The translations under genes and the position numbers were made by a program. The notes beneath the pieces were generated by a model. It did no database searches. It was not told where the DNA came from and was given only the letters and a program-made list of their open reading frames with translations. From a virus: 64,000 bases of DNA. Numbering within the stretch: position 1 is the stretch's first letter; each line of letters opens with the position of its first letter. Positions 1-64,000 of this stretch are shown here, piece after piece. Where the stretch lies: IMG/VR virus record IMGVR_UViG_3300027977_000007; one strand, given 5' to 3'.

Positions 1-1165
1 TTCCTGAGTTGAACTCCATATCGGATAGAACAACAATCATTGTTGGCATTTCTTCTGGTGCAACCTTAGATTCAACGGCCTTATTCAAAAGCATTTCAAA
101 CGCTGCTTGAATATTGGTGTCGAAACCAACAGGACCACTTAGTTGTCTAATTCTTTCAGACAGGCTACCTTTAAGGTATTGTAAGGTTGGGTTAGACGTA
201 AACGTGATAAACGCATCTTTAAATGGGCCTACGTTACGTTCAGATATATATATGCCCAATGACAACGCAACATCTATACATGAAACCGTTTGACTGTTAC
301 CAGCGGAACAAGACATTGAACTAGAAACGTCAACCATTGGTAATAACCTTTCTTTATTACCTTCCATATAGTTAGGTAATGCGGTCCATTGTGCGTTAGC
401 ACCACGTGTATCACCATACTTCAAGTTCTTGACGATATCATACGGATACACAGCACCAGCGTTAATCTTAGTCTCACCTTTTTCAAGTGAAGTCAAGTAA
501 CTACCGAAACGAATACTATCATGACGACTAAATGTTTTCATCAAATCGCTCATTGCTTTTGATGGTAATTTAGCGTAGTCAATACTATCCCAAGACCTTG
601 AACACATTAATTGTTCAACAGTATTTGAGTTTTCAACCAAAAGCTTACGATAAGCCTTTGGTGTTAGATTTAAGTATTTTAAAAGCTTAACCGCTTGGGC
701 CTTGGCTTCTTTATTCTTAGTGTTTGGGCGTGGCATCCACTTGGCGCAAAGTCCATTCTTATCAGCCAAGCCACTAGCAATTAACGCTAGGGCAGCACTT
801 TCAAGCCTAGTACCGAACAATGAAAGTAGGTCATCCCACCTTCCAAACTCACTTATTAGGTGCAAGTTCTTAGCCAAAGAATCAGTTCTGTTATCGGCAA
901 GATATTGGATAATATCCTTAAAGATTTGGCGTTCACCAGCACCACCACGGATGTCACGAACCCAAAATAAAAGCTTCATAGCTGTTAGAGGGTCTTCGGC
1001 ATATGCCTTAGTAAAGACGCTAATTAAACGACTTTTCTCTTTACCCCTCATAGCACCAAATTGGAAGAAAAGGTCTACGCAAGAATTTAGTGATGACGAA
1101 TTGGTAACCATACCATTCGTTGTATAAGAATCTCTTGTTTGCATTGCTCTAAGTAAAGTAGTCAT
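1..1165 (-). CDS. DUF2828-family (TROVE-like + vWA) protein, partial (runs off left edge)
   Basis: Not in ORF track. Manual translation from ATG at 1165: MTTLLRAMQTRDSYTTNGMVTNSSSLNSCVDLFFQFGAMRG...AMKLLFWVRDIRGGAGERQIF; later MIDAS-like MVDVSSSM and IVLSDMEFN. Preceded by a Bacteroidetes-type promoter. Confidence 0.85.
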   Translation of the reverse strand, partial: MTTLLRAMQTRDSYTTNGMVTNSSSLNSCVDLFFQFGAMRGKEKSRLISVFTKAYAEDPLTAMKLLFWVRDIRGGAGERQIFKDIIQYLADNRTDSLAKNLHLISEFGRWDDLLSLFGTRLESAALALIASGLADKNGLCAKWMPRPNTKNKEAKAQAVKLLKYLNLTPKAYRKLLVENSNTVEQLMCSRSWDSIDYAKLPSKAMSDLMKTFSRHDSIRFGSYLTSLEKGETKINAGAVYPYDIVKNLKYGDTRGANAQWTALPNYMEGNKERLLPMVDVSSSMSCSAGNSQTVSCIDVALSLGIYISERNVGPFKDAFITFTSNPTLQYLKGSLSERIRQLSGPVGFDTNIQAAFEMLLNKAVESKVAPEEMPTMIVVLSDMEFNSG

Positions 1166-1194
1166 AAAATTAGTTTTTGATAATTAATGTTCCA

Positions 1195-1225
1195 CAAAGG
1201 TACTAATAAATTTATTACCTGTCAA
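1195..1225 (-). promoter_or_regulatory. Bacteroidetes-type -33/-7 promoter (TTG-N20-TACCTTTG)
   Basis: Minus strand reads TTGacaggtaataaatttattagTACCTTTG, upstream of the DUF2828 gene. Confidence 0.75.
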
Positions 1226-1250
1226 GTTTTTTTGTGATTATTTTTAAAGA

Positions 1251-1475
1251 TTATAGAGATTTCTTGAACTTAACGAGAATACCACCCAACATTACTTCAA
1301 ATTCATCAGCTCTTTCAAAACTGGTACCATAAGGATTAGCCTTACGATACAGTTCTTCGTTTATTAAATCAAGCTCAGCTTCTGGTAAATCAAATAATAA
1401 TGATAGTCCTCGTTTATGTATCTTTTCATTCTCGATTATTAACGAAACTGTTTCTATTAATTCCTGATAGGTCAT
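1251..1475 (-). CDS. hypothetical protein (74 aa)
   Basis: ORF track; tightly packed with neighbour. Confidence 0.7.
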   Translation of the reverse strand: MTYQELIETVSLIIENEKIHKRGLSLLFDLPEAELDLINEELYRKANPYGTSFERADEFEVMLGGILVKFKKSL

Positions 1476-1476
1476 A

Positions 1477-1689
1477 TTAAAATTTTGTAAGTATTTTTTT
1501 TATCTTGGTGAATAATCTTTGATACCAAGTTTCTTTTAATATCTTAAAACCATTTGGGTTCTTTTTTATTTCTTCACCTAGGCCATTTTTGATTTCACGA
1601 ATAAATTGGGCCTTAAATACGTCAGTATTTTTGGTTTCACGCTTTAACATTAACTTCTCATAGTGTAACTCTTCCTCTAGTTTATCCAT
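1477..1689 (-). CDS. hypothetical protein (70 aa)
   Basis: ORF track; TTGACT-N16-TATATT element upstream. Confidence 0.7.
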   Translation of the reverse strand: MDKLEEELHYEKLMLKRETKNTDVFKAQFIREIKNGLGEEIKKNPNGFKILKETWYQRLFTKIKKILTKF

Positions 1690-1783
1690 ACAATTGTTTG
1701 GTCTAATATAATCATAGATAACCTTAAGTCAAGTAATAAGGTGTTTACATTTTAATTTGATAGTAGTATACTTATAAAAAACT

Positions 1784-2119
1784 ATGGAAACACTTATTTT
1801 TATCTTGGTATGTTATGGCTTTTGCAATATTATGATTTTTGGTTCAATCTTTCAGGGTTGGCGTAACCTATTAGCTAGGTTAGGTACTGGTGATTATAGT
1901 ATACATAAACTTTTTAGTTGCTTTATGTGCCTAGGCACGTGGGCTGGTATTGGATTGTCGTTAGCTATGTTTTATTACGGCTATGGGTCACATACACCTA
2001 TTGGTTCATTAGGTTTAACCGATATCTATGTCGTTACACTATTAAATGGTCTATTAAGCTCAGCTGGTGTTTGGTTAACACACACATTACAAGAATCGTT
2101 CGAAAGAGCCTTTAAATAA
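1784..2119 (+). CDS. small membrane protein, DUF1360-like (CxxC...W)
   Basis: Hydrophobic segments and LFSCFMCLGTW motif; occupies a gap between minus-strand genes; TTTACA-N17-TATACT upstream and hairpin downstream. Confidence 0.75.
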   Translation: METLIFILVCYGFCNIMIFGSIFQGWRNLLARLGTGDYSIHKLFSCFMCLGTWAGIGLSLAMFYYGYGSHTPIGSLGLTDIYVVTLLNGLLSSAGVWLTHTLQESFERAFK

Positions 2120-2140
2120 AAAAACCCCATCTGGGGTTTA
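2118..2140. terminator. bidirectional intrinsic terminator between convergent genes
   Basis: aaacccc-atct-ggggttt stem with A/T tails at the junction of 1784..2119(+) and 2138..2863(-). Confidence 0.7.
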
Positions 2141-2863
2141 TTTATTGTCTATACAGATAGCACAAGCCTCATCTGGCCCACAGTCACATGTACCCTTACT
2201 TGTTACAGTTTTGGTTTTCGTTTTTGGTGGTAGTTCAATATTCTTAAGGGTATTATTTTTTATGACCTTATTGTGTTTTTGGGTTAATAACTGTCGATTT
2301 CGTTCACCTCTAGCTTCTTCCTCTAATATTTCCTTTTCCTCATCGGTCAATTCAATTGGATTACCTTCAGCATCTAGATATGTTTGTGGTGTCTGAGTAT
2401 TAATTTCTTCAACATAAGGTAATTCTTGAGATGTTGGTTTAGCCATTATTTCAGGTGTTGAATCTAATGAGTCTAAATCAAACTCATCTAACTCAGGTAA
2501 TAATTCTTCTTCCGAAATGGTAAACTTAAGTCTAGTTAATGTTTTTAAAGAATTCTTTTTAAATATTTCTTTCAATTCATTAACACGGACACGTAATAAT
2601 TCGTGTTTTTTCTCTCTTTCTTGATTTAACTTAATAACCATTTCAACATACCCTAGTAATTCATCGACACCAATGCTTGGTTGGTCCGAATAAATCATGA
2701 AATAATTAACCTCTTCATTACCCTTAAGTTTCTTAATACTAGAATCATCTGGTATAACCCAACCTTCTTTAAACAGGGCATCTACCAGTGGAACACCATC
2801 TTGATACCTAATACCAATAACATAGGGTTGTAATGAATCTAATGTCTTTTGTATATTTGCCAT
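2138..2863 (-). CDS. hypothetical protein with C-terminal Cys cluster (CDCGPDEACAIC)
   Basis: ORF track, 241 aa. Confidence 0.75.
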   Translation of the reverse strand: MANIQKTLDSLQPYVIGIRYQDGVPLVDALFKEGWVIPDDSSIKKLKGNEEVNYFMIYSDQPSIGVDELLGYVEMVIKLNQEREKKHELLRVRVNELKEIFKKNSLKTLTRLKFTISEEELLPELDEFDLDSLDSTPEIMAKPTSQELPYVEEINTQTPQTYLDAEGNPIELTDEEKEILEEEARGERNRQLLTQKHNKVIKNNTLKNIELPPKTKTKTVTSKGTCDCGPDEACAICIDNK

Positions 2864-2865
2864 AA

Positions 2866-3078
2866 TTAAAACCCAAAACCAGTTAGTAACGTCATTATTA
2901 TATATGATATTGATAATCCTAAATAAAATAAAGCTATTGGCGACAACTTATACTTAACAATAACCTCATCGGTTGATACCATGAGTGCTTGTGCGAAGTA
3001 ATAAGCGTGTCTAATCGTTACCAAGCATGATAAGACAAATAAACACAATAATGCTTTATATATTAATAATTCTATCAT
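2866..3078 (-). CDS. small 2-TM membrane protein
   Basis: 70 aa, two hydrophobic stretches, 2-nt gaps to neighbours. Confidence 0.7.
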   Translation of the reverse strand: MIELLIYKALLCLFVLSCLVTIRHAYYFAQALMVSTDEVIVKYKLSPIALFYLGLSISYIIMTLLTGFGF

Positions 3079-3080
3079 AA

Positions 3081-3260
3081 TTACTTATCGGTTTTTTTCT
3101 TATCCGAAACTTCTAAACGTAATGCTTGTGCTAATGATTTAACATCTTGTAAACCTTTTCTAAGTCTAACACCAGCGGCTTTATTTTCTTTTTCAAAAAA
3201 TTTTGTTGCATCATCTTCTAACCCAGCAACCAAGGCTTTTAGTTCATTAAATTTCTCCAT
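3081..3260 (-). CDS. histone H1-like nucleoid protein (Hc1 family, Bacteroidetes type)
   Basis: Missed by ORF track (59 aa): MEKFNELKALVAGLEDDATKFFEKENKAAGVRLRKGLQDVKSLAQALRLEVSDKKKTDK; KF.EK.NKAAG.R.RK motif. Confidence 0.85.
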   Translation of the reverse strand: MEKFNELKALVAGLEDDATKFFEKENKAAGVRLRKGLQDVKSLAQALRLEVSDKKKTDK

Positions 3261-3489
3261 CTTTGTTTTGTTTTGGAATATTGTTATTATTATTTATGTT
3301 AATCATATTATTGAATTTGTGTAAGCTCATTTCAATAATTGATATTTTCTCTAAACATGTCTTTATGTCAGATATTTTTGTGTCTGTATCAACAACCGAA
3401 TTAATAACCCTCTCCAACTCAACTTCTTGTTTTAATAAGTCAGTAGATAGTTCGGTTACAATAATGGTAAATAGTTTTTCAGCGTTCAT
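3247..3489 (-). CDS. hypothetical protein (80 aa)
   Basis: ORF track; overlaps start of the Hc1-like gene. Confidence 0.65.
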   Translation of the reverse strand: MNAEKLFTIIVTELSTDLLKQEVELERVINSVVDTDTKISDIKTCLEKISIIEMSLHKFNNMININNNNNIPKQNKDGEI

Positions 3490-3530
3490 TGGGTAAAGTT
3501 AATATTAATTTTATAGAAATAAAGAGTAAA

Positions 3531-4007
3531 TCAATTTTTTTTGCCATTTTGTAGCGATTCCTCAAAAATTCGATAAATATCAATTAACGTATCTATTTCG
3601 GCATTGGTTTTTGATTTACCATAATCGAAAATTTCATCCCATATTCTGAGGCTTGTTTTATCAATATAATTAGGTGATTGTTTTTCGACACTATAAAATG
3701 ATTCTAGCGTGTATTCAAAAAAATAGTCGTATAGTTTTTTGCTTTCAATCAATACACCCTCAGTCTTAAAATTTCGTATATTTCTATACCAACACCAACT
3801 AAAATGTTTTACTTGGTCGTGTATGTTGGTAACATCGTCACCTAAATAAGTATCAAATATTAACCATAACAATGACTTAGTAAAATCACCATATAATTCA
3901 CACCTATCATATTGTATATTATTGGCGCTATATAGGAACTTAATGTTCTCTATACTCATAGGATTATTTATGTACGCCAGTATATTCCGTTTGCTATCAT
4001 TATTCAT
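3531..4007 (-). CDS. hypothetical protein (158 aa)
   Basis: ORF track; TATTTATA motif at 4019-4026 upstream. Confidence 0.75.
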   Translation of the reverse strand: MNNDSKRNILAYINNPMSIENIKFLYSANNIQYDRCELYGDFTKSLLWLIFDTYLGDDVTNIHDQVKHFSWCWYRNIRNFKTEGVLIESKKLYDYFFEYTLESFYSVEKQSPNYIDKTSLRIWDEIFDYGKSKTNAEIDTLIDIYRIFEESLQNGKKN

Positions 4008-4046
4008 ACTAACATAAATATAAATAACACTACTTAAAAATAAAGA

Positions 4047-4661
4047 TTAAGCCTTTAACCAACCGTAGTATTTATTGGTCTTTAGTATTCTATCATCTAA
4101 GCCATTTGTTCCACCATTAATTTTCTTGGTAATAAGTAGGATTGTATCTGAATTAACACCTTTGCTTGCAATATCCCATAATTTATTTTTGTCAAAATAG
4201 AATATAGCCGATTCGAATGAATAATCTAACGCAACCAACTCTGGGTCAACCATAATCTCTGGTTTATTTAAATGGTCAGATAATTGTTTATAATTGTTTT
4301 TACCTGTAGTTTGCAAGGCCCCACGACCACGAAATGTATATCCATCTTTAGAAGCTTCGTCACCATTACCCATTCTATTGGCATAAACCCTTGAACCAAT
4401 CATCTCAGGTTTTTTAGCGTATTGTTCGGCTAAATTACCAGGAAAATATTTACCGAATACTTTTTTTAGTCCAGCAACTGAATAATTTAAGTTCTCACTA
4501 AATAAAGTAAACTCACCTGTCTCATGTGATGTTTGTCCAAAAAAATGGGCGGCCATCTCAGGTGACATTTTATAATAAGCAGCAGCTGCTTTAAGTGTTT
4601 TTGGTCCAAAAGAACCATCTGCCTTAACACCAATCTTTTCTTGAAGTTTAATTAGACTCAT
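4047..4661 (-). CDS. glycoside hydrolase family 19 endolysin with short N-terminal peptidoglycan-binding-like motif
   Basis: LQEKIGVKADGSFGPKT; AHFFGQTSHETG...ENLNYS; FRGRGALQTTGKNNY; ITKKINGGTNGLDDR. Confidence 0.9.
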   Translation of the reverse strand: MSLIKLQEKIGVKADGSFGPKTLKAAAAYYKMSPEMAAHFFGQTSHETGEFTLFSENLNYSVAGLKKVFGKYFPGNLAEQYAKKPEMIGSRVYANRMGNGDEASKDGYTFRGRGALQTTGKNNYKQLSDHLNKPEIMVDPELVALDYSFESAIFYFDKNKLWDIASKGVNSDTILLITKKINGGTNGLDDRILKTNKYYGWLKA

Positions 4662-4666
4662 TTTGT

Positions 4667-5344
4667 TTATTTATTTTTATCTGAGGCGTATTTAACACCC
4701 ATTATTGTACCAACAATACTAAACGCATTTGTTAATAAGATACCAAACATATTGCTCCACGTTGAGCCAATATTTTCCGTTTCAGTATCCATATATATCG
4801 CAACTAAGTATAGTACGGTTGTTGTTATACCTACACCAATTATTAAATATAATGCGCTTCGCACTATGGTGTTGATTAATTCATTTTGTGTTCTTTTTTG
4901 TAATACATCCAAATCATTTTCAACAATTTTAAAAGCATTTTCAGCGTTTATCCGTGCTAATTCTGATTTTTTCATCTCTTCCACCAATTCGTAGCTCATG
5001 GTCTCATTTTGGCTTTTCCAAATCTGTAATTCTTGATTTTTTAACTCAATTTGGTTTTTTGATTCCTCAATATTTTTTAACGTATTTTGTAGCTCTGACA
5101 TCATGTTCTGATTCTCAGCATTTAGTGACGATAACTCAATATTTTGTTGTTGTATTTGTTTGGTGATTTCAAGACGCTTACGCCTACGTTCAATATCGAG
5201 CGCATAACACTCATCAAGATACTTCTTAAATTCATCATCAGAATCTGATAATATTAACCGAATAATATTTCCCTCTAACCCAATATTTTTCTTTTTGAGT
5301 AGTTCAATTAAATTCTTCTTTGTTATATCATCAAATTGTATCAT
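4667..5344 (-). CDS. coiled-coil protein with two C-terminal TM helices (candidate holin-like/TCS output)
   Basis: Long Q/E/N/K heptad region, then LYLIIGVGITTTVLYLVAIYM and MFGILLTNAFSIVGTIMGV; 1-nt overlap with the response regulator. Confidence 0.7.
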   Translation of the reverse strand: MIQFDDITKKNLIELLKKKNIGLEGNIIRLILSDSDDEFKKYLDECYALDIERRRKRLEITKQIQQQNIELSSLNAENQNMMSELQNTLKNIEESKNQIELKNQELQIWKSQNETMSYELVEEMKKSELARINAENAFKIVENDLDVLQKRTQNELINTIVRSALYLIIGVGITTTVLYLVAIYMDTETENIGSTWSNMFGILLTNAFSIVGTIMGVKYASDKNK

Positions 5345-5775
5345 TACTTATATATCTTAAATGGAGCTGTTCTATTTTTATAGCTTGGGTAGTCTTTCTT
5401 AAATTCTTCTAACCTAGGTTCAATCTCGTCTGATTTAACTATCCAAAACTGTGCACCAGCTTGCAATGCTTTACTTTGCTCTTCAATTTCATTTGATGAA
5501 GATATGATACCAATAACCACATGGTTACCATACTCGTAATTAATACGTCTTACCAATTCAATACCATCAAAGGATGAGCCGACCATATTTAAATCGACAA
5601 ATACGCATTCTGGTTTTTCTTCTGGGGTTGCTTGCCAATTTTTAAACAGTTCACCAGCCTCATCAGCACTCTTTAGGCTTATTAACGATAACGTTATATC
5701 TAATAGACTGCAAGAATCTTCGAAAACTAAGTGGAATAAGTCTTCATCGTCCACCAACATTATTGATTCAATCAT
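5344..5775 (-). CDS. single-domain response regulator (CheY-like receiver)
   Basis: IMLVDDE, phosphoacceptor VFVDLNM, DGIEL, IISSS, AGA..WIVKS; no output domain. Confidence 0.92.
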   Translation of the reverse strand: MIESIMLVDDEDLFHLVFEDSCSLLDITLSLISLKSADEAGELFKNWQATPEEKPECVFVDLNMVGSSFDGIELVRRINYEYGNHVVIGIISSSNEIEEQSKALQAGAQFWIVKSDEIEPRLEEFKKDYPSYKNRTAPFKIYK

Positions 5776-6893
5776 TTTTCATTATTTAGTGTAATTATTA
5801 TTTTCGTTCCGATACCCAATTTTTCTGACATCATTTTAAATCCGTGCTCTTCTAGTATTACCACACTTATATTTAATCCTAAACCAGTACCAGTTTCTAA
5901 TTGGCCTTCTTTACGCATATATGGCTTAGAATATTGAAGGAATTCATCTTGTGACATCCCACGTCCATTATCTTGTATTATTATCCTGTTAGGGTCATCA
6001 GAATAAACCTTAACAAATCTTGTATTGCTATCGTTATATCTTAAACCATTCCTTATTAAATTATCTATTGAAGTGCAAAACAAAGCTTCATTAACCATTA
6101 TCGTTGGTAAGCTATCATCCAGAATTACTTGTGATGAATACGCTGTTGTTGATAAGAAGCCAGTTAATATTTCTTTTATGTTACACTCAGTTTTTGTCAT
6201 CAAAGCATCTTTCTTAACTAGATTGGTAAATTCATATACCCCCTTATAAACTTTTTGTGTATGTTTTAAACCCTCTTTAATTAATTTAAACGGAGTCTCA
6301 ATCTTTAACTTTTTCATTTCCGTTTTTTTAAGGATACGTTCAAGTGAACTTACACCCCTAGGTATATAAATATTTATACCTGAATGCATATCATGTCTTA
6401 TTATCTTGGCCGCATGTTCAAGATATGTTTTTTTCTTTTCAACTTCAGCTAATGCTTTAATAATATTCGTTACATCCTGACTTATTGTAATATAACCTAA
6501 TAGTTTACCGTTAATATCAAACTCACCTTTTATATGTATATCAATATGAAATATGTTTCCATCTTTACCTTTATTTATTAATATACCGTTCCAAATCTTT
6601 TTATCCTCAAGTACCTTTTTATACATCTCACTAAACATCTCTTTTGGTTGTTGACCAGAATTTAAAATATTATGGTCCTTACCCAATACTTCGTTTAATT
6701 TCCAGCCAGATATATCCTCAAATTGCTTATTAACATATGTTATTTTACCATTTGAATCTGCTTTAGTTATAATAACCGCTTGGTTAATAAATGACTCTAA
6801 TAGGTGTAAATTGCTATTACTAAAAGACCTATAATTGACCAGTGCGTATATTAATAATTTAAACTCAAATAAGATATTTTTAATAAATTGCAT
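5772..6893 (-). CDS. PAS-domain sensor histidine kinase
   Basis: PAS (ADSNGKITYVNKQFEDISGW...VLGKDHNILNSG...WNGILINKGKDG), H-box IRHDM, N-box DNLIRNGLRY, G1 QDNGRGM, G2 GTGLGL. Confidence 0.92.
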   Translation of the reverse strand: MQFIKNILFEFKLLIYALVNYRSFSNSNLHLLESFINQAVIITKADSNGKITYVNKQFEDISGWKLNEVLGKDHNILNSGQQPKEMFSEMYKKVLEDKKIWNGILINKGKDGNIFHIDIHIKGEFDINGKLLGYITISQDVTNIIKALAEVEKKKTYLEHAAKIIRHDMHSGINIYIPRGVSSLERILKKTEMKKLKIETPFKLIKEGLKHTQKVYKGVYEFTNLVKKDALMTKTECNIKEILTGFLSTTAYSSQVILDDSLPTIMVNEALFCTSIDNLIRNGLRYNDSNTRFVKVYSDDPNRIIIQDNGRGMSQDEFLQYSKPYMRKEGQLETGTGLGLNISVVILEEHGFKMMSEKLGIGTKIIITLNNEK

Positions 6894-6911
6894 CTTAAGA
6901 ATTGATTTAAA

Positions 6912-6919
6912 TATAAATA
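6912..6919 (-). promoter_or_regulatory. TATTTATA motif (putative phage late promoter) heading the TCS-endolysin operon
   Basis: The same motif recurs in intergenic DNA before many genes (4019, 9141, 10802, 13798, 21764, 25905, 29003, 44237, 51022, 55938). Confidence 0.6.
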
Positions 6920-6931
6920 CCTATAGAAAAG

Positions 6932-6959
6932 CAAAACCCCCAAATATTTGGGGGTTTTG
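6932..6959. terminator. intrinsic terminator (perfect 28-bp palindrome)
   Basis: caaaacccccaaatatttgggggttttg downstream of 6987..9125. Confidence 0.8.
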
Positions 6960-6986
6960 TTATAAAAATATAAATTAATTTACATA

Positions 6987-9125
6987 TTACATACCAAATT
7001 CGTCATCTTCAGAAGATTCCAATTTTGCTAATATCATTTCAGCTCTTTTAACTGAAGGTATTGACCTATCAGAAGCTATATCATCAAATTCACTTGGTAC
7101 TATTACTGGATTTTTAACATCACCGTCAATAATAATAGCATACACACCAGACTCAGTACCTTTACGCAATTGTAAAGAACCACCACTAGACTTAGCTGGC
7201 TTGATTGGTACTACAACTTCATCTTCATCTTCATCGTCAGAATCTAAATCAATTGATAGATTTTTGATGTCTTTTTTTGATGGCTCTTTATCATCAAAAG
7301 ATGAACTATCATCATCACTCTTGGCCCAATTAGCATCATCAGTTTCTGGCTCGTCACCTTCATCACCTTCTTCATCACCTTCTTCATCGTCAAGACCCAA
7401 AGCTTCCATCATTGTATCAACATCCATTTCTTCCATTTCGTCAATCATATCATCGTCATCAGTATCCTCAGATTCTTTCAAATGAACATGTTTCTTAGCC
7501 TCTGGTGCTTGTGTTGTTCCAGTTTCTTCCCATTGACCAACCTTTGGCTTAGGTGCTTGTGTACCCTTATCAGTAGATGTCGAACCTTCGATGTGTTTCT
7601 TAGCATCTTTAGCACTTGAAACGGCTTTATCTAAATCACCTTCGGTAGCACTAGTAGAATCGATATCTTCTGATTCACCAAGCAATACCTTTGATTTGTT
7701 CCAAATATCACCAAAAACTGCATTTTCATTGATTCTAGCGTTACCCTTAACCAATCCAAGAGTATCCTGTGATTTGTAACCATACAATGCTTTCATTCTA
7801 TTGATATCCTCATTAACCAATTTGCTATCAGCAGCTGTTAAAACAACGGCTTTACCTTCAGATAATGTACCTTCCCAACGGATGCGGTATGATTCGTTAC
7901 CATCAGTCATATCGAATGTTTTTTTATCGACTCTATAACCTTCAGGTATAAGTTTTAATGCATTTCCTAATCCATTAAACTTCTCTTTAAACTTTAATCT
8001 TATCATTTTTTCTTTTATTTTTGTATTTTTATTGTTATCGTTTTCATACAAATCACGCATTGCTGCTTTTTCTAATTTTGTTGCTACTGATTTTGCGGTG
8101 TGATACGCCTTATTAAAGTCTTTTTTAATTAATAATGCTTCTACTTTTCTAACAGCGTCACCATAATCCATACTATCAGGCATATGTGAAACCAAACCAC
8201 TACTACTTAAAGCATCTATTATTTTAACTGCTGTTTCGTGCTCACCATATTTTTCTATCATATTTTTAATAGCATTCATATTTTTTTCGGAAATTGGTGG
8301 TTTAGCTGCTGCCATTTCATCTATTGGTGATTGTTGATTGTACGAATACCAATTATTAGCGTCAGATGGGTCAATACCATTTTTCATTAAATAGCTTTTA
8401 CCCACTATCTTAAAGTCAGATAATTTATTATCTGGAAAATTATCACTGATGTCCGTTTTTACGGATTGTTTAATACTATCACTATCTTCGCCAGTATAAT
8501 CCCAACCGTCAGCTATTTTATTGTCAGCTTTAAATACTGCAAAGTGTGTATAACCACCACCTAAATTTTTAATTGTATTTTCTTCAATAGCATAAGGCTT
8601 ATGTCCAGTATCTTTTAAATCGGCTTGTATATCACGACCTCTAAGATTAAGAGTCGGGGTTTGTTCACTTCTTTTTTTAGCTGAAGCTTTGATTCGTTTA
8701 ACCAAGTTTTTACCAAAGTCAGGGCCAGTAAAGCCTTGTTGTTTTGGAACCACATTAGCCCATTCTGAATTATTACCCATTCGGCTACTACCTTCAATTG
8801 CTTCTAAGGCTTTTTCGGTAAAAGCATCATCTGGTTTATTGGTATATTGAATCATTTCTTGACCATTCATGATTTCCATTTCACTATGGTAGGTTTCTTC
8901 GAAATCATCAGTATAAACATACTTGTTTGGTGCCATTTCTTTAGAATTTGGGTCAGTCTTAACCGCATTTTCAAAATCACCAACCTTCTTTTCAATATCC
9001 TTAACACCAGCTTTATTTATCTTACCACTTTCTTTTTTGTTTTTGTCAGTAACAGTTATACCAGGTGTTGTAGCTTCAGATAAGAAAGACTCATTTAAGT
9101 ATTTTTTTATTATATTTTTATCCAT
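6987..9125 (-). CDS. hypothetical, probable head/internal virion protein with very acidic C-terminal region
   Basis: 712 aa; IKKYLNE N-terminus, many (I/L)xE sites, D/E-rich tail; TATTTATA at 9141-9148. Confidence 0.6.
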   Translation of the reverse strand: MDKNIIKKYLNESFLSEATTPGITVTDKNKKESGKINKAGVKDIEKKVGDFENAVKTDPNSKEMAPNKYVYTDDFEETYHSEMEIMNGQEMIQYTNKPDDAFTEKALEAIEGSSRMGNNSEWANVVPKQQGFTGPDFGKNLVKRIKASAKKRSEQTPTLNLRGRDIQADLKDTGHKPYAIEENTIKNLGGGYTHFAVFKADNKIADGWDYTGEDSDSIKQSVKTDISDNFPDNKLSDFKIVGKSYLMKNGIDPSDANNWYSYNQQSPIDEMAAAKPPISEKNMNAIKNMIEKYGEHETAVKIIDALSSSGLVSHMPDSMDYGDAVRKVEALLIKKDFNKAYHTAKSVATKLEKAAMRDLYENDNNKNTKIKEKMIRLKFKEKFNGLGNALKLIPEGYRVDKKTFDMTDGNESYRIRWEGTLSEGKAVVLTAADSKLVNEDINRMKALYGYKSQDTLGLVKGNARINENAVFGDIWNKSKVLLGESEDIDSTSATEGDLDKAVSSAKDAKKHIEGSTSTDKGTQAPKPKVGQWEETGTTQAPEAKKHVHLKESEDTDDDDMIDEMEEMDVDTMMEALGLDDEEGDEEGDEGDEPETDDANWAKSDDDSSSFDDKEPSKKDIKNLSIDLDSDDEDEDEVVVPIKPAKSSGGSLQLRKGTESGVYAIIIDGDVKNPVIVPSEFDDIASDRSIPSVKRAEMILAKLESSEDDEFGM

Positions 9126-9178
9126 TTATTTTGGTTTAATTATAAATATCATGCTTTTTATCAAAGTTAATTTTAAAA

Positions 9179-10537
9179 TTAACCTAATGAGGGTGCGTTT
9201 ATATTACCGTTACTTTTTTTAATCTTAACTACATTATCTACAGCACCAGTACTACAACCACCATTCTGTGCTGTTTTATTATTATTTAACTTTGTACAGT
9301 CATCTGTCTCAACAAATCCACCACCAGCGTATTGTGTTTTCTTAAAGGCTTTTGGTGCCTTAGCTTTTTTAAATGAACCATCACGATTAATATTTGGTAA
9401 TGCATTTGCATCATATTGATAGCTACCAGCACTACCAGCTGATGTCATCTCTTTGACTACTGGTGTATTCATATCATCTATTGGCATATCCTTCTTTATC
9501 ATAGGGCCTGATAATGGCCCTACAAAGGCTCCAGATGATGCAGCACTAGTCATCTCATTAATACTACCAAGAATACTTGTTATCTTCCTATCTTTATCGT
9601 ATAGGTTTAAAAGTTCATTCTTTAATTGGTCGTCAATCTTAACGATATCCACACCATTTTCCCAATCATTAACACCAACACCCTTAGATAGCTTTGGTAA
9701 ATTAAAATTGATATACCTTTCTATTACATCACCATCTATGTCAAAATCATCAGCGCCTATTTCAACCTCAGCATAATCCTTTAATTCGTCTTTACCTAAG
9801 TTATCAAAATAACACACGTAGTATTTACCTGATTCACTTTTTAATATTGCAATTTCTTGATTTGAAGCAATTACCTTAAGTATTATTTTTTTAGGTCTAA
9901 TTGGTTCGCTATATTCTGGTGCCGATTGATTCCAAGGTGATGTTGGGGAGAATTCTGTACCTGGAGCATAATTACTACCATCTTCAACTGCCTCGGTCTC
10001 TAAAGCTTTATTACCACCAATAAGACTACTTAATTCTTTCTCTAGGGCCGACATTGCTTGTTCAGGTGAACCTAGTGTTTTTGATAAGGTATGTTTACCA
10101 TTATCTGTAATTATTAAACCCTTAGATTTTAACGTATCAACAATTTTATCGTATGAAAGACCTTTAGATTTCCAAAAATCTGATAATTCTTCTGATTTAC
10201 GGTATAAAAATTTAACTAATTCTTTAGTTTCTCTTTTTAAATCAGAATCACCCTCAGTCATTGGTGAGCTAAATTTTTGTGCCGACATCGGTAGTGACGT
10301 ATTGGGCTTACTAATATCGAAGTCATCCTCTTTCAAGTTTTGAATATCAGCATTTACTGTTTCCTTTTTAAAGGTTTTATCAATACCATTTAGTGCTTCA
10401 TTTATAAGACCAGAGGCAAATATTCTATTATATTGTTCCTTGGTTACCTTTAATGTAGGTTTTTTATTAGTAGATTCTTTAATAGTACCTATACCTAATA
10501 ATCTAGCTTGCTTATTGGTGATTATTATTTTTTTCAT
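9179..10537 (-). CDS. hypothetical, probable head/internal virion protein
   Basis: 452 aa; MKKIIITNKQ and LKVTKEQY motifs, repeated EMTSA(A/G)S(S/A)G. Confidence 0.6.
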   Translation of the reverse strand: MKKIIITNKQARLLGIGTIKESTNKKPTLKVTKEQYNRIFASGLINEALNGIDKTFKKETVNADIQNLKEDDFDISKPNTSLPMSAQKFSSPMTEGDSDLKRETKELVKFLYRKSEELSDFWKSKGLSYDKIVDTLKSKGLIITDNGKHTLSKTLGSPEQAMSALEKELSSLIGGNKALETEAVEDGSNYAPGTEFSPTSPWNQSAPEYSEPIRPKKIILKVIASNQEIAILKSESGKYYVCYFDNLGKDELKDYAEVEIGADDFDIDGDVIERYINFNLPKLSKGVGVNDWENGVDIVKIDDQLKNELLNLYDKDRKITSILGSINEMTSAASSGAFVGPLSGPMIKKDMPIDDMNTPVVKEMTSAGSAGSYQYDANALPNINRDGSFKKAKAPKAFKKTQYAGGGFVETDDCTKLNNNKTAQNGGCSTGAVDNVVKIKKSNGNINAPSLG

Positions 10538-10539
10538 AT

Positions 10540-10782
10540 TTAACTATTTTTATTACTTAAACCACTCTTCCAAACAGCTCTTTTAATCCAAAGTTGTTTG
10601 TAAAGTTGTGTTAGTACGTTACTTGTTATGTCAACTACTTTATCTTCAAGGTCTTTATCATTCTTAAGTTTATCTTTAATGATTTTTTCAATCTTTAATT
10701 TGAACTCATTACTATTAACATAAACTTTCAATTCTTTAGATATGTCAGCCTTGGTTAAATCTTCATTTATACGTTCTTTCAT
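10540..10782 (-). CDS. hypothetical protein (80 aa)
   Basis: ORF track; TATTTATA at 10802-10809. Confidence 0.7.
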   Translation of the reverse strand: MKERINEDLTKADISKELKVYVNSNEFKLKIEKIIKDKLKNDKDLEDKVVDITSNVLTQLYKQLWIKRAVWKSGLSNKNS

Positions 10783-10822
10783 TATAAGAATATTTGTTCT
10801 ATATAAATATAAGTATAATAAG

Positions 10823-10850
10823 AAAAAAAGCCCACTAGTGGGCTTTTTTT
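10823..10850. terminator. intrinsic terminator (palindrome)
   Basis: aaaaaaagcccactagtgggcttttttt. Confidence 0.8.
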
Positions 10851-10872
10851 TATCTTATATTATATACCTATA

Positions 10873-11343
10873 CTAACGAGTTGTTAATGTTAAGGCTAAA
10901 ACAATAGATGGTAACACTACAGAGCCAACAAAGCCTATTATTTTAAGGGTTTTTTGCTTTCTAACCTCTCTTTTTAATCGCTTAATTGTTTCTTCATATA
11001 TCTTTATTTCAGAACCCTTATTTTCAAGCAATAATCTTAAATTATCAGCTAAGTTTTCTTGGTTGGCCGATTTATGTTGAAGAATCTTTATTTCTTCAAG
11101 CTGTAGTTCAATGGTATGACTCTTTAGTGAATCACTAATAACGTAGTTATTTATTATGCTATCAGCAATATCTTTTTCTAAAATTGCAATTAAGATAATC
11201 TTAGCATCAGCTAAGCTCATCTCAATTGTTGTATCACCATTATTTACGTGTGTCTGTACTCTTGGTGTTGTTTTCGAGATATTTTGTGATACCATCGGCA
11301 ACGCCATTAGCAGACAACCTATTAACATTATTAGGTATCTCAT
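10873..11343 (-). CDS. signal-peptide/coiled-coil protein with C-terminal hydrophobic anchor (spanin-like partner)
   Basis: MRYLIMLIGCLLMALPMVSQ N-terminus; 104-nt out-of-frame overlap with the upstream gene. Confidence 0.55.
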   Translation of the reverse strand: MRYLIMLIGCLLMALPMVSQNISKTTPRVQTHVNNGDTTIEMSLADAKIILIAILEKDIADSIINNYVISDSLKSHTIELQLEEIKILQHKSANQENLADNLRLLLENKGSEIKIYEETIKRLKREVRKQKTLKIIGFVGSVVLPSIVLALTLTTR

Positions 11344-11632
11344 TTTTTCTATTTTTTAGGCTATCTAATTTTGATTGAATCAAAGCTATTTCAATCATTG
11401 TTATTTCTATTTCCTTTTGAATAACAACCAATTTAGTATCTAGTATCTTATTGACTAGAATTAAGCTATCATTCTTTTTGGTAATTAATATATTTTGCGC
11501 TTCTAGGGCTTTAATTTCAGATTTTTTATAATCTATATTACTACGCTGACCGAAAAAGAAGCTAATTATTAAACCAATAGACAAGACTGCTATAAAGACA
11601 AGTTTTATGTCAATTTTTTTAATGTCTATCAT
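11240..11632 (-). CDS. N-terminal TM + coiled-coil protein (i-spanin-like)
   Basis: LVFIAVLSIGLIISFFFG followed by heptads. Confidence 0.55.
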   Translation of the reverse strand: MIDIKKIDIKLVFIAVLSIGLIISFFFGQRSNIDYKKSEIKALEAQNILITKKNDSLILVNKILDTKLVVIQKEIEITMIEIALIQSKLDSLKNRKNEIPNNVNRLSANGVADGITKYLENNTKSTDTRK

Positions 11633-11640
11633 CTTTTATA

Positions 11641-12066
11641 TTAATTAAATTCTGTTGTTATTTTTTTTGCCCATTCGTCTTTCCAATTTTTAAAATAACC
11701 CTGCAATTTTCTAAGTATTTCGTTATTCGTATCATTTAAACCAATTGAATCGGTATCTATTTGTACTTCATCCTCACGTAGCACCATTCGATATTTAACA
11801 CGACCATTTAGTAGCGTACCCTCAATGATAACATTATTATCAACTGGGTATATCTTAAAGTTTGTTATTTGAACGCTTGGGTCTATCATCTCAGATAATT
11901 TTTTATATTCATCATTAAATATAGAATTACCTTTTGTCGGTGAAATTGTATCATTATCGTTAGATGTTGTTTGGTCAACGGCTTCCGTTAAGACTTTCTT
12001 GTAACCACCTCGAATCATTAGCATCATCTTCTTGGTCATGTCAAATTCATTAATCTGTTCTTTCAT
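11641..12066 (-). CDS. hypothetical protein (141 aa)
   Basis: ORF track. Confidence 0.75.
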   Translation of the reverse strand: MKEQINEFDMTKKMMLMIRGGYKKVLTEAVDQTTSNDNDTISPTKGNSIFNDEYKKLSEMIDPSVQITNFKIYPVDNNVIIEGTLLNGRVKYRMVLREDEVQIDTDSIGLNDTNNEILRKLQGYFKNWKDEWAKKITTEFN

Positions 12067-12673
12067 CTTCTAGGTTTTTTTTAAATAACTCAAAATCCCA
12101 CGTAGGGTTTAAATCAGTATAATATCGTTCAATGTTACTTCGGTATAACACACCAGTATAATCATACACACCGTTAACCTTAGTATTATGCCCCATGGCT
12201 GTTTTAGGTATATCAAACCTATCACATAGTGTCACCACTAACTCACTAACGGCTTCAAATTGTTCCTGAGTATATTGAGGCCAATAATTATAACCTCTCC
12301 ACGTTTTATCAATAACATTGTTCGATTGACTATAAATATCACCTAACCATGTAATAAGTTCATTCTCATTTGAATTATTTTTAATAAGATAACTATCATT
12401 TTCTACAACTATTATAATGTTACCATTATTAAAATTTTTATCTTTAAAAAACTCACTAGTGTATTTAGGGTTAAAGTGCATATATATCAAACCACTTGTT
12501 GTAACGGTAAATGACGCAGTTTTTGTGTATCTACCATTGTATCTACTTAACCAACCAATAACATGACGCATATCATTATTATTACTATTTGTTAATATAA
12601 TACGTTTTTTATCATGTTCAACTGGAATATAATTAGACGTTGGTAACGGATAGGTTTTATCATCAATTATCAT
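12050..12673 (-). CDS. N-acetylmuramoyl-L-alanine amidase (Amidase_2)-like protein, apparently degenerate
   Basis: KKRIIL, ASFTVTTSGLIY, YTQEQFEAVSELVVTLCDRFDIP, GH, TDLNP; the usual HHT position reads TNS. Confidence 0.7.
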   Translation of the reverse strand: MIIDDKTYPLPTSNYIPVEHDKKRIILTNSNNNDMRHVIGWLSRYNGRYTKTASFTVTTSGLIYMHFNPKYTSEFFKDKNFNNGNIIIVVENDSYLIKNNSNENELITWLGDIYSQSNNVIDKTWRGYNYWPQYTQEQFEAVSELVVTLCDRFDIPKTAMGHNTKVNGVYDYTGVLYRSNIERYYTDLNPTWDFELFKKNLEDERTD

Positions 12674-13779
12674 GAATTTCGTTTAAATATTACCTTATCA
12701 GTGTTACCATTCTTGACTATCTTATTAGAACCTATACGCTCAATTGAGCTTGACTTAGGGTTTGGAACATTCACTGAAAACCCTCTATCATTAACACCTC
12801 TAATATCGTCTAAGGTTACTTTACCAGTCGGTATAACTGGATTTCTTTGTTTTAACGATGTTTCTGGGGCTTCTGTTGGTGTTTCTGTTACTATAGGTAT
12901 GGTAACGGCTTTTGTTAGTGTTTCTAGCGCTAGAGGCTCTGTAATGGGTTCTTTAGGTTTTACGACCAATACTGGTTGTTCGTATTTTTTGCTTTCAACC
13001 TCAAAAATTCTATTGGTTATTAATATCAACGCTATTGCAAATGGGTCAAAAACAAATATTAATAATAATATTAGTATATTAACAACCTTATCTATTGGTT
13101 GGTTGGTTAAATTTGAGATATATTTTAATGGCCCGATTTCACCAGCAACATCACTATTAGTATTTAAGGTTAATATTTGTATGTTATAATTACCAATAGA
13201 GTCAGATAATGCAGCGTTTTTAATATTTATTGCATCTGTCTCAGCTGATAATTTATCAATCTCAGTATTAGCAATCATAATATCATTTCTAGCTCTAGAC
13301 TTAGATGTATTGGTGGTCGATTCATCTAAACGCTTTTCTTGTGTCGCCCTAAGTTCTATTAATTGGTCAATGCGTCTATTTTTATTGGTTATAATTTTTT
13401 CATTATCGGTAATTGTTTTTTCAAATAATATTTTCTTATTATCTAATACACCAATCTCACCTTCATGTATTTCAACCTTATTGGCTGTTTTTTGGTAAGC
13501 ATTTGATAGGAAGCCGTAAATACCAGCTGACGTTATTACCATCATTACTATAACAGCAACCGTTGCATACGCTTTCAACACTCCTTTTAGGTCACCCCAA
13601 TATCTATGTAATGCTGTTGTCGCAGCAATCTTACTAATTTCTAAAACACTAGCCATTATAATAACAGCAGTACCAGCACCAGCAAATAACTGGCTTAAAC
13701 CAAAAACTGAAAAATATCCAGCACAACCAGCAACCGCTAGGGCTAATATTAACATTAAATACCCAAATTTATATTTCAT
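12670..13779 (-). CDS. multi-TM membrane protein with long coiled coil
   Basis: N-terminal TM helices, coiled coil, and a further TM (ILILLLIFVFDPFAIALILI). Confidence 0.75.
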   Translation of the reverse strand: MKYKFGYLMLILALAVAGCAGYFSVFGLSQLFAGAGTAVIIMASVLEISKIAATTALHRYWGDLKGVLKAYATVAVIVMMVITSAGIYGFLSNAYQKTANKVEIHEGEIGVLDNKKILFEKTITDNEKIITNKNRRIDQLIELRATQEKRLDESTTNTSKSRARNDIMIANTEIDKLSAETDAINIKNAALSDSIGNYNIQILTLNTNSDVAGEIGPLKYISNLTNQPIDKVVNILILLLIFVFDPFAIALILITNRIFEVESKKYEQPVLVVKPKEPITEPLALETLTKAVTIPIVTETPTEAPETSLKQRNPVIPTGKVTLDDIRGVNDRGFSVNVPNPKSSSIERIGSNKIVKNGNTDKVIFKRNS

Positions 13780-13814
13780 ATATTATTCTTTATGCATTAT
13801 AAATATCTAAAACT

Positions 13815-13839
13815 AAAAAAGGATGCTAAACTGCATCCT
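13815..13839 (-). terminator. intrinsic terminator after sigma factor gene
   Basis: aaaaaaggatgc-taaact-gcatcct (U-tract on minus strand). Confidence 0.65.
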
Positions 13840-13847
13840 AATTTAAT

Positions 13848-14678
13848 TTATTCGTTTATTAGATTGTATAGGTCGTGACTATTAAAACGTAATTTCATTA
13901 AGGCTTTATTTTTTACTTGTCGAATGCGTTCTTTGGTTAGGCCGTATCGTTCACCAATGGCTTCAAGTGTCATAGTCTCGCATTCGGTGTTTAAACCAAA
14001 ATACGATTCGATAATCTCTCTTTCCCTCTCATCTAATAATGATAAAACATTATCTAATCCAGCTTTAATTCTGTCATCAACTACCAATTTATCCTCATCG
14101 TCAACCTCACTAACTAATAGTTCAATAAATTCAGTACCATCTTCACCAAGAACATCATTTAATGACGAGTGTCTTGGATAATTAATTATTGAGACAGGTA
14201 TGTTATTTCTATCCAATATATCACCATATACTGGTTCCCTTTCATTTAGGGCCTCAAACTTTAAAATTTCTTTATTTTGTGCTGATATTTTATTAATAAT
14301 ATTAGCTGGCAACCTAACAACCCTAGCATTTTCATTTAGACTTTGTAGTATTGATTGTTTAATCCACCATACGGCATATGATATAAATCTAAAGCCTTTC
14401 TTATGGTCAAATCTAGTGGCAGCTTTTATTAAGCCATAATTACCCTCGTTGATTAAATCCGATAAGGGTAACCCCTGACCCTGATACTCTTTAGCTATTG
14501 AAACTACAAACTTTAGATTTGCATTTACTAAGGTATCAATTGCTTTTTGGTCCCCTTTTACTATTCTCTTAGCTAAGCTAAGCTCTTCTTTTTGTGTTAG
14601 AATAACTGATTTTCTAACATCTTTAAAATATATTGCAATGCTATCCTCAGCATCAAAACTTACAAATCTTTTACTCAT
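13848..14678 (-). CDS. RNA polymerase sigma-70 factor, RpoD/SigA family (Bacteroidetes-type, no region 1.1)
   Basis: ANLKFVVSIAKEY, DLINEGNYGLIKAATRFD, GFRFISYAVWWIKQSI, region 4 TLEAIGERYGLTKERIRQV. Confidence 0.93.
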   Translation of the reverse strand: MSKRFVSFDAEDSIAIYFKDVRKSVILTQKEELSLAKRIVKGDQKAIDTLVNANLKFVVSIAKEYQGQGLPLSDLINEGNYGLIKAATRFDHKKGFRFISYAVWWIKQSILQSLNENARVVRLPANIINKISAQNKEILKFEALNEREPVYGDILDRNNIPVSIINYPRHSSLNDVLGEDGTEFIELLVSEVDDEDKLVVDDRIKAGLDNVLSLLDEREREIIESYFGLNTECETMTLEAIGERYGLTKERIRQVKNKALMKLRFNSHDLYNLINE

Positions 14679-14761
14679 TGTACTATCGCACTTTCATCTT
14701 TATTTTTGTTATTGTAGTTATTAAATATAAGCATTTTTTTTTAAAAGTCAAGCTTTTTAGC

Positions 14762-15226
14762 TTATTTTCTTTGTTTTATTAGGTCTCTTAACTCAGCCGC
14801 CTTCATGTAATCTTCACGAACTAAAGCCTCATTTAGTTGGTCGTCTAAGCTTACCTTAATCTCAGTCCTTTGATAAGAATCTTTTTTCGATGATGTATCA
14901 ACATCATGAATCAATTTATTCGTCATAGACTCAATATCTACCTTATTTAGAAACCCAAACAGACCATCTGTTATTTCATCCTTTATAAAGCCAAATGCTG
15001 AAGTTTTAGAATCTAATTCAAAGATTAGAAAATTACGTTTGTTATCTGTGAAAAAATGCCTTAACTCCACTGGTGTCATCACTGACACGAAGGTTGCAAT
15101 CATTAACCCACCATGCATAACGGTATTGGGCTTAATTTCACTAATTGATTCTATTTCAACAACACCACCAGTTGTATTGCCTATCATTACAATACAGTAG
15201 TTCCTAAATTTACTATTATTAGTCAT
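14762..15226 (-). CDS. protein with C-terminal UVR (UvrB/UvrC) coiled-coil motif
   Basis: LDDQLNEALVREDYMKAAELRDLIK. Confidence 0.75.
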   Translation of the reverse strand: MTNNSKFRNYCIVMIGNTTGGVVEIESISEIKPNTVMHGGLMIATFVSVMTPVELRHFFTDNKRNFLIFELDSKTSAFGFIKDEITDGLFGFLNKVDIESMTNKLIHDVDTSSKKDSYQRTEIKVSLDDQLNEALVREDYMKAAELRDLIKQRK

Positions 15227-15246
15227 AGAGTTCCAATTTTATTTAT

Positions 15247-15277
15247 CAAAGGTACGATAATTTTATCGTATAACCAA
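15247..15277 (-). promoter_or_regulatory. Bacteroidetes-type -33/-7 promoter (TTG-N20-TACCTTTG)
   Basis: Intergenic, upstream of 14762..15226. Confidence 0.75.
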
Positions 15278-15300
15278 GTCTTGTACGAATAATTTTATGC

Positions 15301-17652
15301 TTACGCTATCTTAAGAGTTGAGATGTTGTTATCTTTGGTTACAGTTATATTATTGGTCGACCAATCTTTAACAAGGTCATTATGTGTTATCAAGAAAACA
15401 ATATCATACATATCTTTTATCTTATCGAATAGCAATTTCATCTTATCAATGTTTTCAGCTGATATTCGACCCATTATTTCATCGAAGGTTATGAAGTTTG
15501 GCATGGGCAGCGTTGATAGCTTACCTAATACACTTCTTAACGCTAAGCTAGCTGCGGTTTTTTCGAAGCCACTAGCTGATTTTAATAATCTAGAAATATC
15601 ATCCTTGACAATCAAAAACTGCACGTCATTCTTATCATCTATAAATATCTCAACATCGAAATCACAAACATCCTCAAGCAATCTACTAATCTCTGAGTTA
15701 ATGATTGGTAGTACTGAACGTAGAACCAATTTACTAACACCCTTCTTACCAACCAAGTCTATATATATCTTAAATATACGCTCAATCTCTTCTTCTCGCT
15801 TAATTGTCTCAATTAACTTCTCTTTTGTTAAGATACTATCCCTATTGCTCTGTATATCATTAGATACTCGCTCAAGCTTAGTTATTAACTCATCTTTGGT
15901 GCGCTCATGTACTATGATATCCGTCTTAACCCTAGACAATATGATATCAACTCGTTTATTGTGCTCAATAGCGTCTAAATTAAGGTTATATTTATTTAGG
16001 TCGGCCTTTTTTACGGTAACTTGGTTTCGTAAGCTACCTATTTCAACCTCTAAGCGGTCTTTATCTAGTTCTAACCTATTTTTAATATCTATCCTTGACT
16101 TTATTTGGTTTAACTTTACCAATTCATCATTTAAATTAGATTGCTTTTCAATTAAACTATTCAATTCATGTTCTAGTATTGAAATTTCAGATGAATGCTT
16201 ATTGATATGTTCGGTATTATCTACATCATCAAGCTTTCTATTACATGATTGACATATACCACCAGCAATTAAACCCTTAACTACTGCCTCTAGGCGCTTG
16301 ATGTTAGAAGATTTAACAGCCATATCACTAGTGCATAGCGTTAATTCCCTACTTAAATTGTAATGTAGGTCCTCATCAAATACAATTGAAGCCATTTCAG
16401 TAATTTGAATCGCTAATTCTTCCATCTTTTTCTTTATGGAAAGTCCTTTTGTTGTTAATTCCTTAATATCTAATTCTATATTAGATGGGTTTAAGGTAGT
16501 TATTTGTACATCTACCTTTTCTTTACTATTAAATAACGAATCATTTTCCTCTTTTAATTTAATCAAATCATTCTTGGTCTCATCTAATCTATGATTCAAT
16601 GATTCCCTAAGCTCAATACCATTAGTAACTTTAGATTCATGGTCAACTATATCGTTGCTTAGTGTTATCGTATCAAATTCATTAGATTTTTTCTTCTTAG
16701 AAAATTCATTATATAATTTCCTAGCAGCAGCTTCCTTCAATTCCAGTATCTCTAACCCGATTAACCTAGTAAGTACCTTACCAGATTCGGAATTTGTTAG
16801 ACCTATTAGGTCATCTAGATTTTGTTCGTTTGCTAATACCAGCATCTCAAAATCAGCTTCGGTACCAATAGTTTTTCTTAAGTTGGTTGTTGTTTTTTTA
16901 GCATCTTCGTCATTTAGCATCTCTTCACTGCCATCTGGTAATAACTTATAATAGTTCACGTTATTAACAACGGTCCAACCACCACCCTTCTTAGCGGTAC
17001 GTCTCATCTTACGCTCTATTATGGTTTCCTCATCTTCAATTTCAATCATACCCCTAACCGTCAACTCATTCTTATTACTAAATGAATTGAAAATTTCCTC
17101 ATTTTTATCGGTCTTGGTTGTCGTACCATGTAATAGAAACTTAATAGAATCAATTGTTAGGGTAGTTTTTCCACCCATATTGCTGGGCGTTGAATTGACC
17201 ACTGTTAGGCCCCTTAGCTTGCTAAATGGTACATAATTTGACTCACCAAAAGATAAGAAATTATCTATCATAAGCCATTTTATTGACCAATGATTATGTC
17301 TAGTTTGTGAAAGGTCAATATTTAATTCACCGTTAACCTTATCATCTAATGCTATGATTCGATTAAAATCAACAGTCTTATTATCCCTAAGTAATACCTC
17401 TTTCATCAACGCACGTTGATACGTGGTATCCATTATATTCTCAATGTTGGCACCAGTTATTGATATCTCCTCACCCTTATCAGTAAACTTGACTGGGTGA
17501 TAATTAACACTAATGTTATTCTTATTTACACCATATTTGTTTGCAAAATATGTCCTAATCTTATTCTTAGCATCCTTTGAATAGTTTTCTGGTCTATCAC
17601 TCCAATCTACCTTAATCTTTCCAGTGCTGCTTATTGTACTCCAGTTATTCAT
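15301..17652 (-). CDS. sbcC: SbcC/Rad50/gp46-like recombination ATPase
   Basis: IDNFLSFG, Walker A NMGGKTT, coiled coils with CQSC zinc hook, signature ASGFEK, Walker B FITFDE, LITH. Confidence 0.92.
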   Translation of the reverse strand: MNNWSTISSTGKIKVDWSDRPENYSKDAKNKIRTYFANKYGVNKNNISVNYHPVKFTDKGEEISITGANIENIMDTTYQRALMKEVLLRDNKTVDFNRIIALDDKVNGELNIDLSQTRHNHWSIKWLMIDNFLSFGESNYVPFSKLRGLTVVNSTPSNMGGKTTLTIDSIKFLLHGTTTKTDKNEEIFNSFSNKNELTVRGMIEIEDEETIIERKMRRTAKKGGGWTVVNNVNYYKLLPDGSEEMLNDEDAKKTTTNLRKTIGTEADFEMLVLANEQNLDDLIGLTNSESGKVLTRLIGLEILELKEAAARKLYNEFSKKKKSNEFDTITLSNDIVDHESKVTNGIELRESLNHRLDETKNDLIKLKEENDSLFNSKEKVDVQITTLNPSNIELDIKELTTKGLSIKKKMEELAIQITEMASIVFDEDLHYNLSRELTLCTSDMAVKSSNIKRLEAVVKGLIAGGICQSCNRKLDDVDNTEHINKHSSEISILEHELNSLIEKQSNLNDELVKLNQIKSRIDIKNRLELDKDRLEVEIGSLRNQVTVKKADLNKYNLNLDAIEHNKRVDIILSRVKTDIIVHERTKDELITKLERVSNDIQSNRDSILTKEKLIETIKREEEIERIFKIYIDLVGKKGVSKLVLRSVLPIINSEISRLLEDVCDFDVEIFIDDKNDVQFLIVKDDISRLLKSASGFEKTAASLALRSVLGKLSTLPMPNFITFDEIMGRISAENIDKMKLLFDKIKDMYDIVFLITHNDLVKDWSTNNITVTKDNNISTLKIA

Positions 17653-17654
17653 AA

Positions 17655-18005
17655 TTAACCCTCTCCGTATATATCTTTTTTATTTTTTATTTTTTCTTCA
17701 GCCAATTCTTTCGTTAATCTAGCTACCTCAGATTCCAATGATATATTTAAATCATTGACCTTATTTAAATCATTAGTTAACTTTTTCATTGAGGCATCGT
17801 CCGTAATGAAGACCTCTTTTTCAACTGGCACCTCAACGATTTTCTCAACAATCTTTTCTACCACATTAGAATTTGGGGTAGCACCAAATTTTTCTATGGT
17901 AAAGCCTTGCTTCACTAATCTTAACATGAAATCATTAACGTTTAAGATATCATTGCTACGGCAATATTCCCAAATCTCATCCTTTAATTCCTTTGGTATT
18001 TCCAT
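17655..18005 (-). CDS. hypothetical protein with VEKIVE repeats
   Basis: VVEKIVEKIVEVPVEKEV; lies between the sbcD and sbcC homologs. Confidence 0.7.
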   Translation of the reverse strand: MEIPKELKDEIWEYCRSNDILNVNDFMLRLVKQGFTIEKFGATPNSNVVEKIVEKIVEVPVEKEVFITDDASMKKLTNDLNKVNDLNISLESEVARLTKELAEEKIKNKKDIYGEG

Positions 18006-18006
18006 A

Positions 18007-18822
18007 TTATAAATTCACCAATTTTTCTGAGTTAGTCTCTAAATCATCTAAAGACTTTATTTTAAAGTGGTAAAATGGATACTGATTTTCAACATCATAA
18101 GCCGTTGGCTGCTTGGTCTCAACATCCCATAATAAAAAACCATGTCCACTTACATTCTCCCCAAAATTCTGTTGCAACAACGAGGATGGGTATGCAATTA
18201 TAACACCATTATGGTTAAAAATTTGGCGCATATGTATGTCTCCAAGCATTACTAGGTCACAACCATCGAATACATCCAATTCAACACCATGGTCTATCTC
18301 ATAACCTATATCAGTCTTAGCGTTCATTATTGGAGCATGGAATAAACCAACATATGTCTTATCTGGGCCAAATTGTAATCTTGCGGCCTCAATATTAGGT
18401 CGTTTATTTTCTTCAAAGATTGAGTACGTGCACCAGACTATATTATCATCTAGATAGCACTTGGATTCCTTAAAGTAATTGATATCCTTGTCTGGTAAAA
18501 ACTGTACCATAGGTGTTATGCTATCCATACGGTCCTTATTATTTTCTAATAAGTCATGGTTACCAGCAATTATTATTAGTGGTGCTATCTTCTCTAATTC
18601 TCGTAATAACCAAGTGCCAAGTATTAATTGTTCGTTAGAAATAACAATTTTCTGATGTACTAAGTCACCAGCTATTACGATTCTAACTTCATCTCGATTG
18701 TAGTCCTTAACCAAGTCTTTGATATCATTAATCAACTTGGTGAAGACCTCTTTATACTCATCATGTAACCTATATGTTCTAATGTGTATGTCTGCTGTAT
18801 GAATAATTTTACGTATTGCCAT
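18007..18822 (-). CDS. sbcD: SbcD/Mre11/gp47-like metallophosphoesterase nuclease
   Basis: HTADIH, AGDLVH, AGNHD, FH, LGDIH, YPSSLLQQNFGE. Confidence 0.92.
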   Translation of the reverse strand: MAIRKIIHTADIHIRTYRLHDEYKEVFTKLINDIKDLVKDYNRDEVRIVIAGDLVHQKIVISNEQLILGTWLLRELEKIAPLIIIAGNHDLLENNKDRMDSITPMVQFLPDKDINYFKESKCYLDDNIVWCTYSIFEENKRPNIEAARLQFGPDKTYVGLFHAPIMNAKTDIGYEIDHGVELDVFDGCDLVMLGDIHMRQIFNHNGVIIAYPSSLLQQNFGENVSGHGFLLWDVETKQPTAYDVENQYPFYHFKIKSLDDLETNSEKLVNL

Positions 18823-18832
18823 TTATTTTTTT

Positions 18833-19615
18833 TTATATTCCTTTCATTATATTATAATGATGCATCTCAATTAATTGCTTAGCTTCTTTTTTCATATACA
18901 TTATTTGTATTTTTTGAAATGTCTCCTTCTCTTTATCCCAATACAATACATAGATTTGACGGCATTTTCGCTTAGGGTATTCCAATTCATACATATACGC
19001 ATATACGCTTAATTGTAACGTATATATGGACCATTGACAGGCTTGCATATGCTCGAAAGGCTTATGAAGTGTTTCGAAGCCATATGGATTAAAGTAATTA
19101 AATACACGATTAGTTTTATAATCACCCACGTCAAAAAATACATTATCAATATCTATTATCAAATCAGATGTACCAGCTAGCTCATATTGCTCTGAAAATA
19201 ATATTCTTTCGGGCCAAACAGCAATACCTTCATCAATATTTAATGCGTTATAGCCATCGATTACCTTTTGTTCAAAAAGTCCTTCTTCATTATCTGGTGG
19301 ATAATACCATTTTTCAGCTAATAGATACTTTTCAATCAAGTCATGGACCTTCGTACCATATACGTTGGCCTCATCATTAAGCAGTTGCCAATAATCTAAA
19401 ATTTGTTGTTGTGATAAACCAATATAACGCTCTTGCTTTGTCGAATCTGATTGTTTAGTGATAGCCAAAGCAACACCTTCCGCATCAAAATGTGGCTCAA
19501 TTGACGATAACGTGGTGGTTACTGATTTATAAATCTTACCTGTTACCCTGTGATGATATTTATGTTCTATCGGCTCTAAAAATATTACAGATTGAAACTT
19601 TTTTATCTTTCCCAT
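18833..19615 (-). CDS. PD-(D/E)XK (RecB/Cas4-like) exonuclease
   Basis: SVTT, GTKVH, AGTSDL, GDYKT, YTLQLSVYA. Confidence 0.85.
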   Translation of the reverse strand: MGKIKKFQSVIFLEPIEHKYHHRVTGKIYKSVTTTLSSIEPHFDAEGVALAITKQSDSTKQERYIGLSQQQILDYWQLLNDEANVYGTKVHDLIEKYLLAEKWYYPPDNEEGLFEQKVIDGYNALNIDEGIAVWPERILFSEQYELAGTSDLIIDIDNVFFDVGDYKTNRVFNYFNPYGFETLHKPFEHMQACQWSIYTLQLSVYAYMYELEYPKRKCRQIYVLYWDKEKETFQKIQIMYMKKEAKQLIEMHHYNIMKGI

Positions 19616-19627
19616 TAGTTTTTAACA

Positions 19628-19658
19628 CAAAAATACTAATTTTTTCCTTATTAAACAA
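19628..19658 (-). promoter_or_regulatory. Bacteroidetes-type -33/-7 promoter (TTG-N20-TATTTTTG)
   Basis: Upstream of the nuclease-sbcD-sbcC operon. Confidence 0.7.
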
Positions 19659-19678
19659 GTATTTATAGTAAAATAATC

Positions 19679-19738
19679 ATGAAAGACCGTATTAAGAATT
19701 TACTAAGAGAAGAAAAACTTAAAGCATTTATGGTTTAG
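19679..19738 (+). other. 19-aa micro-ORF or gene relic (MKDRIKNLLREEKLKAFMV) behind a + strand TATTTATA motif
   Basis: TATTTATA at 19660-19667, A-rich leader, ATG at 19679, TAG overlapping the primase stop. Confidence 0.4.
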
Positions 19739-20691
19739 CTTAATTCTTGTTCTGATAAATGTCTAGCACTCCTTAATAGCTTAATAATACCTTTTCTACC
19801 TAACTTTTCATGTACCTTAGATGGGTCATAACCATTAGGTGGTCTAATAATCTTTATTCTACCGAGTAAATCACCAAAATTTAGTTCTCTATATAGGTTT
19901 ACAGCATCTGCATAGGCATCATCATCTAATAATATAACAATATACCCCCTTGCCTTATCGTGTAGTAACTCTAATAAATTTGATGGGAGATATTTGCCTA
20001 GTAATGGTATGGAATTAGGTACAACTATGTGGTCTGTGGCACCTTCGACTAGGTATATTGTGGCATCAAAATTTATCTTACCCTCATTAAATATTATTTC
20101 TTGTTTTTCTGCTTCTGGATTTAGATACTTTAACATGGTTTTTTCTTTACTAAACCATCTAGCTATGAAATAATTTAGCTTACCAGTATAATCATATGAG
20201 GGTATTATTATCCTATTAAAAAATTTACCTTTATAAGTATAACCTATCTTAAATTCTTTGATTATATCATCGGTTATACCTCTTTTTCTAAGATACTGTA
20301 ATGCATCGTTAGCTTTAAAGTCCTTGCTAGTACATTCACTTAACTCCTTGTAGCCTTCAGGTAATGTAACGACTACTTCATCAACTCTTTTAACGCCTAA
20401 TTCGGTTTCTGGTTTAACCAGCAAATAATCACGTAAATTCTTGGGTGTTGCGTATTTCTTTAGTAGCTTGATTATTGGGCCGTACATATTATTGGTATCC
20501 TGACAAGACCAACACTTAAAAACACCATTATTGTAATTAATTTCTAAGTTTCCTTTTCCGTCACCTTCGGGCATACCTTTATCGGCAGAACAGGCTGGAC
20601 AATCGAACGATATTTGACCTGTGTCTTCATTTAGTTTTCTGTGGTCTCCAAGAAAACTTTCTAATACATCAACGACTAGTAAATGTGACAT
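19735..20691 (-). CDS. DNA primase (zinc finger + TOPRIM)
   Basis: CPAC...CWSC zinc finger, YLRKRGI, RIIIP, KYLNP, VEGATD, LDDDA. Confidence 0.9.
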   Translation of the reverse strand: MSHLLVVDVLESFLGDHRKLNEDTGQISFDCPACSADKGMPEGDGKGNLEINYNNGVFKCWSCQDTNNMYGPIIKLLKKYATPKNLRDYLLVKPETELGVKRVDEVVVTLPEGYKELSECTSKDFKANDALQYLRKRGITDDIIKEFKIGYTYKGKFFNRIIIPSYDYTGKLNYFIARWFSKEKTMLKYLNPEAEKQEIIFNEGKINFDATIYLVEGATDHIVVPNSIPLLGKYLPSNLLELLHDKARGYIVILLDDDAYADAVNLYRELNFGDLLGRIKIIRPPNGYDPSKVHEKLGRKGIIKLLRSARHLSEQELS

Positions 20692-20695
20692 TACA

Positions 20696-20726
20696 CAAAG
20701 GTACGTATAATATCTGAGAATAACAA
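20696..20726 (-). promoter_or_regulatory. Bacteroidetes-type -33/-7 promoter, 4 nt from the primase ATG
   Basis: TTG-N20-TACCTTTG-tgta-ATG on minus strand. Confidence 0.75.
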
Positions 20727-20730
20727 CTAA

Positions 20731-20787
20731 TTATATCCAAATATTGTGTTTCTTCATATATCCAATACCAGCAACGTAGGCATCTGA
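20731..20787 (-). pseudogene. orphaned duplicate 3' end of the RuvC-like gene (SDAYVAGIGYMKKHNIWI*)
   Basis: Aligns with the RuvC-like C-terminus SDAYICGVGYMNMIGAWPR* (21821-21880); shared DNA blocks tcatatatccaa and gtaggcatc. Confidence 0.8.
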
Positions 20788-20789
20788 AA

Positions 20790-21749
20790 TTAAATTATTC
20801 TTTCCCATTTAAACCCGTTATAACTTTTTATAATACCGTCTGAACATTGTTTAATGTATTTACTGCTAAATTTAGTTGTTTTGATTAATTCAGTTAATGA
20901 GTCCCATGTTTTTATTAAAACCCCGTTTAACGTATATTGTTTAACAATTATCGATGGTCTAAGATGTTTTTCTATGAATAATTCTTCGTTTTTGAATTTC
21001 CAAATAAAAGAAGCTCCAGTTTTTTTATGACCACCACAAGCTTCCCTTATTATATTAATATTTATACCAGTTTTTTCGCTAGCATCTTTTGTTGATGAAA
21101 ATATATTTAATAATTCACCACTCAAATTATATTGTCTAACTTCTGTTAATCTCTTTCTATCAAATAATTTTTTAATTTTATCTTTATTTATTTCAGATAA
21201 TTCAAATGACCAAATAAAGTTATTTGATTGCGATTGTTTGTTTAAACAACAAGCTGATATATTTTCAGCTTTAAAACCTAAACACCTCTCAATTTCGGCA
21301 GCTGATTTCCATTCCATAACAAATTTACCTTGTAAATCATATTGATATACTTTTTTACCAGCAAAATTACCTTCTAGATTAATTCTTCTAATATTATTTT
21401 TAAATTCATCACTTCGTTTACCAGAATTATTATATTTAGCTATTTTATCTATATTATAACCTATTCCTTTTTCATATGACTTTTTTAGGTCTAAATAATA
21501 TTGCTCTCGTTGGTACAGGATAGTTTTTAACTCCTCATTAGTTTTATCGTTAGAATCAATTTCTTCTAATATCTCAAATTTAAAATTTTCTAAACCATAC
21601 TTTTTAATTGCATTACCCAATAATAAACTACCTTTACCAATTCTATGACTACCCCAACGTTTAATAATGTTTTGTGAATGCCCAATATAAATTTTACCAT
21701 CAATATTATTACTTATTTGGTAAACCCCAATTATTTTTTGTTTTTTCAT
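20790..21749 (-). CDS. GIY-YIG homing endonuclease with three NUMOD1-like repeats
   Basis: GVYQISN...IYIGHS...KRW..H, REQYY, GYN; repeats of VxQYxLxG...W/FxS...C...FxW. Confidence 0.9.
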   Translation of the reverse strand: MKKQKIIGVYQISNNIDGKIYIGHSQNIIKRWGSHRIGKGSLLLGNAIKKYGLENFKFEILEEIDSNDKTNEELKTILYQREQYYLDLKKSYEKGIGYNIDKIAKYNNSGKRSDEFKNNIRRINLEGNFAGKKVYQYDLQGKFVMEWKSAAEIERCLGFKAENISACCLNKQSQSNNFIWSFELSEINKDKIKKLFDRKRLTEVRQYNLSGELLNIFSSTKDASEKTGININIIREACGGHKKTGASFIWKFKNEELFIEKHLRPSIIVKQYTLNGVLIKTWDSLTELIKTTKFSSKYIKQCSDGIIKSYNGFKWERII

Positions 21750-21820
21750 AATATTTATTTAATTATAAATATATGTAACTTCCAGAAAAGACTGATAAAT
21801 TGCTATGTATGGGTAAAAAT

Positions 21821-22468
21821 TTATCTAGGCCAAGCACCAATCATATTCATATATCCAACGCCACATATGTAGGCATCGCTACAGTCAAATGATTCTTTTT
21901 TAAGTTTATTTTTCTTATCAAAGAACCAAGATGCTTGTGGTTCTAGCTCAGCCACTTTCTCCCATAGTATGTATTTTTTATCCACATCAAATGGATAGCC
22001 ACCGAATAATACTGGTGTGTTTTTAAGAATTTGTTTTTCTAGTAACGGGGTACCATCTTTCTTAAATTTACGTATTTCCATTAATTCTGGAAAGGCATAT
22101 TTTCTAGCATCATAAGATGATATAAAGTCTGGTACAACACCTAATGAATCATAAATAGCTTTTGATATGATACCATTAAAGCGTAATAATGTTGCTATTG
22201 TATAGACGTTATTTGATTGTAACAATGGTTCTTCAATTACTACCCTAGTTACCCCAAAATTCTTCATTTTAATTAAAAACTCACTTTCAAAGATTTCAAC
22301 CTTTTTAAATAGTTCTTCCATCTTGGTTTCTGGTAATGGCTTTACCTTAGGACTAACATATTGTAAAACCTTAAGCTCACCGCTAGTACCTAAATTCTCA
22401 AATAATGCTATACCAATGGTTGAAGTTGATACATCTAGGCTTAAGAGAAACTCTTTATTTTTTTCCAT
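21821..22468 (-). CDS. ruvC: RuvC-like Holliday junction resolvase
   Basis: LSLDVSTSTIG, VVIEEP, FDCSDA acidic catalytic motifs. Confidence 0.75.
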   Translation of the reverse strand: MEKNKEFLLSLDVSTSTIGIALFENLGTSGELKVLQYVSPKVKPLPETKMEELFKKVEIFESEFLIKMKNFGVTRVVIEEPLLQSNNVYTIATLLRFNGIISKAIYDSLGVVPDFISSYDARKYAFPELMEIRKFKKDGTPLLEKQILKNTPVLFGGYPFDVDKKYILWEKVAELEPQASWFFDKKNKLKKESFDCSDAYICGVGYMNMIGAWPR

Positions 22469-22514
22469 ACAAAGTTTTTTTACTAAAATATGAAAGTATT
22501 AATAAAGGTAAAGC

Positions 22515-23717
22515 TTAAAGTTGAATCTTGATATTAAGGGCTAAGAATTCATTAACATTTTTTACAATTTGTCTATCTGGCTTAGCCAACGCTATTAAGT
22601 TACCAAGACTATCGTATAAGCCTAATTCACTTATTCTTGGTGAATCAGAACCAGTAAATGTTGGATTTGTTGAGCCACCAAATTCACCCCTACCAGCTAA
22701 GCAAGTTATATTTTGAAACACAGATGTTGATACGCTATTAAAGCTTAGTGTTGTTGCTGTAGCCGTAGCTGCACTATATGCTTGGATTATAGTTGGGTGG
22801 GTTATTACAATGCAACCTTTATCTAAGTAAGCTATACCAACGATTGTATCAGCTGTAAAACCTAAATCAGGATTAGTTTGCATATTAAATAATGATTTGT
22901 TATTATTGGTAAATGGCTTAACCGTGTTATAACCTGTTGCCCAACTCAAAGCACCAACACCACCATTTGGTGTTTTAATACCATCAGAAAATAACATAGC
23001 AATATTCGAACCATATATATTTGTTGCCCCAGCTGTTTCACGTATGTTTGCATCCTCAACGCTTGTTGACGTTGAGCTATTTTGGAAGGTACTATAAATA
23101 TTATATGTACCAGCTGTTGTTGGTAAGTCTAATTTTATTGTTTTCCCATCAATACACTCACCATACGTAGTATCATTTATTGCTAATACCAATATATTAG
23201 TCTGAGCTAAGCCGCTTAAGGCCGTATCAGAATAACCACCATTGGCATTTGTAACACCAGTATACAATGTATCCTCATCTGACGATAATGAAAGGCCAAA
23301 AGAATAAAATAAATTAACTAAGCTATCAGTGTTGTAATTGTTTCTATTAACCAATACTCGTGTTAGATTGCTACCACTTACCGTTACTAGGCCATTTATT
23401 TCTTGTTCAATTGTTACGTTAATTGATTGAGTCTCAACTGATTTTACTAGCGAACCACTAGAATTAACAATTAATGGATTTCTAATCGATACTACTTGTG
23501 GTGTACTATTACTAACAGTAGCATTGGTACCAATATTACCAGCAATTGCTGGTATTTGACCAGTTGTTAAGGGTAATACTGAATTATAATTAGCATCAGA
23601 ATCACCTAACGAAAAAGTCGTTATCAATCCGTTATTTGTTGATACTAATCGTTGTCGACCAATTGGTGTTAATCTGGCTAATAATGTTGTTGTTGTTGCT
23701 GATGATATAAATCCCAT
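22515..23717 (-). CDS. virion structural protein (baseplate/tail)
   Basis: ARLTPIGR...FSLGDSD N-terminus; C-terminal ISELGLYDSLGNLIALAK; paralog of the next gene. Confidence 0.7.
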   Translation of the reverse strand: MGFISSATTTTLLARLTPIGRQRLVSTNNGLITTFSLGDSDANYNSVLPLTTGQIPAIAGNIGTNATVSNSTPQVVSIRNPLIVNSSGSLVKSVETQSINVTIEQEINGLVTVSGSNLTRVLVNRNNYNTDSLVNLFYSFGLSLSSDEDTLYTGVTNANGGYSDTALSGLAQTNILVLAINDTTYGECIDGKTIKLDLPTTAGTYNIYSTFQNSSTSTSVEDANIRETAGATNIYGSNIAMLFSDGIKTPNGGVGALSWATGYNTVKPFTNNNKSLFNMQTNPDLGFTADTIVGIAYLDKGCIVITHPTIIQAYSAATATATTLSFNSVSTSVFQNITCLAGRGEFGGSTNPTFTGSDSPRISELGLYDSLGNLIALAKPDRQIVKNVNEFLALNIKIQL

Positions 23718-23733
23718 TGTTTTTTGTTTTTAT

Positions 23734-25872
23734 TTAGAAATCCATGCTTAATTCAAAGCTAATTGTATTACCAGCTGCTAATTTAACTGGATTGCTTAAT
23801 TTACCTATACATACTAGGTTTTGATTTGTATCATAGATACCAATTTCAGACACTCTAATCAACGGTGGGTTGGTGGCAGCATCTTTGCTCCTAGTTGGGT
23901 TAGATGTTGCGTTAAATTGGTTAGAATTGACTCTGATGTCAAATATCGTCTTATATATAGTCGCACCAATATAGGTTTCTAGGTTTCCGTAAAAGAATCT
24001 TTCATCACCAAATTGTAAATTAGATGGTTGTGTATTCGCTGGCATATTCAATAACGGTATCAAATTAAACGTTGTTGACGCAGAAACCTTTAATGAATCC
24101 AACACAAAGCCTGTTACTAATGGTGATTGATTTTCTAATAAAACTGGGTCAATACTTTCACTAGCGTTTGTGGTAATTGAGGTGGTTGTAAAGTCATATT
24201 CCAACCATGCGCCCCCATCAGGTCTAATAGATGCATCTGCTACTACTTGATATAATAATTTAAACTTGGTAGCGTAGAAGCCACGACCATCATATGAACC
24301 AGATTCTATCTTACGCATGTATGGTAATGAGCCAACATCATTGATTCTGAATACAATATCTTTAGCTAATGATGAATTATTAGTAACCTTAATGTATTCT
24401 TGACATGGCAAGCTTGATGTCAAACCAGTAGCACCACTAATTTGAAGACTATACGTTAAGTATATTGTTTCATTTGGTTGAACTACGCCTGTCGATGTGC
24501 CACCACTAGGTGCTTGAATGTTTGCTGCGAGTGCTGGTAGTGTCCAGTTTCGATTAGACTTGTATGACATTGCGGCCACTATTTCATCATCATCAAAAAC
24601 TATCATCTTTAATTGTGGTAATACCTTACCAACAGTTAATGGAGCTGTTGAGGTTGAACCTGATATCTTGCTTGGGTCTTCAATCAAATCGATGTATTCA
24701 ATATCTGAAGTACCAATTAACTTTGTAGAACCAGTTGCAATAAATGTCATACCCATAGTTGTACCACTACCTGATGGACCGCCACCTCTATGATACATAA
24801 TATTAGGTAAGTGAACCTTAACAATCTTATTATTTGTTGCATCAACATATAAATACTCACCATAAAGGTTAGATATTGCATTATTTGTATAATGTATGAT
24901 TGCAACTGATTTTGATACATCATCTGGATAGCTAATACCAGGCCCGTTACAATTTAAATTAGTTGTCACACCAGAACTTTCACATAGATATTCTAAGTAT
25001 GGGTTCTTGGTACCTAAATACCTATAGGAACCAAACTTGGTATAGTTTTCATATAGCGTATTTGCGCTCATACCAGCCATATCCTCACACCAAACATTAT
25101 TTTGGTTCCAAACTGGAACATCATGACAAGTTACGTTAACCGAAGAATTAAAGGATAAGGTACCAGAATCCCAATATGCAGTTGTGTTGCCAGTTGCTAT
25201 ACTATTATATACTTCACCACCACGATAAATATACACACGTGAAGATACGCTATTGGTTGCATAGTTAGGTAGATTTCTATCAAGAGTTAGGGTTGTACCA
25301 CTAATGTTTTGCACCTTAAACCATAGATTAGGTATTGCTGATGTTGTGTTGGTTGCTGGTATAGCACCTAGTGTATCGTTTGTTAATTTAAGCATTACAA
25401 TATCACCGATGCTAATGTTTGCAACAGATGTTAATGTTAATAAAGTTGTACCAGATAAATTAGCGTTAGGTACATCTTGGCTATAGGGGGTTAGTTCGGT
25501 TGAATTGTCTATCGTAAATGTTGTACCACTATGAATGAAAAACCCTCTCTCAGTTGCTTCATTATTCACGATGGCTTTAATAACATTCATATTACCAGCA
25601 TTTATTGGTTGATAACTTGATGTTGAATTGCTTGGGGTAATAAAATACTTAATATTTGGTTGTCTATCAAAAGGACGCATAATGACACTACTCCCAGATA
25701 ATGATACGTCAGTTGGGTTTGCATCTACAATCGCCTCACGACCATAATTTATTTCAGAGTCACCAATAGCCCAAGAACTGAAATTAAGTTGGCCCAAGGC
25801 TAGTTGTTGTCTACCCTGTTCAGTTAATTTAATACTAACCAATGGGTTTGTTGTTGGGATTATGTAGCTCAT
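23734..25872 (-). CDS. virion structural protein (baseplate/tail)
   Basis: KLTEQGR...WAIGDSEINY; C-terminal VSEIGIYDTNQNLVCIGKL; TATTTATA at 25905-25912. Confidence 0.7.
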   Translation of the reverse strand: MSYIIPTTNPLVSIKLTEQGRQQLALGQLNFSSWAIGDSEINYGREAIVDANPTDVSLSGSSVIMRPFDRQPNIKYFITPSNSTSSYQPINAGNMNVIKAIVNNEATERGFFIHSGTTFTIDNSTELTPYSQDVPNANLSGTTLLTLTSVANISIGDIVMLKLTNDTLGAIPATNTTSAIPNLWFKVQNISGTTLTLDRNLPNYATNSVSSRVYIYRGGEVYNSIATGNTTAYWDSGTLSFNSSVNVTCHDVPVWNQNNVWCEDMAGMSANTLYENYTKFGSYRYLGTKNPYLEYLCESSGVTTNLNCNGPGISYPDDVSKSVAIIHYTNNAISNLYGEYLYVDATNNKIVKVHLPNIMYHRGGGPSGSGTTMGMTFIATGSTKLIGTSDIEYIDLIEDPSKISGSTSTAPLTVGKVLPQLKMIVFDDDEIVAAMSYKSNRNWTLPALAANIQAPSGGTSTGVVQPNETIYLTYSLQISGATGLTSSLPCQEYIKVTNNSSLAKDIVFRINDVGSLPYMRKIESGSYDGRGFYATKFKLLYQVVADASIRPDGGAWLEYDFTTTSITTNASESIDPVLLENQSPLVTGFVLDSLKVSASTTFNLIPLLNMPANTQPSNLQFGDERFFYGNLETYIGATIYKTIFDIRVNSNQFNATSNPTRSKDAATNPPLIRVSEIGIYDTNQNLVCIGKLSNPVKLAAGNTISFELSMDF

Positions 25873-25929
25873 ATTTTAAATCTTTGTGTTTTACTTATTT
25901 TAGTTATAAATATCCAATAGTCAACAATT

Positions 25930-27351
25930 CTAATATGAATTTATTGAATTAGTTTGGATTATTACTGGTATTGTATCACTATATTTTATATCGGTAATAA
26001 TATTACCGCAAAATGTTTCGTAATTCTTTTGATTTTTGACCCTATAATATAGAGTCGTACCAACAGTTCCACTAGCTATGAAATCATCAGAATAAATGGT
26101 TTGACCAATCAAATAATCTGTAGCCCCCGTATAATAAAACGTTGAGAAAGATGTCCCACTACTAACTTCTAAGGTAAATACACCATTGGCTAATTGTGGT
26201 GGGTTTTCTATACTCCAAGATACTGTTGGGTTGTTAGTTATTAATCCGTTTACTGCCGATACAAATGGAAAATATACTATTGTTATAATATCACCATCTA
26301 ATAATTCACCCTCTAGTATAATTCTCTTTGGATTTGATGTTGATTGATAATAGTCTATACCACTAGCTAAAGTGGCACCGTTAATCATTACCAATATTGA
26401 ACCGTTTAATGCTGGTGTTATACTGGTAAATATTTCATATTTTGTTGTTGTTGTATTATAATAAATTGTATTACTACCTTGACCATTAGTAGCACCGCTG
26501 CTAATTGGTGCAGATACTGCATAATTATCCCCAATTAAATTATTACCACCAGTAGTTGTATAAATAATACTAATAATATCATCCTCTGCGGTTTCACTAT
26601 TTAATGTAACTACGTTTCCACTAAACGTATAGTCATAATCTGGTGATAAGACTAATCCATTTAAGGTTACAACGAAAAACCCTGCGTATTGTTGTGATAT
26701 GATGATATTTGTTATATTTGGTTCTGGAAGAATTATTTGCTGAACCAGTTTGTTTGATGGAGCATTATTGCTATTATTTTGTAATAGGTATGGCACATCT
26801 GCTGGACGGATAGCCGCAAAATAAAAATCCAAATCATTATCATATAATCCATATTGCGTACCTGATATAAATGACCTAGTATTAATCGTTTTACCAAGTT
26901 CTTTTAAAAATCTAGTACAACTATCAAAGGTAAAGTAGCATTTAATGATAAATTCACCATCTAAGGGTAATGAATCGCTTTGTACTACATCCGTAATTAA
27001 ATAAGATGAACTCGTGCCTGAAAATGGTATTGTAGCGGATTTATATACAGCTGGTATTGTAAACATACTAGCAGTATCACTATACTTATAAATTTCATAA
27101 TTAAACGTGGTATTCATACCAGTTAAGGTTGCTATATCACCGCTAAAACTAAAATTAAGTGGTATACTTGAATTTTCTGCAATAACATAAGAGGTAGATG
27201 AACCAGTACAATTTATCTTTGAGGCCCCACTAACACTAATAATAGGTGCATCAAAAATACAAATATCTGAACTCATATTCACATTTAAAATGTCCTTATT
27301 TCTAACGCCACTATGTTCGTTTTGTATATATATTAGTTCTTGGTACCTCAT
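25930..27351 (-). CDS. virion structural protein (beta-rich, repeated LNG...DY...DII.I.Y units)
   Basis: 473 aa within the tail module. Confidence 0.65.
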   Translation of the reverse strand: MRYQELIYIQNEHSGVRNKDILNVNMSSDICIFDAPIISVSGASKINCTGSSTSYVIAENSSIPLNFSFSGDIATLTGMNTTFNYEIYKYSDTASMFTIPAVYKSATIPFSGTSSSYLITDVVQSDSLPLDGEFIIKCYFTFDSCTRFLKELGKTINTRSFISGTQYGLYDNDLDFYFAAIRPADVPYLLQNNSNNAPSNKLVQQIILPEPNITNIIISQQYAGFFVVTLNGLVLSPDYDYTFSGNVVTLNSETAEDDIISIIYTTTGGNNLIGDNYAVSAPISSGATNGQGSNTIYYNTTTTKYEIFTSITPALNGSILVMINGATLASGIDYYQSTSNPKRIILEGELLDGDIITIVYFPFVSAVNGLITNNPTVSWSIENPPQLANGVFTLEVSSGTSFSTFYYTGATDYLIGQTIYSDDFIASGTVGTTLYYRVKNQKNYETFCGNIITDIKYSDTIPVIIQTNSINSY

Positions 27352-27593
27352 TAATAGTCTATGTTTAGTGTTATTAATTGTAAATTTCTAGTATTTTTTA
27401 AACCAAAAGTTATTGGCTTGGTTAATGCTGACGTTACTTGAACCTCAGATAGGTCCTGTAAATAAGCTATAAAACCATTTATATTAATATAGTCTTCTCG
27501 TTGTATTTCACCAATAACCGATTTAACACAAATAACATTATCTGTGATTTCATCAATTAAACTACCTTCTACTATTTTAACTAATTGTGTCAT
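27351..27593 (-). CDS. hypothetical protein (80 aa)
   Basis: ORF track; TAATG overlap with the downstream gene. Confidence 0.65.
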   Translation of the reverse strand: MTQLVKIVEGSLIDEITDNVICVKSVIGEIQREDYININGFIAYLQDLSEVQVTSALTKPITFGLKNTRNLQLITLNIDY

Positions 27594-27596
27594 ATA

Positions 27597-28988
27597 TTAT
27601 GGTTTTCTATATACTGCTCTGCCTGTTGCTCCACTAGTTGTATACAAACCACCAGCGGCTAATGTCGCATCAGCATCAGCTGCTGCATCATCTGCGTAAT
27701 CCCTAACGGTTGTTAGTGCTAACGTTTCAACATACATTGTATTATCAATGGTACCAATTATATCATTACCAAAAACCATAGTTGAGTTACCGCTAGCCGT
27801 TGAACCACTACCATGTACAAAACTATTGTTACCCCCAGCTATTGTTTGAATCCCTCCAGCATGACTAGTAGCACCACTAGCTATAGTCAAATAACCCTCA
27901 GCGTGTGAAAAATTACCACTTGCCGTTGTATGATTACCCTCGGCATGTGAATAATCACCACTTGCTGTTGTTCCAGAACCCTCAGCATGTGATATAGTAC
28001 CACTTGCAGTTGTATTAGCACCCTCAGCGTGTGATATCAAGCCAGATGCTAGTGTTTGATAACCCTCAGCATGACTAGTAGCACCGCTTGCCGTTGTTTC
28101 TTGGCCCTCAGCGTGTGAATTAGTACCAGATGCTATTGTATCGGAACCCTCAGCGTGAGACGCTATACCAGATGCAAGTGTTACGGAACCTTCAGCATGT
28201 GAAAAATTACCACTGGCTATTGATTCTTGACCCTCAGCATGTGATGAATTTCCACTTGCTATTGTATTAGAACCACTGGCGTTTGAATATAAACCACTTG
28301 CTATTGTTTGATAACCACTAGCATGTGAATAAGCACCACCAGCTATTGTTTGATAACCGCTGGCATGTGAAGTAGTCCCAGATGCAATTGTTAATTGCCC
28401 TTCAGCATGACTGGCAAATCCACTAGCCGTTGTACTACGACCTTCAGCATGTGAGCTTTCACCCTGAGCAAATGTATCATTACCCTCAGCATGTGAATAA
28501 TTACCACCAGCTATTGTTAAAGTACCCTCAGCATGACTCGTAATGCCACTAGCTATCGTGTTACGACCTTCAGCGTGTGATGTTGCACCACTAGCTGTTG
28601 TATTACGACCTTCAGCATGGCTTGCTAGGCCACTAGCAGTTGTTCCAGAACCCTCAGCATGACTTCCACCACCACTAGCTATTGTACCAACACCCTCAGC
28701 AACTGATGCAAATCCACTAGCAGTTGTTCCAGAACCAATAGCAAAAGCATAGGAGCCAGTAGCGTCTATTGTTGTTCCATTATTCGCCTTAACTGGGTAG
28801 TTTGAACCATTCCATGTTGAACCAGATATAAAATATTCAGCCGCTGGTGTGGATAAACCAGCAACCAATGATAATGGAATTGCATATGAACTACCATCAG
28901 GATTTTGTGATGTGTCGCCAGTAACAACAATATGTATTAAATCCGTTAAGCTTGCTGCTGAATATTTGGTTCTTTGTGTTAATTTCAT
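27597..28988 (-). CDS. tail fibre / receptor-binding protein with YadA-head (Hep/Hag)-like beta-roll repeats
   Basis: About 24 tandem 14-aa repeats TxASGxxSHAEGxx; own TATTTATA at 29003-29010. Confidence 0.8.
   Translation of the reverse strand: MKLTQRTKYSAASLTDLIHIVVTGDTSQNPDGSSYAIPLSLVAGLSTPAAEYFISGSTWNGSNYPVKANNGTTIDATGSYAFAIGSGTTASGFASVAEGVGTIASGGGSHAEGSGTTASGLASHAEGRNTTASGATSHAEGRNTIASGITSHAEGTLTIAGGNYSHAEGNDTFAQGESSHAEGRSTTASGFASHAEGQLTIASGTTSHASGYQTIAGGAYSHASGYQTIASGLYSNASGSNTIASGNSSHAEGQESIASGNFSHAEGSVTLASGIASHAEGSDTIASGTNSHAEGQETTASGATSHAEGYQTLASGLISHAEGANTTASGTISHAEGSGTTASGDYSHAEGNHTTASGNFSHAEGYLTIASGATSHAGGIQTIAGGNNSFVHGSGSTASGNSTMVFGNDIIGTIDNTMYVETLALTTVRDYADDAAADADATLAAGGLYTTSGATGRAVYRKP
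27762..28770 (-). repeat. imperfect 42-bp coding tandem repeats (~24 copies)
   Basis: Recurrent ccctcagcatg/ccactagc units at 42-nt period, in frame within the fibre gene; boundaries approximate. Confidence 0.85.
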
Positions 28989-29027
28989 TTTATTTTCTTT
29001 ATTATAAATATGTGTTATACCTTTAAA

Positions 29028-31457
29028 TTATTCACTTGTTTTAAATACCGTTACTTGTCCAACAAACTCAGACCCATGATTCATTTGTGCTAAACAAAGT
29101 GATGTGTATATACTTTGCGGATTTGTTACGTTAGTAATTGTTGATACTTCTACACCTACCGTAGTACATTGTCCACTAACACCATTTATTGGACTTAGGA
29201 CTTTTTCACCATCAAACGGGTTGGTATTAAACAATGAAGAATAAGACCTATACTTAAATTTTTGTTGGTCAAATATAGTGTTTGAATATACCCTGACACT
29301 ACCCCATATTGTTGTTGCTGGTATCACTTGCTCAACTAAATCAACCCAATAACTTCCAATAAGGTCACTAAACTGCTCCATTGACATATAGTTAAATGCT
29401 GAACTATTATTACCACAATACAGATTGCTATTTAAATATCTATCATATAACGCCCTTAATGTTGCATAGCTAGAAATTGTTTGTCTATTCTTTGCATCAA
29501 TAAGTTCTGAAGATATTATGTATTGGAAATCTTCTAAGACAACGGTATTAGTTAAAGATTGTGTTAATAATAAATTAAAATCTATTTGGTCACCACAACA
29601 TATTGATGGTAAACCGCCAGAATTATCTATTGAACCACCATCCATAAATTGATATGGTTCATCATCCATAAATTCAAAATATTCATCATCTTGGAACTGT
29701 TTATAACCGCAAGGAGCACAATATGTCTCACCAGTCAATAAACAAGCATTATCGGTAGCGTAACACCAAATATCTGTTTCTATTGCCGATGCCATTTTTA
29801 TATCTAAATCTATTTCTTTAGTATTTAAGACTAAACGCTCATCGGTTACATCATAGTTTGTCTGACGGATAGCATTATTACCCTCAAAGTCTAGTATTCT
29901 AAAATCTCTATTTAGTGGGGTTGTTGTAGAAATCCATGATTTTTTATTATCACGAATTCTTTCTAGTTCAAAGCCTGGGCATTTTGTAACAAATATATTT
30001 GTTTTATCTACAGATGTACAAGTCTTATTAAGCTTTATATTGTCCAATAATATACAAATATCACCACAAGTATGGTTAAGATTTAATGTCAATTTAACCT
30101 TGTTACCAATTAATTGTGATATTATTTGTGGGTCAGTTATTGAAAGCCTATAGGTTAACCAATTTGACGCAAAAGAATTTATTGGTAAACTATCATAAAA
30201 AGTAACAGTGTTTGCTAAGCCACTAGGTAAACCAGATTGAATATATAAATCATCAATTAAAGAATCACTAACCGTAGAGCAAATGCCTTGTGCATTTGAA
30301 CCATTTTGAGATATTTGAAGTGGGTCACAAGCGGAATTTGTGCAAACATAAAAACCACTATCTGTATTACCTGTTAAATATTCATATAAATTACCAACAC
30401 CAATTGCTGAAAAGAAATCATATATTTGAAGTACGCTTGTGGTTACATTTGACGAATCCGTTATATCTAACGATAGGGAAGCATCTAGAGTTTCAAACAT
30501 ATCAATTGGTCTATTACAAAGCGTTTGTATCGGTGTTTCTTGAAAATCACCTAATTGTTGTTGTAACTTACTTAATGAATTTTGACAACTTGATAGTTGT
30601 GTTGTTATATCCAATAATTGATTTTCAAGTGTTGTTCTACTACCGATAGGTGTTGAACAAACATTTGTTAAGATAGCTGAAGACGTATTGTCTATTGCCA
30701 ATAACGTTGTAATATCAGCACATGTATAAGATGAAGTATCACCATTTAAAAAATTTTGATACCTTAATGGTCCCAAGATATTTGACCAAATGTTTAATCC
30801 ATCTTGTGTTAAACAATAAATATCATTATTTAAAGGGATTAGTGGTTGTTGTGTGATACCTGATACTTGACCAAGGCCAGTACCAAAACCTGTATTACTA
30901 AAACCACTTACAGCTGATGGTGGTAGTGTGCCTATTGATGTTTGTGTTGTTGATGGTTGACATGAAATTGAATACAGTGTTCCTGATATTTGAGATTCAA
31001 TTAAATCTTTTTGATTTGTTAATGTTGTACATAATGTTGTTTGGTATTCTACATCTTGAACTAATTGACTATATATTGCCTTACTTTCTGATGTAACAAA
31101 TGTGTTTAGTGTTGGATTTTGAGTATTTAATATACTATATAATCCTTTACAAGTGAATTTAAATAAATAATCAAATTCTATATCAAGTGTGCAAGTTTCA
31201 TTATCAGCGGTAAAAAACAAAGCACCATCATTACCAACAGGGTTTAGTGTTATCTTAAATGGATTTTCGATATCACAGGGTACTGGCTCAGTCCAATAAC
31301 ATTTTTGCTTATCTGAATCAAAGGTAAAACCACTATAAGAACAACATTGAAGTGTTGGGGCCAATGGATTAACACCTTGGAAAATAGATACAGTCCTGTC
31401 AGAATTTTTGACATATGTTAAAGATTGACAATCGTTAATTTTACCGTAGTAATTCAT
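29028..31457 (-). CDS. Cys-rich virion structural protein (baseplate region)
   Basis: 809 aa; WVDLVEQVIPATTIW motif; about 30 Cys. Confidence 0.65.
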   Translation of the reverse strand: MNYYGKINDCQSLTYVKNSDRTVSIFQGVNPLAPTLQCCSYSGFTFDSDKQKCYWTEPVPCDIENPFKITLNPVGNDGALFFTADNETCTLDIEFDYLFKFTCKGLYSILNTQNPTLNTFVTSESKAIYSQLVQDVEYQTTLCTTLTNQKDLIESQISGTLYSISCQPSTTQTSIGTLPPSAVSGFSNTGFGTGLGQVSGITQQPLIPLNNDIYCLTQDGLNIWSNILGPLRYQNFLNGDTSSYTCADITTLLAIDNTSSAILTNVCSTPIGSRTTLENQLLDITTQLSSCQNSLSKLQQQLGDFQETPIQTLCNRPIDMFETLDASLSLDITDSSNVTTSVLQIYDFFSAIGVGNLYEYLTGNTDSGFYVCTNSACDPLQISQNGSNAQGICSTVSDSLIDDLYIQSGLPSGLANTVTFYDSLPINSFASNWLTYRLSITDPQIISQLIGNKVKLTLNLNHTCGDICILLDNIKLNKTCTSVDKTNIFVTKCPGFELERIRDNKKSWISTTTPLNRDFRILDFEGNNAIRQTNYDVTDERLVLNTKEIDLDIKMASAIETDIWCYATDNACLLTGETYCAPCGYKQFQDDEYFEFMDDEPYQFMDGGSIDNSGGLPSICCGDQIDFNLLLTQSLTNTVVLEDFQYIISSELIDAKNRQTISSYATLRALYDRYLNSNLYCGNNSSAFNYMSMEQFSDLIGSYWVDLVEQVIPATTIWGSVRVYSNTIFDQQKFKYRSYSSLFNTNPFDGEKVLSPINGVSGQCTTVGVEVSTITNVTNPQSIYTSLCLAQMNHGSEFVGQVTVFKTSE

Positions 31458-33862
31458 TATTTTCCAATTATATTTTGTGGATTTATTATTTGTGGATTCA
31501 CTATTTGTGTATCATATATTTTTTTACACCTTTCATTTTTACAACATACATAACCAGAATTAATAACATTGTTATTTAAGTCTTTATATTCATAAAAAAA
31601 TGGTTCTCCACCTAAAAATAAACAACATTCTTGTGATATATATTTTGATTGATTCAGTATTGGCTGACCAAAATAGTTAACCAATAAATTACCATTAATG
31701 TCATATTGTTTATAACCAAAAATCATAGATGAACCAACAACATTTACGTCAGGATTGACCTCAGCTGGTATTTCTACAACATCACATCTTTGTGCTATCG
31801 GATTTACTTTATCTATACAAAGACTCATTACGTTATCTGAATTAGGTATATCACAACCACAATCATTTAATTCTGGTGACGGATTAGGGTCTGGAATGAT
31901 ACTAGGTCTGAATATAATACAATCATCAATATCGGTGCCATCACTATTTGTTATATCTACGCTAGTAACTGTTGTTGCTGTTGTTACACCAAAATTAAAC
32001 TGGCCTAAATCAAAGTTTGTGTATAGATTAGCTACATCTGTTGTGTATGTTACAGAACTAAGTGTTACTGGTAAAAAGTCAGGTATTAAACAGCGTAACT
32101 GATTGAAGTACTTATACCCACCATCATAAGGACCAACGTGTGGGTTATTACCTGTTAATATTTCTATTGTAGAACCACTACCACCAGTCTCACGATACCA
32201 AAGACCATTATTTTGGAAATACATATCATCTGTATTCTGGAAAAATCTTGGATAACCCTCGGTATCTATTGGATAAAGTGAAATATCTGTATCTAGTCCA
32301 TTAAGCCTTAAAACATCAAAAAATATGTCCATATTAATAGGTGCATCCGCTTTGTAGATGTACTCATTAAATTGAATTAGACCTAATGGTGCACCTATAA
32401 AACGTAAGAAAAATTCTATAACCTTTCTAGCACCTTTAGATTTCCATATCCAAGGTGTGTTAAGGATTATTCTTCTCCAAAGTTCAATATCAGCCTCAAC
32501 TGCTGTTAGACCAACAGATTGACCCGAATAGGTTGAGGGTGTCGTTGAAACGTAGCTTGCTAATAAGTTATTATCAAAAACTGACGAAACCAATTCCCAA
32601 CCTAATACTCTAGCTAGATTCTTTAAGTATACATCAGGTGTATTATTCTGTTTATCATAGGTTACAGTATTCGCAAATTGAATGCCTAAGATGTATCGGT
32701 TTAGTTCATCAAATTCTCTACCGTATATTTGTAAGGTCTTGTTAACTTTTTGACCAGATGTATCTTGCTGTAAATCAGAAAGATGTACTGGCATTGTATC
32801 AAACGCAGTTATTGATTCTGATACTAAGAACCTATTCATTAAATTACTAGAGAATAGGTCATTTTTTGCCGCAATGTCCAATAAACTAGTTACGTAATCA
32901 ACATACGCATCCGTATCAAAATCTATATTATAACCATCAGAAACTGGCCAAGTTACACTATTTGTAATATACATTATAATACCATCATCAGATGTAACTG
33001 GGTATTTAAACGATGCTGTGTATTTTGGTACCACCATTCTGTTTAACAAGTAAGCTTCAAGGTCTAATAAGGTATTAAAAAATTTATCCTCATAAATCTT
33101 ACTAGGCTTAATGTGATATTTCACATAATATGTACTTTGTGAACCAGTAAATGGATTACCTGTTACATTTAAATAGATATAATCATTTAATACATTTGTC
33201 GAAGCTGAAAAACCTACCAATGGATATTCAATATCATTATATAATACTGAATATGCGTTAAAATTAATTGTTAAATTTCTTAAATCATTTGTTTGATTAA
33301 AGGTGTTTATGATTGTACCATTTGTAGTGTAAACAATACCAAATTTATTATTAATAAATGACGTGTTAACCTTAAACGATGATATATTAGATATACTATC
33401 ATAGGTATAATCATCTACTGTCTGCCCAAATATTGTTTGACCAGCTGTGTTTTGTGTTAATGTATCAAGATATAAAGAAGCTGGCCATTGTGTTATAATA
33501 GTCTCTAAAGAAACCCTAATGTATTCACTTAATGAACCAAATAATGCGTAATAGTCTAAGTTTCTTTTATCCAAGTTTAATACAACCTCAGCATTGTCAG
33601 CTAGTAGGGTATTTGCCTCGTTTAAGGTTAAATTTATATCAGATAAGGTAATAAAATTAGAGAACTTAGCCGAATTATATGTCTTATCTAATTTTGGGTC
33701 TAAGTTTGTTGTAATAGCAAAGTTACCTAACGTAAATAACGGTGAACCACCATTACTGGTTAATTGATTCCCCACCAAATCTGGTGTGAAATCCCTATAT
33801 TCAATCCCATCAACGTAAGTAACTTTCTTGGCGTACCCAACTACCTTAATTCTATTGCTCAT
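31457..33862 (-). CDS. baseplate wedge-like protein (gp7/P2 gpI-type motif)
   Basis: YLKNLARVLGW...LWRRIILNTPWIWKSKGARKVIEFFLRFIG. Confidence 0.65.
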   Translation of the reverse strand: MSNRIKVVGYAKKVTYVDGIEYRDFTPDLVGNQLTSNGGSPLFTLGNFAITTNLDPKLDKTYNSAKFSNFITLSDINLTLNEANTLLADNAEVVLNLDKRNLDYYALFGSLSEYIRVSLETIITQWPASLYLDTLTQNTAGQTIFGQTVDDYTYDSISNISSFKVNTSFINNKFGIVYTTNGTIINTFNQTNDLRNLTINFNAYSVLYNDIEYPLVGFSASTNVLNDYIYLNVTGNPFTGSQSTYYVKYHIKPSKIYEDKFFNTLLDLEAYLLNRMVVPKYTASFKYPVTSDDGIIMYITNSVTWPVSDGYNIDFDTDAYVDYVTSLLDIAAKNDLFSSNLMNRFLVSESITAFDTMPVHLSDLQQDTSGQKVNKTLQIYGREFDELNRYILGIQFANTVTYDKQNNTPDVYLKNLARVLGWELVSSVFDNNLLASYVSTTPSTYSGQSVGLTAVEADIELWRRIILNTPWIWKSKGARKVIEFFLRFIGAPLGLIQFNEYIYKADAPINMDIFFDVLRLNGLDTDISLYPIDTEGYPRFFQNTDDMYFQNNGLWYRETGGSGSTIEILTGNNPHVGPYDGGYKYFNQLRCLIPDFLPVTLSSVTYTTDVANLYTNFDLGQFNFGVTTATTVTSVDITNSDGTDIDDCIIFRPSIIPDPNPSPELNDCGCDIPNSDNVMSLCIDKVNPIAQRCDVVEIPAEVNPDVNVVGSSMIFGYKQYDINGNLLVNYFGQPILNQSKYISQECCLFLGGEPFFYEYKDLNNNVINSGYVCCKNERCKKIYDTQIVNPQIINPQNIIGK

Positions 33863-33869
33863 TGCTTAT

Positions 33870-34793
33870 TTATATTGTTATTACAGCTGTAAATCTTTTA
33901 GTGAAGTCAATACTAGTCCTTTGTTCTCTAACTTCAAACAATGGTGTTCCAGTAAATCTATCTTTAATTTCGTATAAATCGTATTGTTTATAAATATCAT
34001 TATTAAAGTTATATATAGTATAAATACCATCCTCAAGTGATTTAGTTTGGTTACCAAACAATCCAAATGCAAGTGTTTCAATATCTTGTTCTACCATCTC
34101 AACCTCAATCATAATTGGGTTAAAAAATGTATTGGTTATTATAACCCTTTGATTTGGTTGACCGATAAATGGCAAGGCGTTAGCCTTAACATTAGATGCC
34201 GATGATGGTGATACCGTACAAAATGTAAGTGATGAATTATCGTTAAATCTATAACGGATAGCCTTTTGATTGGCATTCGTCAAATTCTGATTTACAGCTT
34301 CAGCTCTATTGTTAGAAGTTATAACCCTAAAGAAATTATGTACCTTTGCGTCAGCTGCCGATGTGTTGGTATCTAAGTATTCTATTCTATAACCAACCAA
34401 TCCATTATTTTCAAACTTAGTTAAAAAATCTTGTGAAACCGCTGTCGTGTCAAATAAGATACCAGATGTATCTGGGAACGCTGATAAAACACCAACATCT
34501 GTTATACTAGTTCGTATCTCAACTGGTTTAATTATAATTGTATAAATACCCTTTACTCCAAAGACAGATGTTGGTAATTTAAGCGTATATAAGCCACCAA
34601 ATAATTCAAAACCACTGACACCAGATTGGCCCTTATTTGGACTATCTATCGGTATCAAGACATCACTAGATACCAATTTTATTAATGCGGAATTACCAAT
34701 ACTACCCCTAGATGGTGTATAATGATAAAAAATCTCAGCATCACTTGGTGAAATATCTGCTGGTCTTATTATTCCATATGTACCACTTGCCAT
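33870..34793 (-). CDS. virion structural protein, hypothetical
   Basis: 307 aa in the tail/baseplate module. Confidence 0.7.
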   Translation of the reverse strand: MASGTYGIIRPADISPSDAEIFYHYTPSRGSIGNSALIKLVSSDVLIPIDSPNKGQSGVSGFELFGGLYTLKLPTSVFGVKGIYTIIIKPVEIRTSITDVGVLSAFPDTSGILFDTTAVSQDFLTKFENNGLVGYRIEYLDTNTSAADAKVHNFFRVITSNNRAEAVNQNLTNANQKAIRYRFNDNSSLTFCTVSPSSASNVKANALPFIGQPNQRVIITNTFFNPIMIEVEMVEQDIETLAFGLFGNQTKSLEDGIYTIYNFNNDIYKQYDLYEIKDRFTGTPLFEVREQRTSIDFTKRFTAVITI

Positions 34794-34872
34794 TTTATTA
34801 TTTTATTTACTACTATGTTATTGAGCTATGCGCTATTGTTTATCAATGTAAGTATAATTTACTTAAAGTGTA

Positions 34873-35670
34873 TTATATACGTGTAATGTTATAATATCCA
34901 TTACCATACCTAGTTAATTCACCTAAATTCTTTATCTCAGATAATCTGAGATGTGTATCCATTATACTCGTTATGCTTCTATCTATAAATACGTCACTTT
35001 TAACTTCTGGTGGAGAAATAATACCAAATAAATATTCTTCTTTCGCTAACGCTGATAATGAAACGTTTGTTTCATTTAAACCCTGACCAATATACCTGAA
35101 TGTTGTTAGTGGTTGAGAGACAAAACTACCATTAAGTAGAAATGTATTTGTCTGGGCCGAATAATCTTCATAAAGTATACCAGTATTTTGATTTATAGTA
35201 CCTATTAGTGCATCGTCATTAGCATCAAATACATATATATTTGGTTCACCTAGACTAGTTATACGACTAACACCATTGACTAATCGATTAACATAGTCTA
35301 GATAACCCTCAGTATCTATATTAAAACCTACCTTATATCTATCAAGTTCATCATATGACATCAAATCTTCAATCTTTGTGTCAGTTTTACCTGTAATTAC
35401 TTTATTTATATAGTTGTAGTAGTTGGTTTCATCTGTATCTTGAAATCTAAGCGTAACTAAATCAGTAGATGTTATAGCACTAGTCGAATAAGTTGTTGCC
35501 GTTGATGAAGGAATGTAATCAATATCAGTGAACAATCCCATATCATCAACATTCTGTGTGATAAAAACGTTAATATAAAACGTAGTTGCAGTAAGAGTAC
35601 CCCAATTAGGGCTATCATTAGTCCTATCTATGTTATTTTCTAATAAAATCTTACGCTTAATTAGCTCCAT
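34873..35670 (-). CDS. virion structural protein, hypothetical
   Basis: 265 aa; coupled to the upstream gene. Confidence 0.7.
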   Translation of the reverse strand: MELIKRKILLENNIDRTNDSPNWGTLTATTFYINVFITQNVDDMGLFTDIDYIPSSTATTYSTSAITSTDLVTLRFQDTDETNYYNYINKVITGKTDTKIEDLMSYDELDRYKVGFNIDTEGYLDYVNRLVNGVSRITSLGEPNIYVFDANDDALIGTINQNTGILYEDYSAQTNTFLLNGSFVSQPLTTFRYIGQGLNETNVSLSALAKEEYLFGIISPPEVKSDVFIDRSITSIMDTHLRLSEIKNLGELTRYGNGYYNITRI

Positions 35671-36536
35671 TATAATGCATTTATTTGATAAAGTTGTACC
35701 GTAACGTCATTATAACCAGTATTGGTCGTATACGTCACGTTATTAGCGCTTAAAATAATACTGTTACCATGATAACCATCATCAATTTCATAATAATAAC
35801 CATTAGCCTTACGTATAAGCTTATATCTGGTATATAATTCATGTACCAACTTATCAATTGGTAATGGACTACGTTGAACCATAAGATTAGTACCAGTACC
35901 AGTCTTAGCATTTTTAAAGCTGGCTCTCATATATAAATACTTAAATTCACCAATTTTTAATTCATCCTTATAGTCATACAAATGATAACCTTCAGCAAAG
36001 CCAAGCTTATTAATGCTGGGACTTTCAAGTATGAAGGTTAATGGTACTTCATTAGCTTTTTTTGCTTGCCCAACAATACCAACTGGACTACCAGATGGAA
36101 TTAAGTCAGCACTAGTTAAACTAGCATATACTGTTACATTAAAGATTAAATTTTGTAAGAATGGATTTTCATTATCGTAAAAATTTAAGCTTAAGAATGT
36201 TTGTTTAAAGGCTTCGGTTTGAAACCTAATATCATCATCAGTAAAACCAATATTACCATACGTGGTACCACTAGCATTAAATGTTACCCCATAAATAACC
36301 CTATCTATTGGAATATCTGGGCCGCTTAGTTTTAAATCCAATGGTAAATATCTAACCCTCTCATAATCAATGATTGGGTTAATAGCCTTTTCTGTTTCAA
36401 CGTCAACAAATACACGTTCAACCAATTCAGATTGGTCTATCATTTGATATTCCATATTGATTGGAATATTAATCGTTGTAGCAGTTGTACCAGTACTAAT
36501 TGTACTGATATTTATCTTATAATTATTAACAAACAT
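35670..36536 (-). CDS. virion structural protein, hypothetical
   Basis: 288 aa; overlapping neighbours. Confidence 0.7.
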   Translation of the reverse strand: MFVNNYKINISTISTGTTATTINIPINMEYQMIDQSELVERVFVDVETEKAINPIIDYERVRYLPLDLKLSGPDIPIDRVIYGVTFNASGTTYGNIGFTDDDIRFQTEAFKQTFLSLNFYDNENPFLQNLIFNVTVYASLTSADLIPSGSPVGIVGQAKKANEVPLTFILESPSINKLGFAEGYHLYDYKDELKIGEFKYLYMRASFKNAKTGTGTNLMVQRSPLPIDKLVHELYTRYKLIRKANGYYYEIDDGYHGNSIILSANNVTYTTNTGYNDVTVQLYQINAL

Positions 36537-38325
36537 CGTTGGCTGAGTTGGTTGTAAATCTATCTGTTATTCTTTCACCGATTGGGTCTCTAGGGAATTT
36601 ACCATAATATAAATCCCAATTATCAAATGGGTCCTGTCTTCTAACATAAAAACAATAATTATTATACATGTAATGACAATTATTTGTAAATGGATAATCT
36701 AATGGAGTTGTATCAGCTTGGTTATAACCAATATCCAATAAATCTCTCCAAAAATAACGACCATCACCCAAATCAACCGCATACTCTGGTATACCTACTG
36801 TATTCTGGTCACCTTGTTCAACATAGTTAGAGAATTGCCTTATAGTTATTTGATTATGAGGCTTATAAAAATAACCTTCTTGTCTTGGTCCTAATGAAAT
36901 TGTTTCAGTGATTGCTGGTGTAATTGGTGACGTATTAGTATTCTCATTAGAAGTAATATATGTCATCGATGGTGATGTCTCTCGGTTTAACGTATTAAAC
37001 CTATGTGAAACATCGGCTAGTTTAGTTTCTTTTACTTGAGCTATATTATACTCAACCAAATCACCATAAAACTCATTATTTGGATTGTTTATTGATACGT
37101 TATTCTCTAATGGTATATGTGATGGCCATGGTAAGTTATTTAATCCGTTATGAATCTTATTAATTACTGGTATATTAAGTAAAAATGTATCAGTTGGACT
37201 GGTATTTAATTTTGAATAGAATGGTGTTTCAATACCAGATGATACCCTAGAAAATAACCCATTGCTATTGGTTTTAATTACGGTTAAATATAACTCGCTT
37301 AGGGGTCTACCTAGATTATCCGTTAAATCCGTTACATCAATATCTTCATTAAATACAAATTGTGTTATTGTATCAGAATATATGTTCTGGCTAAATGCCG
37401 CACGATATATTTCATAATCATCAGTCTCAATAACTGGCGTATTTCTTGTTTTTATCTTTTTAAATTTTCTAAAATAGTACTGTGATTTAAAACCGTTAAC
37501 TATCTTATTCATTCTAGATAAGTTTGATATGGTACCAGTTGGTGGTAGGTCAACAACGAAGGTGTATTCCTTCAAATCACCATTATCTAACCCTGTTCTA
37601 ACCACTAAATGGTCACCGTCATAACCTGTCGTACCTGTAATTCTAACTGAATCACCAGCAACTAAATTATGTTGACATGTCATTGAAAATACTGTCATAA
37701 CCCTAGTTGATACTATGGCTGGATTGGCTTCTAAAATTATCAGGCCACTAAACTTATTTACTGAGTCATAAACCATTGTATGACCACTGTCAATAGCGTA
37801 TGGATATGTAATAGTTAATTCCCAATTCTTAACAGGGACCGTTGTAGTTTTGTTATATGGGTTAACATCGATTAAGAATGATAATCTTTCCCTTTTTGGC
37901 TCCATATCAAAAAAGTTACAAAACCCACGTTTAGATATATCTGGGTTATAATAACCAAACCAACCATCATTTTCCTTTAGGTTATCATTAACAACCGTAG
38001 GATAAATGGAGTCAGAAAATCTATATGTTCCGTTAGGGTTTTGATAGTTAAAACCCTTCCAAGTAAACTCATCAGCTTTAACTGTATCATCTAAATTAAA
38101 CAACGCATTTGATATTGTTGAATTTATGGTGCCTAATATTCTATAGTATTTACTTCGTTGTCTTTCAACATCAAAACGTTCACTAACATCAACTACCTTA
38201 TTGATAACGTCAGGCGGTAATAACCTTTGGCTATCATCTAAAGATACCTTTAGGTAAGTATCTCTATTGGTTGATTCCTTTGAAGTCTCAACACCCAATA
38301 TTTGCTGTATCCTGTTAGTGCTCAT
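36526..38325 (-). CDS. virion structural protein, hypothetical
   Basis: 599 aa; DNLGRPLSELYLT and FWRDLLDIG motifs. Confidence 0.7.
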   Translation of the reverse strand: MSTNRIQQILGVETSKESTNRDTYLKVSLDDSQRLLPPDVINKVVDVSERFDVERQRSKYYRILGTINSTISNALFNLDDTVKADEFTWKGFNYQNPNGTYRFSDSIYPTVVNDNLKENDGWFGYYNPDISKRGFCNFFDMEPKRERLSFLIDVNPYNKTTTVPVKNWELTITYPYAIDSGHTMVYDSVNKFSGLIILEANPAIVSTRVMTVFSMTCQHNLVAGDSVRITGTTGYDGDHLVVRTGLDNGDLKEYTFVVDLPPTGTISNLSRMNKIVNGFKSQYYFRKFKKIKTRNTPVIETDDYEIYRAAFSQNIYSDTITQFVFNEDIDVTDLTDNLGRPLSELYLTVIKTNSNGLFSRVSSGIETPFYSKLNTSPTDTFLLNIPVINKIHNGLNNLPWPSHIPLENNVSINNPNNEFYGDLVEYNIAQVKETKLADVSHRFNTLNRETSPSMTYITSNENTNTSPITPAITETISLGPRQEGYFYKPHNQITIRQFSNYVEQGDQNTVGIPEYAVDLGDGRYFWRDLLDIGYNQADTTPLDYPFTNNCHYMYNNYCFYVRRQDPFDNWDLYYGKFPRDPIGERITDRFTTNSANDVC

Positions 38326-41300
38326 TAGAAGATTATTATTGTATTACAACCCACGCTATCAAATAATGTTACTTGGTATTGTGTTTGTGATGAGAATGTT
38401 ATTGGTGAAGTAAATGATGGTGGTGTGGTTGTAGGACCATATGTTACAGAATATGGTGGTGTTCCACCATTAGCCGAAATTCTATAGGCATTTCCAATAA
38501 TAACCCCAGAACCCACTAACGGTGGCGTTGTTGGACCAACAATTGATGTTGATGTCTTAATATTACCCATTGAATCAGTTAATGTGCTTATATATGTGTC
38601 TGGTAAAAGACCAGTAAGATTAGCCGAAGTACTTATAAAACTTGTATAAGTTGTACCTGTTGTTTCTAGGTTATATGGTGGTTGTCCACCAGCATAAGTT
38701 AATAAAATTTTACCATCGGCAACATTTGAGCATGTAGCATCTGTAACCGCTGGTGTTAATATTAATGGAGATGGCCCAGTAATCGTTAATCCAGTAGTAA
38801 CACAAGCTGGACTACTTGCTGAATCTTCTACGGTTACGGTATAACCCAATACATCAGCATCTAACCCAGTAAAGGTGTATGGTATTGATGGGCTAGCTAT
38901 AGAATTTATTATAACACCTAAGCTATTTTGTAATTTAAATGTATATGGTGGAACACCACCATATACTGAAAATACTGTAATTTCACCATCATTTGAGGTA
39001 TCAGTTGTTGCATTTTTACTAACACCAACGAAACAAGTTAATGGTAATACACCACCAACCGATACGATTTGTGTTGCTGGATAACCAAGTGAATCAATAA
39101 CATTAATAGTATATACACCCTCACACAATCCACTTAATTCATAACCTAATGACGTATTACCACTAAAATTATAACCATTACTACTAGATACGGTATATGT
39201 ATATGGTTCAATTCCACCAATTGGGGTAAAGCTAATTTTACCATCACATGGTAAAGTACCAATAGGCTGCGTTGATGCTGATGACGTTGCATCTATAACT
39301 ATACCTACCTTTTGAATAGGAACACAAGTATTAAAAAACTTATCATTCATTTTATCTAATGCTGTCTTACCTGGAAATAATCCAAAATACATATAAAATG
39401 AATGCTTAGGTTGTGAATATTTATTATCGTTAGATGGGTTAAATCCCCTAAAGCTAGCATAAGCTTCGCCATTATCGATATTATTTACATTACTATAGGG
39501 TTGATTAATATTATTATTGTTATTAATATTAAAACTACTATTTATATTACTATTAATTGAATACGAATTTAACGATGTTGTACCACTATTTAAGATAATG
39601 TAACTATCCCTAAACTCCTTTCCAAAAGTATCATCAATATCTTTACTACCGAACACACCATCAGCAGCATCTGTTACATTATTTGTTATTGGGTCTAAGG
39701 TTGATTCATCGCCATCAACAAATACTTCACAGGCATGTCTAATATTTAAGCATTGTATTGAATTAACGTGTAGCCCAATACAGTCTATTTCAAAGAATAA
39801 ACCTTTGTAGCCTGTACCAACCATGCCAGATTCTATTAATACTTCAGTGTTATTTGAGCGTGATTCAGTGTCAGCCGTTTCTGGTGGTAATTTATATGAT
39901 GTCTCAACCAATAATGGTTGTAGCTTAGGGAAACCCTGCCAATCACAGTCAAAGACAGAACCCAAGCAAGTAATGTCAGTGGCGAATAGTTTTAAACTAG
40001 CATTATGATTTGTTGATGCGTAATATAATTCATCTTTATATTTTTTAACCAACCCCTCAGGAACCGTATTTGTTGGTCTAGCTTCATTTTGGCAGTTTGG
40101 TGAATTACAACTAAAACAAGTATCTAATAACATTTGGTTATGGCACGTGTTATCTGGTATACCATTATTATTACCATCTACACCACTATAATTAGGGTCA
40201 TTTCTAAACTCACTACAATCATATTCGCAAAACTTTTCACTAGCTCTAAGTCTTTTTTTATACTTTAATAAAAATGTATATAATGAACCAGTTGTCCAGT
40301 CATTGTAGAAATCAAACTGATAAATATTTAACGCTTGGGCCATTTGAAAGGCTAAACAATCGGCTAATTTACCTTCAGTAGGTGGGTCTAGCAACTCGTT
40401 ATAACCTAAAGAATTTTTCCTACAACCAGGTGCATAAGTTTGAGCGTCATCTGTCGGACATTGAACCGATATACATGCAATATAGTTTGGTTCATTAATA
40501 CTAAAACCAAGCTTATTTAAAAATTTAATAATTCCTTTAAGTGCTCCTATTATAATATTTATTATTGGTATAACAACAATGTTAATAATACTTATTATTA
40601 AAGTTACTATTGTTATAATTAAACATATTATAAAAAATATTGGATTAGTTTGTGTGTTAATTCTATTAAATGGAAATGGGTTCTTATCACCGACACACGC
40701 ATCAACATCTTTCATTCCAGCAAAGTTTCTAGTATTTTCATCACTACCAATTGCTTTTTGAAGCTGGTACCTTGGTATAAAGTTAGATACCGTATATATC
40801 TTATTCCAATAAAAATCCTTAAAGCTAGTTGATTTGGTTAATTCACTGAACTCGTAATCTATGTCATTTTTAGTTGGTGGATTATTTGGTACTAAATACT
40901 TAGCTCTAGTTCTAAGTCTTCCTTCACCACCATTCTCATCCATACCTATTCTAAATCTTACACTAGACCTAGTTGGTATACCAATATTAGGGTCATTAGA
41001 CGGTATCAAATCACCAGCCTCATTCGTAACTACATAGTCAAGATTCATAGGCAATTGAAAGGCCCATGTACCATCATCGTCTATAACCCTACCACCATCT
41101 ACTGAAAATTCCTCAACCTCACCATCTATCGTTTTACGAAGAATTTCTATTGTGCCTTGCCCTGCTACTTGTTCGCATAATTGCCCGAATTGCTTTCTTG
41201 GACGACAACGCTTATTAACACTATTTTTGCTCTGGTCACCATAAATACTACCCATAAAGATAGCTGCTGGTGCGATTGTATAATTCAAATCAATATCAAT

Positions 41301-42020
41301 ACGTGTGATACCAATTTCACAATTATCTACATCACCCCAAAACGGTTGTACGTTAACACCAACATTTGTTGATTTTATTTGAGTTAATTTATCTAAATTA
41401 GTATCGGCCTTGAATTTGGTTGAAGAATCAAACAAATTAGCTGGTGAGCCTTGGCGAATTAAATCATACGGTCTTTGTGATAATGGACCAATATCGGATA
41501 AATCCGCATCAACATGCAAGGTATAGGTACCTAGTGGTACACCAAATATCATAAAGTCACCAGCATAGTTAGTTGTAGTAGTGTACTTATAATATTTACA
41601 ATAGATATCTAATACCGTAGCGTCATCTAAGACTTCACGCTTAGATGGAAGAGTGCCAACTGGTGTAAAGCATTCATTATCAGACTCAGCAACTTTTGGT
41701 AATAGGTTATACCTAACGCCATCACTATTTTTATCGGTAATTGTCTCATATGGATATAAGCCTCTAATTACCGAATTATTCTTATCATCATCATCTATCG
41801 GTATAAAAACACTAACCTTAGCGTTTGGTACACCAAAGCCGCTATTTACGATTACCCTACCAACAATAACTCCATAATCAGAACAAAATTTCCGATATGT
41901 TTCTTCTTGGGTCAGCTGTAAGGATAATATTTCAATGAAATCAAAGTCTTGGTCTAATTTTACTTTTAAATATTTATCCCCACCATTTGGTGTTGTTTTT
42001 ATTCTTACTGAGTTTGACAT
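38325..42020 (-). CDS. large structural protein with internal TM segment, Cys-rich region and C-terminal SprB-like repeats
   Basis: IFFIICLIITIVTLIISIINIVVIPIINIIIG; repeats DGxI...GGxxPY...GL...Y.v.v.DS.G. Confidence 0.75.
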   Translation of the reverse strand: MSNSVRIKTTPNGGDKYLKVKLDQDFDFIEILSLQLTQEETYRKFCSDYGVIVGRVIVNSGFGVPNAKVSVFIPIDDDDKNNSVIRGLYPYETITDKNSDGVRYNLLPKVAESDNECFTPVGTLPSKREVLDDATVLDIYCKYYKYTTTTNYAGDFMIFGVPLGTYTLHVDADLSDIGPLSQRPYDLIRQGSPANLFDSSTKFKADTNLDKLTQIKSTNVGVNVQPFWGDVDNCEIGITRIDIDLNYTIAPAAIFMGSIYGDQSKNSVNKRCRPRKQFGQLCEQVAGQGTIEILRKTIDGEVEEFSVDGGRVIDDDGTWAFQLPMNLDYVVTNEAGDLIPSNDPNIGIPTRSSVRFRIGMDENGGEGRLRTRAKYLVPNNPPTKNDIDYEFSELTKSTSFKDFYWNKIYTVSNFIPRYQLQKAIGSDENTRNFAGMKDVDACVGDKNPFPFNRINTQTNPIFFIICLIITIVTLIISIINIVVIPIINIIIGALKGIIKFLNKLGFSINEPNYIACISVQCPTDDAQTYAPGCRKNSLGYNELLDPPTEGKLADCLAFQMAQALNIYQFDFYNDWTTGSLYTFLLKYKKRLRASEKFCEYDCSEFRNDPNYSGVDGNNNGIPDNTCHNQMLLDTCFSCNSPNCQNEARPTNTVPEGLVKKYKDELYYASTNHNASLKLFATDITCLGSVFDCDWQGFPKLQPLLVETSYKLPPETADTESRSNNTEVLIESGMVGTGYKGLFFEIDCIGLHVNSIQCLNIRHACEVFVDGDESTLDPITNNVTDAADGVFGSKDIDDTFGKEFRDSYIILNSGTTSLNSYSINSNINSSFNINNNNNINQPYSNVNNIDNGEAYASFRGFNPSNDNKYSQPKHSFYMYFGLFPGKTALDKMNDKFFNTCVPIQKVGIVIDATSSASTQPIGTLPCDGKISFTPIGGIEPYTYTVSSSNGYNFSGNTSLGYELSGLCEGVYTINVIDSLGYPATQIVSVGGVLPLTCFVGVSKNATTDTSNDGEITVFSVYGGVPPYTFKLQNSLGVIINSIASPSIPYTFTGLDADVLGYTVTVEDSASSPACVTTGLTITGPSPLILTPAVTDATCSNVADGKILLTYAGGQPPYNLETTGTTYTSFISTSANLTGLLPDTYISTLTDSMGNIKTSTSIVGPTTPPLVGSGVIIGNAYRISANGGTPPYSVTYGPTTTPPSFTSPITFSSQTQYQVTLFDSVGCNTIIIF

Positions 42021-42385
42021 TAATTATCTTTTTCTTCATCTGTTATATCTACCGCATCTAACATTACCACATCATCTTCAGTATATGAATTATATTCATC
42101 ACCGACAAATATTTCATCATCATCATCGTCATTTTCTATATCTTTAAATTTTTTACCTATCTTAATAAGCAAGGGCATTATATCTACCGATTCATTTAAT
42201 ACTAGAGTCTTAAATATTAACCAAATTATATATACATTTAATATTGGTAACATTAATACAAACAATATAAAAGCTAACACCTTTAACGTATATTTGATTA
42301 TCGTTTCACCTGTTGGTAACGAAGGGCCTTTATTGCCTTCAAGTACTTGGTCTATATTAACATTATTTTTACAATTACAACTCAT
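42020..42385 (-). CDS. small membrane protein (MSCNCK N-terminus)
   Basis: 121 aa, one long hydrophobic segment, acidic tail. Confidence 0.7.
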   Translation of the reverse strand: MSCNCKNNVNIDQVLEGNKGPSLPTGETIIKYTLKVLAFILFVLMLPILNVYIIWLIFKTLVLNESVDIMPLLIKIGKKFKDIENDDDDDEIFVGDEYNSYTEDDVVMLDAVDITDEEKDN

Positions 42386-42406
42386 ATTATATTATATTTA
42401 TTTTAT

Positions 42407-44227
42407 TTATTTTACACGAACACGAATGTCAAGTGTCGGATATTTAATTTCAAACATACTTATAGGGTCACCAAACAGGGTATATTCCAGAGATGTGTCT
42501 ATTTGCCTTGTTGTTGGGTCAATAAATGGTTGTGATATTTCATTTAAGCTATACAAACCAGCACCAACTTTATTATAAACCCTTAAGTCAATAACGTTTA
42601 ATACACCACCAACATTATTAATGTTTTCTATTAATTGAGACAAGTAGATATTCTCACCCATTTGGAATTTATTAATATCCATGAATGATTGCACGTTGGT
42701 TATTATTTGTGTTGCTATTTGTGATTGTGGTGCTACCTTATCAATATACACATCAATATCAAACGCTAAGTTAATTATCTTGCCATTAGATACGCTAACG
42801 TAATCATTTAACATACGATAATCGGATAGGTATGTTGCTATATTACTTCTAAGTGTACTAGTAGATGTATTTGTTAATTTAGAGTTTGAATCTAGTCCTA
42901 GAATATAAATCTTAATCTTATTTTGTTCTTCAAATACGCCACAACGAAATGGTACACCAAATTGACCTGGCATGAGACCAATTCTAGTTTGATAATCCTT
43001 GATGGTAACTGCTCTATTTTGTGAAGAAAAATTATACCTAACAAAGTTACGTATTTCCTCAACGCTAGGTGCGTCTTTACCACCTAGTGCTGGAAATGCA
43101 TTGTTAACAGTTAAAGATGCCTTAACAGCATTGTTTATTGTTTGATTTGGGCCAAATATATCCATCGAAACTAAACCAATTGAGGTTAAGACATTTGTAC
43201 CTAAATTTGTATCGGCACCGCCACCCACTCTATACTTAACAAACATAGTCTCATTAGCGGTTAGTGTTTCACCTAACGATGTATTATTAATGAAGTCACC
43301 TATTTGATTAACCAATGCCTTGTCAGCACCAAAATCACATAGGCTACTGGTATCAACGCTACCACCACCAAATATTATCTTACAGAAACCTAAATCAGTG
43401 TATTCACGGATAAAGCGTTTGGTTGTTGTTATCCACTTACCTGACCTTATACCAGCATTATCTGATATTGTGTTATTATCCTCAATGAATACATCACTCT
43501 CAGCTAAAGCATCAACTTCAAACCATCTATTTTCTATGTTTGAGAATTGGTCTGGGGATGGGTCCTTGGTGTATGATGTGCCTTGTAATGTAATAATTGA
43601 ATCAATTGATAATACGTTATCATCTGGTAATATTACTTCTAAAAATGGTCTAACATCTGTTGCTGTAATTATTCTCTTGAAGATTTTAGTAAATCCATTT
43701 AATACAACTTCTCGTTTAGTTAATGTATAGTTTACTATAACATTATTCGAATTAAAGTTTGGTATGATTAGTCTGTTAGGTATTCCACCAATAGTAAATG
43801 GACTTGAGAAGTCAATATCATATGTTGTTTCAAATACCTTTCCACCACCAGTTGCCTGTGCACCAGCTTTAATTATTGGGGCATATGAAATATCAAATGT
43901 ACCTCCATTTGGTGGTACTGTCACCGAAAAATCAACTAGCGTGATGCTTGGTCTTTTAGCTGGAATCTTTAATCCAAAAGTCCTTGCCATAGATAACACA
44001 GACTTACGTTCTTGAGCATAATCAATTTGCGTTTCTTGGAACATCCTATCGGTATTAAACGATAACATATCACCAACAGCAGCATTTAATTCAAGTAGCA
44101 TCATACCAACAGATGCATCGTTATAATCATTAAATATTGATGGGTAATATTGTCTTACCAGCTCAATTAAATCACTTCTAATTTCTGCGAAGTTACGTGA
44201 AGAATAATTAATACCTTGATTTGCCAT
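42407..44227 (-). CDS. baseplate wedge protein, T4 gp6 / baseplate J-like
   Basis: NYSSRNFAEIR...DYNDASVGMMLLEL...AQERKSV; YRVGGG; GGKDAPSVEEIR; QNRAVTIKDY. Confidence 0.88.
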   Translation of the reverse strand: MANQGINYSSRNFAEIRSDLIELVRQYYPSIFNDYNDASVGMMLLELNAAVGDMLSFNTDRMFQETQIDYAQERKSVLSMARTFGLKIPAKRPSITLVDFSVTVPPNGGTFDISYAPIIKAGAQATGGGKVFETTYDIDFSSPFTIGGIPNRLIIPNFNSNNVIVNYTLTKREVVLNGFTKIFKRIITATDVRPFLEVILPDDNVLSIDSIITLQGTSYTKDPSPDQFSNIENRWFEVDALAESDVFIEDNNTISDNAGIRSGKWITTTKRFIREYTDLGFCKIIFGGGSVDTSSLCDFGADKALVNQIGDFINNTSLGETLTANETMFVKYRVGGGADTNLGTNVLTSIGLVSMDIFGPNQTINNAVKASLTVNNAFPALGGKDAPSVEEIRNFVRYNFSSQNRAVTIKDYQTRIGLMPGQFGVPFRCGVFEEQNKIKIYILGLDSNSKLTNTSTSTLRSNIATYLSDYRMLNDYVSVSNGKIINLAFDIDVYIDKVAPQSQIATQIITNVQSFMDINKFQMGENIYLSQLIENINNVGGVLNVIDLRVYNKVGAGLYSLNEISQPFIDPTTRQIDTSLEYTLFGDPISMFEIKYPTLDIRVRVK

Positions 44228-44286
44228 TGTTTTTACTATAAATATAGAGTTTAATAAAAATTACTAAATAGTTTATTTTTATTAAC

Positions 44287-44670
44287 TTAGATGTTTATTA
44301 TAACGAAGTCCGTTGTTTCAAAAACATCATCCGTTATTGTGTAATCCAAACGAACTACAGCAGCATATTCACTCTCATCTGTACCATCAACGGTTATTTC
44401 GTTTATTTGTAAATTTGGTAGGTATTTTTTAACCACTGTAGTTATTTCTTCTGATATCTTGGAAAGAGTTAACGAATCATTTGGTTCGAAGATGTAACGT
44501 AATAAATCGGTACCAAAATCTGGGTTATAAAGCCTCTGCCCTTTTCTAGTTAAAATCAAATGAAGCAAATCTGCCTTTATAGCATTTTGGTCATCAGAAT
44601 TCAAATCCAAGAAAAAACCCTTATTGCTATCCTTAAAGGGGTAATTTATATTTATATATCTACTTGCCAT
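44287..44670 (-). CDS. baseplate wedge subunit, gp25/GPW-like
   Basis: AIKADLLHLILTRKGQRLYNPDFGTDLLRYIFEP. Confidence 0.9.
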   Translation of the reverse strand: MASRYININYPFKDSNKGFFLDLNSDDQNAIKADLLHLILTRKGQRLYNPDFGTDLLRYIFEPNDSLTLSKISEEITTVVKKYLPNLQINEITVDGTDESEYAAVVRLDYTITDDVFETTDFVIINI

Positions 44671-44725
44671 CTTCTTTTATTGATAAATATAATAAGTTAA
44701 GATTTTAATAAGTAAATCACAAAAT

Positions 44726-44748
44726 AAAAAAGGCCCTAGTTAGGGCCT
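44726..44748 (-). terminator. intrinsic terminator after the nrdA C-half
   Basis: aaaaaaggcccta-gt-tagggcct. Confidence 0.75.
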
Positions 44749-44776
44749 CTTATATTTAATGTTAAAATTAATCTTC

Positions 44777-45862
44777 TTAAGCTGAACAACCAAAGCACTC
44801 AAACTGAGAATCTTTTGGTTTATTAACCACTACTTCTGACACACTTAGTTTAGAATTCGCTTCCAATTTAGACTTGGTTCTGGTATAATATACACCAGTC
44901 TTTAAACCACCTTTCCAAGCGTACATCAAAGCACTAGCTATCTTACCATACTTTGCATCCATATGGTATACATTTAATGATTGTGATTGGTCGACAAATT
45001 TATTTCTAATTATTGATAGGTCTAATAATACCCTTTGTGGTATTTCCCAAACATCCTTGTATCTAATTCTAATATCTTCTGGTATCTCAATGATATTTTG
45101 AACACTACCCTTGTTTCTAATCACTTTATCTATCATATTTGTATCCCATAGATTATTTTGAACCAGTTCATTAACTAGATATTTGTTAATTACTAAAAAC
45201 TCACCTTGACCAACACGCCTAGTGAAAAGGTTAGATGTCACAGGCTCAAATGATTCAAAAACACCTAATAATATAGCAGAAGATGCTGTTGGCATAAGGG
45301 CGATTAATAAGCTATTATACATGGGTATTGGTTCACCAATTGGTTTCGGAGACCACCCTTCGATATATGTTTCTCCTTTTGAATATGGACTACCTTCCCA
45401 AGCTGGATAGTTTTCACCTAATTCTTCAGCTAACTTCATTGATTCGTCAACAGCAGCCTTATACATTGTTTCAAATATATCAGCATTCCATTTCTTGGCT
45501 TCATCACTTTCAAACGCTATCTTTTTCTTGGCAAAAAAGTCAGCTAATCCAGCAACACCAATAGCCAAAGCACGTTGGTCAATACCAGCCGATTTACTCC
45601 ACTCATCACTCCACTTGTTTGTATCAATTACACGATTTAAGGCTCGTACAAGAACCCTAGTGGTTTTTTCGATAGTATCTAAGCTAGAATGTTCAGCTAA
45701 GTTTACTGATGCTAATGTGCATTGTGGTGTATATTGGGGTTTGGAAGCTTGGAAAATTTCGCAATTATGTACTAATACATTATTAGCATAAAAATTATTA
45801 GTATTTTCCACTTGGATGTCATATACATCCATTCTTTTTTCTAGTTTGTTAATCTTAATCAT
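44777..45862 (-). CDS. nrdA: ribonucleotide reductase alpha subunit, C-terminal half, fused to split-intein C-part
   Basis: After VHN: CEIFQ...CTLASVNL, GVAGLAD, ALMPTASS, FVDQSQSLN, GLKTGVYYTR, terminal CFGCSA. Confidence 0.93.
   Translation of the reverse strand: MIKINKLEKRMDVYDIQVENTNNFYANNVLVHNCEIFQASKPQYTPQCTLASVNLAEHSSLDTIEKTTRVLVRALNRVIDTNKWSDEWSKSAGIDQRALAIGVAGLADFFAKKKIAFESDEAKKWNADIFETMYKAAVDESMKLAEELGENYPAWEGSPYSKGETYIEGWSPKPIGEPIPMYNSLLIALMPTASSAILLGVFESFEPVTSNLFTRRVGQGEFLVINKYLVNELVQNNLWDTNMIDKVIRNKGSVQNIIEIPEDIRIRYKDVWEIPQRVLLDLSIIRNKFVDQSQSLNVYHMDAKYGKIASALMYAWKGGLKTGVYYTRTKSKLEANSKLSVSEVVVNKPKDSQFECFGCSA
45764..45862 (-). mobile_element. split intein, C-part (33 aa)
   Basis: MIKINKLEKRMDVYDIQVENTNNFYANNVLVHN followed by Cys+1 (blocks F and G). 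Confidence 0.92.
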
Positions 45863-45873
45863 AATTTGTATTT

Positions 45874-47073
45874 TTAACTGTTAATATATTCAAATTTAAA
45901 TCCTTTGTATGTCTTATTTCTACCCTTACACACCGCTAAAACAGATGTTATTTTTCCATTCATAAATTCAGCGGCAGATTTTAACGAATCAAAAATTAAT
46001 TCATTACCTTCTTTATCTATTCTCTTTAATTTCCTCCGATTATTACCAATTTTAACATCAAAGTTATAATCTTCATTTTCCCACCTAAAAATATGTTCAA
46101 ATGAATTATTTGTTTTACATTTTCTTCTGATAACGCCTTGATGAAAGCCAGTAAAATTACTAGCTTCAAATACATTATTAAATATAATTTCTTGTTCGGA
46201 TTCAACACTTTCCTTATAATACACTAGTTTAGTAATCCTCACAATACCGTTTTTAGTTGTTTTAAACCCTCTAGGTGAATCATCAATAGGTTTTTTATAA
46301 TCTAACCGTTTAGATTTAGTGTAAACTAATTCAGTATCAATATATTTAAAAAAATAACCCTTATAACTACCACCATATTTAATACATCTATAAATTAAAG
46401 ATTTAGTTTTAAATCCATATTTATTAAGTATCTCGTTAATATTTAAAATATCTATTTCTACTAATGTTTTAGAATCAATCATAACAATTAAATGTTTAAC
46501 TCTAGATTTAAAATTTTCTTTCATATTATCTATCCGTTCTTTAGTAAATTTTTTGCCTTTATTCCAATGAACATTGTTAATCTTAGCTAAATATGATGGG
46601 TTATTTTCTATCGACCTACCATACATAGGGTTTTTTCTACCTTTAGAGTTTTCACTATGTTTCTTTCTTATTTCTTCTTTTTTAGGGTTATTAGTAAAAG
46701 TGTCACCACCAGTGCCACCTATAACAATATTAGTTAATAAACCATCTTCAGTAAATCGACCATAATGTTCAATTAATTCCTTTTCGACTTTAAACGCTTC
46801 ATCTTCATTATCGGTCTCAAATATAATTTTAAAATTAGGTTTAAACCCTAAATCAATTAATTTTTTAATTGTATTAGTTTTATATGGGTTAATTTTACTA
46901 CTGTGATTGTTTTTTAATGCATCAGTATAGTGTGTTAAATGTCGTTTTCTTTTATTTTTAGCGTTATAATCACCCTTACCAATATAGAAAGGTTTATAGT
47001 TTATTTCAGAGTAATTATTACTATAATCACCCATTACTCTATCGTCTAATAAAATGTAAATATAATATCTCAT
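45874..47073 (-). CDS. free-standing GIY-YIG-type homing endonuclease (NUMOD3/NUMOD1-like domains) inside fractured nrdA
   Basis: YIYILLD...PFYIGKG...R..H...EK.LI..YGR...LTN; KKHSENSKGRKNPMYG; FDSLKSAA...CKG...KGFKFEY. Start MRYY at 47073 preferred over the ORF-track start 47094, which lies inside a hairpin. Confidence 0.85.
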   Translation of the reverse strand: MRYYIYILLDDRVMGDYSNNYSEINYKPFYIGKGDYNAKNKRKRHLTHYTDALKNNHSSKINPYKTNTIKKLIDLGFKPNFKIIFETDNEDEAFKVEKELIEHYGRFTEDGLLTNIVIGGTGGDTFTNNPKKEEIRKKHSENSKGRKNPMYGRSIENNPSYLAKINNVHWNKGKKFTKERIDNMKENFKSRVKHLIVMIDSKTLVEIDILNINEILNKYGFKTKSLIYRCIKYGGSYKGYFFKYIDTELVYTKSKRLDYKKPIDDSPRGFKTTKNGIVRITKLVYYKESVESEQEIIFNNVFEASNFTGFHQGVIRRKCKTNNSFEHIFRWENEDYNFDVKIGNNRRKLKRIDKEGNELIFDSLKSAAEFMNGKITSVLAVCKGRNKTYKGFKFEYINS

Positions 47074-47130
47074 ATTAATAAATATGCAGTACATGGTATA
47101 AAGTACACAACATGCTGCATATTTATTAAT
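47074..47130. promoter_or_regulatory. 16-bp perfect inverted repeat (RNA hairpin) over the endonuclease translation-initiation region
   Basis: attaataaatatgcag (47074-47089) / ctgcatatttattaat (47115-47130), directly abutting the ATG at 47073. Confidence 0.8.
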
Positions 47131-47437
47131 TAAAGTTAGTATCTAATTCATCATCTTCAAGTAAATCACAAGCCATAACATAACCTCTATTTACGGTATA
47201 GATTTGATGGTCTGGTGTACAAACTATTTTAATACCTTTTTCTTCATCAACTACTTCAATTACTTCAGCGTTTTCTTTAGTTTTAATTGCACCTAATATT
47301 GGTTGAAAAGTATTATCTTGACTCAGTACAAATAAGTTCTTATCATTTTCAAATCTATCGGTAATATCCCCCAAGGTTACCTTTTCAATACCCCCATTTT
47401 CGTTAATTATAGTTATAATAGTTTCACCATCCAAACA
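47126..47437 (-). mobile_element. split intein, N-part (103 aa)
   Basis: CLDGETIIT (block A)...IVCTPDHQIYTVNRGYVMACDLLEDDEL (block B, TxxH). Confidence 0.92.
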
Positions 47438-48601
47438 ACATAAATTTGATTGTTTTATCGGACCAATATTACTTTGCATATTACGCTTATTAGCGTTATC
47501 TTTAAACATAACATATGGTCGACCACTTTCCACCTGAGACTTTATTATTGAATCAAAGATATCTTTAGGGTTAACTTTTTTACCTAATCCTAAATCAACC
47601 GCTTTTTGGTATTCTTCATCAAATTCGGAACCCCATAGGTCATAAAGTGGTTTTAAGCCAGCTTTTTTTAAGTCATTAGGGCAAAATAAATACCAAGCTT
47701 CATTATTCTCCAATTTCTTCATGAAAAGGTCATTTATAATAACCGATGTGAATAAATCACGACTTCTCATTTGCTCATCACCAATGGGTAATGTTAAGTT
47801 AAGGAAATCAAAGATATCCCTATGCCATAGAGATAGATATAAAGCACAACTACCAGAACGAGAACCTTGCTTATAAAATCGCATCTTGCTCTGAACCATA
47901 TCGGCTAACCTAACTACACCACCAGCGTTGCCTTGGAACGATTCTACGATACTCTCTTTGCTTCGTAATGGGTCAATCAATAGTCCAATGCCAGAACCCT
48001 CCTTAGAGGCCGCAGAAATCTTTGTAAGCGTGTTTTCAATTCCTTCAAATGAATCATCTTCTAAGTGTGTAAGATTACAACTAATCATACCACCTCTTTT
48101 ATCGATACCAGCGTTTGTATATGTTGGTGTTGCAAAGTTACCTCTTTTATTGGTTAATTCTTCCAATAATGCAGACTTAGACTTATCATCGTCACCAAAT
48201 AAATGATTTGCAACCCTTAGATACATACAAGAAGGTAATTCAATTGGGGTTTTCTTATCATCCCTCATTGAATACTTGCTTAAGAATGTAGTTGCGGCAA
48301 AAAAATCATATGTTAAGTCAACTGGTTGTAATTCCTTATTAATTAACTTAGATTGACGGCTTAATAAAATACGGCCACCTAATAAAGAATAATCTGGGTG
48401 TTGTATTATCTTATCAGCCGATTTAAACGCTATTATTTCATCAATTTCCGTTGTTGTGATATTATCACTAATCAATGGTATTACTTCTTGAAATAAAAGG
48501 TCGCTATCAACCAGTAATCCAGCAGCTTGTGTCTTGATTCTCGTAAGAATCTTATTAGGCATAAATGCCTGTGATGTTTTATCTCTCTTTAAAATTCGCA
48601 T
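47126..48601 (-). CDS. nrdA: ribonucleotide reductase alpha subunit, N-terminal half, fused to split-intein N-part
   Basis: ATP cone (MRILKRD), ATPTYTNAG, ISCNL, GIG, QGSRSGS, ESGRPY, IKQSNLC, then intein CLDGET. Confidence 0.93.
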   Translation of the reverse strand: MRILKRDKTSQAFMPNKILTRIKTQAAGLLVDSDLLFQEVIPLISDNITTTEIDEIIAFKSADKIIQHPDYSLLGGRILLSRQSKLINKELQPVDLTYDFFAATTFLSKYSMRDDKKTPIELPSCMYLRVANHLFGDDDKSKSALLEELTNKRGNFATPTYTNAGIDKRGGMISCNLTHLEDDSFEGIENTLTKISAASKEGSGIGLLIDPLRSKESIVESFQGNAGGVVRLADMVQSKMRFYKQGSRSGSCALYLSLWHRDIFDFLNLTLPIGDEQMRSRDLFTSVIINDLFMKKLENNEAWYLFCPNDLKKAGLKPLYDLWGSEFDEEYQKAVDLGLGKKVNPKDIFDSIIKSQVESGRPYVMFKDNANKRNMQSNIGPIKQSNLCCLDGETIITIINENGGIEKVTLGDITDRFENDKNLFVLSQDNTFQPILGAIKTKENAEVIEVVDEEKGIKIVCTPDHQIYTVNRGYVMACDLLEDDELDTNFN

Positions 48602-48613
48602 AGTTATATTTGT

Positions 48614-49567
48614 TTAAAAATCTTGTTCAAAAATACCCTCAGTACTTGTTGGTATGTCAACCCTAGTATATTCACCTTCTCTTTTCTCAAAGAAGTTATT
48701 CTTAGCTGATAAACCAATTCTAGACATATAGTCTAATGGGTTTGTAACCATAAATTCTCTTTCACAACCGAAGTCATTAAGAACAATATCAGTAACATAT
48801 TGTACGTACTTAACCATATCATTTTTTGTTAAGCCTTGTAGTCCGTCTGGCATACTATTTTCAACAAAGACCTTCTCAACCTCATAACAACCCAATATAA
48901 TATTTCGCAATTCATCCTTGGATAATTTATACTCATCTTTTAAATAATTGTTGTATAAATATAAAGCAAATTCATAGTGAGCTGTTTCATCACGTAAAAT
49001 CAATTCATTCATGGCTGCAAGACCTGGCATTTTATTTCTACTTCTAAACCAGAAAACTCCAGAAAAAACGCTAGAAAAAGCTATACCCTCAACACAAGCA
49101 AACGCAACCAATCTATGTGAAAAAGACGGGTGTTGTATCCAAGTCTCAGCCCATTCAGCCTTTGTTGCAACAGCAACGTTGGTATCCATTGAATGGAAAA
49201 GTTCATCTCTTTCTGCTAGATTTTGTATAAACGTTTCAATCAATAAAGAATAACCATTTGCATGTACTTGTTCGATAAACGTTTGGTGACCATAAAAATA
49301 CTGTGCCTCTAGTATTTCAACTTCACGTAAGAAATTTGTAGCTAGATTATCAATGACCAATCCATCAGATACCGCAAAAAATGCTAGTATATTCTTTAGG
49401 TATTGCTTCTCATTATCTTTTAGCTCATCATATTTATCCTTTGATAAATCAGTTTCTTCAGCAACCCAAGTCTGGGATTCCGCACCTTTATATTTTTGCC
49501 ATAAATCATTGTGAATGATTGGAAATATAACATATCTCTTCTTTAATGCTTTGTCTTTTAAATACAT
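48614..49567 (-). CDS. nrdB: ribonucleotide reductase class Ia beta subunit
   Basis: WVAEE, AFFAVSDG, EQVHANGYS, ACVEGIAF, RDETAH, NFFEKR..EY. Confidence 0.95.
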   Translation of the reverse strand: MYLKDKALKKRYVIFPIIHNDLWQKYKGAESQTWVAEETDLSKDKYDELKDNEKQYLKNILAFFAVSDGLVIDNLATNFLREVEILEAQYFYGHQTFIEQVHANGYSLLIETFIQNLAERDELFHSMDTNVAVATKAEWAETWIQHPSFSHRLVAFACVEGIAFSSVFSGVFWFRSRNKMPGLAAMNELILRDETAHYEFALYLYNNYLKDEYKLSKDELRNIILGCYEVEKVFVENSMPDGLQGLTKNDMVKYVQYVTDIVLNDFGCEREFMVTNPLDYMSRIGLSAKNNFFEKREGEYTRVDIPTSTEGIFEQDF

Positions 49568-49581
49568 TTTTTACTATTATT

Positions 49582-50988
49582 TTAATTACCGTTATTTAAT
49601 GCTTCTCTTCTAAGTCTAGTTGCGTTCAACAAATCATTTACCCTTTGTTGGTTATTAACCTCAACATCTTTTCTGTGCTCCACTTGTGTTCTTCCACTCT
49701 TAAATTCATTATTCTCAATTTGAATTGTTGAGTTATTAAATATAACATCCTCAAATATTAATCCATCCTTTCCAAATCTAGACTTTAATATTGCCATTGT
49801 TGCCGTACCGTCTTCCTTTTGGTCTAGTGACTTAGCAATGGACACGATAAAGTGGCCTATCTGTCCCTTTTTGATTGAACCACCCATTTGGTCAGATTCA
49901 ACAACCGTAGCTTTAATACTTGAGCGATTTCCTTGTACAGCGGTCCAACCAGCAAGATTTAATTCATCCAACATTGATTCAAATTCACGCATAACGCTAC
50001 CCTCACCAATATTAGCATCATCATACCTTCTTGAAGGTGTCACACAATCAATATAATCTAATAAAATTATGTCAGGTCTAAAGCCTTCAGATATTTGTTT
50101 TCGTATATACTGGCGTATCATAGGTATTGTTGTACCAGCACTTGGAAATTTCTTTAGTTTAAGTGAACCTTTAGCGTTATTATTTTTTTCGTTTTTTAGA
50201 TTAATTATATCATCAGTATGTAATGATAAATCATTTAAATCAATACCTGTCCAACAAGATAAGTGCTTACGCTGAATAACCTTTGGATTATCTTCAAAAA
50301 ATATTTGTATAACATTATAACCATCATTCATAGCTGTATTAGCTATCTTAGTTATCATTGTGGTTTTGCCGACCCCGAATGGCGCTAAGATTAGAGCTAA
50401 CTCACCCTTAGATAGACCACCATTCATTACCTCATCTAAAAAACTAATACCAGTTCTTATTGGTTGACGAAAATCATCTGATAATATTGATTCAATATTA
50501 TCGAGAACATTGATAGTATCATCTTGATTATCACCATGTTCTAACGCCTTACGTAGTATTGATTCACATTCATCATAACTCTCAAAATCACCCTTGTCAA
50601 TTATTACTTGAATGGACTTTATTGATTTCTTTAACTCCTGTTGCTTACAGAACTTCATTGCAATATCTTGAACCTTTAAGGTATCATGTAAACTGATATT
50701 CTTAATCTTGTTTAATTGAGATAAGGCATATTTTTGTTGAATATCGTCTTTAATATCGCCCAATAATCTAAACTCAATACTACCCATATCAGGTATAATA
50801 TCATCTTGTACCTTAGCATCTTTAATTGTTGCAACTATAACCCTTAAGTATGGGTCTGCAAAATAATTTGGGTCAACAATTTCAATTATAGTCTCAGCAA
50901 ACCTATTATCTGTTAATAATTGAGCAACAAATCTCATTTGGTAATCTAACCCTAAAAACCCTAAATTATCCCTATCTATTTTTGCCAT
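49582..50988 (-). CDS. replicative DNA helicase (DnaB/gp41-like)
   Basis: GGLSKGEL, Walker A APFGVGKT, FFED, LLDYID, WTAVQGNR, KSRFG. Confidence 0.92.
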   Translation of the reverse strand: MAKIDRDNLGFLGLDYQMRFVAQLLTDNRFAETIIEIVDPNYFADPYLRVIVATIKDAKVQDDIIPDMGSIEFRLLGDIKDDIQQKYALSQLNKIKNISLHDTLKVQDIAMKFCKQQELKKSIKSIQVIIDKGDFESYDECESILRKALEHGDNQDDTINVLDNIESILSDDFRQPIRTGISFLDEVMNGGLSKGELALILAPFGVGKTTMITKIANTAMNDGYNVIQIFFEDNPKVIQRKHLSCWTGIDLNDLSLHTDDIINLKNEKNNNAKGSLKLKKFPSAGTTIPMIRQYIRKQISEGFRPDIILLDYIDCVTPSRRYDDANIGEGSVMREFESMLDELNLAGWTAVQGNRSSIKATVVESDQMGGSIKKGQIGHFIVSIAKSLDQKEDGTATMAILKSRFGKDGLIFEDVIFNNSTIQIENNEFKSGRTQVEHRKDVEVNNQQRVNDLLNATRLRREALNNGN

Positions 50989-51043
50989 AAAATTCTTCCA
51001 TGTTAATTAAATTGTCGTTATTATAAATATATAAAAGTATGGC

Positions 51044-51538
51044 TTAGGCCATACTTTTGGTATATTTATTTCGACTAAGATACAATCTTATTTCAGCCAT
51101 AATAGCTGGAATAATCTCTTTAATATCGACAGCATATCTAACCTTGGTTGGAAAATTATTACCATTAAATGTTTGAAAACCAACACTTTGTTTGTCAATT
51201 TTTATCTCAAACTGAAAATTATCAAGCTTTTCAAAGTTATCTTTATATGGTTGTTCGAACGGTTCACCATATGGATTATACATAGACCATAAGTATTCTT
51301 TGCTTTTCTTCTTAAGGTAGTTTGGTATGATACCCATAGTACCAAAATCACCATTATCCATACCGCAAATAGCATCCATTAATTCGGCCATTTCAGTAGA
51401 ATTAATAGACTTATCGTTAAAATCTCGTATATCAAAATACCTCTGGCAGATGATATGGTTATTAATGTAAAGGATGAACTCAAATCTTTGCTCAACAAAT
51501 TTTCTTGGTTCTGATGTTTTAGCTGTTAATGTTGCCAT
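51044..51538 (-). CDS. hypothetical protein (164 aa)
   Basis: ORF track; within the replication operon. Confidence 0.75.
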   Translation of the reverse strand: MATLTAKTSEPRKFVEQRFEFILYINNHIICQRYFDIRDFNDKSINSTEMAELMDAICGMDNGDFGTMGIIPNYLKKKSKEYLWSMYNPYGEPFEQPYKDNFEKLDNFQFEIKIDKQSVGFQTFNGNNFPTKVRYAVDIKEIIPAIMAEIRLYLSRNKYTKSMA

Positions 51539-51565
51539 GTTTTAGTTTTTTTTTTAAGTTAATTA

Positions 51566-52615
51566 TTAAATGTTATTTTCTCTTTCAATTAGTTTCTTAA
51601 ATGGTATTAAAAATTCGGCATATCTAGCTTCACCAAATACCCTATCTAGACCATCTCGTTTCATCATCTTAAGGACATTCTTAAGGTCCCTACCAGAATC
51701 ATTTAGAGTACCATCTATTAAGGTTTCCAATTCCTCTATCCCATTATCTGTTAACATGGGTCTAGTTAAATTTACGAGCCTTTCATTTATCTCATAAATA
51801 TTTTCTTTCTGTACCCCATCGGTAATCTTATTGATGATATTGTCTAGTACCTTAAGTGGTTTCTTTTTAAGAATTAATCTTTCTGTTTGTTGTTGCTTAG
51901 CTAATTCTATTACCTCATCAATAGTTAATACTCGTTCCTTTATCTCTGGAAATAATTTAATTAGCGTATCTTCACCTAAGCCCTTGATACCTTTGATGCT
52001 ATCACTTCGGTCACCGACCATGGTTTTAAGTAAGACTGAATTTCCCTTATGATGGGTAAAATGTGTTGAAAAATTGTTTGAATCTACGTAGACTTTTAAA
52101 TCTAAGAAATAAATGCGTATATCATCAGATATCAGCTGTAGAAAGTCTCTATCTGACGATGCAATTGTAATCTTTTCGTTAATATCACGGTTTAGACAAT
52201 AATGAGCAATAAAATCATCGCTTTCAATGACCTCATCTTTTAGTTGTCTGATATATAAATCATTTAAGTATTCCCAAACCAATTTGCGTTGGTTTAACTC
52301 GCTAAGGTCATCTGGTTGTGTACCATTCACGAAATCTTTACCTCGGTCACTCTTATATGGTTCATATATCTCATACCTAAGCTTACCACTAAAGTTACCA
52401 TCCCAAAAGACATATACCCTATGGTATAAGTCTTCGGTTAATATCTTGCGTAGTATAACAAGGAATGATGATAAACCACCTATGTGTTGACCATTATGGT
52501 TGTATTCGTTTTTAGCACCAAAATATCCTAACTTAAATAAGGAATTTCCGTCTACCAATAATGTATTTTGTATTTTTAATCTAGGTACACCATTACGTGG
52601 TGGTCTTTTGTTCAC
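51566..52615 (-). CDS. 5'-3' exonuclease / flap endonuclease (T4 RNase H / PolA N-terminal type)
   Basis: LLVDG, VFWDG, YKSDR, ESDDFIA, SSDRDFLQL, GDRSDSIKGIKGLG. Confidence 0.92.
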   Translation of the reverse strand: MNKRPPRNGVPRLKIQNTLLVDGNSLFKLGYFGAKNEYNHNGQHIGGLSSFLVILRKILTEDLYHRVYVFWDGNFSGKLRYEIYEPYKSDRGKDFVNGTQPDDLSELNQRKLVWEYLNDLYIRQLKDEVIESDDFIAHYCLNRDINEKITIASSDRDFLQLISDDIRIYFLDLKVYVDSNNFSTHFTHHKGNSVLLKTMVGDRSDSIKGIKGLGEDTLIKLFPEIKERVLTIDEVIELAKQQQTERLILKKKPLKVLDNIINKITDGVQKENIYEINERLVNLTRPMLTDNGIEELETLIDGTLNDSGRDLKNVLKMMKRDGLDRVFGEARYAEFLIPFKKLIERENNI

Positions 52616-52645
52616 ATTTACTTTTTTAGTTAGTTAAAAAATAAC

Positions 52646-53761
52646 TTACACACTATCACCTTCCATTTGCCCTTCTTCTTCACCGAACTCAATCTTAGTA
52701 TCGTAGCTCACGTTTAAAGCATCATGGATGAATTTTCTATTTGTTGTTTTATATGCATCTAACTCATCTGGATTAACATACCCATGTGGAGTTGATGCAA
52801 TAACACCATTTCTTTCAATACCAGTAACATGGTTTTTCTCAGCTCTAATCTTAGCTTCGGTACCGTATTGGAAGTCTTGGCCTAGAGCCTTAGCTGTCAA
52901 TTTTTTAGTACCATGTGTTAAGATACCACCCAAGTGAACAATTAGTCTAGAATTAAAGAACATAAATTCGCCACCTTTATGTTTAATAACTGTACCATTC
53001 ATGCTATCCAGCCAAATCTTTTGAACACAAATAAATGTATTTGTAAACGGACTGTCTTCAGCTCTACTTGACGGAATCTTGAAGTTAACAATCCCTTGAA
53101 AAGCACCCATAGCACCAGCGTTCCACATATTGTTACTTGAATTGGAACAAGCTGATTTGTAACAATTAAGGGTACCAATTGAATCCCAAAGGAAGCATAG
53201 GTTCATATTGAACAGGCCCTGCTCTTGTTTTTTAATCATTTCCGAAATAAATAACGCCACATCCTCAATTACTGGTTCACCTCTTGTTGGCTTTGATTTC
53301 ATCTCACTGCTTTGGTGGTCATAATTCTTATATTTATTATACAAGTCACGACTTCTTACTAACATGAAGCCATCTGGTTTTTCTGTTATCTCACCAGTTT
53401 CCTCATTAACAACCTCAATGAACTTAACACCAACCAATTTGGCATGTTCAGTATTCCAATTACCCTCAGTCTCAATTACTACTGCAAAATCACCTACCTT
53501 CTGACAACCAACAATGGCCTCATAAAAAGCTGTTGACTTACCCGTGTTCGAATAACCTCTTACAAGGCTAACATAACCTCGTGGAAAACCAGGTAGTTTT
53601 ATTGCATCGTGCCAAGCTTTTGAAAGCGGAATCCAAGATAATTCTTTGTCTTTTGGTTCTGAGTTTAATCCTTCTGATTCTAAGAATCCATCTAAATCGA
53701 AAGGTACTTTATTAATCGGTGGTTTACCACCATTTACAGTTTTACTAGGTAATTTTGCCAT
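52646..53761 (-). CDS. uvsX: RecA/UvsX-like recombinase
   Basis: GFPRG, Walker A GYSNTGKST, IETE, LWDSIG, KGG, EKNHV. Confidence 0.85.
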   Translation of the reverse strand: MAKLPSKTVNGGKPPINKVPFDLDGFLESEGLNSEPKDKELSWIPLSKAWHDAIKLPGFPRGYVSLVRGYSNTGKSTAFYEAIVGCQKVGDFAVVIETEGNWNTEHAKLVGVKFIEVVNEETGEITEKPDGFMLVRSRDLYNKYKNYDHQSSEMKSKPTRGEPVIEDVALFISEMIKKQEQGLFNMNLCFLWDSIGTLNCYKSACSNSSNNMWNAGAMGAFQGIVNFKIPSSRAEDSPFTNTFICVQKIWLDSMNGTVIKHKGGEFMFFNSRLIVHLGGILTHGTKKLTAKALGQDFQYGTEAKIRAEKNHVTGIERNGVIASTPHGYVNPDELDAYKTTNRKFIHDALNVSYDTKIEFGEEEGQMEGDSV

Positions 53762-53795
53762 TTTAAAGCATTAAAAAGATATCGTTATTTTAGGA

Positions 53796-53826
53796 CAAAA
53801 AAGGGTGATTCCTCACCCAATTTTGA
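53796..53826 (-). terminator. hairpin/terminator between SSB and recombinase genes
   Basis: caaaaaagggtga-ttcc-tcacccaatttttg. Confidence 0.6.
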
Positions 53827-53854
53827 CATTAATTTTTATGGATTTACTTCCATT

Positions 53855-54745
53855 TTAGAATGGCAAGTCGTCTGATTCATCATCACCATCACCATGATTT
53901 TCAGCTGGTACGGAAGCCGCTAAGATACTGGATTTAACGTTCTCAACACCCAGTGTTAACTCAGTATCAAGGTTTTCAGTTTCAGTTTTTTCAGCTACGC
54001 TTGTTTTATCAACAAATGTCTTAGCATCCTTATCCCAAACTGGAACACCACCCTTAACGATAATCTCCAAATAGTCGTAAGTCTTAACTGAGTACACATC
54101 TTCCCAAGTTCTTGTGTCAGCTAACCAAGTTTGAGCCAAAGCAGCATCTTCACTTAGTGGTGATGGGTCTAAAGATACCACTGATGTAACAGTTGGGTTA
54201 CCTTTCTGATTTCTATTAATCGTTATGATTAAATCACGACCAGTTTCTGGATGTGTAATATCTTTTTTCAAAGCCTTTACCATACCTAAAATCTTGTCAA
54301 TTACACCATTTTTAGTATAATCATGGTTAAACCTCCAAAACTTAACACCTTCAGATTCTTTATCCCTGTCGATAATCTTAACAACGTATACTTGTTTAGC
54401 TGAATACTTTTTAGCTAGTTCTTTATCGGCCTCGTTACCTGTAGATAACAATACTTCACGTGCCTCACAAAATGGACATGCTTCGCCTTTCTCATGCTTA
54501 AGACATGCGTATTTTGTTGACTTATTATCAATATAAGTCGTATGCACATGCATTGGTGAGAATGGCGTTCCAGATGGATTTGGTAAAATCCTAATTGTTC
54601 TAGTTGCCGAATCAACACCTACTGGTAGGTATGTGCTGAAATAATTCTTTAAATCATAAACCTTATCTTTCTTCTCATATCGAGGTTTATTATTTTGTTC
54701 GTACTGTTCTAGCATCGCTACTAGAGGATTAATTTGTTCACTCAT
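53855..54745 (-). CDS. single-stranded DNA-binding protein, T4 gp32-like
   Basis: TIRILP, H...C...CPFC zinc site, GVKFWRF, GRDLII, acidic tail DDESDDLPF. Confidence 0.88.
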   Translation of the reverse strand: MSEQINPLVAMLEQYEQNNKPRYEKKDKVYDLKNYFSTYLPVGVDSATRTIRILPNPSGTPFSPMHVHTTYIDNKSTKYACLKHEKGEACPFCEAREVLLSTGNEADKELAKKYSAKQVYVVKIIDRDKESEGVKFWRFNHDYTKNGVIDKILGMVKALKKDITHPETGRDLIITINRNQKGNPTVTSVVSLDPSPLSEDAALAQTWLADTRTWEDVYSVKTYDYLEIIVKGGVPVWDKDAKTFVDKTSVAEKTETENLDTELTLGVENVKSSILAASVPAENHGDGDDESDDLPF

Positions 54746-54798
54746 TTTCTTACGTTTTTTCTTAGTTTATGTTTGTTATTTATTCTCTTTTCTTGTTA

Positions 54799-54828
54799 CA
54801 AATATACTAAATATTTGGAGAAAGTCAA
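54799..54828 (-). promoter_or_regulatory. Bacteroidetes-type promoter (TTG-N19-TATATTTG), proximal, for SSB operon
   Basis: Intergenic motif match. Confidence 0.72.
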
Positions 54829-54861
54829 GTAGTTTTTTAGTACTTATCTAGCTTTCAAAAA

Positions 54862-54892
54862 CAAAGATACTAAGATTTTTGCCAACACACAA
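54862..54892 (-). promoter_or_regulatory. Bacteroidetes-type promoter (TTG-N20-TATCTTTG), distal, for SSB operon
   Basis: Intergenic motif match, tandem with the previous one. Confidence 0.72.
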
Positions 54893-54920
54893 GTTAAAAT
54901 TGAAAAAAGTTTTAAAAAAG

Positions 54921-54946
54921 ATAAAGCCCCGATTTCGGGGCCTTAT
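54921..54946 (-). terminator. intrinsic terminator
   Basis: ataaagccccga-tt-tcggggccttat after 54949..55710. Confidence 0.7.
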
Positions 54947-54948
54947 TT

Positions 54949-55710
54949 TTAATATTCTTCTTCTTCGTAATCATTTAAGTTTTCCTCATCGTAGGATTTT
55001 GGTGAAAAGGATTTTTGAATCGTTGCGTCATTATAACCAACATTGACATCATCCTTTGTTAGTATATACTCTTTAGGTTTTTTTTCTGTATCCATAACAT
55101 CATACGCACCTTCTTTTTCTGACCAATAATCACCCAATTTTTGGTTAAATGGTGCAGAACTTAAAGACCTCATCTCCAATTTTTCAACTGGTGTTGGATT
55201 ACGCTTAATAAATTCTCGCTCAAGACCATCAATCTTATCGTTTAACTTCGACATAGATGCTACTCTAGCTTCTAAATTAGTTAATTTTTGTAGTAATTCT
55301 TCACTTTTTTTATTTGCCGCATCAGCAGAATCTTTTGCCTCTTGCGAACCCTTAACAAGTGATGTTACGTCAACTTCTACATCCTCAGATGAAGGTTCTG
55401 GGGTCATATCTGGTTCTGGCGCTTGTGCTGGTTCTGGCATATCTGTCATATTTTCTTCTGAACCATCACTCGGTGTATCAACACCTAATTGATTGGCTAC
55501 ATCCGCAGCACCAGCATCGGCAGCGTCATCTACTGGTTTAAACTCATCATTTTGAGCATCACCATCTTCTTCAGAAATAGATGAACCTAGAATAATATCC
55601 TTATACTCAGGTGCTTCTTTTTTCTCTTGGTAGAAATCATATTCACACAAAAGCCTAAACTTCTTTAATTCCTCATTTAGTAATTCTGGCTTAAATTTAG
55701 TTTTTTTCAT
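54949..55710 (-). CDS. hypothetical acidic protein (possible head assembly/scaffold-like)
   Basis: 253 aa; LLNEE N-terminus, acidic linker, coiled coil. Confidence 0.65.
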   Translation of the reverse strand: MKKTKFKPELLNEELKKFRLLCEYDFYQEKKEAPEYKDIILGSSISEEDGDAQNDEFKPVDDAADAGAADVANQLGVDTPSDGSEENMTDMPEPAQAPEPDMTPEPSSEDVEVDVTSLVKGSQEAKDSADAANKKSEELLQKLTNLEARVASMSKLNDKIDGLEREFIKRNPTPVEKLEMRSLSSAPFNQKLGDYWSEKEGAYDVMDTEKKPKEYILTKDDVNVGYNDATIQKSFSPKSYDEENLNDYEEEEY

Positions 55711-55907
55711 TAGTATAGTAGTTGTCTTCCGTCTTCAGTTATTATCTTTTTGTTGATGCGCTCAACAATACTCTTATCGCCTTTAATGATACAAACACCT
55801 GAACTACAATCCATATCGTTTGTTTTACCGTTTTCTAACATTGCATCTAGAGCTTTGTCTAAGTCAGCTGATTTATTTACATCTAAGTTTGTTTGTTTAT
55901 TTCCCAT
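55710..55907 (-). CDS. hypothetical protein (65 aa)
   Basis: ORF track; TATTTATA at 55938-55945. Confidence 0.7.
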   Translation of the reverse strand: MGNKQTNLDVNKSADLDKALDAMLENGKTNDMDCSSGVCIIKGDKSIVERINKKIITEDGRQLLY

Positions 55908-55975
55908 AAATTAATGTTTAACTAGTCGTTATCTTATTATAAATATCTTATAATAACAAAAAAACCCATTAATAT

Positions 55976-56569
55976 CTAAGCATTTCTTAATGAAAATAAA
56001 TAAGGTATGTATTTAGACACATTTGAAAATATTTGAAAATCATGCTTTAAATCGGTAACCTTATCATCAGTTAATAATATATCACAACTTAGTCTTATCT
56101 TGGTCATTATCTTATCAACATCAAGTCCAATAAATTCTAATAGCTTTAAATCAATACCAAAGACATATTCATGCCCATAGATGTATACCATCGAGCCACT
56201 TAAATAAGCAATCTTATTATTGATATTTAATATCTTCCTAATAATCTTTACTAGGGTTTTTGGCTTGTATTGTATTGGGTCAACAAAGATGTAAGATAAT
56301 TTATTTAATAAATCACCATATACCTTCAGTATAAACCAATTTAAGTCTTCAGAATGCTTATCACGCTTTTCTGTCCTCTTAAAGGTCCAATATACATTAT
56401 CAGATATTAATATCTCCCCAATGTCAAAATTAGGATAGTGTTTATTAACATAGTCGTAACCAATGACTAGTGTCGGTAATCCAACTATAATATCGTCAAT
56501 AGATGACACCACATTAAACTCTTGTGGTGCAGATATTTTATCTACCGAAACTATATTTCCAATCTTCAT
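55976..56569 (-). CDS. hypothetical protein (197 aa)
   Basis: ORF track; promoter 4 nt upstream. Confidence 0.75.
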   Translation of the reverse strand: MKIGNIVSVDKISAPQEFNVVSSIDDIIVGLPTLVIGYDYVNKHYPNFDIGEILISDNVYWTFKRTEKRDKHSEDLNWFILKVYGDLLNKLSYIFVDPIQYKPKTLVKIIRKILNINNKIAYLSGSMVYIYGHEYVFGIDLKLLEFIGLDVDKIMTKIRLSCDILLTDDKVTDLKHDFQIFSNVSKYIPYLFSLRNA

Positions 56570-56573
56570 CTTA

Positions 56574-56604
56574 CAAAGATACGATTATTAAACTGGTTTA
56601 GCAA
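56574..56604 (-). promoter_or_regulatory. Bacteroidetes-type promoter (TTG-N20-TATCTTTG), 4 nt from ATG
   Basis: TATCTTTG-taag-ATG on minus strand. Confidence 0.7.
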
Positions 56605-59600
56605 ATATTTGCGATTCTATTTTTCGTCTTTTTATTAAACCATTTAAGACTTTACCCTCAGATGTTATTGGACCCTCCCCAATTAGTTTTGCAGCAAGTA
56701 TATAGTCTTCTTTCTTTACTGCATCTGATATACCTCTATCTATTAGTCTTTTTGGTCCACCATTGTATGCATAAGAAATTAAGCTAGCTTTTTGATTATC
56801 ATTTAATAATGTCCATTCATTATTACCAATATTTGAAATTACTATCGGAGCAAATCTCTCCTCTATATCATAAGATAAGGACCAAGTAGCTTGTTCAAGG
56901 GTAAATGTTGTACCTTGTAAGACATCAACTGGTGTTGCACCTAAACTTTCCACTATTCTATCTGTGCCGTAGCCACCTCTATAATTACCAGCATCTAAGA
57001 TTGCAACACTTGAAAAACCCTCAAACGTCTTTATTATTGTTGTAGCTCTACTAACCCAATCATCACTTAGGTCTTTGACCATCTCTAATTGCGATTTATC
57101 TGGTAATATATTTGGGTAAGCTGCTGATGTTATTTCACCAGTACCATCAGATTTATTAACATACTTATCATCACAATTTATATAAACAGCTTCTTTTCCA
57201 TCTAATCCAATCGGATTTAAAATATCCCCAAATATACCAAGTGTATCAGTATTTATAGTAATTGACGTAGGCTTACCTTTATATGTTGGGTTTTTTCTAA
57301 TAAAACAAGGAGCCGATTTACCATGATATTCAAAATGCCAAAATTCTTCAGTACCATTACCGTCTCTTAATGGCGCTGGTATTAACCAACCATACTTATA
57401 ACTATTTTCAATCAACCAAACCAATGATTCATTTACATTAAAATTAAAACCTTCTTCTACGTTTGGTTTATTATTTTCCAATTTATAATTTCGTATTATG
57501 TCACCATTTTTTTTGTAAAATTGAAAGTCAACAGCAACACCCCATCCATGCATAGATGTACCTGGTAAAGCTGCCGCCCCTTTTGGTTTTGATTTATATA
57601 GATTTTCTTGGACTTCAATAGTCCTAAACATACTGGTAATTCCAGCATATGTACCATTCTCACCAACGAAACCATTATCTTTCATCCACGTTAACCAAGC
57701 AGTTAACATAGTATTTAACGAAGTAGCTGCTTGTGGTATCAGTAGCTTAGAGTTAGCTGTATTATCAATACCTTTTGGTATTTCTGGTTTAACAAGTTTA
57801 TTTGCATCAATTACGTTATCAAAATAACCATTAAAAGCACCAGTTTCAATTAATGTTACTACTATTGGTGCGAAAGTACCGTTAACTCTAGGTGCTAGAG
57901 TCGTTAAGTTATTACTTAACGTTGAATCACCAGCCTTAATTGTTTCTAGGAATGACATATAAAAATCGGATGTTGTGAATATTGGTGATTTTGTTGCTTT
58001 TATTCTAACGCCAGTAAAATTGGTAGACATTGAATTAGGTTTGATACTATGCTTAACACGGGTAATCATATAAGCACCATGAAACATTGGTATATTATTT
58101 AATTGAAAATACATCATAGGTTGAATCATGGCATTACCCATCATTTCTATTTCAGCCTTATAGCTTCTAACCGAATATACGTTATAAAGGTTTTGACCAC
58201 CAAAGGATTTATGTTGTTCACCACCTTTTTGTGATATGTCATCAATTATTTGTAATGATTCAGCAGTTTCACCAAATTCACTTTGGTCCAATACAATATC
58301 TTTAAATAGATTTTGATTCTGTTGACCAAACGTTACCTTAAAGAAGGTATTTATGTCTTCATCGTCCTTAACACTTCCAGTGAAATCAGGTGGTAAAGTA
58401 TTTAAATCATCAGTTGCATCAAATCCATCATCTAGATAGTTTGAATTCTCAAAATCAAGATTCTTTGAGGTTTGACCAACATACATACATACAAATGATG
58501 GGCCACTGTAATTACCTGTTGGTACATCAGTATAACTTGGATAAGGTTTAAATACGCTACTTAAGACAGCAGGGTCTTTATAATTTATAAATGACGGTAA
58601 CGGAACAAAATCAAAGTTGTTAGCCGATAATAAGCTAGTTATCATATCATAAGAACTAGTATTAATATTTCCGTCTAGATAATCCTTTAATGGCGAAGGG
58701 TTTATCGCCATTATATCACCAATGTCCTCAAATGACCTAGTTACAAATCTAAAGCTATCTATTAATCTAGGTGTTGCATTGGTAGCCCCATTGGTGCTAC
58801 GTTTATTAGCTAAAGCTGTGTCAACAAGGTTTCTACCACCACATTGAAATACGACATTTTCAGTATCAGCGTAGCCAACCCATTTATCATAAATATTTTT
58901 ACAAGTACGGTACAATTGCAACTTTATTAAGTTTTCTTTAGTACTACCAAATAATTTATTTTGAGCTGCTTTTGTATCGTAAGCGTAATTCGTTGTTGAA
59001 CCCTTAATTTTATTTAAGATTGTATTTAAATAAAGATTAAAATTATTCTCACTGACTAAAATATCGGCACGTTTTTTATTTGTAGGTGGTTTAGTATTAT
59101 CCCAAATACTTGGTGTTGTATTAATTAAAATAAGTTCTTCTTTATATAAAGAAATTATTTCTTTATTTATATCAACATCATCTTTTAATTGTAGGATATA
59201 GTTATATCTGTATTCATTATCATCCCCATCCCACATTGGTGAAATTTTAAGATAATTATCAAAATTATTAAATGAATCCTTTAGTAATTGTTTTTTAACA
59301 AACACCAAGTAATCATAAGTTCCACCTTGCACTTTTCTCAGTGAGGTATTAATATCGTTCCACGTTTGTACCCAATTAGTTGAGGCTTTAGAAATTTCTA
59401 ATTTTGATTTAATATTATTCCAATCGTTAATAACAAAATCCTCAAATACTCTTATAAACTCATCTTTAGCTTGTTCTGGTAATGTTAATAATAAATTTTC
59501 AATTCGTAAATATACTGGTGAAAAACCAGATTCAAATACCATAGTAGCTCTATTCGTAAATGCACCATTTTGTGCTGTTAGGTATTCATCTTTTTTTGGA

Positions 59601-62600
59601 TAACTACTTGCATCAGTATCCATAAAAGGAATGAAAGGGTCATTTGGATTATAAAAACGTATTGGGTCAATTGTTTGTTTTGACCGCCATAACATACCAC
59701 CAATAAATGCAGCCCATAACTTTGGTACAGATATAAAACCAGACCTTTTTTTAAAAGTATTAATTATTTCTGGTCTAGTAAATATAGTATTTATATCATC
59801 ATTATTTATCAAACCATTCCACGGAAATGTATGTAAGAATAATATTGCCTTTACTTCATTAATTTGTTCATAATAAAAACGACTACCAAACAAACTAACT
59901 CTATTTTCGTTGTTGGATGAATAAACATAAAAATCAATAAATGGATAAGTTAGTTTTTTATTTTGTTTTATTGACTGATATATCGCTTCTGTATTTTTAC
60001 CATAGTTATTGTAAGGTTTGGTAAATGAACTTTCATTTAAGTTTAACAAATTAGTAAAAACTGCTACTTCATCAGGTGCTTGTTTATTAAATAATGGTCC
60101 ATCTATTAAGTAATATTCATCAATAGGTGTAGCTCTAGGTGAAGCTAATGCATTATTATGTTCTGGATTTTTAGGTGATTTATAAAACATAAATCTAAAA
60201 TCAAAATCATTTATTTCTTCTACTTTACCATCAATAGTGGTGTTAAAACCGTAATTCAACCTATCAAATGTTTGTATACCGTAAGGTCCACCAAAAATAT
60301 CAAACCCAATTTCTTCAGCACTACTATCAACTTCTGTTAATGCTAACAAATTTAATGGTTTAATATTAGTATCTATTGGTAGTGGGTATTCCGTATTTTG
60401 GTTGTATTCAGACCTTGTTATAAATTTAACATATATACCACCATCGTTTGGTTTTAAATCAGTACTACGTGTATAATTTGTTAAAAAAATACTACCGCTT
60501 TCAGCTTTTTTCGTTAAACCAACTTCATCAGTTGGCCAAGTAGAATTATTAACATTATTAAGAATAACATAGTTAGGAAGACCAGCGTCCTTAAAATCAC
60601 CATTAATTGGTATTATTTTAATATTATTGTTATCTAAAATATAATTATAACTAATACCAACATTAGGTATTTTTTCGACAACCCTAGATATTTTACCATT
60701 AATAATCTTAGTATCAAGACTTAAAAAATCAGTAATTTGTTTTGATTTTAATGTATCAATTAATTGTTTATTATCTAAATCTGCAATGATTGAATCTATT
60801 TCACGTTCAGCCATTTTAATGATTTCATCATCTATTAGATTTTGGTTAGAAATACCTAAAAATGTCATTGCTCGTATTAATATCATAAGCATAACATCGT
60901 CAGTATCCAAAAATTCCATTCTCTTATATGGGAATGTATCTGTAAATAATCTAGTATCTAACGGGTTTGTTGGTATCCAATTCGTTGTGTTTTGTCTAAT
61001 TTCTGTTTCGGTTATTAGGGTATTTTTATCCGACTCTAAAAAGGCCCTTAATAAATCGTCAATGAAACGTATTTCTGTTACATTATTTGGTACATCTAAC
61101 ACATCTGGCGCTCCTAAATACGTTTCAAGATAACGATTTTCCTTATCTGATTGTTTATATTCTGGCCATGGATAAAATTTTTTATTTAACTGACCACTGC
61201 TAGAATTTGTTGGTGTATTACCCACAGCATTCTGCTTTATATCAAAAAATTCAAACTTAGAGTCTAATTCCTTAGCTCTGGTAGTGTCATTTTCGGCTTC
61301 TGAAGATATGGTATATATTGTTTGTAAAAAAACTTCAGCAGCTGAAGTTATTGATTTCATTATTGTTCTAATAGTTGGTTTAAACCCTAGTTTATTAACT
61401 ACATTTACCTCCAATTGCTTGGCTACTCTTTCTTTTATTATTTTTATTTCTGAATCTATTCTTTCCTTACGTGAATCAAGTTGTTTTAATCTTTCTCTAT
61501 TATCAATAATTGTTAAAAATATATCATCAGTAGTTTCAATACTTTGTTGGCTACTAATAAAATCTAATATGGCTTTTTCTAATTCATTGCCTTTGTCTTT
61601 TGCTTCTACTAATTCTTTTTTAGTTTTAACTATTGGTACTATACTATTAAATGATGAAGTATCAAGAGATAACTTATTACCATTATTATAGTCCTGAACA
61701 CTACTTTCTATGTTTTTAATATATGTTGACGTATCTACTAGTAACTCTTTAGAAATCACAAATTCATAACTAGTAACACCTTCAAAAGAATTTAATTTAG
61801 TTAAATTATTCCTAATAGCTTCTAGTTGGTCTAATTTTGTTTGATATGAGCTTAAGTCTTTATAATCATCATTATCAGCTAGTAAGTTTTTGGTCGAATC
61901 ATCTATTAGTGATATATTTTTATATAACTCATCTAATGTAAGTATAGTATTATCCTCATCCTTTAAGACCTTATATTTATCAGCACCTATCTTAGTATAC
62001 GGTATCGCCTTTAGATATCCCAATAATAAATCTGATAACATAGCATATGTATATCCAATAAAACTGGTTGTTATTTCAAAGTTACCTGTTTGTGAATTAA
62101 ATCTAGAAGTAAACTTTGTCATGTGTAGACAATAAGAAACTGGTTGACCGTAATAACCCTTTATGGTTAACGTATATAATGGATACGGTAACTGAAAGAA
62201 TACTGAATACTTATTGGTCCCATTTAATATTTTATCCTCGTTTTGAAATATAGCACTACCTCTTACATCAACAAATTGTATCGTAATCAATGGGGCAAAT
62301 GATGAATTAAACTCGATATCAATTCCAGTTATACCAAGTGTTTCTGGATTATCGTTTGAATCTAGACTTGTTGTTAAATCAGTAAACTTAGTTGTTAAAT
62401 ATTTTTTCCCACCAACATTACTACCATCAATAAAATTAATCGTAATCTGGTCAGATGAATTACCAAACGATGAATTTTTATCACTTACTAATATCGTTCT
62501 ACCTTTCTTTCTGGTTTTTAATTCAACTGAAATGGTCAAATCATCTAATGGAACAGGAGTATTATTAAATACTGAATTAATAATGTTATTTGGGTCTACT

Positions 62601-62620
62601 ATCTGTGTCTTATTTGCCAT
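56588..62620 (-). CDS. giant tail/baseplate-hub protein with C-terminal M15 (VanY-like) peptidase and GH24 lysozyme-like domains
   Basis: MMGNAMIQPMMYFQL...GAYMITRVKHSI (hub-like); FRTIEVQ...PGTSMHGWGVAVD...EEFWHFEY; FEGF...GGYG...NQKASLISYAYNGG...GLIKRRKIE. Confidence 0.82.
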   Translation of the reverse strand: MANKTQIVDPNNIINSVFNNTPVPLDDLTISVELKTRKKGRTILVSDKNSSFGNSSDQITINFIDGSNVGGKKYLTTKFTDLTTSLDSNDNPETLGITGIDIEFNSSFAPLITIQFVDVRGSAIFQNEDKILNGTNKYSVFFQLPYPLYTLTIKGYYGQPVSYCLHMTKFTSRFNSQTGNFEITTSFIGYTYAMLSDLLLGYLKAIPYTKIGADKYKVLKDEDNTILTLDELYKNISLIDDSTKNLLADNDDYKDLSSYQTKLDQLEAIRNNLTKLNSFEGVTSYEFVISKELLVDTSTYIKNIESSVQDYNNGNKLSLDTSSFNSIVPIVKTKKELVEAKDKGNELEKAILDFISSQQSIETTDDIFLTIIDNRERLKQLDSRKERIDSEIKIIKERVAKQLEVNVVNKLGFKPTIRTIMKSITSAAEVFLQTIYTISSEAENDTTRAKELDSKFEFFDIKQNAVGNTPTNSSSGQLNKKFYPWPEYKQSDKENRYLETYLGAPDVLDVPNNVTEIRFIDDLLRAFLESDKNTLITETEIRQNTTNWIPTNPLDTRLFTDTFPYKRMEFLDTDDVMLMILIRAMTFLGISNQNLIDDEIIKMAEREIDSIIADLDNKQLIDTLKSKQITDFLSLDTKIINGKISRVVEKIPNVGISYNYILDNNNIKIIPINGDFKDAGLPNYVILNNVNNSTWPTDEVGLTKKAESGSIFLTNYTRSTDLKPNDGGIYVKFITRSEYNQNTEYPLPIDTNIKPLNLLALTEVDSSAEEIGFDIFGGPYGIQTFDRLNYGFNTTIDGKVEEINDFDFRFMFYKSPKNPEHNNALASPRATPIDEYYLIDGPLFNKQAPDEVAVFTNLLNLNESSFTKPYNNYGKNTEAIYQSIKQNKKLTYPFIDFYVYSSNNENRVSLFGSRFYYEQINEVKAILFLHTFPWNGLINNDDINTIFTRPEIINTFKKRSGFISVPKLWAAFIGGMLWRSKQTIDPIRFYNPNDPFIPFMDTDASSYPKKDEYLTAQNGAFTNRATMVFESGFSPVYLRIENLLLTLPEQAKDEFIRVFEDFVINDWNNIKSKLEISKASTNWVQTWNDINTSLRKVQGGTYDYLVFVKKQLLKDSFNNFDNYLKISPMWDGDDNEYRYNYILQLKDDVDINKEIISLYKEELILINTTPSIWDNTKPPTNKKRADILVSENNFNLYLNTILNKIKGSTTNYAYDTKAAQNKLFGSTKENLIKLQLYRTCKNIYDKWVGYADTENVVFQCGGRNLVDTALANKRSTNGATNATPRLIDSFRFVTRSFEDIGDIMAINPSPLKDYLDGNINTSSYDMITSLLSANNFDFVPLPSFINYKDPAVLSSVFKPYPSYTDVPTGNYSGPSFVCMYVGQTSKNLDFENSNYLDDGFDATDDLNTLPPDFTGSVKDDEDINTFFKVTFGQQNQNLFKDIVLDQSEFGETAESLQIIDDISQKGGEQHKSFGGQNLYNVYSVRSYKAEIEMMGNAMIQPMMYFQLNNIPMFHGAYMITRVKHSIKPNSMSTNFTGVRIKATKSPIFTTSDFYMSFLETIKAGDSTLSNNLTTLAPRVNGTFAPIVVTLIETGAFNGYFDNVIDANKLVKPEIPKGIDNTANSKLLIPQAATSLNTMLTAWLTWMKDNGFVGENGTYAGITSMFRTIEVQENLYKSKPKGAAALPGTSMHGWGVAVDFQFYKKNGDIIRNYKLENNKPNVEEGFNFNVNESLVWLIENSYKYGWLIPAPLRDGNGTEEFWHFEYHGKSAPCFIRKNPTYKGKPTSITINTDTLGIFGDILNPIGLDGKEAVYINCDDKYVNKSDGTGEITSAAYPNILPDKSQLEMVKDLSDDWVSRATTIIKTFEGFSSVAILDAGNYRGGYGTDRIVESLGATPVDVLQGTTFTLEQATWSLSYDIEERFAPIVISNIGNNEWTLLNDNQKASLISYAYNGGPKRLIDRGISDAVKKEDYILAAKLIGEGPITSEGKVLNGLIKRRKIESQIFAKPV

Positions 62621-62924
62621 ATAGGGTTAAATGTAATTTTACTTGGTCAATATATCTTTGTATCGCATCATCAAACGGAAACGGTACTCTTAATACGGTA
62701 TTATCTGGAATATTAAACTCTAAACCACCATATTCTGGATTAGCATTAAGTATTAACCAACCACTATAAGCATTATTATAATAATCATTACTTACTTTGT
62801 CAAGTCTTGACTGTCCTTTACGGTATAAAACCAACTTATCAGAACTGGATGCTGGTATCTTAATACCAGGTATTGGTTTAATGTTACTATTATCCCTAAA
62901 ATTTTTATATCTATCGTAATACAT
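62610..62924 (-). CDS. LysM-like baseplate wedge / tail X protein (gp53-like)
   Basis: RLDKVSNDYY...WLILNANP...IPDNTVLRVP. Confidence 0.8.
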   Translation of the reverse strand: MYYDRYKNFRDNSNIKPIPGIKIPASSSDKLVLYRKGQSRLDKVSNDYYNNAYSGWLILNANPEYGGLEFNIPDNTVLRVPFPFDDAIQRYIDQVKLHLTLYGK

Positions 62925-62945
62925 AGTATTAATTTAATTTTTTTT

Positions 62946-64000
62946 TTATGTTGTGGTTCCACTAAGTGGACATTCAATTCCGTTTATCATTACTGGTTTA
63001 GTTGCAGTATATGGATTTGGGTAACAGCTAAGACACGGATTATTATTAATATTTTCAAAATCATACGAGTCTAGTAAATCACCATATTTATAGTCTTCAG
63101 CTGGACAATCGTATGGTAAATAAAAAAACTCATTAAAAAATAACATTGACCACTCTGGTATTATTACTCTAAAATTTAATTTATTGTTGTTGGTATAATC
63201 AGTTAAAATTTGTCTCCAATTATTATTACTAGTAGTAAATGAACCCTTACCAGCTATACCGTTAGGTGTTGTTGGGCCAGCAATAGTAAAACTAACAATA
63301 TCAACCCAAGCACCACCAATCCCAGAAGATAATATTTGTAATTTAGCAACATGTTCACTGTTTAATAAATCATTATTATCTAAAATATAAAAATCACCCG
63401 TTAAATCTCCTTTATCAGTATAATCAATATTTAAACTATAACGAGCGAATAAATTACCATTTAGATAAATATCCTTATCAGAACCTAATTGTGCTGGTGG
63501 TTCTACATTGGCTGGTGGTGGTGTGGTTGGTCCAGTAGCTACATCATTAGCCAATATTTGATTGGTTACTGGCTCTACTGGTGTATTAATTATTGTTACG
63601 TTTCTATATTCAGGAACATTAACATTACTAACACCGTTAACGATTTCCCAGTCTACTAAATCAGTATTAACATCAGCTCCAGCGCCAGCTCCAGCAGCAG
63701 CACCAGCAGCAGCACCAGTTCTTTCTGTTTTTTTAGCTATATAATCAGCTCTTGGGTCATATACGTGTGTATTTGCGTAGTAATTGAATGATAACGCATT
63801 TTGCAACTTATTAATTGGTCCTAATAATGATGAACCACCAATAAATTTAATAGATAAATTTACATTTGCTATCATTGGTTGTACACCGATACCTTCTGGA
63901 TTTAAATCCCATACTATTGGTTCATAATCAATAGTTAGATTATCAATGATTACCTTGGTATTATAAAAATCACCAATTCTAAGTATACAAATAGGTGGTC
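62946..64000 (-). CDS. tail/baseplate structural protein, partial (begins beyond right edge)
   Basis: Frame is open upstream of ORF-track start 63875 to the window edge (PPICILRIGDFYNTKVIIDNLTIDYEPIVWDLNPEGIGVQPM). Confidence 0.75.
   Translation of the reverse strand, partial: PPICILRIGDFYNTKVIIDNLTIDYEPIVWDLNPEGIGVQPMIANVNLSIKFIGGSSLLGPINKLQNALSFNYYANTHVYDPRADYIAKKTERTGAAAGAAAGAGAGADVNTDLVDWEIVNGVSNVNVPEYRNVTIINTPVEPVTNQILANDVATGPTTPPPANVEPPAQLGSDKDIYLNGNLFARYSLNIDYTDKGDLTGDFYILDNNDLLNSEHVAKLQILSSGIGGAWVDIVSFTIAGPTTPNGIAGKGSFTTSNNNWRQILTDYTNNNKLNFRVIIPEWSMLFFNEFFYLPYDCPAEDYKYGDLLDSYDFENINNNPCLSCYPNPYTATKPVMINGIECPLSGTTT

Follow-up and report, generated by a model that had tools for sequence, protein, structure and literature searches.

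When a phage lyses its host determines its burst size and its fitness. To our knowledge, the only well-understood ways of adjusting lysis after infection are T4-type lysis inhibition and the use of holin/antiholin isoforms. In T4 lysis inhibition, the holin T is countered by the antiholins RI and RIII; superinfection is sensed in the periplasm, and RI binds the periplasmic domain of the holin (PMC11413866). The Vibrio cholerae phage ICP1 has its own holin and antiholin, TeaA and ArrA (PMC7182436), and in Firmicutes the LytSR system controls the holin-like proteins LrgAB and CidAB (e.g. PMC3507848). Our search of the literature returned no account of holins fused to sensors or coupled to two-component systems, nor of a module built from a kinase, a regulator and a membrane hairpin, and a review of jumbo phages describes just a divergent receiver, unrelated to kinases (PMC7824862).

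The DNA analysed here (the window, 64,000 nt) comes from a 142-kb IMG/VR virus record with a CheckV completeness of 42%. Its source is an uncultured giant phage whose hosts are Bacteroidota-type bacteria; complete relatives span 321–430 kb, and megablast found no counterpart among phages for 20 kb of the window. A first-pass annotation, made from the sequence alone, had placed four minus-strand genes in a tight series, and the ORFs were recovered at exactly those positions, in the order PAS histidine kinase, receiver-only regulator, coiled-coil protein with two transmembrane (TM) segments (hereafter the hairpin protein) and GH19 endolysin (Table 1). The three junctions also read as described, with an ATGA overlap between kinase and regulator, a TAATG overlap between regulator and hairpin gene, and a 5-nt gap from the hairpin gene stop to the GH19 start. 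We propose, with a probability of about 0.5, that the locus holds the split two-component form of a phage-only, sensor-gated membrane switch for lysis. Phages carrying such a switch probably time the bursting of their hosts by reading the state of the cell.

Table 1 Features of the locus and its surroundings in the window
Feature	Position	Strand	Remarks
70-aa 2-TM ORF	2866..3078	−	Lies four genes downstream of GH19; conservation confined to closest relatives; sole other holin-sized membrane gene nearby; no charged C-terminus
Next TATTTATA copy	4019..4026	−	Precedes a 158-aa gene
GH19 endolysin, 204 aa	4047..4661	−	phrog_181 endolysin, 4.7e-53; Pfam Glyco_hydro_19, 26.9 bits against a cut-off of 25.5
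Hairpin protein, 225 aa	4667..5344	−	TM segments at about 156–186 and 199–217; TM2 helix taken as 196–219
Candidate TM hairpin output module, aa 156–219	4688..4879	−	Same module fused to PAS, PAS-PAS or GAF elsewhere
Receiver-only response regulator, 143 aa	5344..5775	−	Response_reg, 6.5e-11, residues 5–115
Soluble histidine kinase, 373 aa	5772..6893	−	PAS_9, 2e-12; HATPase_c, 1.7e-10 (above cut-off)
TATTTATA, extended form ATATTTATA	6912..6919	−	Phage-specific promoter-like motif, 26 nt before the kinase start
Intrinsic-terminator-like hairpin	6932..6959	−	12-bp stem, 6 GC pairs, 4-nt loop, T-run; ends upstream transcription unit

The unit had further been credited with its own sequence motif, with upstream insulation by a terminator and with action late in infection. 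Motif and terminator are both present. The motif is not private to the unit, as it lies 13–41 nt upstream of 13 of the 57 minus-strand genes, among them those for a baseplate wedge protein and the DnaB helicase; in total, the window holds 34 copies of TATTTATA against 23.4 ± 4.6 in shuffles. The copy that follows the endolysin gene is likely the start of the next transcription unit. With a copy in front of the DnaB helicase gene as well, the motif does not establish late timing.

Both signalling proteins carry the residues predicted to serve phosphotransfer. The kinase is laid out as a single PAS domain (aa 40–143), a divergent putative DHp with the H-box RHD (His167), and a HATPase_c domain whose N, G1 and G2 boxes mark it as a histidine kinase. 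No Pfam HisKA-type model matches the protein; the invariant AAKIIRHDMHSG is found at the distance from the CA domain expected for an H-box. Across 103 family kinase cores, the H-box RHD, the N-box, G1 (DNGRG) and G2 (GTGLGL) are intact and invariant, with conservation of NLIRNGLRYND, DNGRG and GTGLGL at 95% or above. The regulator is a stand-alone CheY-like receiver, with D9, D10, D61, S92 and K114 in place and no output domain in a Pfam scan. These five residues are invariant across 26 diverse receivers, and a 25-aa C-terminal tail is also invariant across the family. The intact phosphotransfer residues reported at the outset are thus borne out for both partners. The receiver is divergent (nearest solved relative, a Cytophaga response regulator, 3ILH, 5e-7) and belongs to a family of at least 3,795 protein clusters.

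The sensor domain offers a clue to the input. The best solved matches of the kinase PAS were MmoS (3EWK, 2.2e-18), NifL (2GJ3, 2.2e-12) and Aer (8DIK, 2.9e-11), with LOV domains ranking below and the LOV cysteine motif absent. We take all three entries (3EWK, 2GJ3 and 8DIK) to be FAD-binding PAS structures. About one-fifth of the kinases in the clade are without a sensor domain, which counts against a sensor-gated switch.

The hairpin protein consists of a small N-domain (aa 1 to ~45), a long helix (37–184) that continues into TM1, a short acidic outer loop, and a TM2 followed by a basic C-terminus (KYASDKNK). The positive-inside rule places the N-domain, by prediction, in the cytoplasm. With two TM helices, a charged C-terminus and a position beside an endolysin, the protein has the structural marks of a holin, at a length (225 aa) exceeding that of most holins. 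By homology it is not recognisable as one: no Pfam or PHROG family was found, and a Foldseek search of its AF2 model against the PDB gave nothing at E ≤ 0.001, a result to be expected because the model is one long helix. Its neighbours in a protein atlas are unnamed viral clusters. Every face of TM2 is conserved without change in 114 sequences (N198, T205, N206, S209, T213 and G212xxxG216 among the residues), and the helix stays nearly invariant while hairpin sequences elsewhere drop to 40% identity. The distance from RLEITKQ in the N-domain to QKKTQ ahead of the membrane takes the values 50, 57, 64, 71, 78, 85 and 92, all of them 1 mod 7; this spacing rule was obeyed by 86 of 88 hairpin sequences, the remaining two being at +11. 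In PAS-fused hairpins, the distance from DIT to KSQ is 49 or 42. Length variation by whole heptads is, at the level of sequence, the behaviour of a signalling coiled coil.

The family was seen in viruses only, with the hairpin present on at least 493 IMG/VR stretches. A contig scan also found it on four MAG contigs, each from a different phylum; we read these as mis-binned phage DNA and rejected them both as cellular homologs and as evidence of hosts. Recent capture of a host two-component system as a "moron" was likewise rejected for a family that is virus-only, abundant and strongly conserved. In tblastn searches of 50,697 GenBank phage records, neither the hairpin protein nor the regulator had a match and the kinase had generic Aer-type PAS matches only. 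Absence from these records is, in our view, why the family has escaped study.

Gene neighbourhoods were compared among relatives. The regulator gene lies directly upstream of the hairpin gene at 114 of 117 non-redundant viral loci, and a histidine kinase lies within 1.5 kb at 106 of 110 (these and all synteny counts below ignore shared ancestry among loci). The conserved unit is the trio of kinase, regulator and hairpin protein. Two loci (L153 and L157) are exceptions in which the hairpin protein has no adjacent regulator or kinase and the upstream genes have no Pfam family.

Domain swaps suggest how the parts of the trio are connected. The last ~95 residues of the hairpin protein recur C-terminal to a GAF domain (P0031), to PAS-PAS (P0057) and to a single PAS (P0055 and P0043), and in P0043 the PAS shares 46% identity (1e-44) with that of the window's kinase. 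The TM hairpin is therefore best read as an output module. At the other end, the N-domain is also found fused to HisKA and HATPase_c (37% identity, 2e-16), at loci ordered multi-PAS kinase, regulator (143 aa) and N-domain kinase, with the receiver directly before the fusion; on this arrangement, the N-domain is a putative input coupled to the regulator. One further fusion, of the N-domain to a FecCD permease (P0077), is probably a chimera made in gene calling and was discounted. Complex prediction for the regulator with hairpin residues 1–158 returned a median score of 0.32 (runs of 0.57, 0.10 and 0.32) against 0.00 for the best control, a weak pass. Among solved complexes, 58 of 80 passed the same mark, as did 2 of 110 mismatched pairs; passes at or below 0.60 came from just 7 of the 80 solved complexes plus both passing mismatches. 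Contact agreement in the three runs was at least 78%, and partner pLDDT at least 84.

Combined with the adjacency of the two genes, the swaps and this prediction support the proposal in the first-pass annotation that the receiver probably acts through the 2-TM protein. Near-invariant gene order, domain swaps and heptad linkers likewise favour its view of kinase, receiver and 2-TM protein as one functional unit. The proposed docking site needs to be redrawn, from the coiled coil in general to the conserved N-domain and the start of the helix.

We then considered how closely the trio is tied to lysis genes. The GH19 gene product has the catalytic domain and the family match of a phage endolysin, with an N-terminal segment resembling peptidoglycan-binding domains, and its gene is 66% identical in DNA to the endolysin gene of Flavobacterium phage immuto. 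No TM segment was seen in a hydropathy scan, and the enzyme therefore needs a hole-forming partner. The strict kinase–regulator–2-TM–GH19 synteny looked for at the outset proved to be confined to the closest relatives, the only ones in which GH19 immediately follows the hairpin gene; one relative, 71% complete, has ~59 kb between the trio and GH19. Within 6 kb of the 68 loci of the trio clade, a GH19-type lysin is present at 34, GH19 or Pfam Phage_holin_4_1 at 40, and GH19, Phage_holin_4_1 or a softer marker at 49. The trio is thus not found mostly without a lysin nearby, the pattern that had been named as telling against a lysis role; for GH19 alone, at 34 of 68, the outcome is narrow. Gene orders in the clade vary (for example lysin-like, holin4_1, kinase, regulator, hairpin). 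Family searches for Phage_holin_4_1 and GH24 in five relatives were mostly empty, and one complete 321-kb relative had no convincing match to GH19 or GH24.

A second clade, in which PAS-PAS-hairpin genes have no kinase or regulator nearby, carries a lysin or holin homolog within ~2 kb at 46 of 56 loci, and at 13 of those 46 the lysin lies at most 150 nt downstream. The lysins beside PAS-PAS-hairpins are of three types (GH19, Peptidase_M15_3 and phrog_33083-like). With several lysin families adjoining both architectures, these data uphold the earlier assignment of the module to the lysis genes of the phage.

From these observations, we outline a pathway in which the soluble kinase would sense a cytoplasmic cue through its NifL/MmoS/Aer-like PAS, probably a flavin-based readout of redox or energy state. 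As its intact motifs suggest, the kinase would pass phosphate to the receiver-only regulator, which may then dock on the hairpin N-domain, a step that gene order, domain swaps and the weak complex prediction point to. A phase-rigid coiled coil would relay the change to the C-terminal two-helix hairpin, which would alter its state in the membrane by oligomerising, opening or depolarising. Soluble GH19 would be let out directly, or a separate holin would be triggered or restrained; the net effect would be lysis timed by the state of the host. In its broadest form, to which we give slightly less than even odds, the family represents an undescribed class of lysis protein, widespread in environmental phages, in which intracellular PAS or GAF sensors (in giant phages, a phage kinase–receiver phosphorelay) set the activity of a membrane hairpin, and lysis is scheduled by host metabolic or redox state.

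Two forms of the lysis switch differ in what the hairpin does. It may be the holin itself, sensor-gated and releasing GH19, a sub-case that we consider unlikely. A gene 5 nt upstream of a TM-less endolysin is in the classical holin position, and two TMs, an N-in/C-in topology and a basic C-terminus fit this role, as does the habit of PAS-hairpin genes of overlapping or abutting lysins of different families. The 142-kb record has no Phage_holin_4_1 or c3-type small 2-TM homolog, and no match to Phage_holin_4_1 passed the cut-off in three complete trio genomes. Against this stand the lack of any holin family match, the atypical size and a record that, at 42% completeness, could encode a holin elsewhere. 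Moreover, many relatives carry Phage_holin_4_1 alongside the hairpin gene, with canonical holin genes adjoining it. The 2-TM protein may therefore be a trigger or an antiholin and not the holin. As such a regulator of a separate holin, which we regard as possible if somewhat doubtful, it would either serve as an antiholin or let a small, gated leak of ions collapse the membrane potential and thereby set off whichever holin the phage has. Holins fire early when the membrane potential collapses. The hairpin co-occurs in variable order with unrelated holin types (Phage_holin_4_1 and small 2-TM proteins), and its TM helix stays constant while the neighbouring holin type changes, which fits a generic membrane trigger and not a specific partner. 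However, the window has no convincing separate holin, and ion conduction and holin contact are both conjectural.

The remaining explanations detach the module from lysis or the hairpin from output. GH19 adjacency is loose, with 34 of 68 trio loci lacking GH19 within 6 kb, and holins seldom show a TM helix that is almost wholly invariant, a pattern that could instead reflect binding to a conserved host membrane machine unrelated to lysis. The module might govern another membrane process, such as superinfection exclusion, control of host transport, respiration or motility, or envelope remodelling, its proximity to lysis genes reflecting the clustering of envelope genes. A TM2 that is invariant on all faces would fit a helix that binds a conserved membrane protein of the host; 19 of the 68 trio loci have none of the lysis markers within 6 kb, GH19 can be 59 kb away, and many genes neighbouring trio loci encode small membrane proteins without an assigned role (for many neighbours, neither Pfam nor PHROG gave a family). 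The link to lysins nonetheless appears in both phage clades and both architectures and extends to three or more lysin families, with genes that often abut or overlap, and we hold a non-lysis role to be improbable. Far less probable still is that the TM hairpin merely anchors a scaffold placing kinase and receiver at the membrane, with output elsewhere, for example by the receiver acting on host proteins. Receiver-only regulators commonly have several partners, and an N-domain feeding a kinase core shows that the pathway can branch. Yet anchors do not keep all faces, polar residues included, invariant while other parts reach 40% identity, a tether would not need heptad-exact spacing to the membrane, and the hairpin occupies the C-terminal output position behind PAS or GAF.

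If the lysis-switch reading is true, phages compute lysis time from the internal state of the host, and two-component signalling gains a new type of output, in which a heptad-locked coiled coil carries the action of a receiver to a membrane hairpin. The system would then be a cytoplasmic counterpart of lysis inhibition based on signal transduction. The family could also supply compact, modular, sensor-gated membrane switches for engineering.

Set beside the described systems, the proposed switch shares with T4 lysis inhibition a signal-dependent lysis time after infection and a protein acting on the hole-forming membrane step. It differs in that its sensors are cytoplasmic (PAS/GAF, or kinase and receiver) and would work through phosphorylation and a coiled coil, and the two show no sequence relationship. 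ICP1 likewise exemplifies regulated lysis timing outside the T-even phages, with lineage-specific membrane proteins beside lysis genes, but TeaA and ArrA are unrelated to the hairpin protein and have no signalling domains, kinase or receiver. LytSR also ties a two-component system to holin-like membrane proteins and to cell energy or redox state; it is cellular, however, and its regulator binds DNA and acts on transcription, whereas the phage regulator has no output domain and would act on a membrane protein. A further parallel is with CheY–FliM and DivK–DivL/PleC, in which a receiver-only protein with intact phospho-acceptor residues must produce its output by binding a partner. The N-domain kinase variants recall DivK acting on kinases. 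In these phages, the protein to be bound would be the membrane hairpin protein, whose N-domain is undescribed. Finally, as in PAS–coiled-coil–effector proteins of the FixL, YF1 and NifL type (PDB 4GCZ, 2GJ3 and 3EWK, all matched by the window's PAS), the PAS domain of the phage proteins ends in a DIT-type motif followed by a coiled-coil linker that varies by heptads; in the one-component phage forms, the effector behind that linker is a two-helix membrane hairpin and not an enzyme domain.

The conserved unit is the kinase-receiver-hairpin trio rather than the four-gene quartet. In the window itself, all four ORFs lie exactly where the first-pass annotation placed them, and its ATGA overlap, TAATG overlap, 5-nt gap, and upstream terminator were all confirmed. 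The kinase combines one PAS domain with HATPase_c, the regulator is a receiver with no further domain, and the fourth product is a GH19 endolysin (phrog_181, 4.7e-53) in which a hydropathy scan finds no TM segment. The 2-TM (hairpin) protein, with both TM segments C-terminal, is assigned to no Pfam or PHROG family.

Features located in the window and in related loci (L-handles)
Feature	Location	Comment
PAS histidine kinase	window 5772-6893(-)	trio
Receiver-only regulator	window 5344-5775(-)	trio
Hairpin (2-TM) protein	window 4667-5344(-)	trio
GH19 endolysin	window 4047-4661(-)	
712-aa protein	window 6987-9125(-)	directly upstream of the module
Overlapping gene pair	window 10873-11343(-) and 11240-11632(-)	different frames, ~4 kb upstream of the kinase gene
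Phage sigma factor	window 13848-14678	
Ribonucleotide reductase large subunit	window 44777-48601(-)	two ORFs (phrog_84 N- and C-parts), homing-endonuclease-like gene between
TAnnTTTG-type -7 boxes (e.g. GTACCTTTG)	window, upstream of genes starting 1165, 15226, 19615, 20691, 56569	
Multi-PAS kinase, 143-aa receiver, second kinase with the hairpin-protein N-domain at the sensor position	L172:3088-6463, L173:2236-5611	
Hairpin protein with N-domain	L153:3150-3806, L157:5574-6230	no adjacent receiver or kinase

Two scans of IMG/VR, one starting from the kinase and one from the 2-TM protein, gave 160 loci, from which duplicates were then removed. The receiver gene immediately precedes the 2-TM gene in 114/117 non-redundant loci, and a kinase lies <1.5 kb away in 106/110. 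Receiver identity across the locus set is 60-83%, C-terminal tail included. The kinase is the variable member: its length runs from ~250 aa, without a sensor domain, to ~700 aa, with multiple PAS domains, and it is sometimes duplicated, yet the H, N, G1, and G2 boxes are invariant throughout. Of the proposed HK-RR-2TM-GH19 synteny, the trio therefore stands as conserved, and GH19 adjacency is limited to the window and its closest relatives (loci L002/L082, L083, and L084). GH19 is absent within ~6 kb in 34/62 full-flank loci (tblastn), lies ~59 kb from the trio in one 71%-complete relative, and has no convincing match, nor does GH24, in a complete 321-kb relative.

A conserved 62-aa 2-TM protein (weak DUF4395 match, motif CPSKW) directly precedes the kinase gene in 31 loci, including L015, L031, and L067, and may serve kinases without obvious sensors as a membrane partner. 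In L153 and L157 the hairpin gene is preceded by genes for conserved 297-aa and 427-aa proteins without a Pfam family. The trio also occurs on MAG contigs labelled as four unrelated phyla (L168-L171; Verrucomicrobia, Gemmatimonadota, Bdellovibrionota, Alphaproteobacteria), most likely phage contigs mis-binned into MAGs.

The window belongs to a 142-kb IMG/VR virus record of 42% completeness (CheckV); its GC content is ~32%, and the minus strand carries nearly every gene. Phage genes include baseplate wedge, SbcC-like nuclease, sigma factor, DnaB helicase, and split ribonucleotide reductase. Complete relatives have genomes of 321-430 kb, which makes the virus a jumbo phage. It probably infects Bacteroidota, because the GH19 gene shares 66% DNA identity with Flavobacterium phage endolysin genes and 73%, over a shorter stretch, with a Cellulophaga phage gene, the nearest solved relative of the receiver is a Cytophaga protein, and the window contains TAnnTTTG-type -7 boxes, which we take to be a Bacteroidota element. 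In the window, ATATTTATA precedes 13 genes, a set separate from those with TAnnTTTG-type boxes, which suggests two promoter classes read by host sigma and by the phage-encoded sigma factor. The TATTTATA motif assigned to the unit is present, but it is not private: as a general phage promoter-like element it stands 13-41 nt upstream of 13/57 minus-strand genes of the window, baseplate and helicase genes among these. It marks a phage-specific transcription class, which does not in itself prove late timing. The 712-aa protein, whose C-terminal third is very acidic and of low complexity, has its own ATATTTATA motif and no Pfam or PHROG family.

When ORFs of the trio loci were clustered, the only widely shared neighbors were lysis-type genes. 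Among 68 full-flank trio loci, the GH19-type lysin cluster occurs in 34; Phage_holin_4_1 (Pfam 1e-6, above the cut-off) occurs in 8 trio loci, a phrog_33083-like lysin in 9, and a holin-sized 2-TM protein in 19. The two robust markers, GH19 or Pfam holin, cover 40 of the 68 and any of the four covers 49, with shared ancestry uncorrected, where chance would give ~4% within 6 kb for a single-copy gene in a 320-kb genome. Gene order differs between loci: lysin-like, holin, HK, RR, hairpin in L152 and L161; hairpin, small 2-TM, GH19, lysin-like in L006. An independent sample comes from one-component forms, in which the hairpin is fused straight to PAS, PAS-PAS, or GAF (at least 493 stretches from a scan seeded with such forms). 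A lysin or holin homolog lies within ~2 kb in 46/56 non-redundant PAS-PAS-hairpin loci (shared ancestry uncorrected), with the lysin starting <150 nt downstream in 13 of these 46; three lysin types are represented, and no kinase or receiver is found near the PAS-PAS-hairpin gene. The gene for P0055, a one-component relative, shares 4 nt with a Peptidase_M15_3 gene, and downstream of the GAF-hairpin gene come a small 2-TM gene, GH19, and a glucosaminidase. Conserved synteny alone is unlikely to explain this linkage, because arrangements, lysin families, and phage clades all vary. Separately, the overlapping gene pair in the window resembles a spanin pair or unimolecular spanin, one product (130 aa) having an N-terminal TM helix and coiled coil and the other (156 aa) a lipobox-like signal (LIGC) and C-terminal TM helix; it has no PHROG match.

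The 2-TM protein is a signalling protein built of exchangeable modules. Only 259 relatives came out of a profile search against 1.84 billion representatives, and the family is viral only in the Atlas. In the AF2 model (pLDDT 85), a small N-domain leads into a single helix (37-184) continuous with TM1, followed by a tight turn and TM2. In some relatives the C-terminal ~95 residues (coiled-coil end and hairpin) follow GAF (P0031), PAS-PAS (P0057), or PAS (P0055 and P0043) within a single protein. As the P0043 PAS matches that of the window kinase (46% identity, 1e-44), the same sensor connects to the hairpin in two ways, directly or via kinase and receiver. Conversely, the N-terminal ~110 residues are fused to a HisKA+HATPase_c core in P0121, P0143, and others (37% identity, 2e-16), and at these loci the N-domain-kinase gene directly follows that for a 143-aa receiver, which in turn follows that for a multi-PAS kinase; the L172/L173 operon would be a phage-borne kinase-receiver-kinase cascade. 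Thus receiver and N-domain stay paired across different outputs, and the hairpin serves as output to different inputs.

The distance from RLEITKQ (N-domain) to QKKTQ (pre-membrane) takes seven values (50, 57, 64, 71, 78, 85, and 92), varying by whole heptads in 86/88 sequences; the remaining two add 11 residues. Six independent length changes would all fall in a single residue class mod 7 with a probability of ~1 in 10^5. In PAS-fused forms the DIT-to-KSQ distance is 49 or 42. This phase conservation argues that a conformational signal runs along the helix from input to membrane hairpin, and against the coiled coil as a mere tether. At the membrane, all faces of TM2 (196-219) are essentially invariant across 114 sequences, with N198, T205, N206, S209, T213, and a GxxxG pair among the conserved positions, and TM1 retains a GVG/TT pattern. 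An anchor would not need such conservation, which fits close packing in an oligomer, a channel, or binding to a host component that is itself conserved. Basic residues lie ahead of TM1 and at the C-terminus and acidic ones in the loop, a pattern that assigns the N-terminal part to the cytoplasm, where receiver, PAS, and GAF domains act.

PAS domains of MmoS (PAS-A), NifL, and Aer bind FAD. These are the closest to the window kinase PAS, which lacks the LOV cysteine motif, and for both reasons our best guess for the host state sensed is a redox or energy cue. The proposed binding of the receiver to the hairpin protein draws weak support from complex prediction with hairpin residues 1-158 (median score 0.32, best control 0.00), with at least 78% contact agreement between runs and partner pLDDT of at least 84. 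The mark used is reached by 58/80 solved complexes and 2/110 mismatched pairs; at scores of 0.60 or below, only 7 of the 80 solved complexes reach it, together with both passing mismatches.

What the hairpin would do in lysis can be read in two ways. Its gene stands ahead of that of a soluble endolysin, and the partial record (42% complete) contains no other recognizable holin; both points favor a holin. The canonical holins of changing type that accompany the hairpin gene in relatives favor a trigger or antiholin regulating a separate holin. That the protein acts outside lysis altogether we regard as rather unlikely.

No holin or antiholin that is fused to a sensor or coupled to a two-component system turned up in the literature searched. 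In function, T4 lysis inhibition (PMC11413866) and ICP1 TeaA/ArrA (PMC7182436) come closest; neither involves signalling domains.
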